Shown here piece after piece: positions 1 through 64,000 of a stretch of DNA of 64,000 nucleotides. Source of the DNA: a phage. The translations under genes and the position numbers were made by a program. Position 1 is the stretch's first letter; the number at the start of each line of letters is the position of its first letter. Under the pieces are notes generated by a model. That model did not search any database. It was not told the DNA's origin and worked only from the letters and a program-made list of their open reading frames with translations. Where the stretch lies: sequence record PZ386973.1. One strand, given 5' to 3'.

Positions 1-1317
1 ATGGAAGTATCAAGACCATATGTTAATACAGTAGACGTTATTGACTTCGGAATAGACAAACGTTTCTTTCGTCTACCTGTTTCAGGAATACTAGCACAAG
101 AGGGTATTACACCTAATGGTCCTCAAATAGCAATTATCAATGCGCTAGAAGATCCTAGACATCGTTTTGTAACAGCGTGTGTATCACGTCGTGTAGGCAA
201 GTCCTTTATAGCATATACACTTGGGTTCCTAAAATTACTGGAACCCAATGTGAAAGTGCTTGTTGTTGCACCGAACTACTCACTAGCTAATATTGGTTGG
301 TCACAGATTCGTGGTCTTATCAAGAAATATGGGTTACAAACAGAACGTGAGAACGCTAAGGATAAAGAGATTGAGCTAGCTAATGGTTCTCTATTTAAAC
401 TAGCTTCCGCGGCTCAGGCTGACTCCGCAGTTGGACGTTCATATGACTTTATCATCTTTGATGAGGCGGCAATTTCCGACGTGGGTGGTGATGCTTTCAG
501 GGTTCAGCTGCGTCCTACTCTAGATAAACCTAATTCTAAGGCTCTATTTATTTCCACCCCTCGTGGAGGTAACTGGTTTAAAGAATTTTATGCCTACGGA
601 TTTGATGATACATTACCTAACTGGGTATCTATTCATGGTACATATCGAGATAACCCTCGTGCTGACCTGAATGACATTGAAGAGGCACGTCGTACTGTTA
701 GTAAAAACTACTTCCGCCAAGAATATGAGGCTGACTTCTCTGTATTCGAAGGACAGATATTTGATACCTTTAATGCTATTGATCATGTTAAAGATCTCAA
801 AGGTATGCGTCATTTCTTTAAAGATGATGAGGCATTCGAAACATTACTTGGTATTGACGTTGGTTATCGTGATCCTACAGCAGTTCTTACTATTAAATAT
901 CATTACGATACGGATACCTACTATGTATTAGAAGAGTATCAGCAAGCAGAAAAAACTACAGCTCAGCATGCTGCGTATATTCAGCACTGTATAGATCGTT
1001 ATAACGTGGATCGTATCTTCGTTGACTCCGCGGCTGCCCAGTTCCGCCAGGACTTAGCTTATGAGCATGAAATTGCATCAGCTCCAGCTAAAAAGTCTGT
1101 CCTAGATGGCCTAGCGTGCTTGCAAGCGCTATTCCAGCAAGGTAAGATTATTGTAGATGCCTCATGTTCCTCCTTAATTCATGCATTGCAGAACTATAAG
1201 TGGGACTTCCAAGAAGGCGAAGAGAAATTATCACGTGAAAAACCACGTCATGATGCTAACTCTCACCTTTGTGATGCGCTCCGCTATGGAATTTACTCTA
1301 TTTCCCGTGGTAAATAA
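1..1317 (+). CDS. Terminase large subunit (ATPase plus nuclease); ORF starts with ATG at position 1
   Basis: 438-aa ORF with Walker A-like VSRRVGKSF near N-terminus and Asp-rich C-terminal nuclease region; lies just upstream of portal as in tailed-phage packaging modules. Confidence 0.88.
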   Translation: MEVSRPYVNTVDVIDFGIDKRFFRLPVSGILAQEGITPNGPQIAIINALEDPRHRFVTACVSRRVGKSFIAYTLGFLKLLEPNVKVLVVAPNYSLANIGWSQIRGLIKKYGLQTERENAKDKEIELANGSLFKLASAAQADSAVGRSYDFIIFDEAAISDVGGDAFRVQLRPTLDKPNSKALFISTPRGGNWFKEFYAYGFDDTLPNWVSIHGTYRDNPRADLNDIEEARRTVSKNYFRQEYEADFSVFEGQIFDTFNAIDHVKDLKGMRHFFKDDEAFETLLGIDVGYRDPTAVLTIKYHYDTDTYYVLEEYQQAEKTTAQHAAYIQHCIDRYNVDRIFVDSAAAQFRQDLAYEHEIASAPAKKSVLDGLACLQALFQQGKIIVDASCSSLIHALQNYKWDFQEGEEKLSREKPRHDANSHLCDALRYGIYSISRGK

Positions 1318-1330
1318 ATAATTATAGGAT

Positions 1331-1354
1331 GGGATACTACTCAGTTGGTATCCC
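1331..1354 (+). other. Stem-loop downstream of terminase gene (possible weak terminator or processing site)
   Basis: GGGATAC-loop-GTATCCC, 7-bp stem; U-tract not immediately adjacent. Confidence 0.35.
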
Positions 1355-1376
1355 GTTCCTGTATTTTAAAATCCCC

Positions 1377-1405
1377 TTTACAAATTCGATACGATTATGT
1401 ATACT
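1377..1405 (+). promoter_or_regulatory. Sigma70-like promoter upstream of HNH gene
   Basis: TTTACA - 17 bp - TATACT, about 27 nt upstream of ATG 1432. Confidence 0.45.
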
Positions 1406-1431
1406 ATATTCATACAGTTGAGGAGAACACT

Positions 1432-1869
1432 ATGGCAAGCAATGTAAAATATAAACGCGATGCTATATCCCTTATGAGAGACGGAATAAAAAGTCAATAT
1501 AAAAAAGACTCTCAATGTGCTATCTGCGGTTGTGCTGAAGAATTAGAGCTTCATCATTACCATACGGTGTCTCTACTAGTTAAAAAATTTGCTAAAGAAC
1601 TCCAATTGGATTTCACTGACGAAGAAACAGTCCTCTCAAATAGGACGGCATTCTATGATCGATATAGGCATGAGCTAGTAGAAGACACTGTTACCCTTTG
1701 TGTACACCATCACCAATTATTACATAAGGTTTACACAAAAGAACCTCCTTTATTTTCTGCTAATAAGCAAAAAGTGTGGGTTCAAAAGCAGAAAGACAAA
1801 TTACAGAATCCTCAAGAAAAGACACAAGTCAAGACTGAAACAAAATCAGGATTCGCAAGGTTCTTATAA
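1432..1869 (+). CDS. HNH endonuclease (small, Cys/His-rich)
   Basis: Motifs CAICGC...ELHHYH...CVHHHQLLH; start chosen at ATG 1432 preceded by GAGGAG; own promoter-like element and upstream hairpin. Confidence 0.72.
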   Translation: MASNVKYKRDAISLMRDGIKSQYKKDSQCAICGCAEELELHHYHTVSLLVKKFAKELQLDFTDEETVLSNRTAFYDRYRHELVEDTVTLCVHHHQLLHKVYTKEPPLFSANKQKVWVQKQKDKLQNPQEKTQVKTETKSGFARFL

Positions 1870-3086
1870 TGGGTTTTAAAAGCTGGATTACTGAAAAGCT
1901 AAATCCGGGTCAACGTATTATAAGAGACATGGAACCAGTTAGTCATCGCACTAACCGTAAGCCTTTTACCACTGGACAAGCCTACAGTAAAATTGAGATT
2001 CTCAATAGAACTGCTAATATGGTTATAGATAGTGCGGCGGAGTGTTCTTATACTGTCGGAGATAAATATAATATTGTCACGTATGCTAATGGCATCAAGA
2101 CAAAGACTCTAGACACTCTCTTAAATGTACGACCTAATCCATTCATGGATATAAGCACATTCCGTAGACTTGTAGTCACTGACCTACTTTTTGAAGGTTG
2201 TGCATACATCTATTGGGATGGCACAGCACTTTATCATGTCCCTGCTGCACTAATGCAAGTAGAGGCAGATGCTAATAAGTTTATCAAAAAATTTATATTT
2301 AATAACCAGATAGACTATCGCGTAGATGAGATTATCTTTATAAAGGATAACAGTTACGTGTGTGGCACAAATTCTCAAATTTCTGGACAATCTCGTGTTG
2401 CTACTGTTATTGATTCTCTTGAGAAGCGTTCCAAGATGCTTAACTTTAAAGAGAAATTCCTCGATAACGGAACCGTGATTGGTCTTATTCTTGAGACGGA
2501 TGAAATCCTGAACAAGAAATTGCGTGAGCGTAAACAAGAAGAATTACAACTAGATTATAATCCTAGTACAGGTCAGTCCTCTGTCCTGATTCTAGATGGT
2601 GGTATGAAAGCTAAACCGTACTCCCAAATATCCTCTTTTAAAGATCTAGACTTTAAGGAAGACATCGAAGGATTTAATAAGTCTATCTGTCTAGCCTTTG
2701 GTGTTCCGCAGGTGCTACTTGATGGTGGTAATAATGCGAACATTCGACCAAACATCGAGTTGTTCTACTATATGACTATCATACCTATGCTGAACAAGCT
2801 GACTAGTTCTCTTACTTTCTTTTTTGGTTATAAGATTACTCCTAATACTAAGGAAGTAGCTGCATTAACACCAGATAAAGAATCTGAGGCTAAACATTTA
2901 ACCTCATTGGTTAATAATGGTATTATAACTGGTAACGAAGCTCGTTTAGAGCTGAACCTTGAACCTTTAGATGATGAGCAGATGAATAAGATTCGTATTC
3001 CTGCTAACGTTGCTGGTTCTGCAACAGGTGTATCCGGTCAAGAAGGTGGTAGACCTCAAGGTTCCACCGAGGGAGATAAAGAATGA
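1869..3086 (+). CDS. Portal protein (T5 pb7-like)
   Basis: 405-aa ORF between terminase and head protease genes; start overlaps preceding stop (TAATG). Confidence 0.85.
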   Translation: MGFKSWITEKLNPGQRIIRDMEPVSHRTNRKPFTTGQAYSKIEILNRTANMVIDSAAECSYTVGDKYNIVTYANGIKTKTLDTLLNVRPNPFMDISTFRRLVVTDLLFEGCAYIYWDGTALYHVPAALMQVEADANKFIKKFIFNNQIDYRVDEIIFIKDNSYVCGTNSQISGQSRVATVIDSLEKRSKMLNFKEKFLDNGTVIGLILETDEILNKKLRERKQEELQLDYNPSTGQSSVLILDGGMKAKPYSQISSFKDLDFKEDIEGFNKSICLAFGVPQVLLDGGNNANIRPNIELFYYMTIIPMLNKLTSSLTFFFGYKITPNTKEVAALTPDKESEAKHLTSLVNNGIITGNEARLELNLEPLDDEQMNKIRIPANVAGSATGVSGQEGGRPQGSTEGDKE

Positions 3087-3574
3087 TTAATTATAGTGGT
3101 CTAAAGACCATTTTTGGTGAAAAACTGCCAGAATCTCATATCTTCTTTGCTACGGTTGCTGCGCATAAATATGTTCCTAGCTATGCTTTTCTGCGTAGAG
3201 AACTAGGACTTTCATCTGCGCATACTAATCGCAAAGTATGGAAGAAATTTGTAGAGGCTTATGGTAAAGCAGTTCCTCCTGCTCCGCCTGCTCCGCCCTT
3301 AACTCTTTCTAAGGATTTAACTTCTAGCATGTCTGTTGAAGAGGGGGCAGAATTAACACTTTCTGTTACTGCAACCGGTGGTACTGGTCCATATACTTAT
3401 GCATGGACTAAAGATGGTTCTCCTATTCCAGATGCTTCAGGAGCTACTTATACTAAGCCTGCAGCAGCTACTGAGGATTCTGGAGTCTATAAAGTAACGG
3501 TAACAGATAGCAAGAAAGTTAGTAAGGATTCTACTGCATGCACAGTAACGGTTAATCCCGGTGTTGGAGGCTAA
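3083..3574 (+). CDS. Head decoration protein with C-terminal Ig-like domain (T5 pb10-like)
   Basis: 163 aa; Pro/Ala linker PPAPPAPP followed by Ig-like segment TGGTGPYTYAWTKDGSPIPDASGATYTK. Confidence 0.7.
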   Translation: MINYSGLKTIFGEKLPESHIFFATVAAHKYVPSYAFLRRELGLSSAHTNRKVWKKFVEAYGKAVPPAPPAPPLTLSKDLTSSMSVEEGAELTLSVTATGGTGPYTYAWTKDGSPIPDASGATYTKPAAATEDSGVYKVTVTDSKKVSKDSTACTVTVNPGVGG

Positions 3575-3577
3575 TAA

Positions 3578-4210
3578 ATGACACAAGCTGCTATTGACTA
3601 TAACAAGTTAAAATCAGCACCGGTTCATTTAGATGCTTATATTAAATCTATTGATAGCGAATCCAAAGAGGGTGTTGTAAAAATCCGTGGATTCGCTAAT
3701 ACAATTAGTAAAGATCGCGCTGGTGATGTAATCCCTGCTTCCGCATGGAAAACATCTAATGCACTTGCTAACTACATGAAAAACCCGATTATTCTTTTCG
3801 GACACGACCATCGTCGTCCAATCGGCAAGTGTATTGATCTTAATCCTACTGAAATGGGTCTCGAAATCGAATGCGAGATCTATGAAAGTTCTGACCCGGC
3901 TATCTTTTCACTAATTAAAAACGGTGTACTGAAAACTTTTAGTATCGGATTCCGCTGCCTAGATGCAGAGTGGGATGAAGCTACTGATATATTTATTATT
4001 AAAGATTTAGAACTATACGAAGTCTCGGTAGTTTCTGTACCTTGTAATCAGGACTCAACATTCAATCTCGCTAAGAGCATGAATGGTCATGATTATACTG
4101 AATGGCGTAAATCTTTTACTGCAATAAGTTCTAAAGCTGTCCCAGCTCAAGAACGTAATCTTTCTGAACTAGAAAAACTTGCGATAGCTTTAGGCTACGT
4201 TAAAGAATAA
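3578..4210 (+). CDS. Prohead maturation protease (T5 pb11-like)
   Basis: 210-aa ORF immediately upstream of major capsid gene, with a His-rich FGHDHRRPIG motif consistent with a prohead protease. Confidence 0.75.
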   Translation: MTQAAIDYNKLKSAPVHLDAYIKSIDSESKEGVVKIRGFANTISKDRAGDVIPASAWKTSNALANYMKNPIILFGHDHRRPIGKCIDLNPTEMGLEIECEIYESSDPAIFSLIKNGVLKTFSIGFRCLDAEWDEATDIFIIKDLELYEVSVVSVPCNQDSTFNLAKSMNGHDYTEWRKSFTAISSKAVPAQERNLSELEKLAIALGYVKE

Positions 4211-4227
4211 CGGAGAATTATTTAAAA

Positions 4228-5604
4228 ATGACTATTGATATTAATAAGCTGAAAGAAGAACTTGGTCTGGGTGATCTGGCTAAATCTCTGGAAGGCCTGA
4301 CCGCTGCTCAGAAAGCTGCTGAAGCTGAACGTATGCGTAAAGAGCAGGAAGAAAAAGAACTGGCTCGTATGAATGACCTGGTTTCTAAAGCAGTTGGCGA
4401 AGATCGTCAGAAACTGGAACAAGCTCTGGAACTGGTTAAGTCTCTGGATGAAAAATCTAAAAAGAGTGCAGAACTGTTTGCACAGACTGTAGAAAAACAG
4501 CAGGAAACTATTGTTGGTCTTCAGGATGAAATTAAATCTCTGCTAGCAGCTCGTGAGGGTCGTTCCTTCGTCGGTGATAGCGTAGCTAAAGCACTGTATG
4601 GTACTCAAGAAAACTTTGAAGACGAAGTGGAGAAACTGGTTCTTCTGTCCTACGTGATGGAAAAAGGTGTATTTGATACTGAACATGGCCAGAGACACCT
4701 GAAAGCTGTAAACCAGTCCTCTTCAGTAGAAGTTTCTAGTGAAAGCTATGAAACTATTTTCTCTCAGCGTATTATTCGTGATCTGCAGAAAGAACTGGTA
4801 GTTGGTGCACTGTTTGAAGAATTGCCGATGTCCAGCAAAATTCTTACTATGCTGGTTGAACCAGATGCGGGTAAAGCTACTTGGGTAGATGCTGCTACTT
4901 ACGGTACTGATGCTACTACTGGTGATGAAGTTAAAGGCGCTCTTAAAGAGATCAGCTTCAAAACTTACAAACTGGCTGCTAAATCCTTTATCACTGATGA
5001 AACTGAAGAAGATGCAATCTTCTCTCTGCTGCCTCTGCTGCGTAAACGTCTGATTGAAGCACATGCTGTTTCTATTGAAGAAGCGTTTATGACTGGTGAT
5101 GGTTCCGGTAAGCCGAAAGGCCTGTTGACTCTTGCTAGCGAAGATGGTGCTAAAGTTACTACTGAAGCTAAAGCTGATGGTTCTGTTCTGGTAACTGCTA
5201 AAACCATTTCTAAACTGCGTCGTAAACTGGGCCGTCACGGTCTAAAACTGAGCAAACTGGTACTGATCGTATCTATGGATGCTTATTACGATCTGCTGGA
5301 AGATGAAGAATGGCAGGATGTTGCACAGGTTGGTAACGATGCTGTTAAACTGCAAGGTCAGGTTGGTCGTATTTATGGTCTGCCGGTTGTAGTTTCTGAG
5401 TACTTCCCAGCTAAAGCAGTAGATAAAGAGTTCGCAGTTATTGTTTATAAAGATAACTTCGTAATGCCGCGTCAGCGTGCTGTTACTGTTGAACGTGAGC
5501 GCCAAGCTGGTAAACAGCGTGATGCGTACTACGTTACTCAGCGTGTTAACCTGCAACGTTACTTTAGTAATGGCGTTGTATCTGGTGCTTACGCTGCATC
5601 TTAA
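4228..5604 (+). CDS. Major capsid protein precursor (HK97 fold, T5 pb8-like)
   Basis: 458 aa; N-terminal coiled-coil scaffold-like delta domain (EELGLGDLAKSLEGL...) then capsid core; strong host-like codon bias; followed by a strong intrinsic terminator. Confidence 0.88.
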   Translation: MTIDINKLKEELGLGDLAKSLEGLTAAQKAAEAERMRKEQEEKELARMNDLVSKAVGEDRQKLEQALELVKSLDEKSKKSAELFAQTVEKQQETIVGLQDEIKSLLAAREGRSFVGDSVAKALYGTQENFEDEVEKLVLLSYVMEKGVFDTEHGQRHLKAVNQSSSVEVSSESYETIFSQRIIRDLQKELVVGALFEELPMSSKILTMLVEPDAGKATWVDAATYGTDATTGDEVKGALKEISFKTYKLAAKSFITDETEEDAIFSLLPLLRKRLIEAHAVSIEEAFMTGDGSGKPKGLLTLASEDGAKVTTEAKADGSVLVTAKTISKLRRKLGRHGLKLSKLVLIVSMDAYYDLLEDEEWQDVAQVGNDAVKLQGQVGRIYGLPVVVSEYFPAKAVDKEFAVIVYKDNFVMPRQRAVTVERERQAGKQRDAYYVTQRVNLQRYFSNGVVSGAYAAS

Positions 5605-5624
5605 TACAGGCTTTTCAGCCGATA

Positions 5625-5652
5625 AGGAGAGCTTCGGCTCTCCTTTTTTATT
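5625..5652 (+). terminator. Intrinsic terminator after major capsid gene
   Basis: AGGAGAGC-TTCG-GCTCTCCT hairpin followed by TTTTTTATT. Confidence 0.75.
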
Positions 5653-5663
5653 GGGAAAAATAA

Positions 5664-6176
5664 ATGCAAATCATTACAGCCGAAGATTATAGGTTATATG
5701 GTAGCTTAAAACGACCTGAACTAGAATCTGGTGTAGAAATGATGATTACTGCTGCCAATGCGCTGATTACTAGCCTTCTAGGCATGGATGATGCTGATGC
5801 GGTAGACCAGCTAATCAATACAAAACCTACACGTAGAAAATATTTTCTGAGTTCGCCCTCTGCTACCTCTGTAACTAAAGTGACGATTAACGATAATGAA
5901 ATTGACCCAGAGCAGTATAGGCTATACTCTGACGGGATTATACTTCTTAAATTTAATCCTCCAGAAGGTTATATGGATGTAGCATATACACAAGGTGGAT
6001 TCAATCCAATACCTGAAGATCTCAAACTTGCAGCATGTATGCTAGTAGATCATTGGCACAAACAAGATTATCGCCAAGCTAAAACAATTGGTGGCGAAAC
6101 AGTAACCTTCAATAACACTAAATCTGGTATTCCAGAGCATATTCGTACTATTATTGAAGTATATAGGAGAGTATAA
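5664..6176 (+). CDS. Head completion / head-tail connector protein
   Basis: 170-aa ORF directly after capsid gene terminator; position in head-tail joining block. Confidence 0.5.
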   Translation: MQIITAEDYRLYGSLKRPELESGVEMMITAANALITSLLGMDDADAVDQLINTKPTRRKYFLSSPSATSVTKVTINDNEIDPEQYRLYSDGIILLKFNPPEGYMDVAYTQGGFNPIPEDLKLAACMLVDHWHKQDYRQAKTIGGETVTFNNTKSGIPEHIRTIIEVYRRV

Positions 6177-6943
6177 TGTCTCTTTCCGATCTAGCTAGAC
6201 AAATTATTAAAGAGCAGCTAGATACTGCAAGCCGATCTGAAAATAATAAGAATACTGTTGTATACTCTGTTGAGACAGGGTTAAAAGATCCTACCAGAGA
6301 TGGTACTGTTGCTCAAGTATCTTTTAAGTTTTCAAAACCTATATCACAGGATCTTCTTAATGTTAGGACAGCTTCTATATTAAAAGCTGTATCCTCTAGT
6401 TTAGATCTTTCTGGAGACTTAGGTGCTCTAGAGAATCTAATACAAGCAACTGCTGGTAAAAAATCCTCAGTAGGTAAAAAACGTTCTACTGGTAGAGTGC
6501 AGGTAAACTTTGGTGATCCTAGTGATGTTGAAGACGGATATTCTGGTGCAGTAACAGGTGCTTCTGGACGTTTTGTGTCTAACAGCAATATGAAGATTAT
6601 ACTAGAGATAGTTGCTAAAGAATACTTAATAAAGGATATGAAAAAAGCTGGAGCACCATTAAAGTTTAGGACTGGTCGCTTTGCAAACTCTTTAAAAATT
6701 AAAGATGTTATGCTTCGTGATTCTGAAACTAGTAAAGGCTCTCCTGAATTGAACGTAACATATAATTATATGACTCGTCCATATTCTGTGTTCAATCCGG
6801 CAGTATCTACATACAGAAGATTATCCCTACGACCTTATCCTGGCGCTAGAAACCCACAAAAACTTATTGGTGAGGCTATAGCAAAAGCTGCAAGAGACCT
6901 GATTCACTCCAGATATAAAATTAAGGTTAATCAAGGAACCTAA
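6176..6943 (+). CDS. Head-tail joining / tail completion protein
   Basis: 255-aa ORF with start overlapping previous stop (ATAATG); position between connector and tail terminator. Confidence 0.5.
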   Translation: MSLSDLARQIIKEQLDTASRSENNKNTVVYSVETGLKDPTRDGTVAQVSFKFSKPISQDLLNVRTASILKAVSSSLDLSGDLGALENLIQATAGKKSSVGKKRSTGRVQVNFGDPSDVEDGYSGAVTGASGRFVSNSNMKIILEIVAKEYLIKDMKKAGAPLKFRTGRFANSLKIKDVMLRDSETSKGSPELNVTYNYMTRPYSVFNPAVSTYRRLSLRPYPGARNPQKLIGEAIAKAARDLIHSRYKIKVNQGT

Positions 6944-6946
6944 TAA

Positions 6947-7432
6947 ATGGATCATAGAACAAGTATTGCACAAGCTATGGTTGATCGAATCTCTAAACAA
7001 ATGGATGGTTCTCAACCTGACGAATATTTTAATAACCTATACGGAAACGTTTCTCGTCAAACTTATAAATTTGAGGAAATACGAGAGTTTCCTTATGTGG
7101 CAGTTCATATCGGAACTGAAACTGGGCAGTATCTTCCTTCAGGCCAACAGTGGATGTTTTTAGAACTTCCAATCCTGGTGTACGATAAAGAGAAAACAGA
7201 CATTCAAGAGCAACTTGAAAAACTCGTAGCGGATATAAAAACCGTTATTGACACAGGTGGAAATTTAGAATATACTGTTAGTAAACCTAATGGATCGACC
7301 TTCCCATGTGAGGCAACTGATATGATCATTACATCAGTTAGTACAGATGAGGGTCTACTGGCCCCATATGGTTTAGCAGAAATAAATGTAACAGTGAGGT
7401 ATCAGCCTCCACGTAGGTCACTTCGCAGATAA
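6947..7432 (+). CDS. Tail terminator protein (T5 p142-like)
   Basis: 161-aa ORF immediately upstream of tail tube gene; size and position match tail terminator proteins. Confidence 0.55.
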   Translation: MDHRTSIAQAMVDRISKQMDGSQPDEYFNNLYGNVSRQTYKFEEIREFPYVAVHIGTETGQYLPSGQQWMFLELPILVYDKEKTDIQEQLEKLVADIKTVIDTGGNLEYTVSKPNGSTFPCEATDMIITSVSTDEGLLAPYGLAEINVTVRYQPPRRSLRR

Positions 7433-7458
7433 GTTACAGATTAGGAGAAAATAATTAA

Positions 7459-8853
7459 ATGTCTTTACAACTATTACGTAATACTCGAATCTTCGTGTCT
7501 ACGGTTAAGACTGGTCATAATAAGACCAACACGCAAGAGATTCTAGTTCAGGATGATATTTCTTGGGGTCAGGACAGTAACTCAACAGATATTACTGTTA
7601 ATGAAGCTGGTCCGCGTCCAACTCGTGGTTCTAAACGTTTTAACGACTCTTTAAACGCAGCTGAGTGGAGTTTTTCTACTTACATCCTACCGTATAAAGA
7701 TAAAACTACTAGCAAACAAATTGTTCCTGACTATATGTTATGGCATGCACTTTCTAGTGGTAAAGCTATTAACTTAGAAGGTAATACAGGGGCACACAAT
7801 AACACAACTAACTTCATGGTTAACTTCAAAGATAACTCCTATCATGAGTTAGCAATGTTACATATTTATATTCTGACTGATAAAGCATGGAGTTATATTG
7901 ATTCCTGTCAGATTAATCAGGCAGAAGTTAACGTTGATATCGAAGATATTGGCCGTGTAACTTGGTCTGGTAATGGTAATCAGCTTATTCCTCTGGATGA
8001 GCAACCCTTTGATCCGGATGAAATAGGTATTGATGATGAAACTTATATGACTATCCAGGGTTCTTATATTAAGAACAAACTAACGATCTTGAAGATCAAG
8101 GACATGGATACCAATAAGTCTTATGACATACCGATTACCGGTGGTACTTTTACTATTAACAACAACATTACTTATTTAACACCTAATGTAATGTCCCGTG
8201 TTACTATTCCAATTGGTTCCTTTACTGGTGCTTTTGAATTAACTGGTTCATTAACTGCTTATCTGAATGATAAATCTCTTGGTTCTATGGAACTATACAA
8301 AGATCTTATCAAAACTCTGAAGGTAGTTAACCGCTTCGAAATAGCTCTAGTACTCGGTGGCGAGTATGAGGATGAACGTCCTGCAGCTATTCTGGTAGCT
8401 AAACAAGCGCACGTTAACATCCCTACGATTGAGACTGATGATGTACTTGGTACATCAGTAGAGTTTAAGGCTATTCCGTCAGAGCTGGATGCTGGTGATG
8501 AAGGTTACTTAGGTTTCTCTAGTAAATATACTAAAACAACTATTAATAACTTGATTGTTAATGGTGATGGTGCTACTGATGCTGTAACTGCAATTACTGT
8601 TAAATCTGCCGGTGAGGCTACTTCTGTTCGGACTGGACAAACTCTTCAGATGAGCGTTGAAGTTGCTCCTTCTTCCGCAAGGAATAAGGATGTTATCTGG
8701 GCTATCACCGCCGGTGATGCAGCTACTATCAATGCAACAGGACTGTTAACAGCAGATGCTAGTAAAACAGGTGCGGTAACTGTTGAAGCTACGGCTAAAG
8801 ATGGCTCTGGTGTTAAAGGCACTAAAGTTATTACTGTGACAGCAGGTGGTTAA
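7459..8853 (+). CDS. Tail tube protein with C-terminal Ig-like (BIG2-type) domain (T5 pb6-like)
   Basis: 464 aa; C-terminal Ig-like segment (AITVKSAGEATSVRTGQTLQMSVEVAPSSARNKDVIWAITAGD...); GGAG RBS. Confidence 0.85.
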   Translation: MSLQLLRNTRIFVSTVKTGHNKTNTQEILVQDDISWGQDSNSTDITVNEAGPRPTRGSKRFNDSLNAAEWSFSTYILPYKDKTTSKQIVPDYMLWHALSSGKAINLEGNTGAHNNTTNFMVNFKDNSYHELAMLHIYILTDKAWSYIDSCQINQAEVNVDIEDIGRVTWSGNGNQLIPLDEQPFDPDEIGIDDETYMTIQGSYIKNKLTILKIKDMDTNKSYDIPITGGTFTINNNITYLTPNVMSRVTIPIGSFTGAFELTGSLTAYLNDKSLGSMELYKDLIKTLKVVNRFEIALVLGGEYEDERPAAILVAKQAHVNIPTIETDDVLGTSVEFKAIPSELDAGDEGYLGFSSKYTKTTINNLIVNGDGATDAVTAITVKSAGEATSVRTGQTLQMSVEVAPSSARNKDVIWAITAGDAATINATGLLTADASKTGAVTVEATAKDGSGVKGTKVITVTAGG

Positions 8854-8857
8854 TTAA

Positions 8858-9754
8858 ATGTTTTATTCTCTCATGCGAGAGTCTAAAATAGTTGTTGAGT
8901 ATGATGGTAGAGGGTATCATTTCGATGCCCTCTCTAACTATGACGCTAGTACGTCTTTTCAAGAGTTTAAAACTCTTAGACGTACTATTCATAATCGTAC
9001 AAACTATGCAGACTCTATTATTAATGCTCAAGATCCTTCATCTATTTCATTGGCAATAAATTTCAGTACTACGCTTATTGAATCTAACTTCTTTGATTGG
9101 ATGGGATTCACGCGTGAGGGAAATTCTTTATTTTTGCCAAGAAATACTCCCAATATTGAACCTATTATGTTCAATATGTATATTATTAATCATAATAATA
9201 GCTGTATTTATTTCGAAAACTGTTATGTATCAACGGTTGATTTTTCTTTAGATAAGAGTATACCGATCCTAAATGTTGGTATTGAGTCTGGAAAATTCTC
9301 TGAAGTATCTACTTTCCGCGATGGATACACAATTACACAGGGTGAAGTACTTCCATATAGCCCTCCAGCTGTGTATACTAATAGCGCACCATTGCCTGCA
9401 TTAGTTTCAGCATCTATGTCCTTCCAGCAACAATGTTCCTGGAGAGAAGATAGAAGTATATTTGATATAAATAAAGTTTACACTAATAAACGAGCTTATG
9501 TCAATGAGATGAATGCTTCCGCAACGCTATCTTTCTACTACGTTAAGAGATTGGTAGGGGATAAGTTCTTGAATCTAGATCCTGAAACAAGAACTCCACT
9601 AATTATTAAAAATAAATATGTTTCTATAACATTCCCTTTAGCACGTATTTCAAAACGCCTAAACTTCTCAGATTTGTATCAGGTAGAATATGATGTAATT
9701 CCTACTGCTGATTCAGATCCTGTAGAAATAAACTTCTTTGGAGAAAGAAAATAA
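8858..9754 (+). CDS. Minor tail protein (possibly tube-like baseplate protein)
   Basis: 298-aa ORF between tail tube and chaperone/tape-measure genes. Confidence 0.5.
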   Translation: MFYSLMRESKIVVEYDGRGYHFDALSNYDASTSFQEFKTLRRTIHNRTNYADSIINAQDPSSISLAINFSTTLIESNFFDWMGFTREGNSLFLPRNTPNIEPIMFNMYIINHNNSCIYFENCYVSTVDFSLDKSIPILNVGIESGKFSEVSTFRDGYTITQGEVLPYSPPAVYTNSAPLPALVSASMSFQQQCSWREDRSIFDINKVYTNKRAYVNEMNASATLSFYYVKRLVGDKFLNLDPETRTPLIIKNKYVSITFPLARISKRLNFSDLYQVEYDVIPTADSDPVEINFFGERK

Positions 9755-10158
9755 TGATTAACTTAAAAGATATTACCCTAGAAACTCGTACTGTCACTCT
9801 TTCATACCCAGGTATGCCGAACTTTAAGCTAGAGCTTAATTATATGTCTCGTGCTACTTCTAAGCGAGTTATCACTTCTGCTAAGCGTGACGAGTGGGTT
9901 AACGGTACTTTGATTCAGGTACAGGATGATGATAAGTTTATTGAAGCTTTCGTTGATGCTGCGATTAAAGGTTGGACTGGTTTGACTGTAGGTGACGTTG
10001 AAAAACTGATGCTGATTGAAACAGATGCTGATCCTGTTACTGAGGTTCCATTTAGTCGTGATAATGCTGTAATGCTTATGCAGAACTCTGCTGCGTTTGA
10101 TTCTTGGATCAACCAGACAGTGTTCCATTTAGACACTTTTCGTAGCTCAAAAGCGTAA
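9754..10158 (+). CDS. Putative tail assembly chaperone (G-like)
   Basis: 134-aa acidic protein immediately upstream of tape measure gene, the conserved chaperone position. Confidence 0.5.
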   Translation: MINLKDITLETRTVTLSYPGMPNFKLELNYMSRATSKRVITSAKRDEWVNGTLIQVQDDDKFIEAFVDAAIKGWTGLTVGDVEKLMLIETDADPVTEVPFSRDNAVMLMQNSAAFDSWINQTVFHLDTFRSSKA

Positions 10159-10219
10159 AGAATTACTAGATGCTGTTGCTGACTTTGCCGATAAATGTAT
10201 TAAAAGCTCAGCATCTAAA

Positions 10220-10588
10220 ATGACTAAACAACAATATTTAATACTTTGTGAATCAATGGGTATAGAACCTGATCCTAAGGCTATGCCTGTTGAACTTGAA
10301 GATTTTCCACCTATTGTAGCTATTAGTATGAATATTTATAATAGTCTAGTTGACTGTTTCATACCTGGCGACTTTCCTATATTTATAGGCAAAGACAAAG
10401 CTGCTTTAGGTGTTTTATTCGATATTTATGGGATTACCGATCCTATAGAGAAAGAATTTGTTCTACACATCATCAATATATTTGATGCTAAAGCTGTAGA
10501 CGCTGCACGTAAACGTGCTGAGAAGCATAAGCCGCAAAACGGTAGAATACCTAACGTTAAGCCGCACGCCAAATCTCGAGCACGGTAA
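10220..10588 (+). CDS. Hypothetical protein; possible frameshift extension of the upstream chaperone
   Basis: 122-aa ORF in +1 frame relative to 9754..10158; that frame is open from 10133; no SD upstream of ATG 10220. Confidence 0.45.
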   Translation: MTKQQYLILCESMGIEPDPKAMPVELEDFPPIVAISMNIYNSLVDCFIPGDFPIFIGKDKAALGVLFDIYGITDPIEKEFVLHIINIFDAKAVDAARKRAEKHKPQNGRIPNVKPHAKSRAR

Positions 10589-10623
10589 AAGTTTCCTCCA
10601 ATGGGCGTTCCACGATGAGGCTT

Positions 10624-10657
10624 GGCTCTGGGTGATTTGCCCAGAGCCTTTTTTATT
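10624..10657 (+). terminator. Intrinsic terminator upstream of tape measure gene
   Basis: GGCTCTGGG-loop-CCCAGAGCC followed by TTTTTTATT. Confidence 0.75.
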
Positions 10658-10671
10658 GGGAAAAATAAAAT

Positions 10672-13600
10672 ATGACTGATAAGCTAATACGAGAATTACT
10701 AATAGACGTTAAACAGAAGGGGGCAACCCGTACTGCAAAGTCTATTGAAAACGTATCTGATGCATTAGAAAATGCTGCTGCTGCTTCCGAACTGACAAAT
10801 GAACAGTTAGGTAAAATGCCCAAAACTCTATACTCCATTGAGAGGGCAGCAGATAGAGCAGCAAAAAGTCTTACTAAAATGCAGGCTAGTAGGGGTATGC
10901 TTAGTGTTACTAAATCTATTAATGATATAGGAGCTAAGCTGGACGACCTTGCTATTACAATGATCGAGGTAGCTGATAAGCTAGAAGTTGGATTCGATGG
11001 GGTTTCTAGATCTGTTAAAACAATGGGCAATGATGTTGCAGCTGCAACAGAGAAAGTTCAAGATAGGTTATACGATACTAATAGGGCTTTAGGAGGTACG
11101 GCTAAAGGCTTTAATGATACTACTGGTGCTGCTGGTAGAGCTTCTAGAGCTATTGGTAATACTTCTGGTTCAGCACGCGGTGCAACTCGTGATTTTGCAG
11201 CAATGGCTAAGATTGGTGGTAGTTTACCTATTATGTATGCAGCTCTTGCTTCCAACATCTTCGTTTTGCAATCTGCATTCGAACAACTTAAACTAGGTGA
11301 TCAGCTAAATCGCCTAGAAAAATTTGGTGTTATAGTAGGTACTCAGACAGGTACTCCTGTTCAGTCTCTTGCTAGATCACTACAAGAAGCTGCCGGATAC
11401 GCTATCTCCTTTGAAGAAGCAATGAGGCAAGCATCCTCTGCTTCTGCGTACGGATTTGATGCTGAACAACTTAATAAATTTGGTCTAGTAGCTCGTCGTG
11501 CTGCTGCTGTTCTTGGCGTTGATATGACTGATGCACTTAACCGTGTAATCAAGGGTGTATCAAAACAGGAAATCGAACTTCTGGATGAACTTGGTGTTAC
11601 TATTCGTCTTAATGACGCATATGCTGACTATGTTAAACAGCTAAATGCTGCTAACACTGGTATAACATATAATATTAATAGCCTTACTACCTTCCAGAAA
11701 CAGCAAGCGTATGCTAATGCTGTTATAGCAGAGTCTACTAAACGTTTTGGTTACTTAGATGAAGTTTTACGTGCAACTCCGTGGGAGCAGTTTGCTGCTA
11801 ACGCAGATGCTGCACTAAGAACAATACAACAAGCTGCTGCTAAGTACTTAGGGCCAGTAATTGATGCTATCAACACAGTATTTTATACTTCTCAGGCTTC
11901 TGTATCCGCTGAAGCAGCTAGAGCTCAAGAAAAAACTAATAGACAGATAGATCCTACCAACGTTGGTGCTGTTGCTTTAAGTTTGGCTGCTTCTGAAGAG
12001 GGCTACAATAAAGCATTAGATATGTATAAGGAATCTCTTGATAAGCGTAATAAGCTAAAATCCGAATTTGATAAACGAATGGAGCAAGCGGATTTCTATA
12101 CAAGATTAGCCATACGTCAAGTTGGTGAAGGTATTCCTGTTGGTCTTGCTGCTGCTGGTGCTTCCGAAGCTAATAAAAAGTTTGTAGAAGAAACAGCGGC
12201 TATGGGTCTACAAGTAACTAGACTTGGTAAGGAAGTAGAGGATTCTACAGAGAACCTCAATGCTTGGAAATCAGCGTATCAAGCTGCTGGAGCTGCTGCT
12301 GCAAAAGCTAATCCAGAGTTCCAGAAACAGATTAATCTACAGAAAGATACTACGGACCCTGATGCTGTATACGATTTTAACTCTACTGTATTAAAAGGAC
12401 TAACTGAACAACAAAAAGCATATAATCAGACTAAGAAAACTGCTAGTGGCCTAGCTAATGATATACAGAACGTTGCTCAGAATACAGATACCGCTGCTAA
12501 AACTAGTGCTACACTAGCAGATGCTATAAAAAATATAGAGTCACTATCTCAAGGTACTGGTAAAAGTGCAGATGAGTATGTTAAAAACCTTAACCTGGGT
12601 TATAACACCCTGTCTGAAATGAAAACTACATCCCAGGCTCTATCTGAGTACGTTAAACTAACTGGTAATGAAACTAAAAATCAGTTAGCAGTTCAACAGA
12701 AAATAGCTGATGTGTATAATCAAACTAAGGATAAGGAAAAAGCTCAGGAAGCTGGTAGACGTTTAGAGTTACAACAGTTAGAGGAGCAAGAAGCTGCTTT
12801 ACGCCGTGTTCTTCAAACAAACCAGGGAAATAAAGCTGTTGAGAAAGAAATTGAAAAAATTCAGCTGGAGAAACTTAAACTTACCAATCAGGGTATGGAA
12901 GCTCAGAAGAAGGTCAAGGATTACACAGATAAAATTCTTGGTGTAGATCGTGAGATAGCTCTTCTGAATGACCGTACTATGACTGCTACTCAATATAGAT
13001 TAGCTCAGTTAAAGCTAGAACTAACTATAGAGAAAGAGAAGTACGAATGGTATACAAAACAAGCGGATAAACAGAAAGAGGCGGAACAGTCTAGACGTGC
13101 TCAAGCACAAATAAGTAGAGAAATATGGGAAGCAGAAAAACAAGCTACCTCAACCCATGTATCTGCTCTCATGGATGCACTAGAAGTTAGCCAAACACAA
13201 AGAAATGTTACTGGCCAATCTCAAATTCTTACGGAAAGATTATCCATTCTGCAGCAACAGCTGGAACTATCTAAGGGTAACACGGAAGAAGAGCTTAAAT
13301 ATCGTAATGAGATTTATAAAACTGCTGCTGCTCTAGAACAACTTAGAAAGCAGAGGGATAGTCAGATGCAGCAACAGGTAGGATCCTCTGTGGGTGCTGT
13401 GTACACGCCTACAACGGGGTTATCTGGAGAAGATAAAGATTTTGCTGATATGCAAAATAGAATGGCTTCTTATGATCAGGCAATCTCTAAGCTGTCTGAA
13501 TTAAATTCTGAAGCAACCGCTGTGGCTCAGAGTATGGGTAATTTAACCAACTCTATGATTCAATTCTCTCAGGGATCTTTAGATACTACGTCTATGATTG

Positions 13601-14352
13601 CTTCTGGTATGCAAACTGTGGCTTCTATGATTCAATATAGTACTAGTCAGCAGGTTAGTGCAATTGATCAGGCTATTGCCGCAGAACAGAAGCGTGATGG
13701 TAAATCTGAGGCATCTAAAGCTAAACTGAAGAAATTAGAAGCTGAAAAGCTTAAAATTCAACAGGATGCAGCTAAGAAACAGATTATCATTCAGACAGCA
13801 GTAGCAGTAATGCAAGCAGCAACAGCTGTACCATATCCGTTCTCTATTCCTCTAATGGTGGCGGCAGGTTTGGCAGGTGCACTAGCTCTTGCTCAGGCAT
13901 CTTCTGCATCTGGTATGTCTTCTATCGCTGACTCTGGAGCAGATACTACCCAGTATTTAACTCTAGGTGAACGACAGAAGAACGTTGATGTATCTATGCA
14001 AGCCAGTTCAGGAGAACTGTCCTACCTACGTGGTGATAAAGGTATTGGTAATGCTAACTCCTTTGTTCCGCGTGCTGAGGGTGGTATGATGTATCCTGGA
14101 GTAAGCTATCAAATGGGTGAGCACGGTACCGAGGTAATTACTCCTATGGTTCCTATGAAAGCTACGCCTAATGATCAGCTTTCCGAAGGATCAAGGTCCT
14201 CTTCTGGTAGACCTATTATCCTGAATATCAGCACTATGGATGCAGCAAGCTTCAGAGATTTTGCATCGAATAATAGTACTGCTTTCAGAGATGCCGTGGA
14301 ACTGGCTCTTAATGAGAATGGGACCACCCTGAAATCTCTTGGTAATTCTTAA
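10672..14352 (+). CDS. Tape measure protein (T5 pb2-like)
   Basis: 1226 aa, long Ala/Gln/Lys-rich coiled-coil stretches, Gly/Ala-rich hydrophobic segment near C-terminus (AVPYPFSIPLMVAAGLAGALALAQA). Confidence 0.9.
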   Translation: MTDKLIRELLIDVKQKGATRTAKSIENVSDALENAAAASELTNEQLGKMPKTLYSIERAADRAAKSLTKMQASRGMLSVTKSINDIGAKLDDLAITMIEVADKLEVGFDGVSRSVKTMGNDVAAATEKVQDRLYDTNRALGGTAKGFNDTTGAAGRASRAIGNTSGSARGATRDFAAMAKIGGSLPIMYAALASNIFVLQSAFEQLKLGDQLNRLEKFGVIVGTQTGTPVQSLARSLQEAAGYAISFEEAMRQASSASAYGFDAEQLNKFGLVARRAAAVLGVDMTDALNRVIKGVSKQEIELLDELGVTIRLNDAYADYVKQLNAANTGITYNINSLTTFQKQQAYANAVIAESTKRFGYLDEVLRATPWEQFAANADAALRTIQQAAAKYLGPVIDAINTVFYTSQASVSAEAARAQEKTNRQIDPTNVGAVALSLAASEEGYNKALDMYKESLDKRNKLKSEFDKRMEQADFYTRLAIRQVGEGIPVGLAAAGASEANKKFVEETAAMGLQVTRLGKEVEDSTENLNAWKSAYQAAGAAAAKANPEFQKQINLQKDTTDPDAVYDFNSTVLKGLTEQQKAYNQTKKTASGLANDIQNVAQNTDTAAKTSATLADAIKNIESLSQGTGKSADEYVKNLNLGYNTLSEMKTTSQALSEYVKLTGNETKNQLAVQQKIADVYNQTKDKEKAQEAGRRLELQQLEEQEAALRRVLQTNQGNKAVEKEIEKIQLEKLKLTNQGMEAQKKVKDYTDKILGVDREIALLNDRTMTATQYRLAQLKLELTIEKEKYEWYTKQADKQKEAEQSRRAQAQISREIWEAEKQATSTHVSALMDALEVSQTQRNVTGQSQILTERLSILQQQLELSKGNTEEELKYRNEIYKTAAALEQLRKQRDSQMQQQVGSSVGAVYTPTTGLSGEDKDFADMQNRMASYDQAISKLSELNSEATAVAQSMGNLTNSMIQFSQGSLDTTSMIASGMQTVASMIQYSTSQQVSAIDQAIAAEQKRDGKSEASKAKLKKLEAEKLKIQQDAAKKQIIIQTAVAVMQAATAVPYPFSIPLMVAAGLAGALALAQASSASGMSSIADSGADTTQYLTLGERQKNVDVSMQASSGELSYLRGDKGIGNANSFVPRAEGGMMYPGVSYQMGEHGTEVITPMVPMKATPNDQLSEGSRSSSGRPIILNISTMDAASFRDFASNNSTAFRDAVELALNENGTTLKSLGNS

Positions 14353-14358
14353 TATTGG

Positions 14359-14387
14359 AGGAGGACTTTATGTCCTCCTTTTCTTTA
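14359..14387 (+). terminator. Intrinsic terminator after tape measure gene
   Basis: AGGAGGAC-TTTAT-GTCCTCCT followed by TTTTCTTT. Confidence 0.7.
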
Positions 14388-14405
14388 TGGAAAAATAAAA
14401 ATTTC

Positions 14406-14434
14406 TTGATAAAATTTTCCAATACTATTATAAT
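14406..14434 (+). promoter_or_regulatory. Sigma70-like promoter upstream of distal tail protein gene
   Basis: TTGATA - 17 bp - TATAAT immediately after tape measure terminator. Confidence 0.5.
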
Positions 14435-14461
14435 ATTGTTATTAAAGAGGAGAAATTAACT

Positions 14462-15076
14462 ATGAGACTACCAGATCCATACACGAACCCAGAGTACCCA
14501 GGGTTAGGTTTTGAAAGCGTCAATTTAGTAGATAACGACCCTATGATTCGTGATGAATTACCTAATGGTAAAGTCAAAGAGGTTAAAATATCTGCTCAAT
14601 ACTGGGGAATTAATATCTCATACCCGGAACTTTTCCCGGATGAATATGCATTTCTAGACTCTAGGCTTTTAGAATATAAAAGAACTGGGGATTATTTAGA
14701 TGTACTCCTGCCTCAGTATGAAGCATTTAGAGTACGTGGTGATACTAAGAGTGTTACCATACCTGCCGGTCAAAAAGGTTCTCAAATTATACTAAATACT
14801 AATGGAACATTAGCTGGCCAGCCAAAAGCAGGGGATTTATTTAAGTTATCTAATCATCCTAAAGTTTATAAAATAACAAATTTTAGTAGTTCAGGAAACG
14901 TATGGAATATTTCCCTATATCCTGATCTATTTATTACTACTACGGGTAGTGAAAAACCAGTTTTTAATGGTATCTTATTTAGAACTAAGCTAATGAACGG
15001 AGATTCCTTCGGTTCTACCCTAAATAACAATGGTACTTACTCTGGTATTTCACTTTCCTTGAGGGAAAGTCTATGA
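14462..15076 (+). CDS. Distal tail protein (T5 pb9-like)
   Basis: 204 aa, immediately downstream of tape measure with own promoter; position-conserved. Confidence 0.75.
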   Translation: MRLPDPYTNPEYPGLGFESVNLVDNDPMIRDELPNGKVKEVKISAQYWGINISYPELFPDEYAFLDSRLLEYKRTGDYLDVLLPQYEAFRVRGDTKSVTIPAGQKGSQIILNTNGTLAGQPKAGDLFKLSNHPKVYKITNFSSSGNVWNISLYPDLFITTTGSEKPVFNGILFRTKLMNGDSFGSTLNNNGTYSGISLSLRESL

Positions 15077-17922
15077 AGAAGATACTCGATAGTGCTAAAA
15101 ACTACCTGAATACTCATGATAAATTAAAGACAGCATGTCTTATAGCTCTTGAATTACCGAGTTCATCTGGTTCCGCAGCTACTTATATATACTTGACAGA
15201 CTATTTTAGAGATGTTACATATAATGGTATTTTATACAGATCAGGTAAAGTAAAAAGTATAAGCTCCCATAAACAGAATCGTCAATTATCTATTGGTAGT
15301 TTATCTTTTACAATAACTGGTACTGCTGAAGATGAGGTATTAAAGCTAGTTCAAAATGGAGTATCTTTCCTAGATAGAAGTGTATCTATCCATCAGGCAA
15401 TAATTGATGAAGAAGGAAATATTCTTCCAGTAGATCCTGATACAGATGGCCCTTTATTATTCTTCCGAGGTAGAATTACTGGAGGTGGAATAAAAGATAA
15501 CGTTAATACTTCAGGAATAGGCACATCAGTTATTACCTGGAACTGCTCCAATCAGTTCTACGATTTTGATAGAGTAAACGGCAGGTATACAGATGATGCA
15601 TCTCATAGAGGTCTTGAAGTTGTTAATGGAACTCTTCAGCCATCAAATGGTGCTAAACGTCCTGAGTACCAAGAAGACTATGGATTCTTCCACTCTAATA
15701 AGAGTACAACTATATTAGCTAAATACCAAGTTAAAGAAGAACGATACAAATTACAGTCTAAGAAAAAGTTATTTGGCCTATCTAGAAGCTACAGCCTTAA
15801 AAAATACTATGAAACTGTAACTAAAGAAGTTGACCTAGACTTTAACTTAGCAGCTAAATTTATACCTGTAGTATATGGTGTTCAGAAAATTCCTGGTATA
15901 CCTATTTTTGCAGATACGGAACTAAATAATCCTAATATAGTATATGTAGTATATGCTTTTGCAGAAGGTGAGATAGATGGATTTCTAGATTTTTATATTG
16001 GAGATAGTCCCATGATATGTTTTGATGAGACAGACTCCGATGCTAGAACTTGTTTTGGACGTAAAAAGATAGTTGGTGATACAATGCACCGTCTAGCTGC
16101 AGGTACAAGTACCTCTCAGCCTTCTGTTCATGGACAAGAATATAAGTATAATGATGGTAATGGGGATATAAGAATCTGGACCTTTCATGGAAAACCAGAC
16201 CAGACTGCTGCACAAGTACTTGTAGATATTGCTAAGAAAAAAGGATTTTACCTACAGAATCAGAATGGTAACGGACCGGAATACTGGGATTCTCGTTATA
16301 AGTTATTAGATACAGCTTATGCTATAGTTAGATTTACTATTAATGAGAATAGGACCGAAATTCCTGAAATTAGTGCGGAAGTACAGGGTAAGAAGATTAA
16401 AGTATACAGTTCTGATGGTACTGTAAAAGCAGATAAAACTAGTCTAAATGGTATCTGGCAACTTATGGATTACCTGACTTCAGATCGTTATGGTGCTAAT
16501 ATAACTTTAGATCAGTTTCCACTACAAAAAGTAATATCAGAAGCAAAAATACTTGATATAATTGATGAATCCTATCAGGTTAGTTGGCAACCTTACTGGC
16601 GTTACGTTGGATGGAGTGATTCTATATCTGAACATCGTCAAGTAGTTCAATTAAACACCATACTAGATACTTCTGAATCAGTTTTTAAAAACGTTCAAGG
16701 TATATTAGAATCATTTGGTGGGGCTATAAATAACCTGTCAGGTGAGTATAGAATAACGGTAGAAAAACATTCTACAACTCCATTAAAAATAGGTTTTCTA
16801 GACACTTATGGTGACTTAGACTTATCTGATACTACTGGTAGAAATAAATTTAACTCAGTACAGGCCTCTTTAGTAGATCCTGCACTAAGCTGGAAAACAA
16901 ACTCTATCACATTCTATAACTCTAAATTTAAAGAGCAGGATAAGGGTCTTGATAAAAAGCTCCAACTATCTTTTGCTAATATTACTAATTACTACACTGC
17001 TAGAAGTTACGCAGATAGAGAACTTAAGAAATCTAGGTACTCGCGTACTTTAAGTTTTTCTGTACCATATAAATTTATAGGTATAGAGCCTAACGATCCT
17101 ATTGCTTTCACATATGAACGTTATGGCTGGAAGGACAAATTCTTCCTGGTTGACGAAGTAGAAAATACTCGTGATGGTAAAATTAATCTAGTTCTCCAAG
17201 AGTATGGAGAAGATGTATTTATTAACTCCGAACAGGTAGATAATAGTGGTAATGATATTCCTGATATTAGTAATAACGTTCTGCCTCCTAGAGATTTTAA
17301 GTACACTCCTACTCCAGGTGGCGTAGTTGGTGCTATAGGTAAGAATGGTGAGCTATCCTGGCTTCCTAGTCTTACAAATAACGTAGTATATTATTCTATT
17401 GCACATTCTGGACATGTTGATCCATACATAGTTCAACAACTGGAAAATAATCCCAATGAAAGAATGATTCAGGAGATTATAGGAGAACCTGCTGGTTTAG
17501 CTATTTTTGAGTTACGTGCAGTAGACATTAATGGTAGACGTAGTTCTCCAGTTACACTATCTGTAGATCTTAACTCAGCAAAGAACTTAAGCGTAGTTAG
17601 TAACTTTAGAGTTATTAATACTGCTTCAGGAGATGTGACTGAATTTGTTGGTCCAGATGTCAAACTTGCCTGGGATAAGATTCCAGAGGAGGAGATAATT
17701 CCTGAAATCTATTATACTCTGGAAATTTATGATTCTCAAGATAGAATGCTTCGTAGTGTTAGAATAGAAGATGTCTATACTTATGATTACCTATTAACAT
17801 ATAATAAGGCGGATTTTGCTTTGCTGAATTCAGGTGCTCTAGGTATCAATCGTAAATTACGATTTAGAATACGGGCTGAAGGAGAAAGCGGAGAACAATC
17901 TGTTAGTTGGGCTACCATTTAA
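15073..17922 (+). CDS. Baseplate hub protein (T5 pb3-like)
   Basis: 949-aa ORF following distal tail protein; start overlaps previous stop. Confidence 0.78.
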   Translation: MKKILDSAKNYLNTHDKLKTACLIALELPSSSGSAATYIYLTDYFRDVTYNGILYRSGKVKSISSHKQNRQLSIGSLSFTITGTAEDEVLKLVQNGVSFLDRSVSIHQAIIDEEGNILPVDPDTDGPLLFFRGRITGGGIKDNVNTSGIGTSVITWNCSNQFYDFDRVNGRYTDDASHRGLEVVNGTLQPSNGAKRPEYQEDYGFFHSNKSTTILAKYQVKEERYKLQSKKKLFGLSRSYSLKKYYETVTKEVDLDFNLAAKFIPVVYGVQKIPGIPIFADTELNNPNIVYVVYAFAEGEIDGFLDFYIGDSPMICFDETDSDARTCFGRKKIVGDTMHRLAAGTSTSQPSVHGQEYKYNDGNGDIRIWTFHGKPDQTAAQVLVDIAKKKGFYLQNQNGNGPEYWDSRYKLLDTAYAIVRFTINENRTEIPEISAEVQGKKIKVYSSDGTVKADKTSLNGIWQLMDYLTSDRYGANITLDQFPLQKVISEAKILDIIDESYQVSWQPYWRYVGWSDSISEHRQVVQLNTILDTSESVFKNVQGILESFGGAINNLSGEYRITVEKHSTTPLKIGFLDTYGDLDLSDTTGRNKFNSVQASLVDPALSWKTNSITFYNSKFKEQDKGLDKKLQLSFANITNYYTARSYADRELKKSRYSRTLSFSVPYKFIGIEPNDPIAFTYERYGWKDKFFLVDEVENTRDGKINLVLQEYGEDVFINSEQVDNSGNDIPDISNNVLPPRDFKYTPTPGGVVGAIGKNGELSWLPSLTNNVVYYSIAHSGHVDPYIVQQLENNPNERMIQEIIGEPAGLAIFELRAVDINGRRSSPVTLSVDLNSAKNLSVVSNFRVINTASGDVTEFVGPDVKLAWDKIPEEEIIPEIYYTLEIYDSQDRMLRSVRIEDVYTYDYLLTYNKADFALLNSGALGINRKLRFRIRAEGESGEQSVSWATI

Positions 17923-20025
17923 ATGATTTCAAATAATGCACCAGCTAAAATGGTTCTAAATAGCGTCTTAACTGGGTATACGTTGGCGTATATCCAGCAT
18001 TCTATTTACTCAGATTATGACGTTATAGGCAGATCTTTTTGGCTAAAAGAAGGTAGTAACATTACTCGTAGAGACTTCACGGGTGTTGATACTTTCTCTG
18101 TAACTATTAATAATCTAAAACCTACAACAACTTATGAAGTTCAGGGTGCATTTTATGATTCTATAATAGACTCTGAACTACTTAATGCTCAGATAGGAAT
18201 TAACCTATCTGATAAGCAAACTTTTAAAATGAAATCAGCACCTAGAATCACAGGTGCTAGATGTGAATCAGAACCAGTAGATGTTGGTGTTGGAGCACCT
18301 ATAGTTTTTATCGATACTACTGGAGAAGCTGATTATTGTACTATAGAATTAAAAAACAATTCTAATGCTAATAATCCGTGGGTTAAATATTACGTTGGTG
18401 CACTAATGCCAACTATTATGTTTGGTGGTGTGCCAATCGGGTTCTATAAAGTAAGAATTTCTGGTCAAATAAGCCTACCAGACGGTGTTACTATTGATTC
18501 GTCTGGATACTATGAGTATCCTACCGTCTTTGAAGTTAATTATAATTTTGTTCCTCCTACAGCACCCACTAATATTGAGTTTAAAGCAGCGCGCATTGCA
18601 GACGGTAAAGAACGCTATGATTTGCGTGTGCAATGGGATTGGAATAGAGGCGCAGGTGCCAACGTTCGTGAATTCGTTCTATCTTATATAGATTCAACAG
18701 AATTTGCTAGAACTGGATGGACTAAGGCACAAAAAATCAACGTGGGGGCTGCTCAGTCGGCAACAATTATATCATTCCCGTGGAAAGTAGAGCATAAATT
18801 TAAAGTATCATCTATTGCCTGGGGACCGGATACTCAAGATGTTGCCGATTCCGCAATACAAACATTTATATTAAATGAGAGTACTCCATTAGATAATAGT
18901 TTTGTTAATGAAACTGGTATCGAAGTAAATTACGCGTACATTAAGGGTAAGATCAAAGATGGATCTACCTGGAAACAAACCTTCCTAATAGATGCTGCTA
19001 CAGGTGCTATTAATATAGGTCTTCTAGATGCAGAAGGAAAAGCACCAATATCTTTTGACCCTATTAAAAAGATAATTAACGTTGATGGAAGTGTAATAAC
19101 TAAAACTATTAATGCTGCGAACTTTGTCATGACTAACTTAACTGGTCAAGATAACCCAGCAATCTATACTCAAGGTAAAACTTGGGGAGATACAAAATCA
19201 GGTATTTGGATGGGCATGGATAATGCTACTGCTAAGCCAAAACTGGACATTGGTAATGCTACACAGTATATTCGTTATGATGGGGATACATTAAGAATCT
19301 CTAGTGGGGTTGTAATTGGTACACCTAATGGCGATATTGATATAGAAACAGGTATACAAGGTAAGCAAACAGTATTTATATATATTCTAGGTACTTCATT
19401 ACCCGCTAAACCAACAAGCCCTACATATCCACCTTCTGGTTGGTCTAAAACCCCACCAAATAGAACATCTAATACTCAGAATATTTACTGCTCTACTGGT
19501 ACTCTAGACCCTGTTACTAATCAATTAGTATCCGGAACCAGTTGGTCAGATGTAGTTCAATGGAGTGGTACTGAAGGTGTTGATGGTAGACCCGGGGCAG
19601 ATGGTAAGCCAGGTGCTGATGGTAGACCAGGAGATACAGGACAACGTGGTCCTGGAATGTATTCTCTTGCTATTGCGAATTTAACAGCATGGAATGATTC
19701 TCAGGCTAATTCGTTTTTTACATCTAATTTTGGTACTGGTCCTGTTAAATATGATGTATTAACCGAGTATAAAAGTGGGGCACCAGGAACAGCATTTACT
19801 AGGCAGTGGAATGGTTCAGCATGGGCTAGCCCTGCAATGGTTTTACATGGTGATATGATAGTTAATGGTACGGTAACTGCTAGTAAAATTGTTGCTAATA
19901 ACGCTTTCTTATCACAAATTGGTGTAAATATTATATATGATCGTGCAGCCGCACTATCCTCTAATCCAGAGGGATCTTACAAAATGAAGATAGACCTGCA
20001 AAACGGGTATATCCATATAAGGTAA
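17923..20025 (+). CDS. Tail tip / central fibre protein with collagen-like triplets (T5 pb4-like)
   Basis: 700 aa; Gly-X-Y run [27 protein letters not shown]. Confidence 0.72.
19576..19656 (+). repeat. Collagen-like Gly-X-Y triplet run (27 codons) inside pb4-like gene
   Basis: [27 protein letters not shown]. Confidence 0.8.
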
Positions 20026-20030
20026 AAATA

Positions 20031-20453
20031 ATGAGTACAGAAAATAGAGTTATTGATTTAGTAGTAGACGAAAACGTACCTTATGGTTTACTTATGCAAT
20101 TTATGGATGTGGATGATAGTGTTTACCCTTCTACATCTAAACCAGTAGATCTTACTGGTTTCTCCCTAAGAGGTACTATTAAAAGTAACCTAGAAGATGG
20201 GGCTGAAACTTTAGCATCTTTTACTACGTCTATTATCGATGCTAAGCAAGGAGTAGCATCAATAAGTCTACCTATTAGTGCCGTAACTACTATTGCATCT
20301 AAAGCATCCAAAGAAAGGGACAGATATAATCCTAGACAAAGATTAGCGGGGTATTATGATGTGATAATTACCAGAACAGCTGTTGGCAGTGCTGCTAGTT
20401 CTTTCCGTATTATGGAAGGCAAAGTTTATATTAGCGATGGGGTAACTCAATAA
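20031..20453 (+). CDS. Collar / fibre attachment protein (T5 p132-like)
   Basis: 140-aa ORF immediately upstream of the tail fibre gene. Confidence 0.55.
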
Positions 20454-23400
20454 TGGCTATAACTAAAATAATCTTACAACAAATGGTCACCATGGACCAA
20501 AATAGTATAACTGCAAGTAAATATCCTAAGTATACAGTTGTACTTTCTAATTCCATTAGCTCTATTACAGCAGGAGAACTAACTGCCGCCATAGAATCCT
20601 CTAAAGCTTCTGCAGCAGCAGCTAAACAATCAGAGATTAATGCTAAGCAGTCAGAGTTAAATGCCAAAGATTCTGAGAATGAGGCAGAAATTTCTGCAGC
20701 ATCTTCCCAGCAATCTGCAGCTCAGTCTGCTTCTTCTGCTACTGCTTCTGCTAATAGTGCTAAAGCTGCAAAAACTTCCGAAACTAACGCAAAAGCTAGT
20801 GAGACCGCTGCTAAAACTTCAGAAACTAATGCAAAGGCTAGTGAAACAGCAGCTAAAGCTTCTGAGACTAATGCTAACAGTAGTAAAACTGCTGCGGCTG
20901 CATCTGCTTCAGCAGCAAAAACCTCAGAAACTAATGCTGCTGCATCTGCATCTGCTGCAAAAACTTCAGAAACTAATGCAAAGGCTAGTGAAACAGCAGC
21001 TAAAGCTTCTGAGACTAATGCAAAGGCTAGCGAGTTAAAGGCTAAGGAATATGCGGATATAGTTGCTCCTAGTAATTTTCTTTCTAAATCCCAAAATTTA
21101 GATGATATACCTAATAAATCTGCCGCTCGCCTTAATCTAGAAGTATTCCATCAATCAAGAGTAAACCTAGATGATACTAATTTAGATACTCTTAGAGGGG
21201 GTCAGGCCGGTTTTTATTATCAGTCCGCTAATGCCCTTGCTACAGCAGAAAAAGGTTATCCAGTTAGAGCAGCAGGATCACTGGAGGTAATAAAAAATGC
21301 TGCTAATACAGTAGATGGTTGTCACCAAATATATAGACCATATAATACACAAGACTACTATTTTTCTAGGTGGTATGATTCTGCCAAATCTGTATGGTCT
21401 ACATGGTCTGCCTTTTACGCACCTGAATCCTCTGATGCATACAGAACTAGAATTGGTCTAGGAGCGCTCAATAACCCTCAATTTGCGAATGTTAATTTAG
21501 TAAATGTGTCCGATAATGCCCAAGCAGCCTCTGGTATTATAAGCGGATATTTAAACAATAGTTCAGGTGCACAGAGGGCACGCTACAGGTTGTACTCCGA
21601 AGTACGTGGCGATAACAAAGAATGGGTTACTATACACCTACAATCAGATACTAATACTAATAAGTACGCAGGATTAAGTATTGATGGAAACTTTCAGATT
21701 AATGGAAATTTTATAGGTAATGCCATAAGCTTGTCAGATGTAGCTACTTCTAAAGTAAACTTGAAGATTGATAGGTTAGATCAGTGGGGAAGCGAAACCT
21801 GGGTTTACAATGCTTCTAAGACTATGCGTCTAGGACTTACTGACAATTCTTGGGGAGCATATAGTGACACAGAAAAAAGGTGGATTCCACTAGACGTATC
21901 CCATGGTGGTACTGGCGGTAATAATACTTCTGATGCGCGTAGAAATCTAGAAGTAATGTACCGTAGATTTTCTACCTTAACAGGACAGAACCTGAATGAC
22001 CTTAATGGTGATTACGCAGGTTTCTACTACCAGAGCCTATCAGCTAATGCAACTACAGCCCGTAATTACCCTATTCAAGAAGCTGGAAACTTAATGGTAC
22101 TACAAAATAGTGCTAATGGAACCCCAGGATGTTGTCAGATATACATTACCTTTAGTTCTAATAGAATATATGAACGTAGCTATAACCCAGGTACTTCAAC
22201 GTGGTCTCCTTGGGGGTCTATTCTTAATAGCTACGATCCTAGTTATTGTAGACAGCTTATAGAACTAGGTTCTCAACATGCTCCTTTATTTGCTGGTTTG
22301 GCTTTAACTGGATATAGTGATAGTACTGTAGCTGCCGGCGGTATTATTAATAGCTATCTAAGAGCTACAGATGGTACTCAAAGGGTACGTATGCGCTTAT
22401 ACCCAGAGAAACTTGCTGAGGGGGTTGCGGCTGCAACTCTACAGATTATGGGGGAGGATACTGGCCCCTCGTATAAGACCTTCCAGTTTAAGAATAATGG
22501 TCAACTATTAGTACCTAATGAACTGAATGCAGATACTATAGCTGTTAGAAATCTTAACACAACTCAACAAAATCTAGGAATACCTACTACAGGATTTATG
22601 GGTGCTTACCAGACTATCAATGCACCTGCTGGTGCTGTAGATGGAAAATATTATCCAGTTATATTTTACACCGGAGGTACTAATGGTAATGGTGTTCTGC
22701 CAGTACCTATATCTATTCGTACTCCTGGTAGATCGGCTGGCCATGAGATGAATAATAACGTTTTTTCTGGATACGTAACTTGTGGTGGCTGGAGCGATAG
22801 CCCTAATATAGCATATGGGGTATTTACTGCTTATGATCCTAGAGAATTAGGTATTCTATGTATAAAAGGTAGTAATAAAGACTATGCTCAGCATATAGCA
22901 GTTTATGTACACTACAAAGCATTCCCTGTACATGTTATGACAGATCCTAAGGTTGTTATAAATGTTCCTACTGAAGACTATGTATTAGGGACTAACGGGG
23001 TTAAATTTAAATTTGGAGTAACAGATGCGGGTGATGGAAATGCTGAGGGTAATGTTAGCAACCTCTTGAACTTTACTGGTGGCGGTTCTGGCTTTTACTC
23101 TAATCATCCATTCCGTTCTGGATTATCTCCTAATTTTGCTCTAACTAATAACCTTAGTACTGGAGATGCTTTTTCTGCTACTGCACCTTCTTTTACTTTT
23201 AATGGTAGTGTTGTTGGTGCTAATAGTTTTTCTGCTAGAGGTGATGCTGTAACAAAAAATACGTACACATCTCAACTGGTAAATAGTGCCGATGCCATAG
23301 TAGGACAAAGTGAGTTTAGGGCAACAGAGGAAGCAGGACAAATTATTGTTAGAGATATGAGTAGTTCTGCTAGTCATAAATTCTTTAACTTCAATAAGGA

Positions 23401-24529
23401 TGGAACCTTTTCAGCTCCTTCTGGTATTTTATCTTCTACTGGTGTAGACTGGAATACACAACATAACACTGTCAATAAGTTTTATGGTATTGCGGGTCAA
23501 GTTAATAGTCCTGAAAACAATGTTGTTTTTGGTGGTGTACATATAGGTTTTAGTGGTAACTATGCTACTCAACTAGCCGGTAGGGGTAATAGATATTATC
23601 TGAGAAGTATTGAATCTGGCACTATAGGTGCATGGAATCGTATAATTACAGATCAATATGCTGATTTTAAAGTCCCTATTTTTATATATAAAAATGGAGA
23701 GGCATTAACCCTAAAATCTAGTGTTAATGATACTTCTGAAAGTGGTTATTTAGCAGGTAGAACTGCTAATAATACTAGAATGTGGCTTTTTGGAAAGACT
23801 GATTCTTCTAAGAGTGTTACTCTTAGCAACGAAATGGTCGGAGCATACTTTACTGTTTCTGATAATATTGTACTAAGAACACCCAGCTATAACGGTGGAA
23901 TATTTGCTGATGGTAGTGGTGTTTCTGTTAGAAGAAGTAACGGTCGGGAATTCAAATATGAGAATAACATGACTGCTGCTAGAAATGGATCTATTCTTCT
24001 TTGGGGTAACACTACCGGAAGACCAACTGTTGTTGAGTGTAAGCTTGACAATGGATATTTATGGTATGCTCAAGAAAACTCTGACGGAAGTAGAGTATTC
24101 AATATAAACGGAAATGCTGAGGCAAGGGCGTTTAATCAAACTTCTGATAGGGATCTAAAGAAAAATATACAGGAGATACCAAACGCAACCCAATCTATCC
24201 GAAAAATTAGCGGATATACCTATAATTTTAAGGATGATGATATGCCATACGCCGGGGTGATTGCCCAAGAAGTAATGGAAGTTCTTCCAGAAGCAATAAG
24301 TGGCTTCACTAGATATACAGAATTGGCAGGCGCTACTGTAGATGGGGAACCACTTATGGGTGAAGAGCGTTTCTATTCTGTAGATTATGGAGCTGTTACA
24401 GGGTTGCTAGTTCAGGTAAGCAAGGAATCTGATAGCAGGATCACAGCTCTAGAATCAGAAGTATCTGATCTTAAAAAGCAAATTGCAGATCTAACGTTAG
24501 TAGTTAACTCTCTACTAGCAAATAGATAA
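20453..24529 (+). CDS. L-shaped tail fibre (T5 pb1-like) with C-terminal intramolecular chaperone (peptidase S74-type) domain
   Basis: 1358 aa; N-terminal SETNAKASETAAKA tandem repeats; C-terminal segment DRDLKKNIQEIPNATQSIRKISGYTYNFKDDDMPYAGVIAQEVMEVLPEAI typical of autocleaving chaperone domains. Confidence 0.88.
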   Translation: MAITKIILQQMVTMDQNSITASKYPKYTVVLSNSISSITAGELTAAIESSKASAAAAKQSEINAKQSELNAKDSENEAEISAASSQQSAAQSASSATASANSAKAAKTSETNAKASETAAKTSETNAKASETAAKASETNANSSKTAAAASASAAKTSETNAAASASAAKTSETNAKASETAAKASETNAKASELKAKEYADIVAPSNFLSKSQNLDDIPNKSAARLNLEVFHQSRVNLDDTNLDTLRGGQAGFYYQSANALATAEKGYPVRAAGSLEVIKNAANTVDGCHQIYRPYNTQDYYFSRWYDSAKSVWSTWSAFYAPESSDAYRTRIGLGALNNPQFANVNLVNVSDNAQAASGIISGYLNNSSGAQRARYRLYSEVRGDNKEWVTIHLQSDTNTNKYAGLSIDGNFQINGNFIGNAISLSDVATSKVNLKIDRLDQWGSETWVYNASKTMRLGLTDNSWGAYSDTEKRWIPLDVSHGGTGGNNTSDARRNLEVMYRRFSTLTGQNLNDLNGDYAGFYYQSLSANATTARNYPIQEAGNLMVLQNSANGTPGCCQIYITFSSNRIYERSYNPGTSTWSPWGSILNSYDPSYCRQLIELGSQHAPLFAGLALTGYSDSTVAAGGIINSYLRATDGTQRVRMRLYPEKLAEGVAAATLQIMGEDTGPSYKTFQFKNNGQLLVPNELNADTIAVRNLNTTQQNLGIPTTGFMGAYQTINAPAGAVDGKYYPVIFYTGGTNGNGVLPVPISIRTPGRSAGHEMNNNVFSGYVTCGGWSDSPNIAYGVFTAYDPRELGILCIKGSNKDYAQHIAVYVHYKAFPVHVMTDPKVVINVPTEDYVLGTNGVKFKFGVTDAGDGNAEGNVSNLLNFTGGGSGFYSNHPFRSGLSPNFALTNNLSTGDAFSATAPSFTFNGSVVGANSFSARGDAVTKNTYTSQLVNSADAIVGQSEFRATEEAGQIIVRDMSSSASHKFFNFNKDGTFSAPSGILSSTGVDWNTQHNTVNKFYGIAGQVNSPENNVVFGGVHIGFSGNYATQLAGRGNRYYLRSIESGTIGAWNRIITDQYADFKVPIFIYKNGEALTLKSSVNDTSESGYLAGRTANNTRMWLFGKTDSSKSVTLSNEMVGAYFTVSDNIVLRTPSYNGGIFADGSGVSVRRSNGREFKYENNMTAARNGSILLWGNTTGRPTVVECKLDNGYLWYAQENSDGSRVFNINGNAEARAFNQTSDRDLKKNIQEIPNATQSIRKISGYTYNFKDDDMPYAGVIAQEVMEVLPEAISGFTRYTELAGATVDGEPLMGEERFYSVDYGAVTGLLVQVSKESDSRITALESEVSDLKKQIADLTLVVNSLLANR
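20760..21040 (+). repeat. Intragenic tandem repeat array in tail fibre gene, including a perfect 62-nt direct repeat (20813..20874 and 20960..21021)
   Basis: Repeated AAAACTTCAGAAACTAATGCAAAGGCTAGTGAAACAGCAGCTAAAGCTTCTGAGACTAATGC encoding SETNAKASETAAKASETNA-type peptide repeats. Confidence 0.85.
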
Positions 24530-24540
24530 TAGCTAAAAGA

Positions 24541-24573
24541 AACCCCAGTGGACAAAATCCACTGGGGTTTTTC
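24541..24573. terminator. Bidirectional intrinsic terminator between convergent late and early modules
   Basis: AACCCCAGTGGA-CAAAA-TCCACTGGGGTT with T-runs on both strands. Confidence 0.8.
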
Positions 24574-24575
24574 TA

Positions 24576-24785
24576 TTATTCGCTTCTACAACCTTCTATA
24601 ATACCAAGATTATAAATAGTTAGTAGTAATTTTAACTGCTCATTATCTGTATTAGTACAAAGCTCTACAAAACCTTCAGGATCCCAGAAAGTAACATTAC
24701 CTTCTTTATCTGTTCTTAGCACAAACTTTTCTGGTTCAGTAGTTTTAATCTGATAGGTTGGCATATTAGTATCAATACCTATCAT
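24576..24785 (-). CDS. Hypothetical small protein
   Basis: 69 aa from ATG 24785 (track ORF 24576..24839 starts at GTG inside dUTPase gene); last gene before convergent terminator; weak RBS. Confidence 0.4.
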   Translation of the reverse strand: MIGIDTNMPTYQIKTTEPEKFVLRTDKEGNVTFWDPEGFVELCTNTDNEQLKLLLTIYNLGIIEGCRSE

Positions 24786-24801
24786 ATTAGGATCAACAAA
24801 A

Positions 24802-25248
24802 TTACTTACTTCCTGAGCTTCCAAATCCACCTTCTCCACGAATAGTCTCCTCTAGTTTGTCAACGATTTTAAAATTATGTGTTGAGTAGTGCGGTACTAC
24901 TACTAACTGACAAAGTCTTTCGAAATTCTCCAGAGTTTGTATTTCAGAACCGTAGTTATAAAGGTTCATCTTAATAGTACCACGATAGTCTGAGTCGATC
25001 ACTCCTGCGGTATTTGCAATCATCAAATGACGTTTACCTAAAGAACTACGAGGAACTACCAAACCGAACCAACCTCGCGGAATTTCTACCGCGACACCGG
25101 TATCAATCATTAGGGATTTGCCTGGTGCAATAGCGCGTAAGTCTGCAGCTGGATTAGTACCAAAGAATGCTCGCAGATCCATACCTGCAGCATCTTCGGA
25201 ACCAATCTTAGGCATACAATCTGGATGAGTTAATTTAATTTTAATCAT
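24802..25248 (-). CDS. dut: dUTP diphosphatase (dUTPase)
   Basis: 148 aa with dUTPase motifs (AAGMDL, PRSSLGKRH, GVIDSDYRG, RGEGGFGSSG). Confidence 0.9.
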   Translation of the reverse strand: MIKIKLTHPDCMPKIGSEDAAGMDLRAFFGTNPAADLRAIAPGKSLMIDTGVAVEIPRGWFGLVVPRSSLGKRHLMIANTAGVIDSDYRGTIKMNLYNYGSEIQTLENFERLCQLVVVPHYSTHNFKIVDKLEETIRGEGGFGSSGSK

Positions 25249-26120
25249 TGTTCTGCAATCTCCAAAATATCTTTTGTAAACTTATCTAATACGTCTTGAC
25301 CTACCGCAGCAATAGCGTCTACACAGTAGGTTGGTAAATCAACCAGAATTAAATTTCGATAAAGCAATTCTTCCGAAGCATTTAAATTCTGTATATATTT
25401 CTGTTTTCCAGGTAGTGGAAGCTGATCAATAATATCCAGAACGTTACCAAATTCACGAATAATATTATACCCGCGTTTTGCCCCAATACCTTCAACACCT
25501 CGGATATTATCCCCTAAATCACCCATAATTGCTTTCAGAGAGATAAACTGCTCTACATCGTCAACATTATGATGCTCATACATATCACGAAGATGATATT
25601 CACGACGTGTTGTGAAAGAGAAGCGAGAAACTTTATCAGTTAATAAGGTATCCCAGTCACCGTCAGTAGAAATCAACCAAACGTGATCATATAGATGCCC
25701 GATGAGCTTAACAATATAAGCTGCCATGTCGTCTGCTTCTACACCACGAATAGTGAAAGTTGGGAATGTAGTTTCACATAACTCGAAAGCATCTTTCAAA
25801 TACTCGAAGAACTGCTCATCTAACGCTTTCTCCTCTTCCGTACGCTGTGAGTATTTCTCATCTCGGTTCCCTTTATACTCGGGGAGATGCTCTAGGCGGA
25901 ATGCGGACTTCCCTTTATCTCCTAAAACTATTGTAGTTCTAGCAGAATAAGATTTTGCAAGAGATTGAATAGTGGAAACATAACTTGAGGCAAATGGTTT
26001 TTTACTATTGTTATGCTTGAAGCGAAAGCCTAAGTTAGTTCCATCGACAATCATTAGGTTACGACGGGAAGCCATTTCAGCTTCCTCTTCTTCAATAAAT
26101 TTTCCCCAGGATTTACTCAT
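25245..26120 (-). CDS. Flap endonuclease / 5'-3' exonuclease (T5 D15-like)
   Basis: 291 aa; FEN motifs (LMIVDGTNLGFR, ISTDGDWDTL, GDLGDNIRGVEGIGAKRG helix-3-turn-helix); N-terminus matches my recollection of T5 D15. Confidence 0.93.
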   Translation of the reverse strand: MSKSWGKFIEEEEAEMASRRNLMIVDGTNLGFRFKHNNSKKPFASSYVSTIQSLAKSYSARTTIVLGDKGKSAFRLEHLPEYKGNRDEKYSQRTEEEKALDEQFFEYLKDAFELCETTFPTFTIRGVEADDMAAYIVKLIGHLYDHVWLISTDGDWDTLLTDKVSRFSFTTRREYHLRDMYEHHNVDDVEQFISLKAIMGDLGDNIRGVEGIGAKRGYNIIREFGNVLDIIDQLPLPGKQKYIQNLNASEELLYRNLILVDLPTYCVDAIAAVGQDVLDKFTKDILEIAEQ

Positions 26121-26602
26121 TATTTAATTAAGTCCTCAACAGATGCATGATGTAGCCACGGCTCAAATAAACCAATTACGATTTCCATGTCTTTCTTATT
26201 TAACACCATATGGGTACGACTCATTAAGTTGTCAACCATCGGGTCTGAGCTATCCAAAGCTATTAACCACTGTCCTCTGTCTTTCTTGAATATTAATGCA
26301 GGTTTGGAGTTCATCTGCTCACCTTCACGTGAGCATTGCTGCCACCACTTCTCTAGAGTGGATTCGCCAACATTAAATAAATTACTTGATATATTATCAT
26401 CTTTATACCACTTAACTTCGAAGCAGTATTTACTAATGTGTCCGCTTTGTGGTGGAAGGTAGATGTCACCTTTCAGTCCGTGGCTCTGGCCAAAAGCACC
26501 AGAGCCAGGAACACGTTCCCACTCAAGACCTGTACGTTCACGTAAAATATCTCTTACCTGATATTCACCACGTTTACCTTTCTCTCTACTATCTACAGCC
26601 AT
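26120..26602 (-). CDS. Holliday junction resolvase-like nuclease (Hjc-like PD-(D/E)xK)
   Basis: 160 aa; motifs KGKRGEYQVRDIL, VPGSGAFG, GDIY, FEVKW resemble archaeal Hjc catalytic core. Confidence 0.6.
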   Translation of the reverse strand: MAVDSREKGKRGEYQVRDILRERTGLEWERVPGSGAFGQSHGLKGDIYLPPQSGHISKYCFEVKWYKDDNISSNLFNVGESTLEKWWQQCSREGEQMNSKPALIFKKDRGQWLIALDSSDPMVDNLMSRTHMVLNKKDMEIVIGLFEPWLHHASVEDLIK

Positions 26603-26605
26603 GTT

Positions 26606-28444
26606 TTATTCTAGGTAGGAAAATCCTTCTGCATCTTTTTTAACAGTAATCTTATGAGCTAATGGATGCGTATGCCCATGAGAAACAATGATAGAATTTA
26701 GACTTTCTTCCTCATTTAATAGTTCAACAAGAGTGTCAAGTCCTTTAGTATCAATAAAGCTAATTACTTCATCAAGGAATAGAAGATTAATATTAACTTT
26801 ACTAATAGATGTTAGTAGCATTCGAATAGCTAACAGAGTTGCTAGGTTGATTCGACTTTGCTGACCAGTAGAGCAATTCTCCATACTAGTACGATTTCCA
26901 TCATTGAAGATTACTACTTGTAATTTTGTTTCATCAAGTTCAAATCCAAGTGCGAACTTACCGCCAGTCATAATGGAAAGGTATTTATTGATAAGCTCTT
27001 CAAATACTTTCACACTATGCTCTAGTTTATATCCTACTAGATTCTTTAATGCAGCGATCAGAATATCGAGATCAGCAACAGCCTCTGATACCTCATCCAG
27101 TTTGGAAGTAATCTCAGACATTTCTGCCTCAGCTTTCTCAATCTGTTCTAGTTTCGCTTTATATTTTGCATTGGCTAATTCGACATTTGCATTATGCTCT
27201 TTGGCAATTGCAACCTTAGAACGGCCATCAGCGATTTCCTGTTCTAATTGTCGGATTTGCACCTGTAGGTTTTGCACATTGAGTTCTTCAAAAGAAGCAT
27301 CACTCATTGAACTTTTGAACTCGTCTCTAGCTGCTACTGCTTTATCCAAAGCATCCTTTGCTCTAGTATACGCAACGTACTCAAGTTGTTCTTTCTTCAA
27401 CTGTTCTAACTTAGCTTCAAGAGATTGCTTCTCTTTGAACAGAGGGTCATATTCTATTCTAGCCATATCCATTGCTTTTTGAGCAGCAGTTGTATCCAGA
27501 TGAGTACCGCAAGTAGGACATTCAGTATTTGAAGCCTCTTGCTTGAACTTCTGATAACGTTTCTTAACTTCTCCCGCACGTGAGGTCACAATCGTTAGGT
27601 CACGCGTAACACTTGAGATCTCTTCGTTTTGGTCAGTGGGCGCAGGTAAATTTTTGAAAGGCTCGAAAGATTGTTCGGCAACTTGTACAGCTTTGTCCAA
27701 ATTACGCAATTTAGTAATATTAGCCTCTTGAGACTTGGCTAATGCCGCCTTAATTTTCGATTCAGTAAGTTCTTGTGCTAATGGCTCTTCATCAAACTCC
27801 GGCACTTCGACTGGTTCTTGTAAGGTTCCCAAGTTATTCTTTCCATTAAGGATTTTCGTAATTACAGCCATTTGGCCCTGCAAATTATTTAAGGTATTTG
27901 CTATTTCTTTACGATCAGCCTTAATAGTTTCAGACATTTCTTTATACTGCTCTTGATTAAACAAGTTAACAAGAAACGCTTTACGTGTTGCATCGGTAGC
28001 TTTGAGGAAGTCTAGATTTGAACCAACAGATTGATAGATTAGTTTGGTGAAAGTTTGGAAGTCACCACCCATGATCTCTTCAATCATCTTGTATGTTTGG
28101 GTTGCCGTGTGTCCACTAATATCTTCTCCATTCTTAATAAGAGTTACTTTAGCGGTTGACTTGACAACTTTATGCAGCTCATATTCATCATCATCCTTTG
28201 AAAAGTAAGCGTGCATATCATACTCTTTTTTCGGAGAAGACCAAGAGAACAGAGCATCTTTCTTAATACCGCGTGAGTTCTTATTATAGAATAGTTCTTC
28301 AATAACAGTAGCAATTGTAGATTTCCCTAGCCCATTGCCACCAATTAGTTGAGTAACGGGATTCTTATCGAAATGAATTACGATGTCCTTACCGTAAGAC
28401 ATAACGTTACTAAATTTTAGTGTCTTAATTATAATCTTTGACAT
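26606..28444 (-). CDS. SbcC/Rad50-like recombination ATPase
   Basis: N-terminal Walker A (GGNGLGKST), long central coiled coil with CPTCG zinc hook, C-terminal LLFLDEVISFID Walker B/D-loop; start set at ATG 28444. Confidence 0.85.
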   Translation of the reverse strand: MSKIIIKTLKFSNVMSYGKDIVIHFDKNPVTQLIGGNGLGKSTIATVIEELFYNKNSRGIKKDALFSWSSPKKEYDMHAYFSKDDDEYELHKVVKSTAKVTLIKNGEDISGHTATQTYKMIEEIMGGDFQTFTKLIYQSVGSNLDFLKATDATRKAFLVNLFNQEQYKEMSETIKADRKEIANTLNNLQGQMAVITKILNGKNNLGTLQEPVEVPEFDEEPLAQELTESKIKAALAKSQEANITKLRNLDKAVQVAEQSFEPFKNLPAPTDQNEEISSVTRDLTIVTSRAGEVKKRYQKFKQEASNTECPTCGTHLDTTAAQKAMDMARIEYDPLFKEKQSLEAKLEQLKKEQLEYVAYTRAKDALDKAVAARDEFKSSMSDASFEELNVQNLQVQIRQLEQEIADGRSKVAIAKEHNANVELANAKYKAKLEQIEKAEAEMSEITSKLDEVSEAVADLDILIAALKNLVGYKLEHSVKVFEELINKYLSIMTGGKFALGFELDETKLQVVIFNDGNRTSMENCSTGQQSRINLATLLAIRMLLTSISKVNINLLFLDEVISFIDTKGLDTLVELLNEEESLNSIIVSHGHTHPLAHKITVKKDAEGFSYLE

Positions 28445-29402
28445 ATTTCGCAGCTCTAGCCAAGATTCTATCAATGTCGCCTTGAGATAGCTTCTCGACT
28501 TCACGGAAGTAAAGTTCAAGTTCACCTAACATATCAAGATCAACAAGATTTAACTTAGCATCTTTAGTAACTCGATGGTTAATCTTCTTATCTAATAAAT
28601 CAGAGTCTTTAATAGACTTTAATTGAACAACGTCACCAGTAACTTCATAGACTACACGATCATAATCGCTAGGTTCCATCTCTTCACCAGCTACAATTGT
28701 TTTACGAATAAGTTGTGGTAAATCACCTAGTTCAATCCATTCTACTTTTAATGTGTCGGTATCAACGATAAAGCAACCATTTGTACCTTTTGTGCGTTCT
28801 CTATGGAACGATGTAGTTAATGGAGACCCTGGGTAGAGGAGTCTAGTAGATCCGATAGTCTGGCTATTAGTATAAGAATGTAAATCGCCAGCAATTACAG
28901 TATCATAACAGTTGTACTTAGTTAGATCAATTTCTGGTTTTACATGTGGAGGGATTTCACCACGAACATGCGTGAAACATAGTTTTGATTCAGACGGTTT
29001 CCATTTGGATTTATGGATCTCATCGTACGGAACAATATCAAATTCAGGGGAACGATATGGTTTGGTAATTACTTCCCACTTACCACTCGTTACCTTATTA
29101 ATAACTCCTGCATAATGATATAGACATGAAATCGTTTTAGTTAACATTTCATGATTTCCAGTAAAGATTTTACCTGGGTGGTCGAGTCTTGACATGAACT
29201 GTTCAAGCAGTTCTATTTCTTCTGACGACGGGTCGGCAACATCAAGAATATCACCACCAGCAATATGAAGATCACAGTTATGATTATGGAATATATCATT
29301 TAACCGTTCTCCTAGCATCAAGAAGCGACGCTTCTGCCATTCCTTTGGAACTTTATCTTGTCCTAGTTTGATATGATGATCAGCACTAAATAATATTCTC
29401 AT
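28425..29402 (-). CDS. SbcD/Mre11-like nuclease (calcineurin-like phosphoesterase)
   Basis: MRILFSADHHIKLG metallophosphatase motif I, GGDILD, GNHE; directly upstream of SbcC-like gene. Confidence 0.85.
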   Translation of the reverse strand: MRILFSADHHIKLGQDKVPKEWQKRRFLMLGERLNDIFHNHNCDLHIAGGDILDVADPSSEEIELLEQFMSRLDHPGKIFTGNHEMLTKTISCLYHYAGVINKVTSGKWEVITKPYRSPEFDIVPYDEIHKSKWKPSESKLCFTHVRGEIPPHVKPEIDLTKYNCYDTVIAGDLHSYTNSQTIGSTRLLYPGSPLTTSFHRERTKGTNGCFIVDTDTLKVEWIELGDLPQLIRKTIVAGEEMEPSDYDRVVYEVTGDVVQLKSIKDSDLLDKKINHRVTKDAKLNLVDLDMLGELELYFREVEKLSQGDIDRILARAAKYVKDYN

Positions 29403-29406
29403 TGGT

Positions 29407-29431
29407 TAAAAAGAAAGGGGCCGAAGCCCCT
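29407..29431 (-). terminator. Intrinsic terminator (minus strand)
   Basis: Minus strand AGGGGC-TTCG-GCCCCT followed by TTTCTTTTT. Confidence 0.7.
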
Positions 29432-29438
29432 CTATTTA

Positions 29439-30212
29439 TTAGTCGTCCAGATCGCTTGCAGCTTCTGAGTCAATACCTTTCTGGGAGCCTGCATTGCTAT
29501 TACCAGATTTGGCATCATCATCTTTATTCTCACGACCCTCCATGAAGGCTAGAATTGCTTCTTTCTGCTCTTCATAGGTAGGAACCGGATAGGTTTGTTC
29601 CAGAGAAGGAACTTTTTCGAACTTAATGATGTCGCCATCTTCATCACACATAGCTTCACCGATCAGATCGACATCCGCAGCATATTGCTTAGATTCCGCA
29701 CTGTTAGGATCTTGCAGCTTAATCTGGAACTGCATAGCAGCAATCTGCTGTACATCATACTCAGTATCGAAACCTTTACCTTTTTTCTCGATAGAAATAT
29801 CGATATCAAACGGAGTTGCCAGGCTCAGCTGCTTCATGATAGACTGGATGCCTTTCAGAATAGTAGCCTTAACTTCCATTACTTTCAGTTTGTTATCAGA
29901 ACGGTCAATAACAAAAGCGATATAGTTTTTCTTCGGTTTCAGCGGAACACGATTACCATCTTTATCCAGCTCTTTCTCGAAGAAGCCCATCTCATGAACC
30001 GGATCAGCTTTACCACGAACAAAACTCTCTTTGTCACGGTTAAAACGGAGACATTCGAAAGGAGCTACGTTACCCTCTTTATTAGTCAGCCAATAGACAT
30101 AACGTGGAAGAACACCAGAAACGATACGGACACGAGTGATACCGTTGTTGAACTTCAGGAATTCGATTTTATCGTTAGAACCGCCAGTAGTTTCGCCCCA
30201 AGACTTAGCCAT
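29439..30212 (-). CDS. Hypothetical protein with acidic C-terminal tail (possible ssDNA-binding or replication accessory protein)
   Basis: 257 aa ending DSEAASDLDD; followed by intrinsic terminator. Confidence 0.45.
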   Translation of the reverse strand: MAKSWGETTGGSNDKIEFLKFNNGITRVRIVSGVLPRYVYWLTNKEGNVAPFECLRFNRDKESFVRGKADPVHEMGFFEKELDKDGNRVPLKPKKNYIAFVIDRSDNKLKVMEVKATILKGIQSIMKQLSLATPFDIDISIEKKGKGFDTEYDVQQIAAMQFQIKLQDPNSAESKQYAADVDLIGEAMCDEDGDIIKFEKVPSLEQTYPVPTYEEQKEAILAFMEGRENKDDDAKSGNSNAGSQKGIDSEAASDLDD

Positions 30213-30489
30213 ATTTTATTTCCTCTTTAAAGATTAATTTCGATTTGTTAATTGCGATTAGTGGGTTAGTGTCGATTACTAAACGTGGTATCCATACTGG
30301 AACATATTGCATGTCCAAACTAGGATCGTTTGTAAACTTGTATTCGGCATAATTTCGTAGACTTAAAATTCCCAGATATTCTGCCAGTTGTCTATTAGAC
30401 AATTTATTTGGATTATCAACTATTGTTGATTCATTCAAAATGAATGAGGAACCGACCAATAATTGGTGAGCATCAGGCTCTGTAAGCAT
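30205..30489 (-). CDS. Hypothetical protein
   Basis: 94-aa ORF with ATG start and upstream early promoter 30597..30626. Confidence 0.5.
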   Translation of the reverse strand: MLTEPDAHQLLVGSSFILNESTIVDNPNKLSNRQLAEYLGILSLRNYAEYKFTNDPSLDMQYVPVWIPRLVIDTNPLIAINKSKLIFKEEIKYG

Positions 30490-30596
30490 TCTTTTGAATA
30501 GCTTAATAATTAGGTCGGAATTTCCTCTAGCTAGTAAGTATAGCTTTTCATAATCGAAGAATTTAATTTTTGTTTTCTCCTCGAATTTATGTATAT

Positions 30597-30626
30597 ATTA
30601 TACTAGATTTCGAGAGAATTTAGCAA
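30597..30626 (-). promoter_or_regulatory. T5-type early promoter
   Basis: On minus strand TTGCTA - 18 bp - TATAAT followed by conserved ATATACATAAATTCGAGGAG leader. Confidence 0.6.
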
Positions 30627-30697
30627 CTAAAATTTTTATTTTTCTGCTTCGGACTTTCTTATCAATCCGAAACTTTCTCTCTCAAATTTATGTATAT

Positions 30698-30726
30698 ATT
30701 ATACATCATTTATGAGCTGTTGCCAA
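30698..30726 (-). promoter_or_regulatory. T5-type early promoter (tandem, overlapping helicase 3' end)
   Basis: Minus strand TTGGCA - 17 bp - TATAAT then ATATACATAAATTTGAGAGAG. Confidence 0.5.
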
Positions 30727-32062
30727 ATGCAATTTTAGCTAATTGAACTGCTTTCTCCGGGGTCATGGTAATAGTTTTCCACCCGTTGTTACGATATACT
30801 GCCATACGTCCAGAAGCCTGTCTTAGCCCAGTGCCCCCTTTCATAATTAGATCTACAACAATAGGGTCGAGTTTACCTTCAACAATACGTTGAACACGAC
30901 CTGCAAGCTGTTCAATGAGAGATTCATTATTAATAAGACTTCCCATTATTAAACAAGATAGCTCATTAAGGGAAATACCTTCAGAGAAGATACTCTGAGC
31001 TGCTGCAAGTACACAAGGTCCACCTTTTGCTATATCTTCCTGGATTTTTAATCGGTCATCTAAGTGGGTTGCCCCTATAATTTCATATGTTGTAACACCA
31101 CGCTGTGCAAGAGCTTCTAGTACTGTTTGGATTAACTCTGTTCTATCACTTACAATGAGTACTTTATGTCCCATATTCACATATAAATGTGCCAGGTTTA
31201 TAATAGTCTCTCGATACTCAGGATGATTATACACATCGTTAGCACGTAATGCCCACGGTACGTTTTGGTTTCCAGATAACTCAACAGGTACGGAGTATCT
31301 ATGGATTGTAGGTGCAACAGTATTATTAACTGGTGGGCTAAAGATCTTATATCCAAAGAAATCTTTGAACATAACTTGTAGACCATCTTTTCTTTTTAAT
31401 GTACCGGATAGTCCAATCTTATAGCGAGCACATGATATCTCTAGGAAGTTAGTGAAAGTTGTAGCCACACAATGGTGAACCTCATCAACTATAACAGTAC
31501 CGAATACTTTAGAAAGATTATTCGCATGTTTATTCACTGTTTGAATATTACTGACCACAATTGGTGGATCAATATTGTATTTTCCAGAACCTATGATACC
31601 TGGTTCAAACCCAAACCATTTACGAACTTCTGCCGCCCACATTTCACGAATAGATGTGTTGGTACAAATTACCAAAGTTTTCTGGCCAAATTTATACGCA
31701 AGTGCAAGGGCTAAGATAGTTTTACCAAATCCAGGCTTACCATTAATGATACAGGTATCATCACACTCTTCATATATTGGGAGCTGGTCTTCTTCACGCA
31801 GTTTGAACTTAGGTTTTGGTATATCTACCGGAGCTAATGTGCGTTTATCGACTAATTCGTATTTTACTCCTTTAGCATCTAGTAAGTCCAGACGCGTAAT
31901 AGGAATCCACTTAATCTCTTTGGCAACAACACCACTATTCTTATACATAATAGGGTATTTACTAGTCATTGTCTCAATGTGATAAGTAGTTTGCTTACTA
32001 CAATAATCCCAAAGTTCATCATCGGGCTTGAAATAGGCTTTATTAGATATAACAACCTTCAT
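30710..32062 (-). CDS. SF2 DEAD/DEAH-box helicase (T5 D10-like)
   Basis: Walker A GKPGFGKT, DExH box VIVDEVHH, C-terminal helicase motifs. Confidence 0.85.
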   Translation of the reverse strand: MKVVISNKAYFKPDDELWDYCSKQTTYHIETMTSKYPIMYKNSGVVAKEIKWIPITRLDLLDAKGVKYELVDKRTLAPVDIPKPKFKLREEDQLPIYEECDDTCIINGKPGFGKTILALALAYKFGQKTLVICTNTSIREMWAAEVRKWFGFEPGIIGSGKYNIDPPIVVSNIQTVNKHANNLSKVFGTVIVDEVHHCVATTFTNFLEISCARYKIGLSGTLKRKDGLQVMFKDFFGYKIFSPPVNNTVAPTIHRYSVPVELSGNQNVPWALRANDVYNHPEYRETIINLAHLYVNMGHKVLIVSDRTELIQTVLEALAQRGVTTYEIIGATHLDDRLKIQEDIAKGGPCVLAAAQSIFSEGISLNELSCLIMGSLINNESLIEQLAGRVQRIVEGKLDPIVVDLIMKGGTGLRQASGRMAVYRNNGWKTITMTPEKAVQLAKIAFGNSS

Positions 32063-32556
32063 AATTTTATTCTAAGTCTAGGAATTTCAGGCTCCTCTTG
32101 ATGGACTTGATAAATAACAGGGCTATTATTTACCAGAATATAGCTTATATAAGCTGGAACATAGGATAATACAAATGGATAAGGGACTTTAGCCACATAG
32201 CATTGGTATTTTCCGTTATAAATTCTAGCTGAATGCAAAACTTTAGAGGTGACAACATCATAGAACGTAGTTTTCTTCCAGTTAATAAGATTTCCATCAG
32301 AATCTATAAATTGGCTACGCTTTGACCCAACTAATTGAGACAACATTGATATTCTGCCCCTAATAGGATAGAGCTTGTAGGGTAATTCCTTCCGTTTCTC
32401 AAATAGAATAAGCCTACGTTGAGAAAACGTGCCAGGCAACTTCCTGTTATCTAGCACATATTTATTATACCTTGTTGTAATTACGGAATAATCACCTTCT
32501 TGCTCAATTGATACAAACGCCCGTAACGCATAGACGGGCAATTTGAAATTAAGCAC
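32059..32556 (-). CDS. Hypothetical protein
   Basis: 165-aa ORF between DNA polymerase and helicase genes, overlapping both; GTG start inferred. Confidence 0.45.
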   Translation of the reverse strand: MLNFKLPVYALRAFVSIEQEGDYSVITTRYNKYVLDNRKLPGTFSQRRLILFEKRKELPYKLYPIRGRISMLSQLVGSKRSQFIDSDGNLINWKKTTFYDVVTSKVLHSARIYNGKYQCYVAKVPYPFVLSYVPAYISYILVNNSPVIYQVHQEEPEIPRLRIKL

Positions 32557-35116
32557 CGAGAATCCTTTTCACGTTATCCAGATCTTTACATACAGCAATA
32601 AACTTATCATCCTTGTACTTGCTGTGATCTGGATGCTCTTTATCCATTGCAGCTAGTTTCTTATACTCGAACTCTGCATCAAGTAATACACCCTTGACAT
32701 AACGAGTATATTCATCATCATCAATACAAGCGATTGATGGGTGCTGTTTCTTCATCTTACCACAAGAATAGTCACGAGAACCCCCAGCTTCAGAATCTGA
32801 ATCAATACCAATCGGACAGCCAGGAATACTGATACCACGGTCTTTCTGAATATTACGAATCAGGATTTCATTGTATTGGTCGATCAAATCCTCACGAACA
32901 ATAGCAACTACGGAGTCATGAACCAGCATAACAATCTTCATCTCTTGTTCTAAGCCAAGAGAAATGATCTCATTATCTGCATCTACAGCACCTAAAAGGA
33001 GACTATCAGAAGAAGCAGACTGAATGATTGCGTTAAATCCAGAACGAATTTCTTCACCCTGAACGCCACGGTCTTCGGAGTGGATATTATGCAGACGACG
33101 TTTACGACCAAAGTGACTATAGATAAATCCATGATTCTTGATCTGGTCGTGACACTTATCAATCCAACGCTTAAGCTGCGGGAACTGACCGAAGTAAGTT
33201 TCGATATAGTCCTTCGCATCCGCAACAGTACACTCAACAAACGGTTCTCCTGTCTTAGCAGCCTGTTCCAGAAGAGCTTCGTTAACAGAATGAGCTACTT
33301 TAGCTGGGCCAGAACCATACAGAATACCGAAGGTAATTGCTTTAGCTGCTTGACGCAGAGCTGGGAACAGCTTTTTAACATCACGGGGTTCGCACTGGAG
33401 CTTAAATACCATGTGTGCGATGTTAGAGTGGAAGTCCGGGTATTTATCAGGTTCATTTCTCATGTTGATAAATACCTGTTGCATATTTCTATCACCAGAT
33501 AGAACAGCAGCATAATAAACTTCCGCAGTTGTTAAGTCCCACGCGATTACACGATACCCCGGAGGAGCTACTACACAACCCTTGATAATAGATTCATCAC
33601 GAGGTAACTGCTGCAGGTTCAGTTTACCAGAAGAACTCAGACGACCGGAAGTAGTCATGTGTTCGTGGAAACCAGTACGAATGCAACCATCTGCATCAAT
33701 ACTCAGAAGAATTTTCTCAACATAAGTAGAGATTAGCTTAGTCAGCTTACGAATCTCTAGCAGAGTTTTAGCAATTGGATGCTGCGTAGCCAGTTCGTTC
33801 AGAGCTTCTGCATCTGTAGAATCTGCCCCAGTATCTGTCAGTTTACCTGTTGGAGTTAACCCAACATAATCAAACAGAAGAACACGTAGCTGCTTAACAG
33901 AGTTTGGGTTAAACGCTTCGTTCTGATCTTTTTCTAGCTGAACGACTTCTGGATAAGTATACAGTTTCTCACGGGCTTTATTCAGATTATGAGTTAACTG
34001 ATACTGAGCTTCTTTTAAACGATCAACAGAAATAGGTACACCACGATCTTCAACACGCTGTAGGAATACACAACCAGGCATTAGAACATCATAATACAGA
34101 CTGCAAAGTTTTTCATTCTTCTCAATTTTTGGTAAGAAGAAGTTGTGCAAACGTATGGTAGCATCTGTATCTTTCGCAGCGTAAGGCCACATAATATCAA
34201 ACGGAATTAAATCATAGGTGAAATCCTCTTTCTTGATTTTATGTGCTTTGCAATAATCATCCTTGAATTTATCTAGTTCGAAGTCATAGTCACCCATATC
34301 GGTGTACTTCATCGCTAGAGATTTCAAGCCATGAGTACCACGACGTTCATCTAGAACATAGTGCTGCAACATGGTATCATGGAGCCTGCGTTCTTTATGT
34401 GCTTTATCAAAAGTAAGTCCCAGATGGTACTTATAAAAGTGCATATCAAACTTCAAGTTGTGAAAAACAATGGTGTGGTTTTCACTATCCAGAATTTTCT
34501 GGAGATAATATACTGCAACCTCTGTGAGACAATCAGAATCGATATATACACCCTGATATTCTTGGTGAGACATAGAAACACCAAGCAGATAACCATCCCG
34601 ACAGTATAGTGCTGAGGTTTCGGAGTCGAATGCGACAGGTCCGATAACCATATTATACACCATCTTGATATATTCTTCCGCCTCATCAGGGTCAGTAATA
34701 GGACGGTAATCACCAGCTTTTGCAATCTTCTCACGACCATTGATAATATCGTGGATATTCTCTACTGTTGCATCAAAAACTGGTTTCATTTCAGGTTTAA
34801 AATGTAACTGGGCTGGGCTGATACTCGCAATCCAGTTAGCATACCCATTATACTCTACACGTTTACCGGTATAATCACCAATACCTTTCTTACCTGCAAA
34901 GTACAGGAAAGGTTCGGCACCTACCAGTATAACAAAATCATAATCATTCGGATCAAATGGGTTTTCTGGTGTTCCAATAGTAATGTGCTTTTTAAGCAAA
35001 CGACCAGATAACTTCTCGTTACACATATGGAATACATCAACTTCCTCGCCGTATAGCTGGAAATGTTTATCATAACGAGTGTTATTTAGAGCTTTATCAA
35101 CTACTGCGATTTTCAA
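32549..35116 (-). CDS. DNA polymerase, family A, with 3'-5' exonuclease domain
   Basis: 855 aa; exo motifs (VAFDSETSAL), Pol A motifs (DYSQIELR-like region, KxxxFGxxYG: KAITFGILYGSG, HDSVV); TTG start inferred. Confidence 0.93.
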   Translation of the reverse strand: MKIAVVDKALNNTRYDKHFQLYGEEVDVFHMCNEKLSGRLLKKHITIGTPENPFDPNDYDFVILVGAEPFLYFAGKKGIGDYTGKRVEYNGYANWIASISPAQLHFKPEMKPVFDATVENIHDIINGREKIAKAGDYRPITDPDEAEEYIKMVYNMVIGPVAFDSETSALYCRDGYLLGVSMSHQEYQGVYIDSDCLTEVAVYYLQKILDSENHTIVFHNLKFDMHFYKYHLGLTFDKAHKERRLHDTMLQHYVLDERRGTHGLKSLAMKYTDMGDYDFELDKFKDDYCKAHKIKKEDFTYDLIPFDIMWPYAAKDTDATIRLHNFFLPKIEKNEKLCSLYYDVLMPGCVFLQRVEDRGVPISVDRLKEAQYQLTHNLNKAREKLYTYPEVVQLEKDQNEAFNPNSVKQLRVLLFDYVGLTPTGKLTDTGADSTDAEALNELATQHPIAKTLLEIRKLTKLISTYVEKILLSIDADGCIRTGFHEHMTTSGRLSSSGKLNLQQLPRDESIIKGCVVAPPGYRVIAWDLTTAEVYYAAVLSGDRNMQQVFINMRNEPDKYPDFHSNIAHMVFKLQCEPRDVKKLFPALRQAAKAITFGILYGSGPAKVAHSVNEALLEQAAKTGEPFVECTVADAKDYIETYFGQFPQLKRWIDKCHDQIKNHGFIYSHFGRKRRLHNIHSEDRGVQGEEIRSGFNAIIQSASSDSLLLGAVDADNEIISLGLEQEMKIVMLVHDSVVAIVREDLIDQYNEILIRNIQKDRGISIPGCPIGIDSDSEAGGSRDYSCGKMKKQHPSIACIDDDEYTRYVKGVLLDAEFEYKKLAAMDKEHPDHSKYKDDKFIAVCKDLDNVKRILGA

Positions 35117-35177
35117 ATTTAATCTCCTCTTGGTAAGTAAGTATAACTTCAGTGTTTCTTCTCTAACTTACCAATAT

Positions 35178-35206
35178 ATTATATCAAAATATTGGGATAA
35201 TAGCAA
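35178..35206 (-). promoter_or_regulatory. T5-type early promoter upstream of DNA polymerase gene
   Basis: Minus strand TTGCTA - 17 bp - TATAAT. Confidence 0.6.
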
Positions 35207-35209
35207 ATA

Positions 35210-35539
35210 CTATTTATAGGTGTGAAGTAATTTACGCATTTCATTGCGCTGCTTTTCTAGTACCCGAAATTCTTCATCTATACGCAGAAAAGCATCTAGC
35301 GCTTTCATAGATTGCTCAGTATTTTCTACAACAGCCCAATCATATGTTAGGTATACCTCTTGACCTGTATCTTTTACTTTAAAGTAAATATAAGATGCAG
35401 GTAATTTAGGATCACCAAATAAATGGAAATTCTTTCGTTTATTAAGGGACTCCAGTGTTGTAAACCGCTCTAGTTTAACCTCTTTGTGTGTTATACTATC
35501 ATACACTGGAACATCCGCATAAATATATACATATTCCAT
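35210..35539 (-). CDS. Hypothetical protein
   Basis: 109-aa ORF with ATG start, GAGGAG RBS and upstream promoter overlapping primase 3' end. Confidence 0.55.
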   Translation of the reverse strand: MEYVYIYADVPVYDSITHKEVKLERFTTLESLNKRKNFHLFGDPKLPASYIYFKVKDTGQEVYLTYDWAVVENTEQSMKALDAFLRIDEEFRVLEKQRNEMRKLLHTYK

Positions 35540-35564
35540 AGTAGCTCCTCAGTTATTTAGGACT

Positions 35565-35594
35565 ATTATACCAAATCTTTAAGCGATTCAGCAA
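35565..35594 (-). promoter_or_regulatory. Promoter-like element overlapping primase 3' end
   Basis: Minus strand TTGCTG - 18 bp - TATAAT upstream of 35210..35539. Confidence 0.45.
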
Positions 35595-36456
35595 CTAAAA
35601 TTTCAATACGTTTTGCTAACATATCAATTTCTTCTTTATTTAAGTCACCTGGGTCTTTACCTTCAGGCAGAAGAAAGTTAGCAACTACAGGTGTTAAACG
35701 CGTTTTTGTACGAATTAGCTTGGCCAGTGCTTGTGCAGCTTTATTACCAGAAGCATCATTATCTAGTAAGATAACAACAACTTTTACACCAGCAATAATA
35801 TAAGGACTAAACTTATCTGCAATGTTATCCGAAGTAAACTGATGTGTACCAAAGCAGCAAGAAGCATAGTCTATGCCATTATCCTCTAGGTTCAGCATAT
35901 CAAAGATACCTTCAACTAAAATAAGAACTGGAGTATTATATCGTACAGGAAAAATTGGCGGTGAAACTTGTTTTGGTTTTACTAAGTATTTAGGAGGGGC
36001 AGAACTGTTTATAGAACGACCCAAAAATAGGGTATTGCGTCCAACAGCATCTGTGATTGGGAATACAATTCTGCCTTCCCAGTCTGCTTGGTGTTGGAAA
36101 GCAAAATATTTCTTCAAGGTCTTAGAACTTATACCTCGGAAATCACCTTCGAAAAGGTAAGCAGATTCAGGAATTGCAAGATTCGTTGATCCATTCCTAA
36201 TCTCTGAAATCTTTTTACGTACTTGCGATAGCCTTGGAGACTGTCGGTACTGAGTCTCATTAAAATAATGGTAAATGCTCGGTATACCTTTACCGAAGCC
36301 ACAACTCAAGCAGTGCATAATACCTGTTTCAGGATCAATACGCAAACTTGGGTGTTTATCGTCATGATCTGGATTGAGACAACAGATGAGGATGTCCCCA
36401 CCTGTGTCTTTATATTCAATGCCTTTCAGATCAAGTAGTTCTGTTATTCTACTCAT
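35566..36456 (-). CDS. DNA primase (zinc-binding domain plus TOPRIM)
   Basis: CCLNPDHDDKHPSLRIDPETGIMHCLSCGF zinc ribbon; TOPRIM motifs LILVEGIFD and VVILLDNDASG. Confidence 0.85.
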   Translation of the reverse strand: MSRITELLDLKGIEYKDTGGDILICCLNPDHDDKHPSLRIDPETGIMHCLSCGFGKGIPSIYHYFNETQYRQSPRLSQVRKKISEIRNGSTNLAIPESAYLFEGDFRGISSKTLKKYFAFQHQADWEGRIVFPITDAVGRNTLFLGRSINSSAPPKYLVKPKQVSPPIFPVRYNTPVLILVEGIFDMLNLEDNGIDYASCCFGTHQFTSDNIADKFSPYIIAGVKVVVILLDNDASGNKAAQALAKLIRTKTRLTPVVANFLLPEGKDPGDLNKEEIDMLAKRIEILVAESLKDLV

Positions 36457-37925
36457 ATATCGCTGGCCTGTTCACCTGTTGAATTTTCAGCTTTGTCTTT
36501 CTTAGCACGTTTAGGTTGAGCCGGCTTATCCTTCTCAATAGGGATAACGAACTCAGCTTCCATTTGAGATATATCTTCCATTGCTAGGTTGGTAGTGTTA
36601 TCCATCCGCAGGGTTTCCCAGTTCATCTTAGGCATAAACTTAACGCTATCAGAAGAACGAGTCTTAACGAAGTCAAACATAATAGCACCTTGACCATTAT
36701 CAGCTTTTGCAGCATTAAGATTAGCAGCCATGTCTGCGGAATCAAGAATCCCCTTTGACATACGTGTTCTACCATCTTGATCGATCTGGTAAGGAGCTAC
36801 GCCAGCCACGTTATGTTTCTGGCAGATAGATTTGAAAGACGAGCTAACAACCATCTGTTCTTTCCAGTCATACATATCAATGGTTTTAGAGTCTGGAAGT
36901 CGGGTTTGGTTAATATAGTCAAGTAGAGCTACTGTAACTTTATCACCATATCTAGCAACTAATTTATTTAATTCTACGTCAACTGTTGTAATAGACAACT
37001 CAGGGTCATAAACAATAATCATAGGAGTATGTAGCTCATACCCTTCTATTAGCCTACTCTCCATATCGTAGAAATCACTCATCTTAGCCATTGTGTACTG
37101 TTTAACGAAGCTATCAAAAAGCTCTTCGCCACCATTAAACATCCTAGCTCTAGTTCTGGCTAATCTCAACAGAGCTGCACCTTCTAGAGTATTATTACGC
37201 ATTGCTAGTGCTGATACACCAGCTAACATGGCTAGATTACGTCTAAATACTTCATGTTCTTTCATCTCAATTGAGAAGTATGGAGCAATATCTCCATTCA
37301 AATATTGCTGAACCTGTATGTTTGAACAGATAATGGATTTACCAGTACCACGCCAACCACCAAGCAGTAACGTTTCTGTGCGAGCTAAACCAATTTGAGC
37401 GTCGAACTCATTACAAATACCAAGAGCGATTAAGTTCAGTTTGGTATCTTCTTCTCTCTGGAAAATACGCATGTTATCTGCGTTGAATACTTTTCCAGTA
37501 TTCGTTACTTTCTCTTCTAATTTTAAGTGAAGGGAGGCAACTCGGTTGAGAATTTCTCCCTGATCCAGCATTGTTAAATCTTGAAGCACGTCTGTTTCTA
37601 GAAGCTTCAGGAATAAATCCTGTGTATACTCGGCCTCTAGGACTTCAAGTGCCTGTTCCATGCTCACTTCTGGAATTTGAGTGTTAGCTAAGACGACTAG
37701 GGCTTGAGAAAGGCGGGCGTTCCTATTAGCTTCAAGCATAAGTGCGTCAATGGACGGCATTGTGTTATATTTTTTATAATAATTCTGGACGGCTTGGTAA
37801 ATTGAGGAGAAAGCGTCATTAAAATGATCTTTATGCAGTTTTGAGAATGTTTCCAATGCTATTTGCTTCTGTTCGGAAGCTAGAAGCATCTTCAACACTA
37901 CAGCTTGCACGTTAAACAAGGTCAT
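36453..37925 (-). CDS. DnaB-like replicative helicase
   Basis: RecA-like core with Walker A GGWRGTGKS and Walker B IIVYDPELS; start ambiguous (track start 37976 lies in loop of a terminator hairpin; ATG 37925 chosen). Confidence 0.75.
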   Translation of the reverse strand: MTLFNVQAVVLKMLLASEQKQIALETFSKLHKDHFNDAFSSIYQAVQNYYKKYNTMPSIDALMLEANRNARLSQALVVLANTQIPEVSMEQALEVLEAEYTQDLFLKLLETDVLQDLTMLDQGEILNRVASLHLKLEEKVTNTGKVFNADNMRIFQREEDTKLNLIALGICNEFDAQIGLARTETLLLGGWRGTGKSIICSNIQVQQYLNGDIAPYFSIEMKEHEVFRRNLAMLAGVSALAMRNNTLEGAALLRLARTRARMFNGGEELFDSFVKQYTMAKMSDFYDMESRLIEGYELHTPMIIVYDPELSITTVDVELNKLVARYGDKVTVALLDYINQTRLPDSKTIDMYDWKEQMVVSSSFKSICQKHNVAGVAPYQIDQDGRTRMSKGILDSADMAANLNAAKADNGQGAIMFDFVKTRSSDSVKFMPKMNWETLRMDNTTNLAMEDISQMEAEFVIPIEKDKPAQPKRAKKDKAENSTGEQASDI

Positions 37926-37958
37926 TCTCCTTTGCACGCTTTCGTGCCTTCTAAATGC

Positions 37959-37990
37959 AAAAAGGGGAAGGAGCATAGCCCCCTCCCCTT
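37959..37990 (-). terminator. Intrinsic terminator-like hairpin between D5-like gene and DnaB-like helicase gene
   Basis: Minus strand GGGGAGGGGGC-UAUG-CUCCUUCCCC followed by TTTTT; loop contains an in-frame ATG. Confidence 0.55.
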
Positions 37991-38007
37991 AGGTTTAATT
38001 TACCAGA

Positions 38008-38775
38008 TTATTCAGCAGCCGCAGCTTTTGCATCCAGTTTAGCACGCTTAGCGGCACCATCATAGTCCTTAGCAACCAGACCACGACGAGACAGCATAGA
38101 TTTAACACCGCGCTCAGACTTACCAGTTTTCTCAGCGATCTCAGCAACAGTCATGTTAACCAGATCCAGGCCTTCTAACAGATCTTCACGAGTTTTAGCA
38201 CTTGAGGTTTCCTGTACCGGCATAGCAGCGATACGACCTTCACGAAGCAGGCTCAGAGCTTTACCACGGATCTGCTTGATATTACGACCGAAGTGAGCAG
38301 CGATAGCTTCAATAGTAGCACCAGCAACAACCTGATTAACAAAATCAGTTTCTTCATCCGGAGTGAAGGAACGAACAGCGGCGGCTTTTTCGGTTGGTTT
38401 AACAGAAGCGGTCATTTCCAGGCTCAGAATTTTACCCTGTACCTGTTTAGCACCGAACTGACCACCAGCTACAGCAGCAGCGATTTCAGCATAAGTATAC
38501 TGACCAGCATGAGCGTTCAGGAAATCAACCAGTTCAGCTTCCTGCTCAGGAGTCCACGGGGATTTCTGTACTTCGTTAGCTTTCTGTACTTCGAAACCTT
38601 CTTTACGCAGCTTAGAGCCAACAGAGCGAGCGGTAACGTCTTTGCCAGTTTCAGCAGCCAGTTCAGCGGCGATAGCAGCTACTTGTTCTTGAGAGATTAC
38701 AGAAACACCCAGAGCAGTGGCTTTTGCTTTCAGAGACTCGGTTACACCTTCTACGTTCCAGTTCAGTTTAGACAT
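38008..38775 (-). CDS. Ala-rich DNA-binding-like protein with four tandem helix-hairpin repeats (possibly T5 D5-like)
   Basis: 255 aa; repeated ~30-aa module (xAEIAxxxGxxxxxVxxKLxxxG); strong host-like codon bias. Confidence 0.5.
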   Translation of the reverse strand: MSKLNWNVEGVTESLKAKATALGVSVISQEQVAAIAAELAAETGKDVTARSVGSKLRKEGFEVQKANEVQKSPWTPEQEAELVDFLNAHAGQYTYAEIAAAVAGGQFGAKQVQGKILSLEMTASVKPTEKAAAVRSFTPDEETDFVNQVVAGATIEAIAAHFGRNIKQIRGKALSLLREGRIAAMPVQETSSAKTREDLLEGLDLVNMTVAEIAEKTGKSERGVKSMLSRRGLVAKDYDGAAKRAKLDAKAAAAE

Positions 38776-39547
38776 TATTATTTTTCTCCAATAGTTCTTT
38801 AATCGACAGGATTTCTATCCCATTCGTTTCGGCTTTCTTATAAGATGAGGAAGAACGTTTTGATTCATCCTCACAGATTAGGTATTTGACGTCTTTAGTA
38901 ACGGATTTCTTAACCGTATACCCTAGACTTTCTAAATAGTTTGTTGCATCCGTTCTATTTGCAAAATCTTGCAAAGATCCGGTAATACATACCGCGATTC
39001 CATTTGGCTGGGCAACTAATTCATCTGCAATGATGATGTCAGCTTTAGCACCCTTAATACCATTTGAGAATTTCCACGGTAATTCAATAACATCCTTGCC
39101 TTGTGGGGAATTTAGCCAGGCTTTATAATTTTCTCCAGCTTTGCCGTCAGCTCTCACATCTTGAAAACTGGTGCAATTTTGGGATAATTTCTTTGCTGCA
39201 ACCTCTCCAATTAGGGGGATTCCTAAAGAACCGAGAACTGAACCAAAGTCAATGTCTCCGCGAACTTTAGTATTTAATTCGCTAGTTAACTTAGCGGCAA
39301 CCTTGCTACCCACGGCTCTAACCAAATCTTCTTCGGTTAGGTAAAATAGTTCTGAAATCTTCGTCAGCTCCAGCTTCTCAATAGTTTTTGGGCCAAAACC
39401 CTTTAACTTCATCTTTGTACAGAAGTTCTCGATTAACTTACTTGATTGCGCTGGACAGTTGGACTTATTCCGACAGAATAATTGTCCGTTGACAAGATCT
39501 AGCTTAGAACCACAAGAGGGACATTGTGTTGGAATTTCGATTTTCAT
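38768..39547 (-). CDS. NAD-dependent DNA ligase subunit B (zinc finger, HhH, BRCT-like part)
   Basis: CPSCGSKL...CRNKSNCPAQ zinc finger, HhH (GFGPKTIEKL), C-terminal BRCT-like; ATG 39547 chosen. Confidence 0.8.
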   Translation of the reverse strand: MKIEIPTQCPSCGSKLDLVNGQLFCRNKSNCPAQSSKLIENFCTKMKLKGFGPKTIEKLELTKISELFYLTEEDLVRAVGSKVAAKLTSELNTKVRGDIDFGSVLGSLGIPLIGEVAAKKLSQNCTSFQDVRADGKAGENYKAWLNSPQGKDVIELPWKFSNGIKGAKADIIIADELVAQPNGIAVCITGSLQDFANRTDATNYLESLGYTVKKSVTKDVKYLICEDESKRSSSSYKKAETNGIEILSIKELLEKNNNV

Positions 39548-39577
39548 CAAATTTCTTCCTTATCAATTTATATAAAT

Positions 39578-39606
39578 ATTATAGCAAGTATTTAAGCATT
39601 TAGCAA
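39578..39606 (-). promoter_or_regulatory. T5-type early promoter upstream of ligase subunit B
   Basis: Minus strand TTGCTA - 17 bp - TATAAT then ATTTATATAAATTGATAAGGAAG. Confidence 0.6.
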
Positions 39607-39670
39607 CTACAATTTTAACTAACTTTGCTTACCCTCGCCATAACTTTCTATCCCTCAACTGAATGATAAT

Positions 39671-39699
39671 AGTATATACCTAAGCGGCGAAAATGTCAA
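39671..39699 (-). promoter_or_regulatory. Sigma70 consensus-like promoter (tandem with 39578..39606)
   Basis: Minus strand TTGACA - 17 bp - TATACT. Confidence 0.45.
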
Positions 39700-39749
39700 T
39701 AACCACTTTATAATTCCGATATGGTAGATGGGTAGCAAAGGGTTATGTA

Positions 39750-40721
39750 TTAATCGTATACTCGCTCTACTATGCACGGGATTACACCACCAGCACGAAT
39801 CACTCGAATCTGGCAACCGATCTCTAGATCAAGAGAGTTAATATAATCAACGTTATTAAGAGTCGCTTTAACAATTGTAGCATCATCAATAATTACCGGT
39901 TCGAAATAACCAACTGGAGTTACTTTACCAGAAGCCCCTACCTGCCATTCAACTTTAGTAAGAGTTGTAATCTCGCCTTCTTCATCCTCTTTAATAGCGA
40001 ATGCTCCACGAGGGAATTTATTAGTCCAGCCTTCTCGGAAGAATTTGTTGTTGTCATTAATACGAACAACTTTACCGTCCGTCGGAATCCATTTAAAGAA
40101 GGAACGCACATTAACAACTGTTAAGAAGTTCTCATTCTCTAGCCAAAGCATATCTTTTAAATACGATTCTGTAATACCTACAGATTCAGTAGAGCACTGG
40201 ATACCGTATGCAACGAAGATTAAACCACCTTCCCCGATACGTTGTACGAAATCATCACTATCTTTGAGGTTAATAGCACCCGAGGCAAAGTTACGTTTAT
40301 TTTCTACTTCTTTTGTAATTAGAACTTCACCAGTGATTTGGGTTGGTACTTTTTGGGAAATCCTTTTAGGAATGTTCAGCAATCTTACGTTGCTTGTGAC
40401 ATCATTCCCTAGAATACCATTACCCCGAGTTAGTGCTTGAACAAATTCGCCATTAATATATAACAGAGAAATCGCACAACCATCTAACTTATCAGTTTCT
40501 ACCTGACCTAATGGGTTAAACGGAGGTTTATCTCCACGATTATAATAAACTTTCTGTAAAGAATACATACGATACAGATGTGGAATATCACCCTTAGGCC
40601 CGATCTCTTCTTCTAACGGAAATCTTTTAATCAGACGATCATATTCTTCGTCAGAGATTAAAGACATTCCCTGGTAATATGCTTCTTGGCAACGTTTAAT
40701 AAATTCTTTTACATTAGTCAT
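39750..40721 (-). CDS. NAD-dependent DNA ligase subunit A (adenylation domain)
   Basis: KLDGCAIS (KxDG adenylation motif), LTRGNG, OB-fold region; separate gene from subunit B as in split ligases. Confidence 0.85.
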   Translation of the reverse strand: MTNVKEFIKRCQEAYYQGMSLISDEEYDRLIKRFPLEEEIGPKGDIPHLYRMYSLQKVYYNRGDKPPFNPLGQVETDKLDGCAISLLYINGEFVQALTRGNGILGNDVTSNVRLLNIPKRISQKVPTQITGEVLITKEVENKRNFASGAINLKDSDDFVQRIGEGGLIFVAYGIQCSTESVGITESYLKDMLWLENENFLTVVNVRSFFKWIPTDGKVVRINDNNKFFREGWTNKFPRGAFAIKEDEEGEITTLTKVEWQVGASGKVTPVGYFEPVIIDDATIVKATLNNVDYINSLDLEIGCQIRVIRAGGVIPCIVERVYD

Positions 40722-40752
40722 TTATTTGTATCTCTCATTAATTTATATAAAT

Positions 40753-40781
40753 ATTATATAACAAAACTGAGTTGAAAGCAA
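40753..40781 (-). promoter_or_regulatory. T5-type early promoter upstream of ligase subunit A
   Basis: Minus strand TTGCTT - 17 bp - TATAAT. Confidence 0.6.
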
Positions 40782-40808
40782 ATACATTTATAAAGAAAAA
40801 GCCAAGAA

Positions 40809-41117
40809 CTAGGCATTCTTGGCTTTGAGTTCTTCAGCTCGTTTCTGTACTTCATGTAAAACCTCAGATTCGCTAAGAATCTGTGTAAACGCATAGAAAA
40901 GCTGTGATGTTGTTTCTAGAGTGTAAGGAAAAGAGAAGCCAGATTTCGTTGGAAACCATTCATCATTAATATCAAGAAGCCAGTAACGAATACCCATGTA
41001 TAGATTCCCACGAAATTCAGATACTGTTAATCTTACTTGTTCTCCCTCCTTCTCCCAAAGTATGATGGACTGGTCATCAACGTGTCCTTCATAGTTTTGA
41101 TTTACCTGTTCGCTCAT
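40809..41117 (-). CDS. PC4-like single-stranded DNA-binding protein
   Basis: 102 aa; RLTVSEFRGNLYMGIRYW matches PC4 core motif (VSEFKGKVLIDIREYW-like). Confidence 0.6.
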   Translation of the reverse strand: MSEQVNQNYEGHVDDQSIILWEKEGEQVRLTVSEFRGNLYMGIRYWLLDINDEWFPTKSGFSFPYTLETTSQLFYAFTQILSESEVLHEVQKRAEELKAKNA

Positions 41118-41135
41118 TTACATATCCCAAATACA

Positions 41136-41157
41136 CAAAAAGCCCCATATAGGGGCT
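41136..41157 (-). terminator. Hairpin with U-tract (minus strand) upstream of PC4-like gene; probably partial terminator
   Basis: Minus strand AGCCCC-UAUAU-GGGGCU followed by TTTTT. Confidence 0.45.
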
Positions 41158-41167
41158 AATTGGTTTC

Positions 41168-41464
41168 TTATCGGCCTACTGGAGAAGCACGATCTAACTC
41201 TGATTGGAGGCTAGTCACACGACGGACTTTCTCGACAGGAATAAAACGGAAGCTATCATTAGTACGAGAGAAGACAAGGATTTCATCATCTTTCGCTTTA
41301 CGAATACGTTCACGTTTAATACGCTCAGCCAGATATTTATCCTGGGCTGGATCAAATTCCATCGTACCCTGAAGGTACGTGGTTCCTTTCTGACGAAGTT
41401 TCTCGTAATGAAGATAAAACTCACCAAATTTTTCACATTGTGCGATAATTTCAGCTTTGGTCAT
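41168..41464 (-). CDS. Hypothetical protein
   Basis: 98-aa ORF with ATG start; operon context. Confidence 0.5.
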   Translation of the reverse strand: MTKAEIIAQCEKFGEFYLHYEKLRQKGTTYLQGTMEFDPAQDKYLAERIKRERIRKAKDDEILVFSRTNDSFRFIPVEKVRRVTSLQSELDRASPVGR

Positions 41465-41500
41465 AACTGTGTTCCTTTTGTTGGTGGATTTATCTAAAAA

Positions 41501-41911
41501 TTACTTAGTGATAGCTCGGATTGCTTCTGCCAGATGAGCAGCTGCTTTACCGGTCAGTTTGTCGATAATTGCATCATCCAGAAAATCTGGTGCTAAGCCA
41601 GCATCAGAGAATGCTGAACGAAGATCGGCGTGGGCTTGGGCTTTGGAAGTACGAGAACCACCAGAAGCTTTTTCTCCGGTAGACGCGCTAGATTTAGAAG
41701 CAGAGCCAGCAGCTTTCTTGATATACAAACCTGCTTTAGTTAGCTTCATACGAAAACCGTTCGGAGTTACACCATTTTCCTGGGCAATTTCGCTAACAAT
41801 TTCCATGCTAACACCCGGACGTTCATCTTCTGGGAATTTCTCCATACGAGCAACATATTCGGAAGACATTTTTTCGAACAGTTCATCAGTCCACTGAGTT
41901 GGAGTAGTCAT
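41501..41911 (-). CDS. Hypothetical protein with one helix-hairpin DNA-binding-like module
   Basis: 136 aa; module MEIVSEIAQENGVTPNGFRMKLTKAGLY resembles repeats in 38008..38775; promoter at 41969..41997. Confidence 0.5.
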   Translation of the reverse strand: MTTPTQWTDELFEKMSSEYVARMEKFPEDERPGVSMEIVSEIAQENGVTPNGFRMKLTKAGLYIKKAAGSASKSSASTGEKASGGSRTSKAQAHADLRSAFSDAGLAPDFLDDAIIDKLTGKAAAHLAEAIRAITK

Positions 41912-41968
41912 ATTTTATATTTCCTTAATTAAGAATTAAACAGAATAGTTCTTTCAAACTATGAGAAT

Positions 41969-41997
41969 ATTATATCAAGAATTATAGGATTAAGCAA
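41969..41997 (-). promoter_or_regulatory. T5-type early promoter
   Basis: Minus strand TTGCTT - 17 bp - TATAAT upstream of 41501..41911. Confidence 0.6.
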
Positions 41998-42017
41998 CTG
42001 AAATTTTTCGGTAATTG

Positions 42018-42278
42018 CTACACATCTAGCTCAACAATCTCCCAATCATCCGCTAGAGCTTCGTCTAGTGTTAATTCAACTTCTTCATCACTAGGCAGTA
42101 GTGTAGTATCTGAAGGCATCCACACATATTGGCGTACAGTATTGCTGTCTACGTCAAATTTCAATAGTACAGTATATTCTTTATTATTTTCCCAGCAATC
42201 TCGCTGGAGATATTTTACGTCTCCAGCTTTCAGCAAATCAGTTAGCTTACTCACGGCGTTTTCCTTTTTCTTTATCAA
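42018..42278 (-). CDS. Hypothetical acidic protein
   Basis: 86-aa ORF; start uncertain (TTG), overlaps upstream gene end. Confidence 0.4.
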   Translation of the reverse strand: MIKKKENAVSKLTDLLKAGDVKYLQRDCWENNKEYTVLLKFDVDSNTVRQYVWMPSDTTLLPSDEEVELTLDEALADDWEIVELDV

Positions 42279-42951
42279 GTTTCAGGGCAGCCTTAACAGC
42301 TTCGTTAATCAATGTAATAATTTCTTCACGAGTCCACTTGTACCCAAGGGATTTTACGTCAACCCCTAACTTTTCCAGGTGTTTAACAGAAGCCAGCTCA
42401 TAATTCATATAATGAACGTTCTGTTGTTTGCCTTCCGATAGAAGCCATACGCGGTAACAACCAACAGGGTTATCCATTGCTTTTTTGATTTCACCGATAC
42501 ACTGATATCCAGGAACCCAGACAAGTTCTCCAACCTCAAATTCTTCTGCTACAGCATCATCAGGAATAATTGGTGGATTCAATGGATCTACAATATCATT
42601 CAAACGAAGCAGAGCGCCATAGCGTTCCAGAACAGATTTAACCATTGCTACAGAGCGGTAATTACGATCGGCAATTTCTTCAAAAGAATCACCAGACAAA
42701 TACTGCTCAATAACGTTAGCTAACTCAATGCCTTCAATGAGAGTGCCGCGTTTCTTTTTCTTCATTTCGGCAACTTGAATCTGGCGGTCTTGCCATTCTT
42801 CAATCATCCTTTCCATAGTTGGATTGGACGATACGCCGAGCATTTCACATGCTGCTTTCTTGGTACCACCGTTCTCCAGATGCTCTATAACCTTTTTAAA
42901 GACTTCATCAGGGATTTCATGGATATGTTTCTTTCTGCGAGAACCAGCCAT
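42247..42951 (-). CDS. Helix-turn-helix DNA-binding protein (putative transcription regulator)
   Basis: 234 aa; HTH-like TKKAACEMLGVSSNPTMERMI; driven by P25-like promoter. Confidence 0.6.
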   Translation of the reverse strand: MAGSRRKKHIHEIPDEVFKKVIEHLENGGTKKAACEMLGVSSNPTMERMIEEWQDRQIQVAEMKKKKRGTLIEGIELANVIEQYLSGDSFEEIADRNYRSVAMVKSVLERYGALLRLNDIVDPLNPPIIPDDAVAEEFEVGELVWVPGYQCIGEIKKAMDNPVGCYRVWLLSEGKQQNVHYMNYELASVKHLEKLGVDVKSLGYKWTREEIITLINEAVKAALKLDKEKGKRRE

Positions 42952-42981
42952 ATTTAAACTCCTCTCTCAAATTTATGAATC

Positions 42982-43010
42982 TATTATACAGAAAAATTTT
43001 CCTGAAAGCA
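42982..43010 (-). promoter_or_regulatory. T5-type early promoter closely resembling the classical T5 P25 promoter
   Basis: Minus strand AAAAATTTATTTGCTTTCAGGAAAATTTTTCTGTATAATAGATTCATAAATTTGAGAGAGGAG matches my recollection of P25. Confidence 0.7.
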
Positions 43011-43019
43011 AATAAATTT

Positions 43020-43253
43020 TTACGATTCCTTGAGCAAAGAAGCAAGTTCAGCATAGACTTTATCTAACTCAAAGCCGATGCGAAGAGACACGTTTGTTTT
43101 CCGTTGTTTAAGTAACCACTCGGATATGTTAGGGATGCCAGCTAGTCTAGCAGGAACCACCCTACATAGCTTTTCCGAAGTGTCGTAAACAGGAACTTTA
43201 CGTTCTTTTACAGGGAACTTCCTTGTTTCCCATTTTTTATTCTTCACTGTCAT
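43020..43253 (-). CDS. Hypothetical protein
   Basis: 77 aa from ATG 43253; overlaps helicase gene 3' end. Confidence 0.45.
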   Translation of the reverse strand: MTVKNKKWETRKFPVKERKVPVYDTSEKLCRVVPARLAGIPNISEWLLKQRKTNVSLRIGFELDKVYAELASLLKES

Positions 43254-46026
43254 TTCTAGCACCTAGCTCTGCCATTGCTTCATCATGCATATGTTTTTCC
43301 TCATCAGTCATAAACTTATATGGAATTGGCATACACTCGATTTTACAATAGGTTCTGTACCAGTCTACAATATTTTCAGTGTTCATATCCTTACCAATAC
43401 CCATCATACCAAGATACATTCTCGCATATTTTGGGTTAGCACTCTGACCTGTTTTAAGGAAGAAATCTTTCTTCTTACCTTTCAGAGCTTCTATGAATGG
43501 TTTGATAGTGATATTTGAACACTTCTTAATATCCTCCCAGAACATCTCGTGCATCTTATGGAAGAATGCAGCTCGATCATTCGGTTTATCCTTGATATAT
43601 TGTTCGACATGCTCAACTGTTACATCTTTAATAGACTCAAGATGATAATAGCGAACAAGAAGTAGTTTAGCTTCATACGCATCTGCATGGCGTGGAGCAC
43701 AATAATCAGGAGTTGAATACAAAATAGCTTTGATTCGCTCTTCCGTATACTCTTTTCCTGCACCTTCGATAGTTCCCCAGCTTTCACTGAAAATATCAAT
43801 AGTTGCACCCTGATCAAGCAAGTAATAACGTAAAGTACTAGTATAGTTCCTAGACTCCAGCTCCCTACGACGTGTGTATAATTGCTGTGCTAACTCCAGC
43901 CAACCTTCATCAATGTTATATTGTTCAGAGCCTGCGGAGAATCCACTCGTAGATTTATCAATAAAATAATAAATGTTCTGAGCGCCACGGTCGCGCCTGA
44001 TTGCTTGAAAACGCATGTTTGGCGCTTGATTACTGGTTCTAGTAATAACGAATACGTTATCAAAATAGTTGAAGTCAACACCACTCGTTACGGATGGACT
44101 ACATAATAAGCAATCAATTTGTTGATCAATTAGCTCATTAGTTGTATAATCCAGGATACGTCGAATATCTACATCAGACGTAGAATTTGAGTGAATTTCC
44201 TTAACTAACGCACCCGTATTACGACGCAATGCCATGCCCTTCTCATTCAGTTCATCCGGTCCACAGTCAGATACTAGGATAGATTTCTCACCCATCTCTA
44301 GGGAAGTCTGAAGTGCAACCCAAATACTGGATTCATCAGGAAACTCATAAGCATGAGCTTTTGATAGCATTTTACGGTGATGATTATAAAATGCAACCGG
44401 TTTATCAAACTCAATCAAAGAACCATATGCTTCAATTGTTTCTGCACTAATATCCCCATCAGATAATATAATGATTTTTGCAGTTGCAAGAATATCCCGA
44501 AGAACCTGAATACATTCACGACGTTGTTTAACAACCGGGGCGAATAATAGGTCATTCATTACAGCATCACATTCATCGATAAAGATTGCATCAATTTGAC
44601 CAATAAAACTCTTGAACTTATGCAAAGAGTGAATAGTTGTGGACATACGGTCAATAGCACCACGCTTAAAATTAAGCATATCTACAGACTTATCATATTG
44701 TCCTGCACTAAATTTCTTAGCATTTGAAGATACCAGTGCTCGAGTATTGGTAATTGCTAAGAAATTACCATTAATAACTCCTGAATCTAACCAACGCACA
44801 ACCGCCGTAGTTTTACCTGTACCTAGACTTGCTTTTACAAAAGTCATATAACCTTCTGGTGGTACAGTATTTAATTTCAAGAAGTTATCAGTCTCTAAAG
44901 AGTTAGTTTCTAGCTTTTTAAGTGGAATACCTTTTAAAACATCCGGTATATCACGTTTAGAATTATTAACAAACGCTTTCAGAGCCTGTTTACGACCATT
45001 ATTAAAGTAGTCTTGAATATTACGACTATTATCTTTAGTTGCAATATATTCTGATAAGGCTGGACGAATTTCTTTTTCTAGCCATGCAAAATCAACACCA
45101 TCCTCTAAAGCCCTGTGATAGAGTTTAGGAATAATACGTAGATACACTCCATCCTCAGCTTCTTCTAGTTCGCTGATAGTTTCTTCTACTTTATCAGAGG
45201 CAGCTTTTTTACCCTTAATTTGGTCGAGTAAAGAGTAGAACTCTTCTTTAAACTCACCTCTAGTTGTTTCATAGTCAACCAGATTATTGGGTAAATTTAC
45301 TTTAGAACCCTTAACAAATACCAGACGTGAAGCACCCTCCGCTTTAAACGGATCTACTATACCATCAGTAAATAAAGGATCTGCAAAATAATGGAGCTGT
45401 ACGGAAGAGTAATAAGCTAAGTCGGCAATATCAAAGCCATACTTTTGTCTACTACTTTCGTTGATAGATGTAAATAAGAATTTGATTTGACCCTGAGTTA
45501 CTTTAACATTAGATTCTAGTATTAAGTGCATTCGGATACCTGGTTTTAGCCCAGCCGAAGACGATGCATGAGCGATAAACCCTGCATCAAGAGGAAACAT
45601 ATCCTCACTAATACTATTTAACATTCTAATAATATGTCGAGCCATGCCAACAAGATCAAACTTGTTACAACCACCTGTATCTACAATACCATCCACGTCC
45701 ATTGCAATTATATGGCTTGGATTAGATACATTAAAGTTGCCCTTCTTACGTCGCACATTATTTTTAGGTGCAAGACATCGACCTCGTACCGCAACGATAT
45801 GAGGGTCAGACGTTAAACGTCTCATAAGAGGAAGCATTTCTACTAGGGTTTGAGGATCAACTTCATCAATTACATCAAACTTGAAGGGCATTGAAGCTGG
45901 TTTACCTTCAGGATGCTTTGAGGAAAATCTTTTAGCAAAAAGATAATCTTCTGCTTTAACTTCTCGCCAATTGCCTGTGGCTAAATCGCGATGAAATCCT
46001 GCATGACCTTGTAGGATTGAGAACAC
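43237..46026 (-). CDS. UL9-like SF2 helicase / putative replication origin-binding protein
   Basis: Walker A ASLGTGKTTAV, Walker B IFIDECDAV; GTG start at 46026 preceded by AGGAG (track start 46104 is TTG). Confidence 0.72.
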   Translation of the reverse strand: MFSILQGHAGFHRDLATGNWREVKAEDYLFAKRFSSKHPEGKPASMPFKFDVIDEVDPQTLVEMLPLMRRLTSDPHIVAVRGRCLAPKNNVRRKKGNFNVSNPSHIIAMDVDGIVDTGGCNKFDLVGMARHIIRMLNSISEDMFPLDAGFIAHASSSAGLKPGIRMHLILESNVKVTQGQIKFLFTSINESSRQKYGFDIADLAYYSSVQLHYFADPLFTDGIVDPFKAEGASRLVFVKGSKVNLPNNLVDYETTRGEFKEEFYSLLDQIKGKKAASDKVEETISELEEAEDGVYLRIIPKLYHRALEDGVDFAWLEKEIRPALSEYIATKDNSRNIQDYFNNGRKQALKAFVNNSKRDIPDVLKGIPLKKLETNSLETDNFLKLNTVPPEGYMTFVKASLGTGKTTAVVRWLDSGVINGNFLAITNTRALVSSNAKKFSAGQYDKSVDMLNFKRGAIDRMSTTIHSLHKFKSFIGQIDAIFIDECDAVMNDLLFAPVVKQRRECIQVLRDILATAKIIILSDGDISAETIEAYGSLIEFDKPVAFYNHHRKMLSKAHAYEFPDESSIWVALQTSLEMGEKSILVSDCGPDELNEKGMALRRNTGALVKEIHSNSTSDVDIRRILDYTTNELIDQQIDCLLCSPSVTSGVDFNYFDNVFVITRTSNQAPNMRFQAIRRDRGAQNIYYFIDKSTSGFSAGSEQYNIDEGWLELAQQLYTRRRELESRNYTSTLRYYLLDQGATIDIFSESWGTIEGAGKEYTEERIKAILYSTPDYCAPRHADAYEAKLLLVRYYHLESIKDVTVEHVEQYIKDKPNDRAAFFHKMHEMFWEDIKKCSNITIKPFIEALKGKKKDFFLKTGQSANPKYARMYLGMMGIGKDMNTENIVDWYRTYCKIECMPIPYKFMTDEEKHMHDEAMAELGARNDSEE

Positions 46027-46526
46027 AACAATACTCCTGTGTTGGAAATGAAATAAGTTTTCTTTAGGACTATTCAGAAAGAATAGAACAACTGTTACTG
46101 TCAATTTCTCAACAAATTAATCGCAAATACTGAAGTGGGGTGGCAACTTCCACTTTCACGCTGCGCTGCTGCCTCATTATACCGCACAAATCCTTGAGGA
46201 TGGCCGCTAAGCCAGATTTGCTCACCTAATGCTTCATATACTAGCTCATACTAGATGCAATATAACTTACAGAATCACGTCTCGGTAGTTTTTCACTCCT
46301 CCCATCTCACTTCACAACCACCTCATACTAGGTTGCTTCGAGGCCTTACCAGGGTTCCTATGGGACGCAGATCGCTAAGTATTCTATTAACTATTTGTTT
46401 AAAAACTAACACGTAACAGTTAAAACAACCCTTAATGGGGCAGCCTAACTGTTCCGTATCGCGGATTGTAAACAAGAAAAATTAGCAAAATCAATTTTTA
46501 CTAATGTCTCTCAATTCAATATAAAT

Positions 46527-46555
46527 ATTATATCAAGATTTTGGGCATCCTGCAA
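46527..46555 (-). promoter_or_regulatory. T5-type early promoter with ~500-nt leader before UL9-like helicase gene
   Basis: Minus strand TTGCAG - 17 bp - TATAAT then ATTTATATTGAATTGAGAGAC. Confidence 0.55.
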
Positions 46556-46595
46556 GTAAAATTTTCCGGATGGTGCTATCATTGGTCTTGAGTAC

Positions 46596-46623
46596 GGATA
46601 AAACCGAGCCAAAATGACTCGGT
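46596..46623 (-). terminator. Intrinsic terminator (minus strand) after paralog pair
   Basis: Minus strand ACCGAG-loop-CTCGGT followed by TTTTAT. Confidence 0.55.
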
Positions 46624-46649
46624 AATCAGAGTTCAGCTAATAAAAATCA

Positions 46650-47039
46650 TTAGTCATTTAGGCCAGGAACATAGATCCCAACACGGTTTAATTGTTCTTT
46701 AGCTTCTTTAAGAATATCTGGAGTGTACTCCCAAACATCATCTTCCACCTGTAAAAGATGGGGCGAACAACCATCATCCGGCACACGACATATGGCCAGA
46801 CCACGTGGATGGAACAAAGAGAAATTTAGGGCAACAATCAAGCCCATAGCAGACAATTCATTCCAATCCAATTCCCATTCCCCGGCATATCCAGACAGGA
46901 AAACACCAATGCAGGGATCATCTATTTGCTGCTCCGGAAAAGTGAAGGAGGCTTGTCTTACCCCCAACCAACGTTGTAGTAGCTTCTCCGCACGTCTCAC
47001 CAAACTAGGGTCAATCTGACGCCAATATACTTGTTCCAT
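46650..47039 (-). CDS. Hypothetical protein, paralog of 47049..47477
   Basis: 129 aa; shares ELxxMGLxxALNxxLFxP and C-terminal Y(V/M)(I/V)PGL with the adjacent gene. Confidence 0.6.
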   Translation of the reverse strand: MEQVYWRQIDPSLVRRAEKLLQRWLGVRQASFTFPEQQIDDPCIGVFLSGYAGEWELDWNELSAMGLIVALNFSLFHPRGLAICRVPDDGCSPHLLQVEDDVWEYTPDILKEAKEQLNRVGIYVPGLND

Positions 47040-47048
47040 TCTGCCCCC

Positions 47049-47477
47049 TTAAGCAGTTAAACCTGGGATCATATACCCGAAACGTCGAAGTTTCTGAATC
47101 CCCTCATTTACTTCTTCCGGTGAGTAAGACCAACCATAACGTTCATTAACCTGAAAACCAGGGGATTCACTAGTCTTATAGTTAACAACGAGGCGATGCT
47201 TAGCAGGCATAAACAGCTTATAGTTTAACGCAAAAACTAAGCCCATTTCATCTAACTCTTTCCAGCCAACAATTTCTTCAAGACCCTCCTCTACCTGAAC
47301 AATTAAACCAATACAGAGGGCCTCATCAATATCATCTTTAAAAGCAAAGGAGATTTCGTTATTCTCACACCATATTTTCAAGGAATTAATAGCCTCATTA
47401 TACAGGCTAGCCGGGAGAGTACGCCAAAAGTTAACCAAAATTGGGTTAGCTTCTTTAGAGAATACATTATTGAACAT
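47049..47477 (-). CDS. Hypothetical protein, paralog of 46650..47039
   Basis: 142 aa; same motif pattern as neighbour. Confidence 0.6.
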   Translation of the reverse strand: MFNNVFSKEANPILVNFWRTLPASLYNEAINSLKIWCENNEISFAFKDDIDEALCIGLIVQVEEGLEEIVGWKELDEMGLVFALNYKLFMPAKHRLVVNYKTSESPGFQVNERYGWSYSPEEVNEGIQKLRRFGYMIPGLTA

Positions 47478-47479
47478 AC

Positions 47480-47986
47480 TTACACCTTAAATTGTTGTAA
47501 GGATTTACACATTTCAAGATCCGGGCTAAATTCTAGCATATAGCTAACAGCTTTTAAATCTTGAAGATTTATCCCAGTCCTACCGTTGACTATAACTGTT
47601 GGATACTGATACATCATAGCACCAGCATCATCAAGCACACACCAATGTTTGAGCTTATGCTTTTCAACGAAGCGAAGAACAGAATTACCCCTAGATAATC
47701 CACCACCAGTAAAATCCGTTGTACCAAGAAAACGATCGATAAGACCTAATCCGGTCATAATTCGAACGTTCTCCATTTCATTTTTAACAGAAAACCACGA
47801 AGATACCCCAACAATCATTATTGAAGAGGGACGAATAAAATCCTGAAAAGCCTTGAGAAGTGGCTTAAAAACCCAATCACTTCCGAAGAAGATCTTTTCA
47901 TCATCCGGCGCATGGTGGTGCGAGATGCTCGAATTGAGCACCCCATCAATATCTAGAAAAATAACTGGAGTATTACTTATTTCCAT
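47480..47986 (-). CDS. HAD-superfamily phosphatase-like protein
   Basis: N-terminal VIFLDIDGVLNS (hhhhDxDG(V/T) motif I); 168 aa. Confidence 0.65.
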   Translation of the reverse strand: MEISNTPVIFLDIDGVLNSSISHHHAPDDEKIFFGSDWVFKPLLKAFQDFIRPSSIMIVGVSSWFSVKNEMENVRIMTGLGLIDRFLGTTDFTGGGLSRGNSVLRFVEKHKLKHWCVLDDAGAMMYQYPTVIVNGRTGINLQDLKAVSYMLEFSPDLEMCKSLQQFKV

Positions 47987-48155
47987 TTTTGTTCCTTTCT
48001 AAGAACGTATCATACTCAACCGTATCAACATATATGACACCATAGTCATCGGATTTATAGTCCATTTCCCACAGCTCACAGCGATAACACCAACTACCAT
48101 CCGCCCATACAAATATATCATCGGGATGTGTATATACAGATTTAACTATAGACAT
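47973..48155 (-). CDS. Hypothetical small protein
   Basis: 60-aa ORF with ATG start, overlapping both neighbours in operon. Confidence 0.45.
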   Translation of the reverse strand: MSIVKSVYTHPDDIFVWADGSWCYRCELWEMDYKSDDYGVIYVDTVEYDTFLERNKNGNK

Positions 48156-48970
48156 ATTTGTTTCCCTGGCATATAAGGTCTACCCTCTAAATGAGCTTCC
48201 ACACGAGCAATAAAATCAGGATCACTGAAAGCATCTACCGCACCTTTACTCCAGTAAGGGACCCCACGTTCTTCCAGCTGGTACATCTCACTACGAGTCA
48301 TACCTTGATAGCCGGGCTCCGCTGCTAGAGCACTATCATAGTAGTTAACAACCATAAGTTTCGCAGCAGTCAAATTAAGAACAGGAAATAATTCCCAGTA
48401 GAAGTTAATTACTTGGTTAGAGCAACCAACTACAATAATCATATCTTGACTGGTAATACTGTCAAAAACATTATACATTTCTGCGTATGCAGGAGCATGC
48501 TCTCCAAAGAAGATTACATTAGGTTTAGCCCATTTATAATCATCCGGATCGATAGAACTGTATCCTACATCAATAATCCGTTTATTGCTACTATTGTATC
48601 TATCAGCTACAACAACCTCTTTTAAATATCCGTGAATGTGCAGAATGTCACTATGTGGAACGCCAGCACGCTCAATAAGGTCATCAACGTTGGTAGTCAA
48701 GTTTACTACTTGACCAGGGTATTGTTTATGCCATTCACCAATACGCAAATGCGCAAGATTGGGTTCGACAGTTTTTAGCTCTTCACGACGCTTGTTATAA
48801 AACATATGGGTTTTATGGTAAAAATTACCACGAAAGGCATGAATATTACATACTTCTTCTAGATCATAATCATCCCACAATGCTTTACCACTAGCAGTAT
48901 CAGTACGAAAAGCTCGTACACCACTTTCAACGCTCAAACCTGCACCGCTAATAATAATTACTCTACGCAT
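48146..48970 (-). CDS. Sir2-like (sirtuin family) NAD-dependent deacylase / ADP-ribosyltransferase-like protein
   Basis: GAGLSVESGVRAFR (cf. GAGISxESGIPxFR), TTNVDDL (cf. TQNIDxL), HG, PNVIFFGE, IVVGCS; no CxxC zinc ribbon evident. Confidence 0.75.
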   Translation of the reverse strand: MRRVIIISGAGLSVESGVRAFRTDTASGKALWDDYDLEEVCNIHAFRGNFYHKTHMFYNKRREELKTVEPNLAHLRIGEWHKQYPGQVVNLTTNVDDLIERAGVPHSDILHIHGYLKEVVVADRYNSSNKRIIDVGYSSIDPDDYKWAKPNVIFFGEHAPAYAEMYNVFDSITSQDMIIVVGCSNQVINFYWELFPVLNLTAAKLMVVNYYDSALAAEPGYQGMTRSEMYQLEERGVPYWSKGAVDAFSDPDFIARVEAHLEGRPYMPGKQICL

Positions 48971-49184
48971 TTTTCACCTGTTCTCTGAAGTTTTGCCCAA
49001 TGCTGTCTAATAGCTCAGCTAATTCTTTATTGCCTTTCTCCATTAAGGTATTAGCAATAACTTCTAGCATAGTAGCACAGGATTCAACACCATCCTTATA
49101 GCCAGTTTCCCACTGCTGCATTAATGCATTTTCCAAAGCGGCATTTAAACCATTATCTGGTAGCATCGGCTTCGAGAATGCCAT
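48963..49184 (-). CDS. Hypothetical protein
   Basis: 73-aa ORF with ATG start in Sir2 operon. Confidence 0.5.
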   Translation of the reverse strand: MAFSKPMLPDNGLNAALENALMQQWETGYKDGVESCATMLEVIANTLMEKGNKELAELLDSIGQNFREQVKNA

Positions 49185-49356
49185 AAAGTTTCTCCTCTAG
49201 TTCCATAACACGATTTTCATAAGAGGCACGCAACTTTTCAATTGCCAGCGCACGCACTGTAACCTCATTAGAATTAATAGCTAATTGGGCCAGGTCTTCT
49301 GTTTCCATACGTCCATTGTAAATTAAGCGATATTTAAGATGTTTTACGTTTTTCAT
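49153..49356 (-). CDS. Hypothetical protein
   Basis: 67-aa ORF with ATG start in Sir2 operon. Confidence 0.5.
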   Translation of the reverse strand: MKNVKHLKYRLIYNGRMETEDLAQLAINSNEVTVRALAIEKLRASYENRVMELEEKLYGILEADATR

Positions 49357-49365
49357 TCTTGTTCC

Positions 49366-49647
49366 TTAGTTCTGTACTGTAAATTTATTCTTATCACAGT
49401 AAGCATAATAATACCCATACATACGATAAATTTTCACAGCCTTAGTAGACCCCTTCGATTCTTCATAATCAATCCAGAGCCACTTGTCTTTACCTACATA
49501 ATGTACCCGAAACTTCTTAACTTTCTTATCATTCCATGTTGCAACAACACGACGATAATCAAATCCGCCCAACCAATCTAGAGCCTTACGTTCTTCACTA
49601 GGCTCTCCAAGATGGGAGACATCTACTTTAGGAAGCAATTCGCTCAT
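49366..49647 (-). CDS. Hypothetical protein
   Basis: 93-aa ORF, first gene downstream of promoter 49676..49704. Confidence 0.55.
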   Translation of the reverse strand: MSELLPKVDVSHLGEPSEERKALDWLGGFDYRRVVATWNDKKVKKFRVHYVGKDKWLWIDYEESKGSTKAVKIYRMYGYYYAYCDKNKFTVQN

Positions 49648-49675
49648 AGCTTTCTCCTCTCAAATTTATAAATCT

Positions 49676-49704
49676 ATTATATATAAATTTTTGGCTGAAA
49701 GCAA
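49676..49704 (-). promoter_or_regulatory. T5-type early promoter of the Sir2-like operon
   Basis: Minus strand TTGCTT - 17 bp - TATAAT then AGATTTATAAATTTGAGAGGAG. Confidence 0.6.
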
Positions 49705-49746
49705 ATAAAATAAAAGCCAGGTCGACTAGCAACCCGGCTGATTAGC

Positions 49747-51621
49747 TTATTTAGCTCGAATATCCTGATGTTTCACTCTGCCCATCACCTCGTGCTGTTT
49801 GCCGGGGTTAAATGGACGAGCACCTGGATTTCCAAGATACCCACAAACTCGACGAGTTACTTCAAGAGTTTCGGGGTCATGATTACCACAGATAGGGCAC
49901 TTAAATCCATCTTCGGATGCTATTGTTTCACCTAAGAATCCACATTTACCACAAGAATCCACTGGAGTATTAATACCGAAGTAATGAACCTTACTAGCAG
50001 CATAATTAATAACCCATTCCAGTGCATCTGGGAATCGTTTCATATCCGGTAGTTCCACATAGGAAATGCATCCACCAGAAGCAATCGGCGTAAAATTAGA
50101 TTCATAGTCGAACTTCACGTTTGGAGCAACCTTACGCTCCACATCTAGGTGGTGCGAGTTAGTGTAGTAACCTTTACTAAGAATATCTTCATGCTCCGGG
50201 AAATATTCACGATCTAAACGGCAGAAACGATCACATAAGGATTCAGATGGTGTAGCATACAGACTATAGCCTAACTGAGTCTCTTCCTTCTTCTGATCCA
50301 CTCTATCCCGCATATATTGTAGAACACGTTGTACAAACTTAATACAGGTCTCGGACATTGTATCTACATCTTTGCCAAACATAAATTGTAGCATCTCATG
50401 GCAACCAATATATCCCAGAGATACAGAAGCACGGTTATAGAAATGATCAAATACATATTCATCAGGCCCCAAGCGTAGTCCAAAGGCTCCTGACATATAG
50501 AGGATGGGTGCGGCTTTAGCTTGAATGTATTTTAAGCGATCAACTCTCCACTCCAGTGCTTTAAGCGCGGTATCCACACGTAGCTCAAGCAAATCAAAGA
50601 ATAGATCAATGTTCCCTTCAGCTTCGATAGCAATTCTAGGCAAGTTTACAGAAACAACACCTAAGTTATTACGACCGGCAGTTTCTCCATCTTCTGCAGC
50701 AGCTAGGAACGAACGGCAGCCCATAGAAACTTTATAGTCACCAGTAACTTCCACAACCTTATCATAGCTGATGTAATCAGGATACATACGTTCAGCAGTA
50801 CATTTCATAGCTAACTTCTTGATGTCATAATTAACATCCCCTGGTTTCATATTTACGCCATCACGAAGTACAAATACCAGTTTCGGGAAGATAGCTGTAC
50901 GTTTATTGATACCTAAACCATCCATGCGTACTTTCAGTATTGCTTTCTGTACTAGACGTGCTTCCCAAGAAGTTCCTAGACCAAAACCAAAGGTAATAAA
51001 TGGACTCTGACCATTAGAGTTGAACATGGTATTGATTTCATATTCTAAACCCTGACAAGCGTCATAGACTTCTTTTTCAGTCATCTCCGTAGCCATTACG
51101 GATGCTTTAGCTTCATCCTTAGTCCAACGTTTTGCAAACGCATGATTTTTGTCATAGGATTTACGAACATAAGGGGCTAATACTTCATCAAGGCGATCTA
51201 CAGAAGTACCACCATACTGATGGGAGCTAACCTGAGTAATAATTTGAGCAGTAATAGCCGCCGCAGTAGTGATAGAGTTTGGAGTGCTAATTTCAGCATT
51301 ACCAACTTTCATACCATTCTTCAACATATCTTCCAGAGCTACCAGACAACAGTTAGTCATGCCTAATGCAGCATAATCAGCATCATGGAAATGAATATCC
51401 CCAATCATATGAGCATTTCGAATCTGAATTGGCATTTCTTCTAGAATTAGATACTTACTCAATTCACCTGCAAGCATATCCCTTTGTGTAGGGAAACGTT
51501 CTGAGGGTTTATTGGCATTATTAAATAGCAGTTCTTCATCTGCTGACCCTTCGATAATCTCTTTGCAGTTTCTAATTAACGCCTGCATTTCTTTATATTT
51601 TAGTTCTTCATTACGATTCAT
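49747..51621 (-). CDS. nrdD: Anaerobic ribonucleoside-triphosphate reductase
   Basis: C-terminal glycyl-radical motif RVCGYLG and Cys cluster CGKCGF...CPICG; ATG 51621 chosen (track start is GTG one codon upstream). Confidence 0.9.
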   Translation of the reverse strand: MNRNEELKYKEMQALIRNCKEIIEGSADEELLFNNANKPSERFPTQRDMLAGELSKYLILEEMPIQIRNAHMIGDIHFHDADYAALGMTNCCLVALEDMLKNGMKVGNAEISTPNSITTAAAITAQIITQVSSHQYGGTSVDRLDEVLAPYVRKSYDKNHAFAKRWTKDEAKASVMATEMTEKEVYDACQGLEYEINTMFNSNGQSPFITFGFGLGTSWEARLVQKAILKVRMDGLGINKRTAIFPKLVFVLRDGVNMKPGDVNYDIKKLAMKCTAERMYPDYISYDKVVEVTGDYKVSMGCRSFLAAAEDGETAGRNNLGVVSVNLPRIAIEAEGNIDLFFDLLELRVDTALKALEWRVDRLKYIQAKAAPILYMSGAFGLRLGPDEYVFDHFYNRASVSLGYIGCHEMLQFMFGKDVDTMSETCIKFVQRVLQYMRDRVDQKKEETQLGYSLYATPSESLCDRFCRLDREYFPEHEDILSKGYYTNSHHLDVERKVAPNVKFDYESNFTPIASGGCISYVELPDMKRFPDALEWVINYAASKVHYFGINTPVDSCGKCGFLGETIASEDGFKCPICGNHDPETLEVTRRVCGYLGNPGARPFNPGKQHEVMGRVKHQDIRAK

Positions 51622-51650
51622 CACACCCTCCTTCTCTAACTAAGACTACT

Positions 51651-51679
51651 ATTATAACTCATTCGAGGGCGGATGTCAA
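51651..51679 (-). promoter_or_regulatory. Consensus sigma70 promoter upstream of nrdD
   Basis: Minus strand TTGACA - 17 bp - TATAAT, then GAAGGAGG RBS and ATG. Confidence 0.65.
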
Positions 51680-51730
51680 CAATATTTTACTATAAAGTTC
51701 TGTAACATGATCTGAGTCAAAAAATTTTAT

Positions 51731-51759
51731 TTGCCAACCTCTATTAAAAATTGTATAAT
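51731..51759 (+). promoter_or_regulatory. T5-type early promoter (distal, upstream of phoH)
   Basis: TTGCCA - 17 bp - TATAAT. Confidence 0.5.
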
Positions 51760-51871
51760 CACGCACTCGTGTATGCGATATAAAATGATTGTCTAGTATC
51801 ACACATCTACCATTAAAAGCAAGCAAATTTTTTATTTAAATGCAATATCATAGGCTTATTTAAAATTGTAG

Positions 51872-51900
51872 TTGCTTTTTACTGTATATATTGGTATAAT
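51872..51900 (+). promoter_or_regulatory. T5-type early promoter (proximal, upstream of phoH)
   Basis: TTGCTT - 17 bp - TATAAT. Confidence 0.6.
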
Positions 51901-51973
51901 ATATTTGTAAGTTGATAAACAAGATCTTTTTGTTGATCCTCTGTTAGCGAAGTACACTATAGGAGTGTTATTT

Positions 51974-52726
51974 ATGGGAAAAGCACGTCAAAAAAGAGAG
52001 AACCGCAATGGTTCAAGAAAGCGTGGCAACAAATATGAGAATAACGTAATTCAGGCTGATTTTTCTAATGATTACGCTAACCCAGTTGCTAAATCCCTAG
52101 TAGGTAAAAACCGCGAGCAAAAATCATATATCAATATGATCAAGAACAACACAGTGACTGTGGGTATCGGTGAGCCAGGTACTGGTAAAACCTTTATTCC
52201 GTCTGTTCTTGCAGCTCAGGAACTCGTAGACATTCACTCAGATATTGAGCAAGTGATTCTCGTACGTCCTAATGAACCTCTAGGTAAGTCTCTTGGTATG
52301 CTTCCTGGTGATCTAGCGGAAAAGCTAGAGCCTTGGTTGGAGCCAATAGCTGATGGTATGAAATGGGCCATCGGCGACCATGCATATAAAGGATATGTCG
52401 AACGTCAGAAAATTAAATTTTTGGCTATCGAACATGCTCGTGGCAGAACTTTCAACAACTCCTATGTAATTGTCGATGAAGCTCAGAATATTTCCGTTGA
52501 GGCAATGATTTGTCTCCTAACTCGTGTAGGACAAGATTGCCGTTTAATTATCTGCGGAGATATAGCTCAGAAAGACATTAAAGGTGACTCAGGTCTAGCA
52601 CTACTTATGGAAGTCTATGAGAAATACGAAAATGCCCCATTCTCAATGATCGAATTGATTGATAACGTTCGTTCTGTTGAGTCTAAAGCATTCTATGATA
52701 TTTTTAAAGACATGGGGAAGGTGTAA
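51974..52726 (+). CDS. phoH: PhoH-like ATPase
   Basis: Walker A GEPGTGKTF, Walker B VIVDEAQN; ATG 51974 with AGGAG RBS. Confidence 0.85.
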   Translation: MGKARQKRENRNGSRKRGNKYENNVIQADFSNDYANPVAKSLVGKNREQKSYINMIKNNTVTVGIGEPGTGKTFIPSVLAAQELVDIHSDIEQVILVRPNEPLGKSLGMLPGDLAEKLEPWLEPIADGMKWAIGDHAYKGYVERQKIKFLAIEHARGRTFNNSYVIVDEAQNISVEAMICLLTRVGQDCRLIICGDIAQKDIKGDSGLALLMEVYEKYENAPFSMIELIDNVRSVESKAFYDIFKDMGKV

Positions 52727-52727
52727 T

Positions 52728-52949
52728 ATGGGAAACGTCGTTCATCTGAGCCGTAAAACTAAAATACATCGTACTTCACTGAGTGCTGCTAATATGATTA
52801 CACGTAGGGAAGGGGAAGAAAGTCCTAAGACAACCCTAGCGTGGAAAATTGTAACCTCAAATCCAAATAAACCATTCAATTATAACGAGCTGAGCACCTC
52901 CATAGATATTCTATTAAAAGAAGTAGCTAGAGCTAAAGTAATTGAATAA
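52728..52949 (+). CDS. Hypothetical protein
   Basis: 73 aa from ATG 52728 right after phoH stop; followed by terminator hairpin. Confidence 0.5.
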   Translation: MGNVVHLSRKTKIHRTSLSAANMITRREGEESPKTTLAWKIVTSNPNKPFNYNELSTSIDILLKEVARAKVIE

Positions 52950-52977
52950 GCTAAAAAGCTAGACTGACAACACAGAA

Positions 52978-53009
52978 GGCCTGGGTATGAAAATACTCGG
53001 GCCTTTTCT
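52978..53009 (+). terminator. Intrinsic terminator upstream of nrdA promoter
   Basis: GGCCTGGGTA-TGAAAA-TACTCGGGCC (with G-U pairs) followed by TTTTCT. Confidence 0.55.
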
Positions 53010-53024
53010 ATCAGAAAATTTTAT

Positions 53025-53053
53025 TTGCCTAATGACCGATAATAAAGTAGAAT
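53025..53053 (+). promoter_or_regulatory. T5-type early promoter upstream of nrdA
   Basis: TTGCCT - 17 bp - TAGAAT with A/T-rich upstream. Confidence 0.5.
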
Positions 53054-53091
53054 ATTTCCTAAATCCTGATAACTATAAAAAGGAAAACCAA

Positions 53092-55422
53092 ATGAGCCAT
53101 CGTATTGAAAAAGTAATTAAACGTGACGGTACTGTAGAAGACTTTGCTCCTGAAAAAATCAATGGTTGGGCAGAGTATGGTTGCAAAACAGTTGATGTAA
53201 GTTGGTCAGCCATTACTATGGCTGCTCAAAAAACTCTGCCTAAAGGGGTTGTAGATTCCGACACTCTGATGGACGCATTAATTAAAGCTGCTGAAAGTCT
53301 TATCAAAGATAACCCAGCATACGACGTGCCGGCAAAGGAATTACGTCTTGCGCAAATGCGTAAACGCCTCTATGATTCCTTCGAACCGCCTTCTCTGCGC
53401 TTCTTCCATGACCATATGGTTAGCGTAGGTGCATGGGAAGACATGAGTGCATGGATTACCGATGAGCAATTTGAAGCTCTGAATCAGGTTATCGACCATG
53501 ATCGTGATCGTCTTTTTACTAGTGGTGGACTGAAGCAGTTCTTTGATAAGTATTCCCGTCGTAATATAGCCACTGGTGAAATTTATGAAACCCCGCAATT
53601 TGCCTACATGGGTATGGCAATGGCGATGCTATCTCAACCTAACTGGACAATTCTAGATGCAATCGACCTCTACAACGCAATGTCGCTCCACAAAATCAAC
53701 GTTCCTACGCCGCCACTGGTTGGTCTGCGCTCTAGTGACCGCGGATTTGCTAGTTGCTGCCTCGTGGATTCCACTGACACATTGGATTCAATCGACACCG
53801 CCGAGCACATCGTCTTCAAAATGGTCGCAGCCAGAGCGGGAATCGGGTATCATCTTGAAAGCCGATCAATTGCTGATCCGGTGCGAAATGGGGCATTCCC
53901 GCATTCCGGAAAACTGCCATATTATCGACACATTGATCGATCAGTAAAAGCGAACACTCAGCAAACCCGTGGTGGTTCTGCTACTGTATCTTACCCGTAC
54001 TTCGATCCTGAAATCATTCAGTTGATGCAGGTTAAGCAACAACGTGCTACAGACGAGAATAAAATCGACAAGATGGATTATTCTCTGAGCTTCAATAATC
54101 TTTTGTTAAAACGTTATCTGAAAAACGAAGATATTACGCTAATGTCGTACTTCTATGCCCCAGAAGTTCATGAAGCGTTTTATAGTGATGACGAGGCTAA
54201 ATTTGAAGAAATCTATGTGGCAGCGGAGAAACGTGTGGCATCTCTTACAAAGATCGACCACGAAGGAAAAACAGTTCCAGCAGCTCCTAAAGTCTCTGCA
54301 AAAGAAATCCTAGATACCTGGCTGCGTATCCGAATGGAAACAGGACGTATGTATGCTCATCACATTGGGGAATCTAATCGTCATGGTAACTTCCTTGATC
54401 CGATCCGTATGACAAACCTTTGTGTTGAAATTACTCAGCCTACACGCCCGTTCCACCATATCACAGAACTGTATAAGACAAAAGAGCAGCTTGATCAAAT
54501 GAAGCCAGAGGATATTGGTGAAGTATCTCTGTGTAACTTAGGCGGTGTTGTACTTGGACGCATGGAATCTCTGGCTGAGTGGGAAAAGACTTGCTATATT
54601 CTTCTGAAATTCGTTGATACCATCATTGAAATTCAGGATTATCCATTCCCAACTATGGAATATACGGCTAAGAAACGTCGTAACGTTGGTATTGGTCTGA
54701 TGAACGCAGCAGGTGCAATGGCAGCGGAAGGTTTGGCTTATGAAGGCGTTGAAGCGCGTAACTGGATTCATCGTGAAGCTGAAAAACTGTCCTACTTCCT
54801 GCATAAAGCCTCTGTACGCCTAGCCAAAGAGCAAGGTGCATGTGAATGGTTTGACCGTACTAAACCGTCTAAAGGAATACTGGTAATCGACACGTACAAG
54901 AAAACTGTTGATGAACTGGTATCAGTAGGTCTAGAAATGGATTGGGAATCTCTACGTGCAGATATTCTGAAATATGGTATGCGTAACTCTGTTCTGACTG
55001 CTCAGATGCCTGGAGAAAGTTCTTCTGTACTGTTGGGTGTTACTAACTCTATCGAACCGCCTCGTAAGATTGTATCTATCAAGGGTAGTGCGGTGAATAA
55101 AGTAATTGCAATTGCTCCAGGTGCAACCGATTGGGAAACGTTAATGAGCTATAAACTGGCTTATGATGTAGATCGTATCGAGTGGATCAAATGGGTAGCA
55201 ACTATGCAGAAATTCTTCAGTCAGTCTATCAGTACGAATATGTACTATGACTACACCAAGTTTGAGAATGAAATCATTCCTGGCCCAGTAGTAGTTCGTG
55301 ATTTCATGACTGCTGTTAAGTATGGGTGGAAAACTTGGTATTATGCTAACTTCAACACTGCAAATGGTGGAGGTGCTGGAGAAGAAGCAGCCGGTTGTGC
55401 ATCCGGTGGTTGTACTATTTAA
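53092..55422 (+). CDS. nrdA: Ribonucleotide reductase class Ia large subunit
   Basis: ATP-cone N-terminus, NLCVEI active-site motif, C-terminal CASGGC tail; ATG 53092. Confidence 0.92.
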   Translation: MSHRIEKVIKRDGTVEDFAPEKINGWAEYGCKTVDVSWSAITMAAQKTLPKGVVDSDTLMDALIKAAESLIKDNPAYDVPAKELRLAQMRKRLYDSFEPPSLRFFHDHMVSVGAWEDMSAWITDEQFEALNQVIDHDRDRLFTSGGLKQFFDKYSRRNIATGEIYETPQFAYMGMAMAMLSQPNWTILDAIDLYNAMSLHKINVPTPPLVGLRSSDRGFASCCLVDSTDTLDSIDTAEHIVFKMVAARAGIGYHLESRSIADPVRNGAFPHSGKLPYYRHIDRSVKANTQQTRGGSATVSYPYFDPEIIQLMQVKQQRATDENKIDKMDYSLSFNNLLLKRYLKNEDITLMSYFYAPEVHEAFYSDDEAKFEEIYVAAEKRVASLTKIDHEGKTVPAAPKVSAKEILDTWLRIRMETGRMYAHHIGESNRHGNFLDPIRMTNLCVEITQPTRPFHHITELYKTKEQLDQMKPEDIGEVSLCNLGGVVLGRMESLAEWEKTCYILLKFVDTIIEIQDYPFPTMEYTAKKRRNVGIGLMNAAGAMAAEGLAYEGVEARNWIHREAEKLSYFLHKASVRLAKEQGACEWFDRTKPSKGILVIDTYKKTVDELVSVGLEMDWESLRADILKYGMRNSVLTAQMPGESSSVLLGVTNSIEPPRKIVSIKGSAVNKVIAIAPGATDWETLMSYKLAYDVDRIEWIKWVATMQKFFSQSISTNMYYDYTKFENEIIPGPVVVRDFMTAVKYGWKTWYYANFNTANGGGAGEEAAGCASGGCTI

Positions 55423-55430
55423 TAAAAACA

Positions 55431-55458
55431 AGGAGATCTTCGGGTCTCCTTTTTCTTT
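55431..55458 (+). terminator. Intrinsic terminator after nrdA
   Basis: AGGAGA-TCTTCGGG-TCTCCT followed by TTTTCTTT. Confidence 0.7.
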
Positions 55459-55468
55459 GAAATTTTAC

Positions 55469-55497
55469 TTGCTAATCTCTACCAGATTTGCTATAAT
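55469..55497 (+). promoter_or_regulatory. T5-type early promoter upstream of nrdB
   Basis: TTGCTA - 17 bp - TATAAT. Confidence 0.6.
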
Positions 55498-55528
55498 ATT
55501 CCTGAAATAGTGAGAAAGAGGAAAATCA

Positions 55529-56674
55529 ATGACTACTTTACTAAACCTGAATTGGGACCATACTAACGCTGACCTTTTCCTGGGAGATTCTCTCGGTGTC
55601 GCAGATTATGTACGCGTAGCACATCCAGAACTAGAACGTCTGGCACTTCTGCAACGCTCTCAATTTTGGACTGAAACTGAAATCAGTCTGGAAGCAGATA
55701 AGAAACAATGGCCTAATCTCCCACGTGAAATTCAGGAAATTACACTCCTGAACTTAGCATGGCAGACTCAAACTGATTCCTTTATCAGTCGTGCCCCTGA
55801 AGCAGCTATTATGCCGCTTGTAAGTCGTCCAGAATTGGAAGGAATGTTAAAGCAGTGGAGCTACTTCGAAGACCTGCATAGTCGTGCTTATAGTAATATT
55901 ATTCGTAATGTGTTGACTGACCCAGCAGAATTTATTGATTCTGTAACTAAAAACCAAGAAGCATTCGCACGAATCGCTGATTCTGTTGAACTATTCGATG
56001 AACTGTACCAGTTAGGTCAGTATTTCATTGCAGTACGCGATCATCGTGGCGACAATACTTATCCAGAAACTGAGTTCCCTGAAGTTAAACGTGAAACTCA
56101 GGCTAAACTATTAGACGCTTACTTTGCTATCTATGGTCTGGAAGCAATGCAGTTTTACGCATCATTTGCATGTACCTTTGCATTAGCAGAGAACGATATT
56201 CTGCAAGGTATTGCTAAAAATCTGCAATTAATCGCTAAAGATGAAGCTCTGCACACTCAGATGTCCAAAGCAATCATCCAGATTATGTTCCAGCAGTTTG
56301 ACAAAGACCTGGTGGATGAAGCAGTGGCTAAAGCACCAGCACAGCTCCTGAAAACTCTGAAAACTGAAATTGAATGGGGTCATTTCATTTTCAAAGGTCG
56401 TAGTCTGATTGGCTTGAATGCAGAACTTCTAGAAGAATATCTGTACTTTGTGGGGCGTAATGCATTTATGCACATCGGTGTAGAATGGCCTAGTCACTTA
56501 CCAGTAATCACCAAAAACCCTATTCCGTGGATCATGAACTGGTTGGATACTACTTCTCTACAGCCTGCTCCGCAAGAAATCCAGATTGGTGCAGCTTACC
56601 GTGTAGGTCAGGTAACTGAGACCTCTACGGATACCCTGAAAGATCTGGGTAATGAATTTGGAGATTTCTTATGA
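55529..56674 (+). CDS. nrdB: Ribonucleotide reductase class Ia small subunit
   Basis: 381 aa immediately downstream of nrdA with own promoter; R2-type ferritin-like fold motifs. Confidence 0.88.
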   Translation: MTTLLNLNWDHTNADLFLGDSLGVADYVRVAHPELERLALLQRSQFWTETEISLEADKKQWPNLPREIQEITLLNLAWQTQTDSFISRAPEAAIMPLVSRPELEGMLKQWSYFEDLHSRAYSNIIRNVLTDPAEFIDSVTKNQEAFARIADSVELFDELYQLGQYFIAVRDHRGDNTYPETEFPEVKRETQAKLLDAYFAIYGLEAMQFYASFACTFALAENDILQGIAKNLQLIAKDEALHTQMSKAIIQIMFQQFDKDLVDEAVAKAPAQLLKTLKTEIEWGHFIFKGRSLIGLNAELLEEYLYFVGRNAFMHIGVEWPSHLPVITKNPIPWIMNWLDTTSLQPAPQEIQIGAAYRVGQVTETSTDTLKDLGNEFGDFL

Positions 56675-57204
56675 TTACAGCAATGTATGCAGTTGGGCCG
56701 AATGGGGAGTTCGGCCTCCGCGGTAAACTTCCATGGGGTTCTTTCAAAGAAGAACTAGATGCTTTCTATTCTCAACTGGACGTGTTGAATCCAGATAACA
56801 TCATTATTGGTGCGGGTACTTATTTAGCTCTTCCATACGCCGTTAGGGAACGTATGATTGGAGCCTCCGACCTATTTATTCGTGCAGATCGTCCACTGCC
56901 AGACGATATTACACATGATATTTACACCCCAATTTCTAGGATTGGGGATACATTGCCCACGTTCTTAAAAGATCAGCAAACAGTAGTTCTAGGCGGAGCT
57001 AATCTTCTTTTGGAAATGTACCAGCACGGGCACATAGAAAGTGCTTTTGTATCTACAATCTTTAGCGAACAGAAGCTAGAGGCAGATATACACCTAGATA
57101 GCACAATCCTGGATTATAATTATGAATCCACTAGATTAGTTTATGCAGTTGGCGCTAACAGTGATAACAGCCTGCGATTTGTACAGGAATTGGTTACTTA
57201 TTAA
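56671..57204 (+). CDS. frd: Dihydrofolate reductase
   Basis: N-terminal AVGPNGEFGLRGKLPW motif typical of DHFR; adjacent to thymidylate synthase. Confidence 0.75.
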   Translation: MITAMYAVGPNGEFGLRGKLPWGSFKEELDAFYSQLDVLNPDNIIIGAGTYLALPYAVRERMIGASDLFIRADRPLPDDITHDIYTPISRIGDTLPTFLKDQQTVVLGGANLLLEMYQHGHIESAFVSTIFSEQKLEADIHLDSTILDYNYESTRLVYAVGANSDNSLRFVQELVTY

Positions 57205-58043
57205 TGCAACAATACTTAAAAATTCTAACAGATGTAATTTTATTGGGTGAACCACGTAACGATCGTACGGGAACAGGCACAGTTTCAATTTTCGATTCCT
57301 ATGCTAAGTTCGACCTACGTGAAGGATTCCCTGCCGTAACCACTAAACGTCTAGCTTGGAAATCGGTAGTTGGGGAACTCTTATGGTTTTTATCTGGATC
57401 TACAAATCTTCATGATCTACGTGTATTCACATTTGGTCGTGACGAAGGACAGTGGACCATCTGGACTCCAAATTATGAAGACCAAGCTATAAGTATGGGG
57501 TATGATAAGGGTAATCTAGGACCAGTATATGGTAAACAGTGGCGTAACTTTGGTGGACGAGATCAGATTCTAGAACTTATTGAGGGACTCAAGAATAATC
57601 CTCATGGCCGCAGACATCTAGTTTCTGCATGGAATGTTGCTGAACTTGATAAAATGGCATTACCACCCTGTCACTACGGCTTCCAGTGCTATGTAAGTAA
57701 CGATGGATACCTAGATCTTAAATGGACACAACGTTCTGTAGATTGTTTCCTCGGTTTACCTTTCAATATTGCTAGTTATGCTTTATTAACGCATATAATA
57801 GCAAAACTGACAGGATTAAAACCTCGTTATCTTATCTTTAGTGGCGGTGATACTCATATCTATAATGACCACATGGAACAGGTAGAAGAACAGGTAAAAC
57901 GTAAACCTCGTCCTTTACCGACTCTAGTAATGCCAGAATTTGTAGATCTTTACGACTTACTAGAAAATAATACGGCAGCTTGGTCATTCCATTTAGAGGG
58001 GTACGATCCTCACCCAGCTCTTAAAGCTAAGATGTCTTCTTAA
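57204..58043 (+). CDS. thyA: Thymidylate synthase
   Basis: 279 aa; motifs RTGTGT, catalytic PPCH (LPPCHYGFQCYV), DxxLGxPFN-like region. Confidence 0.9.
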   Translation: MQQYLKILTDVILLGEPRNDRTGTGTVSIFDSYAKFDLREGFPAVTTKRLAWKSVVGELLWFLSGSTNLHDLRVFTFGRDEGQWTIWTPNYEDQAISMGYDKGNLGPVYGKQWRNFGGRDQILELIEGLKNNPHGRRHLVSAWNVAELDKMALPPCHYGFQCYVSNDGYLDLKWTQRSVDCFLGLPFNIASYALLTHIIAKLTGLKPRYLIFSGGDTHIYNDHMEQVEEQVKRKPRPLPTLVMPEFVDLYDLLENNTAAWSFHLEGYDPHPALKAKMSS

Positions 58044-58047
58044 CTCA

Positions 58048-58070
58048 AATAGCCCTTCGGGGCTATTATA
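58048..58070 (+). terminator. Hairpin after thyA (weak terminator)
   Basis: ATAGCCC-TTCG-GGGCTAT; U-tract weak. Confidence 0.4.
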
Positions 58071-58082
58071 TCTAAATTTCAT

Positions 58083-58111
58083 TTGCTTACTGAGTGAAAT
58101 TTAGATATAAT
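58083..58111 (+). promoter_or_regulatory. T5-type early promoter
   Basis: TTGCTT - 17 bp - TATAAT upstream of 58136..58390. Confidence 0.6.
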
Positions 58112-58135
58112 ATATTTTATAAATCGGAGACAACT

Positions 58136-58390
58136 ATGGGACTCTTTAAAAAGAAAGTTTATTTAACACAAAGTCAAGAACGTAGGTTCTTAGCTCTGTC
58201 TCAGTATTATCACTTACCTTTCGATCATTTTGTAGAACGGGCGTTAGAACAATTCCTAGAAAAGGAATTAAAGGCAATTAGACCTGAACCGCCAAGAGTA
58301 CCAAATGATGCACAGAGAGGTCATCCATGTATTCCTCCTATGCCGCCAATTCCTCCAGCGACTAGGGTAATTATAGAAGGCGAAAACTAA
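58136..58390 (+). CDS. Hypothetical protein
   Basis: 85 aa from ATG 58136 with GGAGA RBS and promoter 58083..58111. Confidence 0.5.
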   Translation: MGLFKKKVYLTQSQERRFLALSQYYHLPFDHFVERALEQFLEKELKAIRPEPPRVPNDAQRGHPCIPPMPPIPPATRVIIEGEN

Positions 58391-58659
58391 TGTCTATTCT
58401 TTTATCTGCTTTAGAAGCAAAACAAAATACTATTGCTGTTATTAAACAGGAAGTACTTAATCTAGAGTCACTTATTGCCGTAGAGATTGATAAAGCAATC
58501 AAAGAAAAAGAATTTAACTGCCATATTCAGGGATTAACTGAATATTCAGAAAACGCCAGAAACAGCGTTATGCAACGACTCACTAAACTAGGCTATGTCG
58601 TAGAAGCTAAGTATGAGCAGCGTGAAGGTTTTTGGCTTGAAATTGACTGGAGCAAATAA
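58390..58659 (+). CDS. Hypothetical protein
   Basis: 89-aa ORF, start overlapping previous stop. Confidence 0.5.
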   Translation: MSILLSALEAKQNTIAVIKQEVLNLESLIAVEIDKAIKEKEFNCHIQGLTEYSENARNSVMQRLTKLGYVVEAKYEQREGFWLEIDWSK

Positions 58660-59135
58660 TGTCGGTTTTCCACATTTACACAGATGGTGCTTGTAAGTCT
58701 AACCCAGGTCCAGGTGCTTGGGGTTTTATTGTCTATGATGATAACGACGATCGTTTAGGTTCTAAATCGGGTTATAGTCCTAAAACTACAAATAATGAGA
58801 TGGAACTCACAGCTATTGTAGAAGCTCTACGTTGGTCTGTTAAAAAAGATAATAGACCAATTGCTATCTATACTGACTCTGCTTATTGCAAAAATGGCAT
58901 GGAAAGTTGGATGTTTTCTTGGCAAAGGAAAGGCTGGAAGAAAGCAGATGGTGAAGTTCCTCTTAATCTAGAACTTTGGCAGGAAGCATTTAGATTAACA
59001 CAGCAGTATATTAACTTTCATAATACTAACCCTACCTTTATTAAGGTTAAAGGACATTCTGGTATTAGTGGTAATGAAGCTGTAGATGCCTTATGTAATA
59101 CAGTTATTACTGAAGCTGAAATGGCTGAGATGTAA
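58659..59135 (+). CDS. rnh: Ribonuclease H (RNase HI-like)
   Basis: HIYTDGACKSNPGPGAWG, TNNEMELTAIVEAL, IYTDSAY, GHSG..NE.VDALC catalytic DEDD pattern. Confidence 0.85.
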   Translation: MSVFHIYTDGACKSNPGPGAWGFIVYDDNDDRLGSKSGYSPKTTNNEMELTAIVEALRWSVKKDNRPIAIYTDSAYCKNGMESWMFSWQRKGWKKADGEVPLNLELWQEAFRLTQQYINFHNTNPTFIKVKGHSGISGNEAVDALCNTVITEAEMAEM

Positions 59136-59155
59136 TAAATAAATTAAAAATTCTC

Positions 59156-59184
59156 TTGCTTAAAGCTCTCTAATTTAGTATAAT
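59156..59184 (+). promoter_or_regulatory. T5-type early promoter
   Basis: TTGCTT - 17 bp - TATAAT upstream of 59212..59496 and NADAR gene. Confidence 0.6.
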
Positions 59185-59211
59185 ATTCGTATTGAAAGTG
59201 AGGAGGGCTTT

Positions 59212-59496
59212 ATGCGGATTTATAACTCAAATTCATTAGGATTTAAACCATTGAGAAAACGTGCACAATCACCTCGTCAAATAAGAAAGGCTAATATTGG
59301 TGAGCCAGAAACACGTCTTCCACCTCCTCCAGAACAACGTTTAGTTTATCTGGACGAAGAATTAGCTGAACGCGAAAGAAAAGCTCAAGAAGAGATTGAG
59401 CGTAAGAAAATGTGTACTGCTCCAGCCTACTCCAAGGGGGCTTATCAGTATATCTATACAGCCGAGGAGGCTAAAGATGCGGGGCGTAAAAAATGA
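59212..59496 (+). CDS. Hypothetical protein
   Basis: 94-aa ORF with GAGGAGG RBS and promoter 59156..59184. Confidence 0.5.
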   Translation: MRIYNSNSLGFKPLRKRAQSPRQIRKANIGEPETRLPPPPEQRLVYLDEELAERERKAQEEIERKKMCTAPAYSKGAYQYIYTAEEAKDAGRKK

Positions 59497-59942
59497 AGAT
59501 TACTGAATTTAAAGGTACTTATAGTTTCTTATCTAACTTTTATTTATCACCAATTACTTTCGAATATCTAAATGAGATATGGCATGCTGATACTGTAGAA
59601 CATGCCTTTCAGGCTATGAAATCCGACCAAAAAGATGATGTAGCTCATGTACTGCGCTCCCTAAGTGCAGGAGTTGCCAAACGTAGGGGACGTAAATTAA
59701 CTCTGCGCTCTGACTGGGATAAGGTAAAAGATGATGTAATGCTAGAGCTTTTACGGTTAAAGTTTGCAATCCCTGATTTGAGAGACAAACTGTTAGCAAC
59801 AAAAAATGCAACTTTGGTCGAAGGAAATACCTGGGGAGATACATATTGGGGTGTTTGCCGAGGCATCGGGGATAATACTTTAGGAGTTCTTTTGATGCAG
59901 GTAAGGTCTGAAATTAAAAGAAGCTTACAGTTAATAAATTAA
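59493..59942 (+). CDS. NADAR / YbiA-like (DUF1768) domain protein
   Basis: 149 aa; FLSNFY N-terminal motif and W..VKDDVM...LRxKF...LLATxNAxLVE...DxYWG...GxNxLGxLLMxxR pattern similar to E. coli YbiA as recalled. Confidence 0.72.
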   Translation: MKITEFKGTYSFLSNFYLSPITFEYLNEIWHADTVEHAFQAMKSDQKDDVAHVLRSLSAGVAKRRGRKLTLRSDWDKVKDDVMLELLRLKFAIPDLRDKLLATKNATLVEGNTWGDTYWGVCRGIGDNTLGVLLMQVRSEIKRSLQLIN

Positions 59943-59950
59943 AAATTCAT

Positions 59951-59979
59951 TTGCTAAACGCTTCAAATTCTCGTATAAT
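59951..59979 (+). promoter_or_regulatory. T5-type early promoter
   Basis: TTGCTA - 17 bp - TATAAT then ATACTTCATAAATTGATAAAC. Confidence 0.6.
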
Positions 59980-60017
59980 ATACTTCATAAATTGATAAAC
60001 AAAAAGGAAAATAAATA

Positions 60018-60533
60018 ATGGCTAAGCAGAAAAACGCAAAAACTCAAGCAGCTCCGGCAGTTAAAACTTTCCCTCAGACTGAGGCTAATCGCAAAGCTCG
60101 TCTGGAACGCCACCTGCGCAAGCATCCTACCGATGCTCAGGCTGCGCAAGCACTGAATAACCCGGCTCCGATTCGCCAGAAACCTAAGGCTAAGAATACT
60201 GCTCGTTCTGTAGCCCGCCTTGTAACCTATGTGCAGGGTTATGGTCACAAATCTGTTCCAGTAACACTGAGTTTCAATGCTGGGGCTGAATTGTTCCCTC
60301 GTAATGGCATGGCTATGAAAGACTATGAGAAGGCAGTTAACCAGAAGCGTAAACCAACGGCAGATGTACTTCGTGACACTCGTGGCCAGTTTGGTTCTGT
60401 TAAACCAAATATTTTTGGCGTAGAATATAGCAAAGATAACGTTCGTGCTCTGTGCTACGGTGTAGGAATTAAGTTCACCGGCGATTCTGCTCGTAAATCT
60501 GCTAAACCAGCTCGCAAGCGTAAAGCGAAGTAA
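60018..60533 (+). CDS. Hypothetical basic protein
   Basis: 171 aa, Lys/Arg-rich termini; promoter 59951..59979; host-like codon bias. Confidence 0.55.
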   Translation: MAKQKNAKTQAAPAVKTFPQTEANRKARLERHLRKHPTDAQAAQALNNPAPIRQKPKAKNTARSVARLVTYVQGYGHKSVPVTLSFNAGAELFPRNGMAMKDYEKAVNQKRKPTADVLRDTRGQFGSVKPNIFGVEYSKDNVRALCYGVGIKFTGDSARKSAKPARKRKAK

Positions 60534-60542
60534 TAGATAAAT

Positions 60543-60558
60543 AGGGGCAGAAGCCCCT
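60543..60558 (+). other. GC-rich stem-loop after 60018..60533 (no U-tract)
   Basis: AGGGGC-AGAA-GCCCCT. Confidence 0.35.
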
Positions 60559-60596
60559 ACAATCTACTAATTCTCTAACTAATCAAGGATATTTTT

Positions 60597-60812
60597 ATGT
60601 TCTCTAAGAAACCACGTTCCGTTACTGAAATCGTTGCTTCCTTTACCACTATCACTGATGAGCTTCAAGCTCGTATTGAGGCTGATCAAAAAATTGCTGC
60701 GGATATTCAGAAACAGCAGGAAGAACTCGCTTTAAAGTTGGCTGAAACCAACAAGAGTGAAAAATCTGCCCAAACTATTATGGAAAATATCCTTAAACTG
60801 CTGGGCAAGTAA
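60597..60812 (+). CDS. Hypothetical protein (predicted coiled coil)
   Basis: 71-aa ORF flanked by hairpins. Confidence 0.5.
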   Translation: MFSKKPRSVTEIVASFTTITDELQARIEADQKIAADIQKQQEELALKLAETNKSEKSAQTIMENILKLLGK

Positions 60813-60820
60813 TTTAAATC

Positions 60821-60846
60821 AGGGGGCGAAAGCCCCTCTTATTTGG
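60821..60846 (+). terminator. Hairpin with GAAA tetraloop and T-rich tail
   Basis: GGGGC-GAAA-GCCCC followed by TCTTATTT. Confidence 0.5.
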
Positions 60847-60853
60847 AGAAACT

Positions 60854-61090
60854 ATGCGTAATTTTGTAGCAAAGAATGATTTTAACCGTGCTAGCACCCA
60901 TAAGTCAGCTAGGGATTATACACGACTTTCTAGTCATGAGGTAATGGATACCTGTTATGAAGAGCTGGAAGGTAGCTGGAATGAATGGCCCGACTTCTCT
61001 ATGGAAGAGAACTGGGATGTCAGTGAGGATATGCTTCCTGGTTTTAAAGACCCCAAGAAGTGGGAGTCTATTAAAGAGACAGCTCTTTAA
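60854..61090 (+). CDS. Hypothetical acidic protein
   Basis: 78-aa ORF with GGAGA RBS. Confidence 0.5.
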   Translation: MRNFVAKNDFNRASTHKSARDYTRLSSHEVMDTCYEELEGSWNEWPDFSMEENWDVSEDMLPGFKDPKKWESIKETAL

Positions 61091-61118
61091 TAGTTTTCTA
61101 CACAATAAAGGATAAGTT

Positions 61119-61820
61119 ATGAAAGTAAAACCATTTGGTATGCTAGATATTGAATCTCTAGGAACCCCTGGAGATTGTGGTACTACCCATATCGCAATGC
61201 CTTCATTCGCTTTTGTGGCTATGCATGGAATTGATAAAGACCCTGATCTAGTATTTGTTACTTTAGATGTACAAGATCAACTTAATTCTGGTGCCAAAGT
61301 TACAGCATCTACTCTAGCATTCTGGATGGATCAGGCTAAACATAGCCCGTCTGCTATTCACATTATGGAAGCTATGAAGGAACGTAATCCAAAACTGATT
61401 GCCTTCCAAAATGGTAAACATCATTGCACTAATAAATTAGGCTCAAACTATGCTGCCTTCTCTATGGCTCAAAATATTATGGAGTTGGCTCTAGGCGAAA
61501 ATGCTTTGTATTATGGCAATGGCCCAGAGTTTGATATGACTATCTACTCTGCAAACACGTTCCATGCTGGAACCAATGAAGAGGTAGTTCCGTGGAAATT
61601 CTGGAATTTGGGTAATGTTCGATCTCTTCGTAATCTCTGGATGCAAGCTGGATACAGTTATAAAGCTCTAGAGACAGAAGGTATTAGCTGGGCAATAGCT
61701 AAAATGGAGAAGATGGACACTATTCGTTATGGGATCTATCCGGTTAAGCATGATCCTGCATTTGATGCCTTAGTTGAAAGCTATTGTGTTGCAGCTATGA
61801 TCGAAAAAATGAAAATTTGA
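61119..61820 (+). CDS. DEDDh-type 3'-5' exonuclease (DnaQ-like)
   Basis: Exo I motif GMLDIESLG, Exo III-like YPVKHDPAFDAL (H-x4-D). Confidence 0.62.
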   Translation: MKVKPFGMLDIESLGTPGDCGTTHIAMPSFAFVAMHGIDKDPDLVFVTLDVQDQLNSGAKVTASTLAFWMDQAKHSPSAIHIMEAMKERNPKLIAFQNGKHHCTNKLGSNYAAFSMAQNIMELALGENALYYGNGPEFDMTIYSANTFHAGTNEEVVPWKFWNLGNVRSLRNLWMQAGYSYKALETEGISWAIAKMEKMDTIRYGIYPVKHDPAFDALVESYCVAAMIEKMKI

Positions 61821-61821
61821 T

Positions 61822-61850
61822 TTGCCTCCGGCTCCAAAATTCTGTATAAT
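61822..61850 (+). promoter_or_regulatory. T5-type early promoter
   Basis: TTGCCT - 17 bp - TATAAT then ATATTCATAAATTTGAGAAAAC. Confidence 0.6.
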
Positions 61851-61890
61851 ATATTCATAAATTTGAGAAAACAATAAAAGGAAAACAAAT

Positions 61891-62073
61891 ATGCCAGTAT
61901 CTAAAAATGTTCGTAAAAATGGTAAGAAAGCTACTCGTAATCTGGGTATCCGTCGTATGGCTGAACGTCAATCAGGTGTCCAGAAAATCTTTGATCTGCT
62001 AAATCGTGCTAATCCTAAAATTGATAACAGTAACGATACTGTTCTACGCACTCTGCTGGCAATTGGTCTGTAA
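61891..62073 (+). CDS. Hypothetical small basic protein
   Basis: 60-aa ORF with own promoter 61822..61850 and AAAGGA RBS. Confidence 0.45.
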   Translation: MPVSKNVRKNGKKATRNLGIRRMAERQSGVQKIFDLLNRANPKIDNSNDTVLRTLLAIGL

Positions 62074-62126
62074 TAGACCAAATTTAAACAAATTCAAATC
62101 TCAAACCTCATATAAGGAAGCAAATA

Positions 62127-62765
62127 ATGACTACTCGTATTTCTAAAACTCGCGCTCTGGCAACTATCAAATCTCTGGAAGCTAAAATCCGTAAAGCTAC
62201 TGAACAGCAGCTTCTGATCGCTGTTGGTGAAGGTAAGGATAAAAATAAGGTTGTAGTTGGCGCTGCAATCGAAGTAGACGATCTGTCTGCTCGTATTAAG
62301 GCAGATTTCCAATCTCTCCTGGATATGATGTCCCAGCGTGACCGTATCAAAGCTGCTCTGATTAAGAGCAATGCGGAAACAGTAGTTGAGATTGGTTCTC
62401 GTAAGATGACTGTTGCGGAAGCAATTGAAGCTAAACGTTCTATGGAGCTTAAAGCTCAGCTGCTGGCTAACATGCGTAAGCAGTTCCATGCCGCAACGGT
62501 TAAGTTTAATACCCAGAAAGCACAGTTTGATGCTAAATATGAGCGTTTGCAGGATAGCATGGCTACCCGCGATAAGAAAACTTCCGAAGATGAAGTTAAA
62601 ATGCAGCTCAACCTGCTGGAACTCAAGAATACCCCATTCTTGATTGATCCGCTGGAACTGGAGAAGCTGATTAAGCAGCATGACGAGGAATATCAGGACT
62701 TTGCAACAAATGTTGACTTTGTTCTGTCCGAGTCTAACGCCTCTACTTTCATTGAAGTAGAGTAA
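62127..62765 (+). CDS. Hypothetical protein (coiled-coil rich)
   Basis: 212-aa ORF with AAGGAAG RBS; host-like codon bias. Confidence 0.55.
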   Translation: MTTRISKTRALATIKSLEAKIRKATEQQLLIAVGEGKDKNKVVVGAAIEVDDLSARIKADFQSLLDMMSQRDRIKAALIKSNAETVVEIGSRKMTVAEAIEAKRSMELKAQLLANMRKQFHAATVKFNTQKAQFDAKYERLQDSMATRDKKTSEDEVKMQLNLLELKNTPFLIDPLELEKLIKQHDEEYQDFATNVDFVLSESNASTFIEVE

Positions 62766-63147
62766 TGATTTGAAAGCTAGTAAATCGGTAGACGAAAGCC
62801 CAAGCATCTTACCTCGCAGCAGCGGTTGAAATACGAGGTTAAATAAGACCGCTGACCATACTATAAAGTATAATCTATTGGAGATTATGTTTATTACACC
62901 AGCCTTTTAAGCTGACACGTAAGAACAAAGCGTCGTTGATATTACCGACACAACTTCAAAGATCAACATTTAAGTATGAAAGCTGAAAAGTTTAAAGAAC
63001 TCAAACTTCTAAACTTCTAAAGCTAAAAGATGCAAAGTATTCGTTGATGATTCAAACCCTAGATCAAAGGTACATGGCTCATAAGATATGGCCTGTGGCG
63101 CCTCTAGGCTGTTTATCGGTTTACTAGTTTCACAATTTAAAAATGTA

Positions 63148-63176
63148 TTTGCTAATTTATTAAGTTATCTGTATAA
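63148..63176 (+). promoter_or_regulatory. T5-type early promoter upstream of HNH_3 endonuclease gene
   Basis: TTGCTA - 17 bp - TATAAT. Confidence 0.6.
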
Positions 63177-63206
63177 TATATTTTTAAATTGATGAAACGA
63201 GGCTAT

Positions 63207-64000
63207 TATGGGTAAATTACAAAAACAAATACTACCATATATAGATTATATTCGAGAAATTATAGAGTATAATCCTTATACCGGTAAATTATTTTATAAG
63301 CCTAATAAATACAAGAATAAAACTTGGCACACCCTATATGCTGGGAGAGAAATATGTAGTAAGAACTCTGATGGGTACATCAGGGTTAGTTTGCTATTAG
63401 ATAATAAACCCACAATTATTTATGGACACCGAATAGCGTGGTTGCTCCATTATGGTGAAGAGCCGCCTTATATGATCGACCATATAAATACCATACCGTG
63501 GGATAACAGAATTATTAATCTAAGAGAGACAAATTTTAAGTTAAATAGGATTAATACTAGTAAAACCGTAGGTGTAGAACTCCTCCCCGAGGGTTTTGTG
63601 TATAGCATTACATTAGGTGGAAAGTTTTTCGTATCTCCTGGCTTCACCACTTTCGAACAAGCTAAAGTAGAAAGAGAAAAACTAGTAAATGGTTTATGTA
63701 ATGCAGAAATTGGGAAGCAGACCAATATTCTAATAGACGATGTTAGAGATTTACCTGAAATGTCCATTATTTGTCGTACAGTTATAGGTGCGCTGGAACT
63801 ATCAGATGTGTTTAGTTTTACAGGATCCTATTTATTTATGGACTCAGATTTAGGAGATCCAGAGGTACAAGGAAAAGATTTATTAGATCATATACTATCA
63901 TTAGGTCAAAGACCCCTAAAAGTGATTCTAGTAACATCTAATCCTGTTGACGCAGAGTACATGAGAGGTACTCTTACGTCTTATGGATACCGAGAAAATC
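63207..64000 (+). CDS. HNH_3-family endonuclease (homing/nicking type), 3'-partial; ORF runs off window end
   Basis: Not in supplied ORF track (no stop within window); translation from ATG 63207 gives GHRIAWLLHYGEEPPYMIDHINTIPWDNRIINLRETNFKLN; own promoter 63148..63176. Confidence 0.68.

Follow-up and report, generated by a model that had tools for sequence, protein, structure and literature searches.

A sirtuin without zinc ribbon and a SAK-type HAD phosphatase in an early transcription unit of a T5-like phage: a candidate module for RNA-end healing

Why a phage should carry genes for a sirtuin and a phosphatase in one early operon is the question raised by a locus in the 64,000 nucleotides of sequence record PZ386973.1 that were analysed here (the window). 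Judged by its DNA identity of about 96% to known isolates, the window is from a T5-like phage, and the locus is an early transcription unit of the T5.100-T5.107 type. A sequence-only reading had proposed that its eight genes constitute an NAD-linked module for host takeover or counter-defence and had treated this module as unexplained. The module is real, but it was already known: it is annotated in T5 as T5.100-T5.107 and was interpreted in print in 2016 (Skliros et al. 2016, PMC5107563) and in 2022 (Iyer, Burroughs, Anantharaman and Aravind 2022, PMC9503650, section 3.7.3). In the literature searched, no biochemical or genetic data on phage sirtuins were found.

Boundaries and gene layout of the unit

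All eight ORFs of the operon were found on the minus strand where the sequence-only reading had placed them, tightly packed (49647..46650) between a promoter and a hairpin terminator. The unit directly follows nrdD. The intrinsic terminator of nrdD (49715..49739, minus strand), a scan call with 10 pairs, 6 GC and a T-run, marks the upstream boundary; it folds with −15.4 kcal/mol (z −3.9), and the T5 annotation also places a terminator there. The promoter TTGCTT-17-TATAAT (49676..49704, minus strand) is a sigma-70-type early promoter that was read from the sequence. Its −10 hexamer is perfect and its −35 hexamer matches at three of six positions, which puts it below the threshold of the scan tool; the scan did not call it. 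The site overlaps the T5-annotated promoter 55708-55782; both hexamers are unchanged in T5, where the surrounding site is nearly identical, and it is identical in NBSal003. At the other end, the unit is closed by an intrinsic terminator (46596..46623, minus strand) consisting of a 9-bp hairpin (ACCGAGUCA/UGGCUCGGU) with a 3-nt UUU loop, followed by UUUUAU. It folds (46623..46596) with −13.2 kcal/mol (z −2.7), better than shuffled sequence. The identical sequence carries a terminator annotation in T5 (58952-58976), whereas Sugarlandvirus has a different hairpin sequence at this position. Within the unit, promoter-like sites are about as frequent as chance predicts (20 found versus 19.1 expected), and the best of them (48465..48438) is conserved neither in T5 nor in NBSal003. 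The proposed bracketing of the genes by a promoter and a terminator is probable, both signals being conserved and annotated in T5; that this promoter is the single one is a presumption. The eight genes appear to form a single transcription unit, while one shared functional module is only a candidate.

The first three genes encode the small proteins o1 (49366..49647; 93 aa, basic, pI 9.3; phrog_7953), o2 (49153..49356; 67 aa; phrog_5236) and o3 (48963..49184; 73 aa, acidic; phrog_5827). They are followed by the genes of the sirtuin (48146..48970; 274 aa; PF02146, phrog_2162), o5 (47973..48155; 60 aa, acidic; phrog_5116), the HAD_SAK_2 phosphatase (47480..47986; 168 aa; PF18143) and two DUF7415 proteins, o7 (47049..47477; 142 aa; PF24187, phrog_2502) and o8 (46650..47039; 129 aa; PF24187). 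The intergenic spacing ranges from −32 to +9 nt and an RBS-like purine run is present at every start. The o3 gene overlaps o2 by 32 nt and the sirtuin gene by 8 nt. The start of o5 lies over the sirtuin stop (10 nt) and its end over the HAD start (14 nt), and these start-stop overlaps suggest translational coupling of the three genes.

The sirtuin, the phosphatase and their genomic company

The 274-aa protein is, by its profile match, a true member of the Sir2 family (PF02146, E 3.5e-24, 86.2 bits with a cut-off of 24, profile positions 1-178 of 180). Its NAD-binding motif GAGxSxxxGxxxFR reads GAGLSVESGVRAFR in the translation, and the other motifs quoted in the sequence-only reading (TTNVDDL, HG and PNVIFFGE, and FLDIDGVLNS of the phosphatase) are all found in the translations as well. 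Residues G9, A10, G11, S13, S16, G17, F21 and R22 are invariant among 37 clade members, and so are Y58, R61, R62, N94, D96, H113, G114, K149, P150, F154, E157, G182, S184 and N209. The alignment places H113/G114 on IHMHG and N94 and D96 on TQNIDNL of CobB, so that the catalytic His and Asn, on which the sequence-only reading had made its proposal depend, are both present and invariant. An NAD-linked function is very likely, given that none of the NAD-binding and catalytic residues varies within the phage clade. The homologues among the matches listed are phage-named or lie on phage-sized contigs, which describes a phage-restricted clade. This clade is acidic (median pI 5.2), and the HAD and DUF7415 proteins are acidic too.

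The lack of a zinc ribbon, which had been noticed in the sequence-only reading, extends to the whole clade. No Cys ligands of a Cys4 ribbon occur in the 114-149 segment, between HG and the PxVxFGE loop, in the 37 members, and residues 114-147 of the window protein contain no Cys. The only frequent Cys columns of the clade are C41, position 148 (14 of 37) and C183, and the zinc-ribbon cysteines of CobB align with gaps or non-Cys residues. The small protein o5 was considered as a zinc ribbon acting in trans and rejected because its CxxC is not conserved. The closest PDB match by both sequence and fold is E. coli CobB (1s5p), with Archaeoglobus Sir2 proteins and SIRT5 also among the best. In the fold search with the AF2 model (pLDDT 87), only sirtuins were returned (Foldseek with CobB: E 5e-17, TM 0.84). 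On alignment and model together, the phage sirtuin has a class-III-like Sir2 fold with the full catalytic set and no zinc ribbon.

The phosphatase proposed in the sequence-only reading proved to be a member of PF18143 (HAD_SAK_2; E 2.2e-20, 73.8 bits with a cut-off of 27.5, 138 of 139 profile positions), a family entitled "HAD domain in Swiss Army Knife RNA repair proteins". The four HAD motifs LDIDGVLN, SSW, TGGG-x2-R and LDD are invariant in an alignment with five homologues from T4-like phages (32-35% identity). Sequence and profile searches found no relative in the PDB. From its small size, the protein is probably capless, and capless HAD enzymes usually act on macromolecular substrates.

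The genomic company of the sirtuin was described by Iyer et al. (2022), whose section 3.7.3 includes the sirtuin and HAD neighbourhood of the T5-like phage SP15 and predicts KptA/Tpt1-like removal of RNA 2'-phosphates by the phage sirtuin. The SP15 system, the prototype of type 3, is the same as the one studied here: its sirtuin is 93.7% identical and is also adjacent to a SAK-like HAD gene, and in the window HAD_SAK_2 lies one small ORF downstream of the sirtuin. Types 1 and 2 (jumbo phages; V5 and Mydo) differ in adding genes for RNA ligase, cREC, kinase, MazG, 2H, Nudix and PIN proteins (PMC9503650), several of which we re-confirmed. In Vequintavirinae (V5-like phages and Mydo), whose sirtuin orthologues are 55-62% identical, the run consists of an RNA_lig_T4_1 ligase, cREC, in Mydo only an AAA_33 kinase and a small ORF, and Sir2. 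This AAA_33 kinase beside the sirtuin is a polynucleotide-kinase-like ATPase. In the jumbo phage Sharanji, the sirtuin gene is directly followed by Nudix and cREC genes. In Aeromonas phage Aeh1, rnlA is flanked by HAD_SAK_2 and a DUF7415 module, whereas in other T4-like phages the HAD_SAK_2 homologues are not consistently near RNA-repair genes. The sirtuin neighbours (RNA ligase, cREC, PNK-like ATPase and Nudix), together with the "RNA repair" family of the HAD protein, point to RNA-end healing and not to NAD depletion or ADP-ribosylation of host proteins.

Healing of RNA ends, by the mechanism that Iyer et al. (2022) predicted, is therefore our leading hypothesis for the module, although we hold it tentatively and rate it somewhat below an even chance. 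Cleavage by a host metal-independent RNase would leave a 2'-phosphate on the RNA. The sirtuin would use NAD+ for an attack on this phosphate monoester, with the release of nicotinamide. The catalytic His would then activate the 2''-OH of the ADP-ribose, the RNA being expelled with a 2'-OH and ADP-ribose 1'',2''-cyclic phosphate being left as a by-product. This two-step chemistry would be that of Tpt1/KptA and of sirtuin deacylation, and the Tyr58/Arg61 dyad would bind phosphate instead of an acyl carboxylate; the transfer of both chemistry and dyad to a phosphate substrate is inferred. The part of the HAD enzyme would be to take off the terminal 2'- or 3'-phosphate still present or to dephosphorylate the ADP-ribose-phosphate by-product. 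As a net effect, ends of tRNAs or other RNAs damaged by host anticodon nucleases or toxins would be healed early in infection; potential clients are the approximately 24 tRNA genes of T5-type phages. Of the function proposed in the sequence-only reading, the NAD link would thus be retained and counter-defence is plausible, but the favoured route is RNA-end healing and not NAD depletion.

Features consistent with this hypothesis are the true Sir2 family membership with invariant NAD-binding and catalytic residues, the clade-wide loss of the zinc ribbon, the altered peptide-binding strand and the low CobB score (see below), the PF18143 partner, the neighbours in Vequintavirinae, Sharanji and Aeh1, and the tRNA genes. 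Several observations argue against it. No RNA ligase, cREC or polynucleotide-kinase homologue was detected in T5-like phages by tblastn of the window and of T5 1-80 kb, which means that a complete heal-and-seal pathway is missing; MazG and Nudix were also searched for in these phages and not found. Once healed, the ends would no longer serve the host ligase RtcB as substrates. The HAD gene is absent from Sugarlandvirus and its homologues keep inconsistent company with RNA repair. The acidic proteins of the unit would be unusual for RNA-binding enzymes, genes of a T5 early operon need not share a function, and the nearest relatives of the sirtuin by sequence and fold are protein deacylases.

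The last point leads to the strongest alternative, which we consider possible but distinctly less probable: the sirtuin would be a CobB/SIRT5-like protein lysine deacylase, possibly a desuccinylase, resetting host or phage acylation early in infection, and the phosphatase and the other ORFs would be unrelated neighbours. In addition to the best sequence and fold matches, the top NCBIfam matches are deacylase models. The catalytic His, Asn and Asp are invariant together with the desuccinylase-typical dyad: FYNKRR of the phage sirtuin aligns with FYNARR of CobB, and Y58/R61 correspond to Y102/R105 of SIRT5. In CobB and SIRT5, this Tyr/Arg dyad binds the carboxylate of succinyl-lysine. This hypothesis is in print for phage sirtuins: zinc-less phage sirtuins were noted by Skliros et al. 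(2016; PMC5107563), who proposed that those of KVP40-like phages activate acetyl-CoA synthetase. However, all seven matched NCBIfam sirtuin models score below their own cut-offs, the CobB equivalog NF040867 giving 90.7 bits with a cut-off of 320, and every deacylase equivalog cut-off is missed by far. No member of the clade retains the zinc ribbon with which canonical deacylases form the cleft for the peptide, and the peptide-binding strand V-Y-P of Sir2Tm is aligned to I-N-F. Moreover, the genes that recur beside the sirtuin in three other lineages encode RNA-end enzymes and do not belong to acyl metabolism, and the hosts already have a CobB of their own.

Partner genes and the less probable readings

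Only part of the eight-gene set is conserved among relatives. In T5 (NC_005859), T5.100-T5.107 occupy the same position, between nrdD and a D5-like replication gene. The orthologues T5.102 (Sir2, 91.5% identity), T5.104 (o5, 98%), T5.105 (HAD, 96%), T5.106 (o7, 91.5%) and T5.107 (o8, 95%) and the o2 homologue T5.101 (89%) are all present. The variable part comprises o1 and o3, which were not found in T5, where the unrelated T5.100 takes their place. Conversely, T5.103 is missing from the window, and the last residues of the window sirtuin resemble its end. The HAD gene is kept in Tequintavirus and Epseptimavirus and is absent from Sugarlandvirus, which retains the sirtuin, o5 and both DUF7415 genes. 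Such replacements, and the mixed functions of T5 early operons, would be expected if the eight genes were a transcription unit only, in which unrelated early genes without a common pathway are assembled as a mosaic. We regard this as improbable: the order Sir2, o5 and two DUF7415 genes is kept across Demerecviridae genera with sirtuin identity down to 47%, and the translational coupling suggested for Sir2, o5 and HAD also argues against it. On this gene-order evidence, o5 and the DUF7415 pair are the most constant partners of the sirtuin within Demerecviridae; in the listed Demerecviridae records with annotation, Sugarlandvirus included, o5 adjoins the sirtuin gene. The unit thus has a conserved core made up of the zinc-ribbon-less sirtuin, one small overlapping ORF and the two DUF7415 paralogues, usually joined by a capless SAK-type HAD protein.

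The "two paralogous unknowns" of the sequence-only reading were correctly recognized as paralogues. Both o7 (E 1e-34, 118.9 bits) and o8 (E 1.5e-31, 108.8 bits) match PF24187 (DUF7415; cut-off 27) in two stretches each and share 31% identity. Their fold is predicted confidently and matches no solved structure. In the DUF7415 pair and the small ORFs, no residues of a catalytic type are conserved, and a role in binding or as adaptors is the most likely one for these proteins; o1 has no match in Pfam, NCBIfam or PADLOC. The passages of PMC9503650 on these neighbourhoods contain no discussion of the DUF7415 pair or o5.

A role of the sirtuin as a mono-ADP-ribosyltransferase modifying host proteins (RNA polymerase or the translation apparatus), as a counterpart of T4 Alt/ModA/ModB or SirTM, is in our opinion quite improbable. 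Sirtuins can ADP-ribosylate proteins (reviewed in PMC9503650), the gene belongs to an early operon behind a strong promoter, and the annotation of T5 1-80 kb contains no gene of the ART family. However, the characterised sirtuins of this kind are paired with a macro domain, which was found in no ORF of the unit (Pfam, PHROG, NCBIfam), and no context links the phage sirtuin to protein targets. The catalytic His, which serves the second, 2'-OH-dependent step, is invariant, and this suggests the full two-step reaction.

Least probable is that the module handles small molecules derived from NAD or ADP-ribose (degrading immune signals, or processing NAD(P) or nucleotide derivatives) with the HAD enzyme removing phosphate and no macromolecular substrate: an NAD-using enzyme combined with a phosphatase would fit, as would metagenomic proteins in which DUF7415 is fused to thymidylate kinase and to a dATP/dGTP pyrophosphohydrolase, the location of DUF7415 next to nrdD/nrdG in a T4-like phage and that of the unit behind nrdD, but none of the eight proteins resembles a PADLOC defence or NADase model (ThsA, DSR, SIR2-HerA, pAgo-SIR2; E ≤ 0.01), the dependence of the phage on its own NAD-dependent DNA ligase argues against an NADase, the small HAD protein suggests a capless, macromolecule-type enzyme, and no known small-molecule substrate fits.

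Comparison with known systems

The defence SIR2 NADases (ThsA, DSR1/2, SIR2-HerA, SIR2-APAZ) have in common with the phage sirtuin a Sir2-type Rossmann domain using NAD+, and defence-type SIR2 domains also lack the zinc ribbon. In contrast to them, the window protein matches PF02146 and is encoded by a phage that itself requires NAD+. CobB and SIRT5 are closer: they share the Rossmann and helical-module fold, the GAGxS, TQN(I/V)D and HG motifs, the PxVxFGE loop and the Tyr-x-x-Arg dyad. Identity to them is about 25% and the phage sirtuin differs in the missing Cys4 ribbon, in I-N-F for V-Y-P and in scores below the CobB equivalog cut-offs.

The reaction proposed for the phage sirtuin would be that of Tpt1/KptA, in which NAD+ is consumed, the RNA 2'-phosphate is removed by way of an ADP-ribosylated intermediate and a cyclic phosphate is formed, and the genomic company in V5-like and jumbo phages (RNA ligase, cyclic-phosphate enzymes) is comparable. 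The fold and family are nevertheless unrelated, as SIR2 is the sole Pfam match and the fold search gave sirtuins only; any relation would thus be one of function, not of descent. T4 Pnkp-Rnl1 is a phage answer to host anticodon nucleases that likewise employs a capless HAD-type 3'-phosphatase. T4 Pnkp combines kinase and HAD in one protein and T4 supplies its own ligase, whereas kinase and ligase are both missing from the T5-type unit, which adds an NAD-dependent enzyme.

Position and limits of the transcription unit

All eight minus-strand ORFs at 49647..46650, designated o1, o2, o3, Sir2, o5, HAD, o7 and o8 in transcription order, were found in the window together with the motifs quoted for them in the sequence-only reading, which had proposed an early operon with a Sir2-like protein and a HAD phosphatase and a possible NAD-linked role in host takeover or counter-defence. 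The unit is flanked by nrdD (51624-49747, anaerobic ribonucleotide reductase) and a D5-like replication gene. The region shares 94-96% DNA identity with many Tequintavirus genomes (Salmonella phage HMD-7, NBSal003 and others) and matched 532 phage records, 211 of which covered at least 80% of its length. The genes T5.100-T5.107 occupy the same position in the T5 reference, where the promoter, eight ORFs and terminator are annotated; o1 and o3 have no counterpart in T5.

The spacing between the genes ranges from -32 to +9 nt, and a purine-rich ribosome-binding site precedes each of them. Downstream (3') of the nrdD terminator, which the scan tool called and which folds at -15.4 kcal/mol (z -3.9), we read the promoter TTGCTT-17-TATAAT (49704..49676, minus strand) from the sequence. 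It has a perfect -10 hexamer and was not listed by the scan because only three of the six -35 positions match. The T5 promoter is nearly identical, with both hexamers unchanged, and that of NBSal003 is identical. The closing hairpin with its U-tract (46623..46603, minus strand; -13.2 kcal/mol, z -2.7 by folding) has the identical sequence in T5, and a different hairpin lies at the same place in Sugarlandvirus. Promoter-like sites occurred overall at the chance rate (20 observed vs 19.1 expected in the promoter scan), and the best internal candidate (48465..48438) was rejected as not conserved. Since the flanking signals are conserved and the internal sites behave in this way, the prediction that the eight genes form one transcription unit is well supported.

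A 545-nt spacer (46105-46649, minus strand) separates o8 from the D5-like replication gene. It carries a promoter, ACTTGCAG...TATAATAT, which is almost invariant from T5 through Sugarlandvirus, and a second promoter-like site, TTGATT-18-TACAAT. Neither the region nor this spacer gave an Rfam match or a notable repeat when scanned.

The sirtuin and the HAD phosphatase

The 274-aa Sir2 protein matched Pfam SIR2 with an E value of 3.5e-24; the NCBIfam sirtuin models gave sub-threshold matches only, all scoring far below their cut-offs. Its AF2 model (pLDDT 87) superimposes on E. coli CobB (Foldseek E 5e-17, TM 0.84), and class III deacylases are the best PDB hits, whether ranked by sequence (CobB, 7e-18) or by fold. 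A CobB-like deacylase would fit these structural neighbours; the genes found beside related sirtuins point to RNA ends, and we consider the deacylase reading rather unlikely.

When 37 clade members with identity down to 55% are aligned, the GAGxSxxSGxxxFR loop, the KPxVxFFxE loop and GxS are invariant, as are F57, Y58, R61, R62, N94, D96, H113, G114 and N209. The catalytic His and Asn (H113 and N94) are thus retained by all 37 proteins. None of them has Cys ligands between HG and KPNV (C41 is the only invariant Cys), from which it follows that the zinc ribbon, already noticed to be missing from this one protein, was lost from the whole clade. The I-N-F stretch of the phage sirtuin aligns with the V-Y-P strand of Sir2Tm. 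A CxxC in the small protein o5 was considered as a zinc ribbon acting in trans and was rejected, the second Cys not being conserved in Sugarlandvirus.

The relatives of the sirtuin are located on phage genomes or phage-sized contigs, and tblastn detected the clade in 1009 phage records, including T5-like, V5-like, Mydo-like, phAPEC8-like and KVP40-like phages and jumbo phages. None of the eight proteins matched a defence model in a PADLOC scan, and a defence-type SIR2 was rejected on these grounds. The NADase activity suggested from sequence as one option is unlikely for two reasons: the DNA ligase on which T5-type phages depend itself uses NAD, and no defence model was matched.

T5.103 (7244-7429 in the T5 locus L004), a paralogue of o5/T5.104 with the common motif G(T/S)WCYR, is missing from the window. 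The C-terminal residues GKQICL of the window sirtuin (48146-48170, minus strand) resemble the T5.103 end, GKQICP. [quoted passage not shown]

The 168-aa HAD protein matches PF18143 (HAD_SAK_2) along almost the entire profile (E 2.2e-20), in agreement with its assignment as a phosphatase. When it is aligned with homologues of T4-like Aeromonas and Proteus phages that are only 32-35% identical, none of the four HAD motifs varies, and the size of the protein indicates that it is probably capless. PDB sequence and profile searches for a solved HAD relative returned nothing usable. The HAD gene (47480-47986, minus strand; 5815-6321 in locus L001; 7589-8095 in the T5 locus) is misnamed 'Sir2 (NAD-dependent deacetylase)' in RefSeq/PHROG-based annotation, because phrog_18062, which bears the Sir2 name, was built from the C-terminal half of HAD and matches it with an E value of 6e-58. 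Two 'Sir2' genes therefore appear in many records.

DUF7415 proteins and gene neighbourhoods

The two paralogous proteins of the earlier description, o7 and o8, are 31% identical and both belong to DUF7415. Only 160 relatives were recovered when 1.84 billion representative proteins were searched exhaustively with the profile, and the majority consist of a stand-alone C-terminal half of about 65 aa. In a few metagenomic proteins (P0205, P0276, P0281) the module forms a fusion with thymidylate kinase or with PF04447 dATP/dGTP pyrophosphohydrolase, which hints at a link with nucleotide-pool enzymes; no full-length MazG-DUF7415 fusion was present in the phage collection. DUF7415 is unlikely to be an enzyme because its invariant residues are aromatic or hydrophobic for the most part. 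The idea of a 2H phosphoesterase or Acb1-like protein, which arose from the name 'acb1' given to the copy in Klebsiella phage Roth22, was rejected since HxT/S motifs are lacking and the invariant residues are mostly hydrophobic.

The Roth22 copy (2992-3249 in L005), a stand-alone C-terminal module with RNA ligase and Nudix genes close by, is labelled 'anti-CBASS protein acb1', apparently wrongly. Such modules also occur between nrdD and nrdG in the Klebsiella T4-like phage K65_evo9 (3480-3713 in L008) and directly 3' of rnlA in Aeromonas phage Aeh1 (p318; 15958-16191 in L013). In various GenBank records the DUF7415 genes (46650-47477, minus strand, in the window) are called 'tail tube protein' or 'exonuclease', names supported neither by the profile searches nor by the predicted fold.

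Our re-test of gene context reproduced the published association of the sirtuin with RNA-end genes. The orthologous sirtuins of Proteus phage Mydo (61% identical) and Escherichia phage JES2013 (55% identical) are preceded by genes for an RNA_lig_T4_1 ligase and cREC; the Mydo run additionally includes an AAA_33 kinase gene and a small ORF, and genes for a MazG-like protein (named in the record annotations), a phosphoesterase and a DNA ligase lie nearby. Directly behind the sirtuin of the jumbo phage Sharanji come genes for a Nudix protein and cREC. The sirtuin neighbours in Vibrio phi-Grn1 and phAPEC8 are mostly unknowns, save for a recurring DUF7275/DUF7277 protein. Searches of the window and of T5 (1-80 kb) detected no RNA ligase, cREC, kinase, MazG, Nudix or DUF7275 partner.

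The DUF7277+DUF7275 protein is encoded 2-3 kb upstream of the sirtuin in phAPEC8 (793-1731 in L014) and phi-Grn1 (2737-3495 in L011), which belong to unrelated phage families; no homologue was detected in either the window or T5 (1-80 kb).

Among the annotated Demerecviridae records examined, o5 is encoded next to the sirtuin, and its gene overlaps those on either side. HAD is absent from Sugarlandvirus, in which the sirtuin, o5 and the two DUF7415 genes are retained. The surroundings of HAD_SAK_2 genes are inconsistent, with unrelated neighbours, in Proteus and Aeromonas T4-like phages. The context in Aeh1 agrees with the published association: the genes flanking denA-rnlA encode a single-module DUF7415 protein, a HAD_SAK_2 homologue and a DUF4326-like homologue of NrdA.1, whose counterpart in phiAS5 matches PF14216.

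Predicted RNA-end healing and relation to known systems

We tentatively adopt, as the best-supported reading of the unit, the NAD-dependent healing of RNA ends. The fold, residues and gene contexts of the sirtuin were shown above; the chemistry and substrates that we infer would be as follows. The sirtuin would ADP-ribosylate an RNA 2'-phosphate held by its Tyr/Arg dyad, and the His-activated 2''-OH would then free 2'-OH RNA and ADP-ribose 1'',2''-cyclic phosphate. HAD may strip a remaining terminal phosphate or process the by-product. For the T5 type, the RNA-repair argument is weakened by the lack of detectable partner genes, the HAD-less Sugarlandvirus, the unrelated HAD_SAK_2 neighbours and the acidity of the sirtuin clade (median pI 5.2, n=37), of HAD and of the DUF7415 proteins. 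In the unit (region 46650-49184, minus strand), pI values are 5.6 for Sir2, 5.9 for HAD, 4.75 for o7, 4.6 for o8, 4.35 for o5 and 4.4 for o3, the non-acidic exceptions being o1 (9.3) and o2 (6.6).

An extended form of RNA-end healing is possible rather than probable. The zinc-less sirtuin, not acting on proteins, would be a Tpt1 analogue and the first sirtuin to strip RNA phosphate monoesters with NAD+. Together with the capless HAD and two orphan-fold DUF7415 proteins, it would form a ligase-free end-healing or anti-nuclease system in T5-like phages. DUF7415, not HAD, would be the constant Demerecviridae partner and a new accessory module that also joins nucleotide enzymes (in the thymidylate kinase and dATP/dGTP pyrophosphohydrolase fusions, and beside NrdD/NrdG and RnlA in other phages).

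A purely transcriptional mosaic is improbable, and a sirtuin that ADP-ribosylates proteins is about equally so. Processing of small-molecule NAD or nucleotides, at which the DUF7415 fusions might hint, is the least likely reading.

If the published prediction holds, RNA phosphates would be a new substrate class for sirtuins, and T5-like, V5-like and jumbo phages would have in common an NAD-dependent reversal of host-nuclease RNA damage. Such reversal bears on the numerous tRNA-cleaving defences described in recent years and is relevant to phage therapy because T5-like phages are common in cocktails.

The module reported in the sequence-only reading is real and was accurately described. The operon, promoter, terminator, zinc-less sirtuin and sirtuin-HAD linkage are all already known from databases and papers, and the module has been annotated and interpreted in a well-known phage group; little is added by the scan finding as such. 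The literature searched yielded no experimental work on the T5 sirtuin, its locus tags or any gene of the unit. The zinc site was found missing in KVP40-like phage sirtuins, for which a deacetylase role was proposed (Skliros et al. 2016, PMC5107563). Section 3.7.3 of Iyer et al. (2022, PMC9503650) describes a distinct phage sirtuin clade with three neighbourhood types and proposes that the sirtuin is KptA-like, removing RNA 2'-phosphates. The sirtuin of the T5-like phage SP15 is 93.7% identical to that of the window. To these known systems our work makes two modest additions: T5-like phages show no detectable ligase, kinase or cREC of the kind that makes RNA repair coherent in other lineages, and within Demerecviridae it is not HAD that constantly accompanies the sirtuin but o5 and the two DUF7415 proteins.

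Follow-up and report, generated by a model that had tools for sequence, protein, structure and literature searches.

The NADAR gene described here lies in a 64,000-nucleotide stretch of phage DNA (record PZ386973.1), referred to as the window, which is assigned by its sequence to a T5-like phage (Demerecviridae, Markadamsvirinae). The question raised by the locus is which substrate such an enzyme would serve, as members of the superfamily have been linked both to riboflavin intermediates and to ADP-ribosylated nucleic acids. Schuller et al. (2023) reported that NADARs hydrolyze guanine-N2-linked ADP-ribose and that DarG1, whose gene adjoins that of the toxin DarT1, is a NADAR (PMC11543638). 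Cihlova et al. (2024) found in vitro activity for E. coli YbiA and T4 gp30.3 but no protection of cells from DarT1 (PMC11125620). Johannesman et al. (Nat Commun 2025) named gp30.3 AdfN and described a protein from phage Bas32 as AdfN(Bas32) (PMC11825919). The original prediction for the window had proposed an anti-DarT role and had considered it more plausible than riboflavin salvage.

Family assignment, fold, and active site

The NADAR ORF (59493..59942, plus strand) runs from an ATG at 59493 to a TAA at 59940..59942 and encodes 149 amino acids, just as originally described. Its frame opens at 59490, one codon 5′ of the ATG, which makes ATG 59493 the sole start that preserves the NADAR domain, whose first residue is residue 9. 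In a profile search, the protein matched Pfam NADAR (PF08719, formerly DUF1768) with 80.1 bits and an E value of 2.9e-22 against a gathering score of 35.1 bits, and the match spans profile positions 9-163 of 163. PHROG 1017 was matched with an E value of 1.3e-44, and E. coli YbiA in the PDB with one of 9.7e-16. Both motifs from which the family had been predicted are located in the protein: FLSNFY as F12-L-S-N-F-Y17, and the C-terminal W..VKDDVM...YWG pattern as W75-DK-V78-K-D-D-V-M83 together with Y118-W-G120. The product is securely a member of the NADAR superfamily, and the predicted NADAR/DUF1768/YbiA-like assignment is upheld by profile, fold, and active-site residues alike. A second NADAR ORF was not found in the window with the family HMM or with phmmer searches that used YbiA, the NADAR of Phytophthora nicotianae (PnNADAR), and T4 gp30.3 as queries. 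PADLOC gave only a weak match, to the candidate-system protein PDC-M42C (E 1.3e-6), and the NCBIfam model "NADAR family anti-phage protein" (DS32_2) was matched with 47 bits, far short of its threshold of 240; neither match is informative about the window gene. The existence of the latter model indicates that NADARs also serve on the defence side.

A 76-homologue alignment, gathered by a search of 5.8 billion proteins, was fed to AlphaFold (AF2) and gave a confident model (mean pLDDT 97.8, pTM 0.91). In the model, the protein has a compact YbiA-like core, α-helical with small flanking β-sheets and without an N-terminal extension. In a Foldseek search of the PDB, the model matched E. coli YbiA (2B3W; TM 0.82, 39% identity) and PnNADAR in complex with ADP-ribose (8BAU; TM 0.79), on both of which it superposes, and beyond these two entries no match had an E value <0.8.

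The window protein, YbiA, PnNADAR, and T4 gp30.3 were aligned to the family profile with hmmalign, and PnNADAR residues are numbered as in its paper, i.e., as the PDB chain index minus 2. E36 of the window protein corresponds to PnNADAR E43 and T4 AdfN E36, and K43 to PnNADAR K50 and T4 AdfN K43, so that these two residues stand at equal positions in the window and T4 proteins. K63 corresponds to PnNADAR K75 and to K115 of DarG1 from E. coli C7, R67 to R79, W75 to W89, E110 to E125, D116 to D130, and W119 to W133 of PnNADAR. Across the 76 homologues, E36, K43, K63, E110, D116, and W119 do not vary, and conservation of W75 reaches at least 90%; the predicted catalytic residues, E36, K43, and E110, are thus all retained. 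The adenine-stacking Y84 of PnNADAR is replaced by R72, and the position of K63 is occupied by Ala in YbiA and by Gln in T4 gp30.3. In the T4 study, mutations of E36 and K43 of T4 AdfN reduced rescue, and K115 of E. coli C7 DarG1 was required in vivo against DarT1 while being dispensable for catalysis in vitro (PMC11543638).

Gene neighborhood and accessory insertion

The features of the locus and its alignment with T5 are collected in Table 1.

Table 1. Features around the NADAR gene of the window and correspondence of the locus with phage T5
Feature	Position in window	Strand	Match or basis
Thymidylate synthase gene	57204..58043		
Small gene, 98 aa	58094..58390	+	PHROG 17630
Small gene, 89 aa	58390..58659	+	PHROG 13270
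RNase H gene (rnh)	58659..59135		
Putative sigma-70 promoter, TTGCTT-17-TATAAT	59156..59184	+	Sequence reading
94-aa gene, T5.090 orthologue	59212..59496	+	PHROG 4593, E 1.8e-54
NADAR gene, predicted adfN-type	59493..59942	+	ORF, Pfam, orthology
Promoter TTGCTA-17-TATAAT, P-H207 equivalent	59951..59979	+	Promoter scan
DUF7022 gene	60018..60533		
71-aa gene	60597..60812		PHROG 2380; between DUF7022 gene and T5.088 orthologue
Terminator-like hairpin	60822..60837		After 71-aa gene
233-aa gene	61119..61820		Pfam Rv2179c-like 3'-5' exoribonuclease domain; PHROG 255 "exonuclease"
Segment collinear with T5	59130..59450		T5 46417..46097, 92.5% identity; pairwise alignment
Replacement, not collinear	59451..59940 (490 nt)		T5 46096..46051 (46 nt); pairwise alignment
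Segment collinear with T5	59941..60040		T5 46050..45951, 99% identity; pairwise alignment

The promoter that had been proposed upstream of the 94-aa gene reads TTGCTT, 17 nt, TATAAT, and its hexamers are identical in T5 and Bas32. The T5 RefSeq record has an annotated promoter at the corresponding site (46337..46411). TTGCTT also serves as the -35 element in P-N25, a classic T5 promoter; it fits only three of the six positions of TTGACA, which is why a generic scan skipped the site. This is the nearest upstream promoter-like site of a two-gene unit formed by the 94-aa gene and the NADAR gene, and it would be expected to drive both. The TGA stop codon of the 94-aa gene overlaps the NADAR start in an ATGA (59493..59496), and translation of the NADAR gene is for this reason probably coupled to that of the 94-aa gene. 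The second promoter begins 8 nt past the NADAR stop codon, drives the DUF7022 gene, and is 99% identical to "promoter P-H 207" of T5.

The 94-aa gene was considered as a dedicated partner of the NADAR and rejected, as its T5.090 orthologue is present in T5, Bas26, and VEc33, which are without a NADAR gene, and as it has the NADAR gene on its opposite side in phage UTK0009. No neighboring gene matched an ADP-ribosyltransferase (ART) or DarT toxin in Pfam, NCBIfam, or PADLOC. With RNase H, the T5.090-like gene, DUF7022, and small ORFs as its neighbors, the NADAR is an orphan.

The surrounding region is ~98% identical at the nucleotide level to T5-like phages that infect Salmonella and E. coli, among them slur09, SE11, Kenya-K16, and vB_EcoD-Elw. 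T5 itself has the order RNase H (T5.091), promoter, T5.090, promoter P-H207, and T5.089, without a NADAR gene. The 490-nt segment that stands in place of 46 nt of T5 consists of the 3′ end of the 94-aa gene and the NADAR ORF. Its left edge falls within the 3′-terminal ~15 codons of the T5.090 orthologue, hence the altered C-terminus of the 94-aa protein, which diverges from T5.090 over these codons. On the right, the segment ends with the NADAR stop codon, and the -35 element of the P-H207 equivalent follows after 8 nt. The T5-like arrangement without the gene recurs in Bas26 and VEc33; of about 440 related phage records, about 95 carry the NADAR gene. It is an accessory gene, inserted between the T5.090 orthologue and the promoter of the P-H207 type.

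Other parts of the neighborhood vary as well. The 98-aa and 89-aa genes have no match in Pfam, NCBIfam, or PADLOC; between thymidylate synthase and RNase H, no gene is annotated in T5, and the number of annotated genes at this spot is zero in Bas32, one in Bas33 and VEc33, and two in Bas26 and UTK0009. The 71-aa gene is missing from T5; Bas32, Bas26, and UTK0009 have it, and its label there, "tail tape measure protein", looks mis-annotated. In T5 (T5.087) and VEc33, the orthologue of the 233-aa gene is called "exonuclease", but UTK0009 has it as "metallopeptidase" and the BASEL phages (Bas32, Bas33, Bas26) as "putative metallopeptidase".

Orthology to AdfN(Bas32) and comparison with other NADARs

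A tblastn search found a protein with 97.3% identity to the window protein in Escherichia phage IrisVonRoten, whose locus tags (bas32_00xx) identify it as Bas32; the matching gene is bas32_0066 (YP_013435443.1). The copy in phage HildyBeyeler (Bas33) is bas33_0070 (QXV80081.1). The window and Bas32 proteins are identical at 145 of 149 residues and differ by T9A, S58N, K104E, and V109I, whereas 147 of 149 residues are shared with the Bas33 protein (S58N and V109I). All four substitutions fall on variable columns of the 76-sequence alignment, and none on an invariant or nearly invariant one. The window, Bas32, and Bas33 have the gene order rnh, 94-aa gene, NADAR, and DUF7022 in common; the ATGA overlap, the flanking promoters, and the NADAR length of 149 aa are the same. 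The phage background differs: nucleotide identity to Bas33 is 95.4% over 1.9 kb, compared with ~98% to slur09, SE11, Kenya-K16, and vB_EcoD-Elw. A six-frame search of the complete Bas32 genome, for which the family HMM, YbiA, PnNADAR, and T4 gp30.3 served as queries, found a single NADAR ORF (61638..62087). This ORF is bas32_0066, and with only one candidate in the genome bas32_0066 must be AdfN(Bas32). The text of PMC11825919 calls the Bas32 and Bas33 NADARs identical; the GenBank/RefSeq records of the two genes (L001:3001-3447 and L003:1335-1781) differ at A9T and E104K.

The published tests of AdfN(Bas32) relied on ectopic expression (PMC11825919). AdfN(Bas32) counteracted DarT1 toxicity in E. 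coli in a phage-free setting and brought RB69, T5, and Bas25 back to full titre on DarTG1, while it had no effect for T5 on DarTG2, which modifies thymidine. Neither a Bas32 deletion mutant nor an assay that explicitly examines AdfN(Bas32) in vitro was found in the available text of that paper, although its Discussion credits both non-T4 NADARs with glycohydrolase activity. No further literature was found on the T5-like protein under the name "AdfN".

By sequence comparison, the window gene is of the adfN type and orthologous to the gene of a published anti-DarTG1 enzyme. Its 2 to 4 non-conserved differences from AdfN(Bas32), together with the shared locus, support the anti-DarT reading for the window gene, and the originally proposed role thus agrees with the published function of AdfN(Bas32). 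It can be narrowed to the guanine-modifying DarT1 specifically, since AdfN(Bas32) is of no help on DarTG2. The window allele would be expected to act as AdfN(Bas32) does and to be expressed early.

Three further NADAR lineages were compared with the window protein. AdfN(T4), the gp30.3 protein of the "phage NADAR" family, belongs to the same superfamily, has the same proposed chemistry, and is an orphan anti-DarTG1 enzyme too. However, there is no detectable pairwise similarity between gp30.3 and the window protein (BLASTP E 1.2), and gp30.3 aligns to the family profile over its N-terminal third only. T4-type enzymes carry a His at the position of PnNADAR E125 (PMC11543638), where the window protein has a Glu (E110), and on both grounds it falls outside the T4-type family. 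The two also differ functionally (PMC11825919): AdfN(T4) neutralized DarT1 only with T-even infection, and AdfN(Bas32) did so without it.

The DarG1 proteins (BC4488-type; G. lovleyi, E. coli C7) remove ADP-ribose from guanine N2 with a Glu/Lys pair and have in K115 the equivalent of K63. They differ from the bare core of the window protein by an N-terminal β-β-α extension with a basic surface, which is the proposed ssDNA-binding element, and by an Asp (D171) instead of Glu as the second acidic residue (PMC11543638). The window protein, which is without the extension and has E110, is accordingly not of the DarG1 type, and it is a phage orphan whereas DarG1 is encoded next to DarT1. YbiA (2B3W) is the closest solved structure and shares with the window protein both the compact core without extension and the Glu at the E110 position. 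It differs by its Ala at the K63 position and by its failure to protect cells from DarT1 (PMC11125620).

Proposed mechanism and alternative readings

The favored reading, to which a probability of roughly 0.9 is given, is that the window gene encodes an orphan, antitoxin-like NADAR of the AdfN type by which a T5-like lytic phage would strip ADP-ribose from guanine and counter DarTG1 but not DarTG2. The gene would be transcribed together with the 94-aa gene from the early sigma-70 promoter, and its translation would probably be coupled. Infection of a DarTG1 host would free DarT1, which would place ADP-ribose on N2 of guanines in the phage DNA and block replication. The phage NADAR is predicted to grip the ADP-ribose via K43, K63, R67, W75, D116, and W119, upon which E36 and E110 would cut the N-glycosidic bond between ribose and guanine. 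In this way the DNA would be restored and replication could resume. Thymidine-linked ADP-ribose would not be processed, and DarTG2 would not be countered. T5 speaks in favor of this proposal, as it is without the NADAR gene at an otherwise collinear locus and is listed as DarTG1-sensitive in the text of PMC11825919. Counted against it are the missing basic DarG1-type N-terminal extension and the exchange of PnNADAR Y84 for R72.

A further point against it is that NADARs are promiscuous in vitro: representatives of all families remove guanine-linked ADP-ribose (G-ADPr) from DNA and RNA, and the NADAR and YbiA types also remove cytidine-linked ADP-ribose (C-ADPr; PMC12945103). In nature, DarT1 may thus be one target among others, or not the main one. 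The window protein could instead be a broader eraser of nucleic-acid ADP-ribosylation that acts on the products of other G/C-modifying ARTs (pierisin/ScARP-like, YarT-like, or defence systems yet to be discovered) or on RNA, with DarT1 as one target among several. A YbiA-type NADAR serves as the antitoxin of the unrelated ART YarT (PMC11125620), E110 is the Glu of the C-ADPr-acting NADAR and YbiA types, where DarG1 has Asp and T4-type enzymes have His, and the AdfN authors themselves raise the possibility (PMC11825919). However, DarT1 is the sole target demonstrated by phenotype for the AdfN(Bas32) clade, and the wider substrate range is regarded as unlikely, if still worth keeping in view. 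It extends rather than contradicts the anti-DarT1 explanation.

A riboflavin role, i.e., that of a housekeeping YbiA-type N-glycosidase of reactive riboflavin-pathway intermediates, underlies database names like "GTP cyclohydrolase II" or "ribA/ribD-fused protein". The best solved-structure match to YbiA and the compact core would suit it. So would a weak match to NCBIfam TIGR02464, the equivalog domain of the riboflavin-intermediate N-glycosidase, but the 68.1 bits reached lie below the cut-off of 73.7, which places the window protein outside this equivalog and speaks against the riboflavin role, held less plausible from the outset. The gene is moreover accessory and patchy, no riboflavin-pathway gene was seen near it, its neighbors being genes of nucleotide and DNA metabolism and small ORFs, and its orthologue neutralizes DarT1 in vivo (PMC11825919), which E. 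coli YbiA does not (PMC11125620). The riboflavin role is thus considered very improbable. An equally slight chance is given to an enzyme of free ADP-ribose/NAD+ metabolism that would secure the phage NAD+ supply under NAD-depleting defences without any DNA repair. T5-like phages do carry NAD-dependent ligase and Sir2-like genes, and PnNADAR binds free ADP-ribose in its crystal (PMC11543638). The NADAR gene is not next to either gene, though; a role in NAD+ salvage is not known for any NADAR, and the phenotype of the orthologue is specific to DarTG1 with none for DarTG2 (PMC11825919).

For the anti-DarT1 enzyme favored here, the alignment and the published phenotypes suggest a tentative idea about potency. 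The lineage may owe its phage-independent activity against DarT1 to the combination of a bare YbiA-like core with the DarG1-type K63, and the Glu-type site could at the same time make it a general eraser whose reach extends beyond DarTG1. The latter suggestion draws on the window protein keeping the Glu-type site of those NADARs that cleave cytidine-ADP-ribose and RNA-linked ADP-ribose. The combined idea is rather unlikely.

The anti-DarT assignment is a correct re-derivation: the mechanism and the counter-defence role had been published for an orthologue with 2 to 4 residue differences, and no new question is opened by it. In annotation, the window gene could be named adfN (anti-DarT1 NADAR), which would replace the legacy labels of its relatives. 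Among close relatives these are "swarming motility protein YbiA", "GTP cyclohydrolase II", "DUF1768", and "hypothetical protein", and none is called adfN or NADAR glycohydrolase. The window phage, unlike T5, is predicted to plaque on DarTG1 hosts, which would be useful when T5-like phages are selected for applications against Salmonella or E. coli.

Diverged NADAR alleles occur in the Salmonella phage UTK0009 (L008:2501-2950) and in phage Eos (L007:3486-3995), with 59% and 54% identity, respectively. In both, the NADAR gene directly follows RNase H, and in UTK0009 it precedes the T5.090-like gene, after which it lies in the window. It would seem that a NADAR gene was placed independently more than once within a single 1-kb neighborhood of T5-like phages, and the independent placement of diverged alleles beside rnh would fit strong and varied selection of the kind implied by a general eraser. 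The nearest cellular relatives (loci L009-L088) have 45-55% identity and are scattered over numerous bacterial phyla, with one Pacearchaeota MAG among them; single chromosomes of Bryobacterales and Azotimanducaceae MAGs hold at least four NADAR copies. The analysis of their neighbors is noisy in high-GC MAGs owing to shadow ORFs, and only three neighbor families could be named: some copies adjoin DUF3560, LPD11, or YodL genes. DUF3560, LPD11, and YodL are typical cargo of conjugative elements, which hints at a counter-defence role of cellular NADARs on other mobile elements too.

Follow-up and report, generated by a model that had tools for sequence, protein, structure and literature searches.

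The window analysed here, a stretch of 64,000 nucleotides from a T5-like (Tequintavirus) genome (record PZ386973.1), ends within an ORF in which an HNH endonuclease is joined in frame to a gene of the phage itself, coding for a cREC_REC protein. The ORF probably encodes a mobile I-HmuI-like HNH-AP2 homing endonuclease that uses the expression signals of its host cREC gene, the product being an HNH-AP2-cREC fusion protein. The original prediction took the carboxyl terminus for an extension of the nuclease; it is instead the phage's own gene (T5.084/T5p082), present here as a diverged allele named B-type in the following.

The fusion ORF (positions 63208 to 64000, + strand) starts at ATG 63208-63210. 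The original prediction had the right ORF but placed its ATG at 63207, one base off. The frame is open to base 64000 without a stop, which gives 264 codons in the translation of the window. Full-length relatives, 96-98% identical, have 9 codons more and then a stop, for a total of 273 amino acids and 822 nt in the intact alleles. The window allele is therefore short of these 9 codons and the stop only, and the rest of the gene lies past the window end, in agreement with the earlier remark that the ORF is incomplete. Its absence from the program-made ORF list, also remarked upon, is explained by the fact that this list leaves out ORFs running off the end of the source. In occupied phages the protein is composed of Met1, a 170-residue HNH block (amino acids 2-171, positions 63211-63720, + strand) and a 102-residue cREC domain (amino acids 172-273, of which 172-264 are encoded in the window at positions 63721-64000, + strand).

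Expression of the fusion depends on signals of the cREC gene. A sigma-70-type early promoter (TTGCTA-17 nt-TATAAT, positions 63149-63177, + strand, 10 of 12 matches in the scan) belongs to the resident cREC gene and serves the fused ORF. Its sequence is the same in empty alleles, and the T5 record (AY692264) has a putative promoter at the equivalent place upstream of T5p082. The Shine-Dalgarno sequence GAGG (positions 63199-63202, + strand), found 5 nt before the ATG, is likewise common to occupied and empty alleles, and an RBS is annotated at the equivalent position in phage Shivani. The HNH-AP2 part itself comes without promoter, RBS, start codon or stop codon. A conserved in-frame ATG, GTG or TTG with a Shine-Dalgarno sequence was looked for at the junction between the HNH and cREC parts and none was found; the sole conserved ATG nearby is codon 185, localized downstream of the DD pair of the cREC domain. 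The cREC protein is thus made only as the carboxyl-terminal part of the fusion.

The HNH coding part contains a 10-bp hairpin with a weak T-run behind it (positions 63364-63387, + strand), which the Shivani record annotates as a terminator (L011:1659-1678). It could be an attenuator of fusion expression or a chance structure, and is treated here as chance because the T-run is weak and the hairpin lies in coding sequence under selection.

The region upstream of the promoter has features of its own. The ~380 nt between positions 62766 and 63148 contain no ORF of at least 60 amino acids, yet they are 95-99.8% conserved across T5-like genera. The T5 record shows divergent putative promoters in the counterpart of this segment, and an Rfam scan of positions 62600-64000 gave nothing meaningful, with a single match at E 0.95. 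The preceding ORF of 212 amino acids (positions 62127-62765, + strand) is called 'tail fiber protein' in many relatives despite its location in the early/tRNA region. In AY692264 the gene T5p083 is annotated on the opposite strand over its counterpart (L006:1393-2190), so that the annotations conflict. The 'tail fiber' label is probably a propagated misnomer.

The inserted block is revealed by comparison of T5-like genomes. A megablast search with positions 62000-64000 matched 441 phage records. Only 27 cover the entire query, and in 414 of the 441 the homology ends at query base 1211, which corresponds to window position 63210, the last base of the ATG. In the empty allele, carried by ~94% of T5-like records including T5, the same promoter, RBS and ATG lead to a cREC protein of 105 amino acids. 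The T5 gene T5p082/T5.084 is such a stand-alone 318-nt allele, whose record text reads 'similar to KVP40.0304'. The HNH-AP2 block is found between codon 1 and codon 2 of cREC in 29 records, which correspond to ~22 distinct phages after removal of RefSeq duplicates, among ~446 records in all.

Occupation by the block and the type of cREC allele are strictly linked. In tblastn searches the B-type cREC is found at 90% identity or more in 29 records and at ~50% in 417. The HNH block has at least 90% identity in exactly the same 29 records, the remaining ones falling in the <60% band and reaching at most 35% among the matches listed. The block is thus always accompanied by B-type cREC. When occupied and empty alleles are compared, identity is 95-99.8% over the 440 nt upstream, 83-94% over the 450 nt downstream, and 63-65% in the cREC part, where the B-type and T5-type alleles share ~49% of their amino acids. 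Each record has a single cREC place (tblastn); the fused copy is therefore the only cREC of occupied phages.

The HNH+cREC architecture is unique in the databases searched. Neither an unfused B-type cREC nor a free-standing close copy of the HNH was found in 50,697 phage records or in 1.84 billion protein cluster representatives. A full HMMER scan of these 1.84 billion representatives gave one cluster at E<=1e-30, followed by ordinary HNH_3(-AP2) proteins and by two stand-alone cREC proteins at 48-52% identity. In the profile search PF20274 and PF13392 are combined only in entries P0001 and P0002.

The amino-terminal half has the organization of a phage endonuclease. The HNH_3 catalytic core (amino acids 73-107, positions 63424-63528, + strand) is recognised by Pfam with 43.6 bits against a cut-off of 24.8 (E 2e-11), which bears out the initial assignment to the HNH_3 family made on the core GHRIAWLLHYGEEPPYMIDHINTIPWDNRIINLRETNFKLN (amino acids 73-113). 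PHROG 99 (phrog_99), 'HNH endonuclease', matches amino acids 11-163 with E 1e-35. In an alignment of 66 homologues H92 is invariant, while H74, D91, N94, D99, N100, N104 and N113 are conserved in at least 90% of sequences; all these residues are present in the window ORF, and all but N113 belong to the core as delimited by Pfam. The nearest HNH-AP2 relatives share 31-48% identity with the fusion and show the module order predicted for it, with an amino-terminal region, HNH_3 and AP2.

The AlphaFold (AF2) model, built from the 66-sequence alignment with a mean pLDDT of 80.6, predicts an HNH part at amino acids 1-117, a three-stranded sheet plus long helix at 123-170 and an alpha/beta domain at 173-272. 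A low-confidence linker at amino acids 164-169 joins the HNH-AP2 and cREC modules in this model. The top structural match to the HNH part is I-HmuI, a solved member of the family with which it shares fold similarity. The predicted AP2-like DNA-binding module (positions 63568-63717, + strand) comprises the sheet at amino acids 123-142 and the long helix at 149-170. In BLASTP, amino acids ~118-160 align with the part of relative P0003 that Pfam assigns to AP2; on the window protein the Pfam model of AP2 gave no significant match. Part of the ~150 carboxyl-terminal residues regarded as 'not recognisable' in the original prediction can thus be related to the AP2 region of HNH-AP2 enzymes. The residues and the predicted fold support the assignment of the ORF to an intact I-HmuI-like HNH_3-family phage endonuclease of homing/nicking type, in His-Me finger group 2. 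The earlier call of a phage homing or nicking enzyme agrees with I-HmuI, a nicking homing endonuclease, being the closest solved structure.

Many of the closest HNH relatives (e.g. P0003, P0010, P0027, P0028) are tandem duplications with two HNH_3(-AP2) units and a length of 260-360 amino acids, an indication that HNH endonucleases of this family are commonly joined end to end in frame.

The remainder of the supposedly unrecognisable carboxyl terminus is identified by profile search as a cREC_REC domain (PF20274; 49.5 bits against a cut-off of 27, E 7e-13), covering amino acids 173-257 and profile positions 2-87 of 88. The two strings quoted from this region in the initial description are indeed present, ILIDDVRDLPEM at amino acids 174-185 and KVILVTSNPVDAEYM at amino acids 238-252. 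The unnamed phrog_1479 of PHROGs matches amino acids 170-262. The 102 carboxyl-terminal amino acids feature a receiver (CheY-like) REC fold with a conserved acidic pocket in which the DD, D and TS residues are kept; D177, D178, D212, D214, T243 and S244 are invariant across both classes of cREC alleles. Processing of cyclic phosphates (2',3'-) or cADPR was predicted for the cREC family (Iyer et al. 2021, PMC7824862). Neither cREC allele belongs to a family in NCBIfam, a PDB sequence search gave only marginal matches to receiver domains (E ~0.9), and a literature search on T5.084, T5p082 or PF20274 found nothing relevant. A word-indexed protein search with the cREC part alone returned no candidates, a result due to the limit of the index since HMMER later found stand-alone cREC proteins at 48-52%. 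The cREC domain has most likely stayed functional within the fusion, as suggested by its being the only copy, devoid of an independent start and under selection.

Strong purifying selection acts on both halves of the fusion. The ORF is in frame and measures exactly 822 nt in thirteen full-length relatives, and the window allele agrees with them over its 264 codons; 14 of 15 alleles are thus in frame. In the HNH part pairwise dN/dS ranges from 0.04 to 0.31 and variable sites at codon positions 1, 2 and 3 number 18, 10 and 50. In the cREC part dN/dS is 0.16 or lower where substitutions are numerous, with 12, 4 and 30 variable sites at the three positions; the value of 0.61 between the window and HildyBeyeler rests on 3 differences only. 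Against the distant metagenomic contig DRR477421 (L005), at 25% nucleotide divergence, synonymous sites are saturated and dN is 0.12-0.15. A pseudogene, considered in the original prediction through a possible frameshift or premature stop, is ruled out by the dN/dS values and the conservation of frame.

The lone disrupted allele of the 15 is that of vB_EcoS_HZ_ZJUN2 (PP216084.1, L007:2001-2824). It has a slip of +2 nt (GA) in a (GA)n run at nt 137 of the ORF, which splits the fusion into two annotated ORFs, and is otherwise intact. The frameshift could reflect recent inactivation and decay or a sequencing error.

The cassette is found in Tequintavirus and Epseptimavirus, each time with flanks typical of the genus. 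Tracts were mapped by the SNPs that separate empty members of the two genera. Upstream of the cassette in phage bux, an Epseptimavirus, 17 of 17 diagnostic sites have the variant of its own genus, up to a site ~10 nt from the ATG, and Epseptimavirus-type SNPs resume 33 nt after the stop. In phage RN29 the upstream sequence is that of Epseptimavirus and a Tequintavirus-type tract extends for more than 700 nt downstream. As read from these diagnostic sites, bux and RN29 share a common core flanked by co-conversion tracts that differ in length. Contig DRR477421 codes for the same 273-aa fusion with 77% identity to that of the window, while its neighbouring proteins share 46-61% identity with their T5-like orthologues. 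The cassette is therefore younger than the lineages bearing it. Judged by genome comparison, it is distributed patchily and as a unit, in the manner of a homing endonuclease.

Other mobile or mosaic elements are found around the cassette. Salmonella phage 1586 (PP438655.1, L008:1895-2407) has, besides the fused cassette, another 'HNH endonuclease' ORF, which is free-standing and occupies the intergenic region, normally without ORFs, that precedes the cREC promoter; endonucleases seem to insert preferentially in this region, an apparent hot spot. In SelmaRatti (MZ501103.1, L017:2796-3485) an inserted ORF annotated 'putative homing endonuclease' separates the cell-wall hydrolase gene from a 56-aa ORF, just downstream of the cassette; the insertion is not present in the other loci compared. 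A YqeY/GatB-like gene, two genes downstream of the cassette, exists as two allele classes that cross genus boundaries and is another mosaic locus nearby: the Kenya-K38 gene is 93% identical to that of EPS7 and 58% to that of DT57C (L002:6731-7174, L018:2703-3146 and L019:2703-3137 for the three loci compared). Downstream of cREC, where relatives have a cell-wall hydrolase gene annotated as one ORF of 149 amino acids, the EPS7 record (NC_010583.1, L018:2015-2464) shows two short 'endolysin' ORFs. The split in EPS7 is likely a frameshift or sequencing error.

The proposed course of events is the following. The cREC early promoter would drive transcription of the fused gene, and ribosomes recruited by the cREC RBS would start at its ATG and continue into cREC, yielding the 273-aa polypeptide. 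In a mixed infection the endonuclease would nick or cut the T5-type cREC allele of the co-infecting phage, its own 36%-diverged cREC allele being presumably immune. Recombinational repair would then copy the HNH together with the linked B-type cREC into the recipient, amounting to intronless homing with co-conversion. The in-frame fusion may be the element's means of living within a gene without destroying it. Cleavage, the existence of a target site and super-Mendelian inheritance are what we infer by analogy with I-HmuI and with T4 intronless homing (PMC3017599; PMC2988022). The putative target would lie within the T5-type cREC allele, a position deduced from the linkage and the boundaries only.

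The main competing explanation to weigh against this selfish homing element is a bifunctional protein co-opted and kept for the benefit of the phage, e.g. in anti-defence or nucleic-acid processing, and not a tolerated parasite. The cREC receiver-like phosphoesterase would then gate the nuclease, or the DNA-binding part would retarget cREC. Constancy of length and frame across 25% nucleotide divergence, together with saturated dS and low dN in both halves, is consistent with co-option, as are the lack of a stand-alone B-type cREC or close HNH relative in the 50,697 phage records and 1.84e9 representatives and the status of the fused copy as sole cREC gene of these phages. Co-option is nevertheless rather unlikely. 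The patchy occurrence (29 of ~446 records), the crossing of genera and the co-conversion tracts are typical of selfish homing, the HNH-AP2 part makes up a complete module, as is typical for free-standing homing endonucleases of 160-190 amino acids, the AF2 model has a low-confidence linker between the modules, and ~94% of relatives thrive with cREC alone. The selfish-element distribution and the complete, typical homing endonuclease module argue that the fusion is mainly a mode of expression. Cooperation of the two parts is possible because the conservation of the fusion (77% amino acid identity and same length) exceeds the needs of a purely parasitic insertion. It is improbable that the 273-aa polypeptide represents a new functional class, in which cREC would gate the HNH on a nucleotide signal such as a cyclic phosphate or cADPR (or the reverse) or would be released by a non-canonical cleavage in a Hint-less manner; the unique architecture, the lack of an unfused B-type cREC and the purifying selection over a long divergence are compatible with this idea.

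The gene is annotated in GenBank as 'intein-containing hypothetical protein' in HildyBeyeler and SelmaRatti, with the intein at amino acids 3-171, so that splicing out of these residues would leave a cREC protein of ~104 amino acids. The BASEL paper relied on comparative alignments to identify inteins, one of which is counted in its S5 table. The block is an in-frame insertion relative to the gene of other phages, HNH_3 domains are known within some inteins (PMC5714182), and most alleles have Gln171-Thr172 at the downstream junction. Against splicing, no Hint profile is matched in Pfam and no Hint fold is among the structural matches listed, although in inteins a Hint domain (blocks A, B, F, G) flanks the endonuclease. 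Inteins begin with a Cys or Ser nucleophile, rarely Ala, and end in Asn or Gln before a Cys, Ser or Thr. The insertion has no splicing nucleophile, since its first residues are Gly2 and Lys/Arg3 and the downstream junction is Gln-Leu in DRR477421. There is no room for a splicing domain either, as amino acids 11-163 of the 170 inserted residues are HNH-AP2. An intein is thus very improbable and was rejected for want of a Hint domain and a splicing nucleophile. T5 is the phage in which genomic nicks were defined, and the original prediction saw the ORF as a candidate enzyme for the sequence-specific single-strand interruptions of T5-type virion DNA. Its early promoter and its closest solved structure, the site-specific nicking enzyme I-HmuI, would suit such a role. 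T5 itself (AY692264), however, has the empty 318-nt allele, as do ~94% of T5-like records, and no further HNH copy above 35% identity is found among the matches listed, all others falling in the <60% band. The gene cannot explain a trait that was defined in a phage lacking it; this role is hardly conceivable and was likewise rejected.

HNH-AP2 homing endonucleases are abundant in phages, and homing endonuclease genes live inside genes by means of introns, inteins, gene splitting or translational bypass. The unusual part of the proposed homing cassette described here is a stably selected in-frame N-terminal fusion of an endonuclease to a co-travelling gene, which is neither intron nor intein. 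A literature search found no paper on an HNH-AP2-cREC fusion; the gene is already in GenBank under other names. Borrowing of the host promoter, RBS and start through such a fusion would be a further, rarely documented solution for life inside genes. The occupied and empty alleles of two genera, with their variable co-conversion tracts, provide a natural data set that includes culturable phages (BASEL Bas33 = HildyBeyeler and Bas34 = SelmaRatti). The public labels 'intein-containing protein' and 'HNH endonuclease' are both corrected, the gene being also the only cREC of the phage, and it drops out as a candidate T5 nicking enzyme. The cassette also offers a handle on the cREC family, whose activity is predicted, as alleles ~50% apart are swapped in nature.

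The closest characterised enzymes are I-HmuI and I-BasI of the Bacillus phages SPO1 and Bastille (PDB 1U3E), intron-encoded HNH nicking homing endonucleases. I-HmuI resides inside a self-splicing group I intron and has DNA-binding modules of NUMOD/HTH type, while the fusion ORF has no intron, carries a predicted AP2-like DNA-binding part, is fused to a host gene and shares ~20% sequence identity with I-HmuI. Free-standing HNH-AP2 homing endonucleases were reportedly described by Magnani and colleagues in 2004. The 'IPA-HNH' of phage ICP1 is an enzyme of this kind (Barth et al. 2023, PMC10448857), and the free-standing HNH enzymes F-TflI/II/IV of T5 were characterised according to a work cited in PMC5714182 (Akulenko et al. 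2004). Free-standing HNH-AP2 enzymes resemble the fusion in the module order predicted for it, a length of ~160-190 amino acids and a patchy presence among close phages at boundaries of genetic exchange. They have their own start and stop and are found between genes, whereas the HNH of the fusion has neither and exists only amino-terminal to cREC. Stand-alone cREC proteins (PF20274; T5.084/T5p082, KVP40.0304) share with the fusion a full-length cREC domain. That of the fusion differs from the T5-type stand-alone allele by its ~49% identity, by having no start of its own and by existing solely as the carboxyl-terminal part of the polypeptide.

In the intronless homing of T4 SegF, SegG and MobE, a free-standing endonuclease cuts the neighbouring gene of the rival phage and flanking markers are co-converted. 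As in the fusion, the endonuclease is tied to an adjacent gene whose allele is diverged and presumably resistant, and the transfer is cassette-like with variable co-conversion tracts. The T4 endonuclease is a separate ORF, whereas here the reading frame is common with the linked gene and cleavage and exclusion are putative. The HNH_3-bearing inteins of GyrB and dCTP deaminase (group 22 in PMC5714182) are likewise in-frame endonuclease insertions that leave the host gene translatable. The fusion differs from them in that the insertion is found right after Met1 and not in a conserved active-site motif, it has no Hint domain and no nucleophiles at the junctions, and its product is expected to stay fused.
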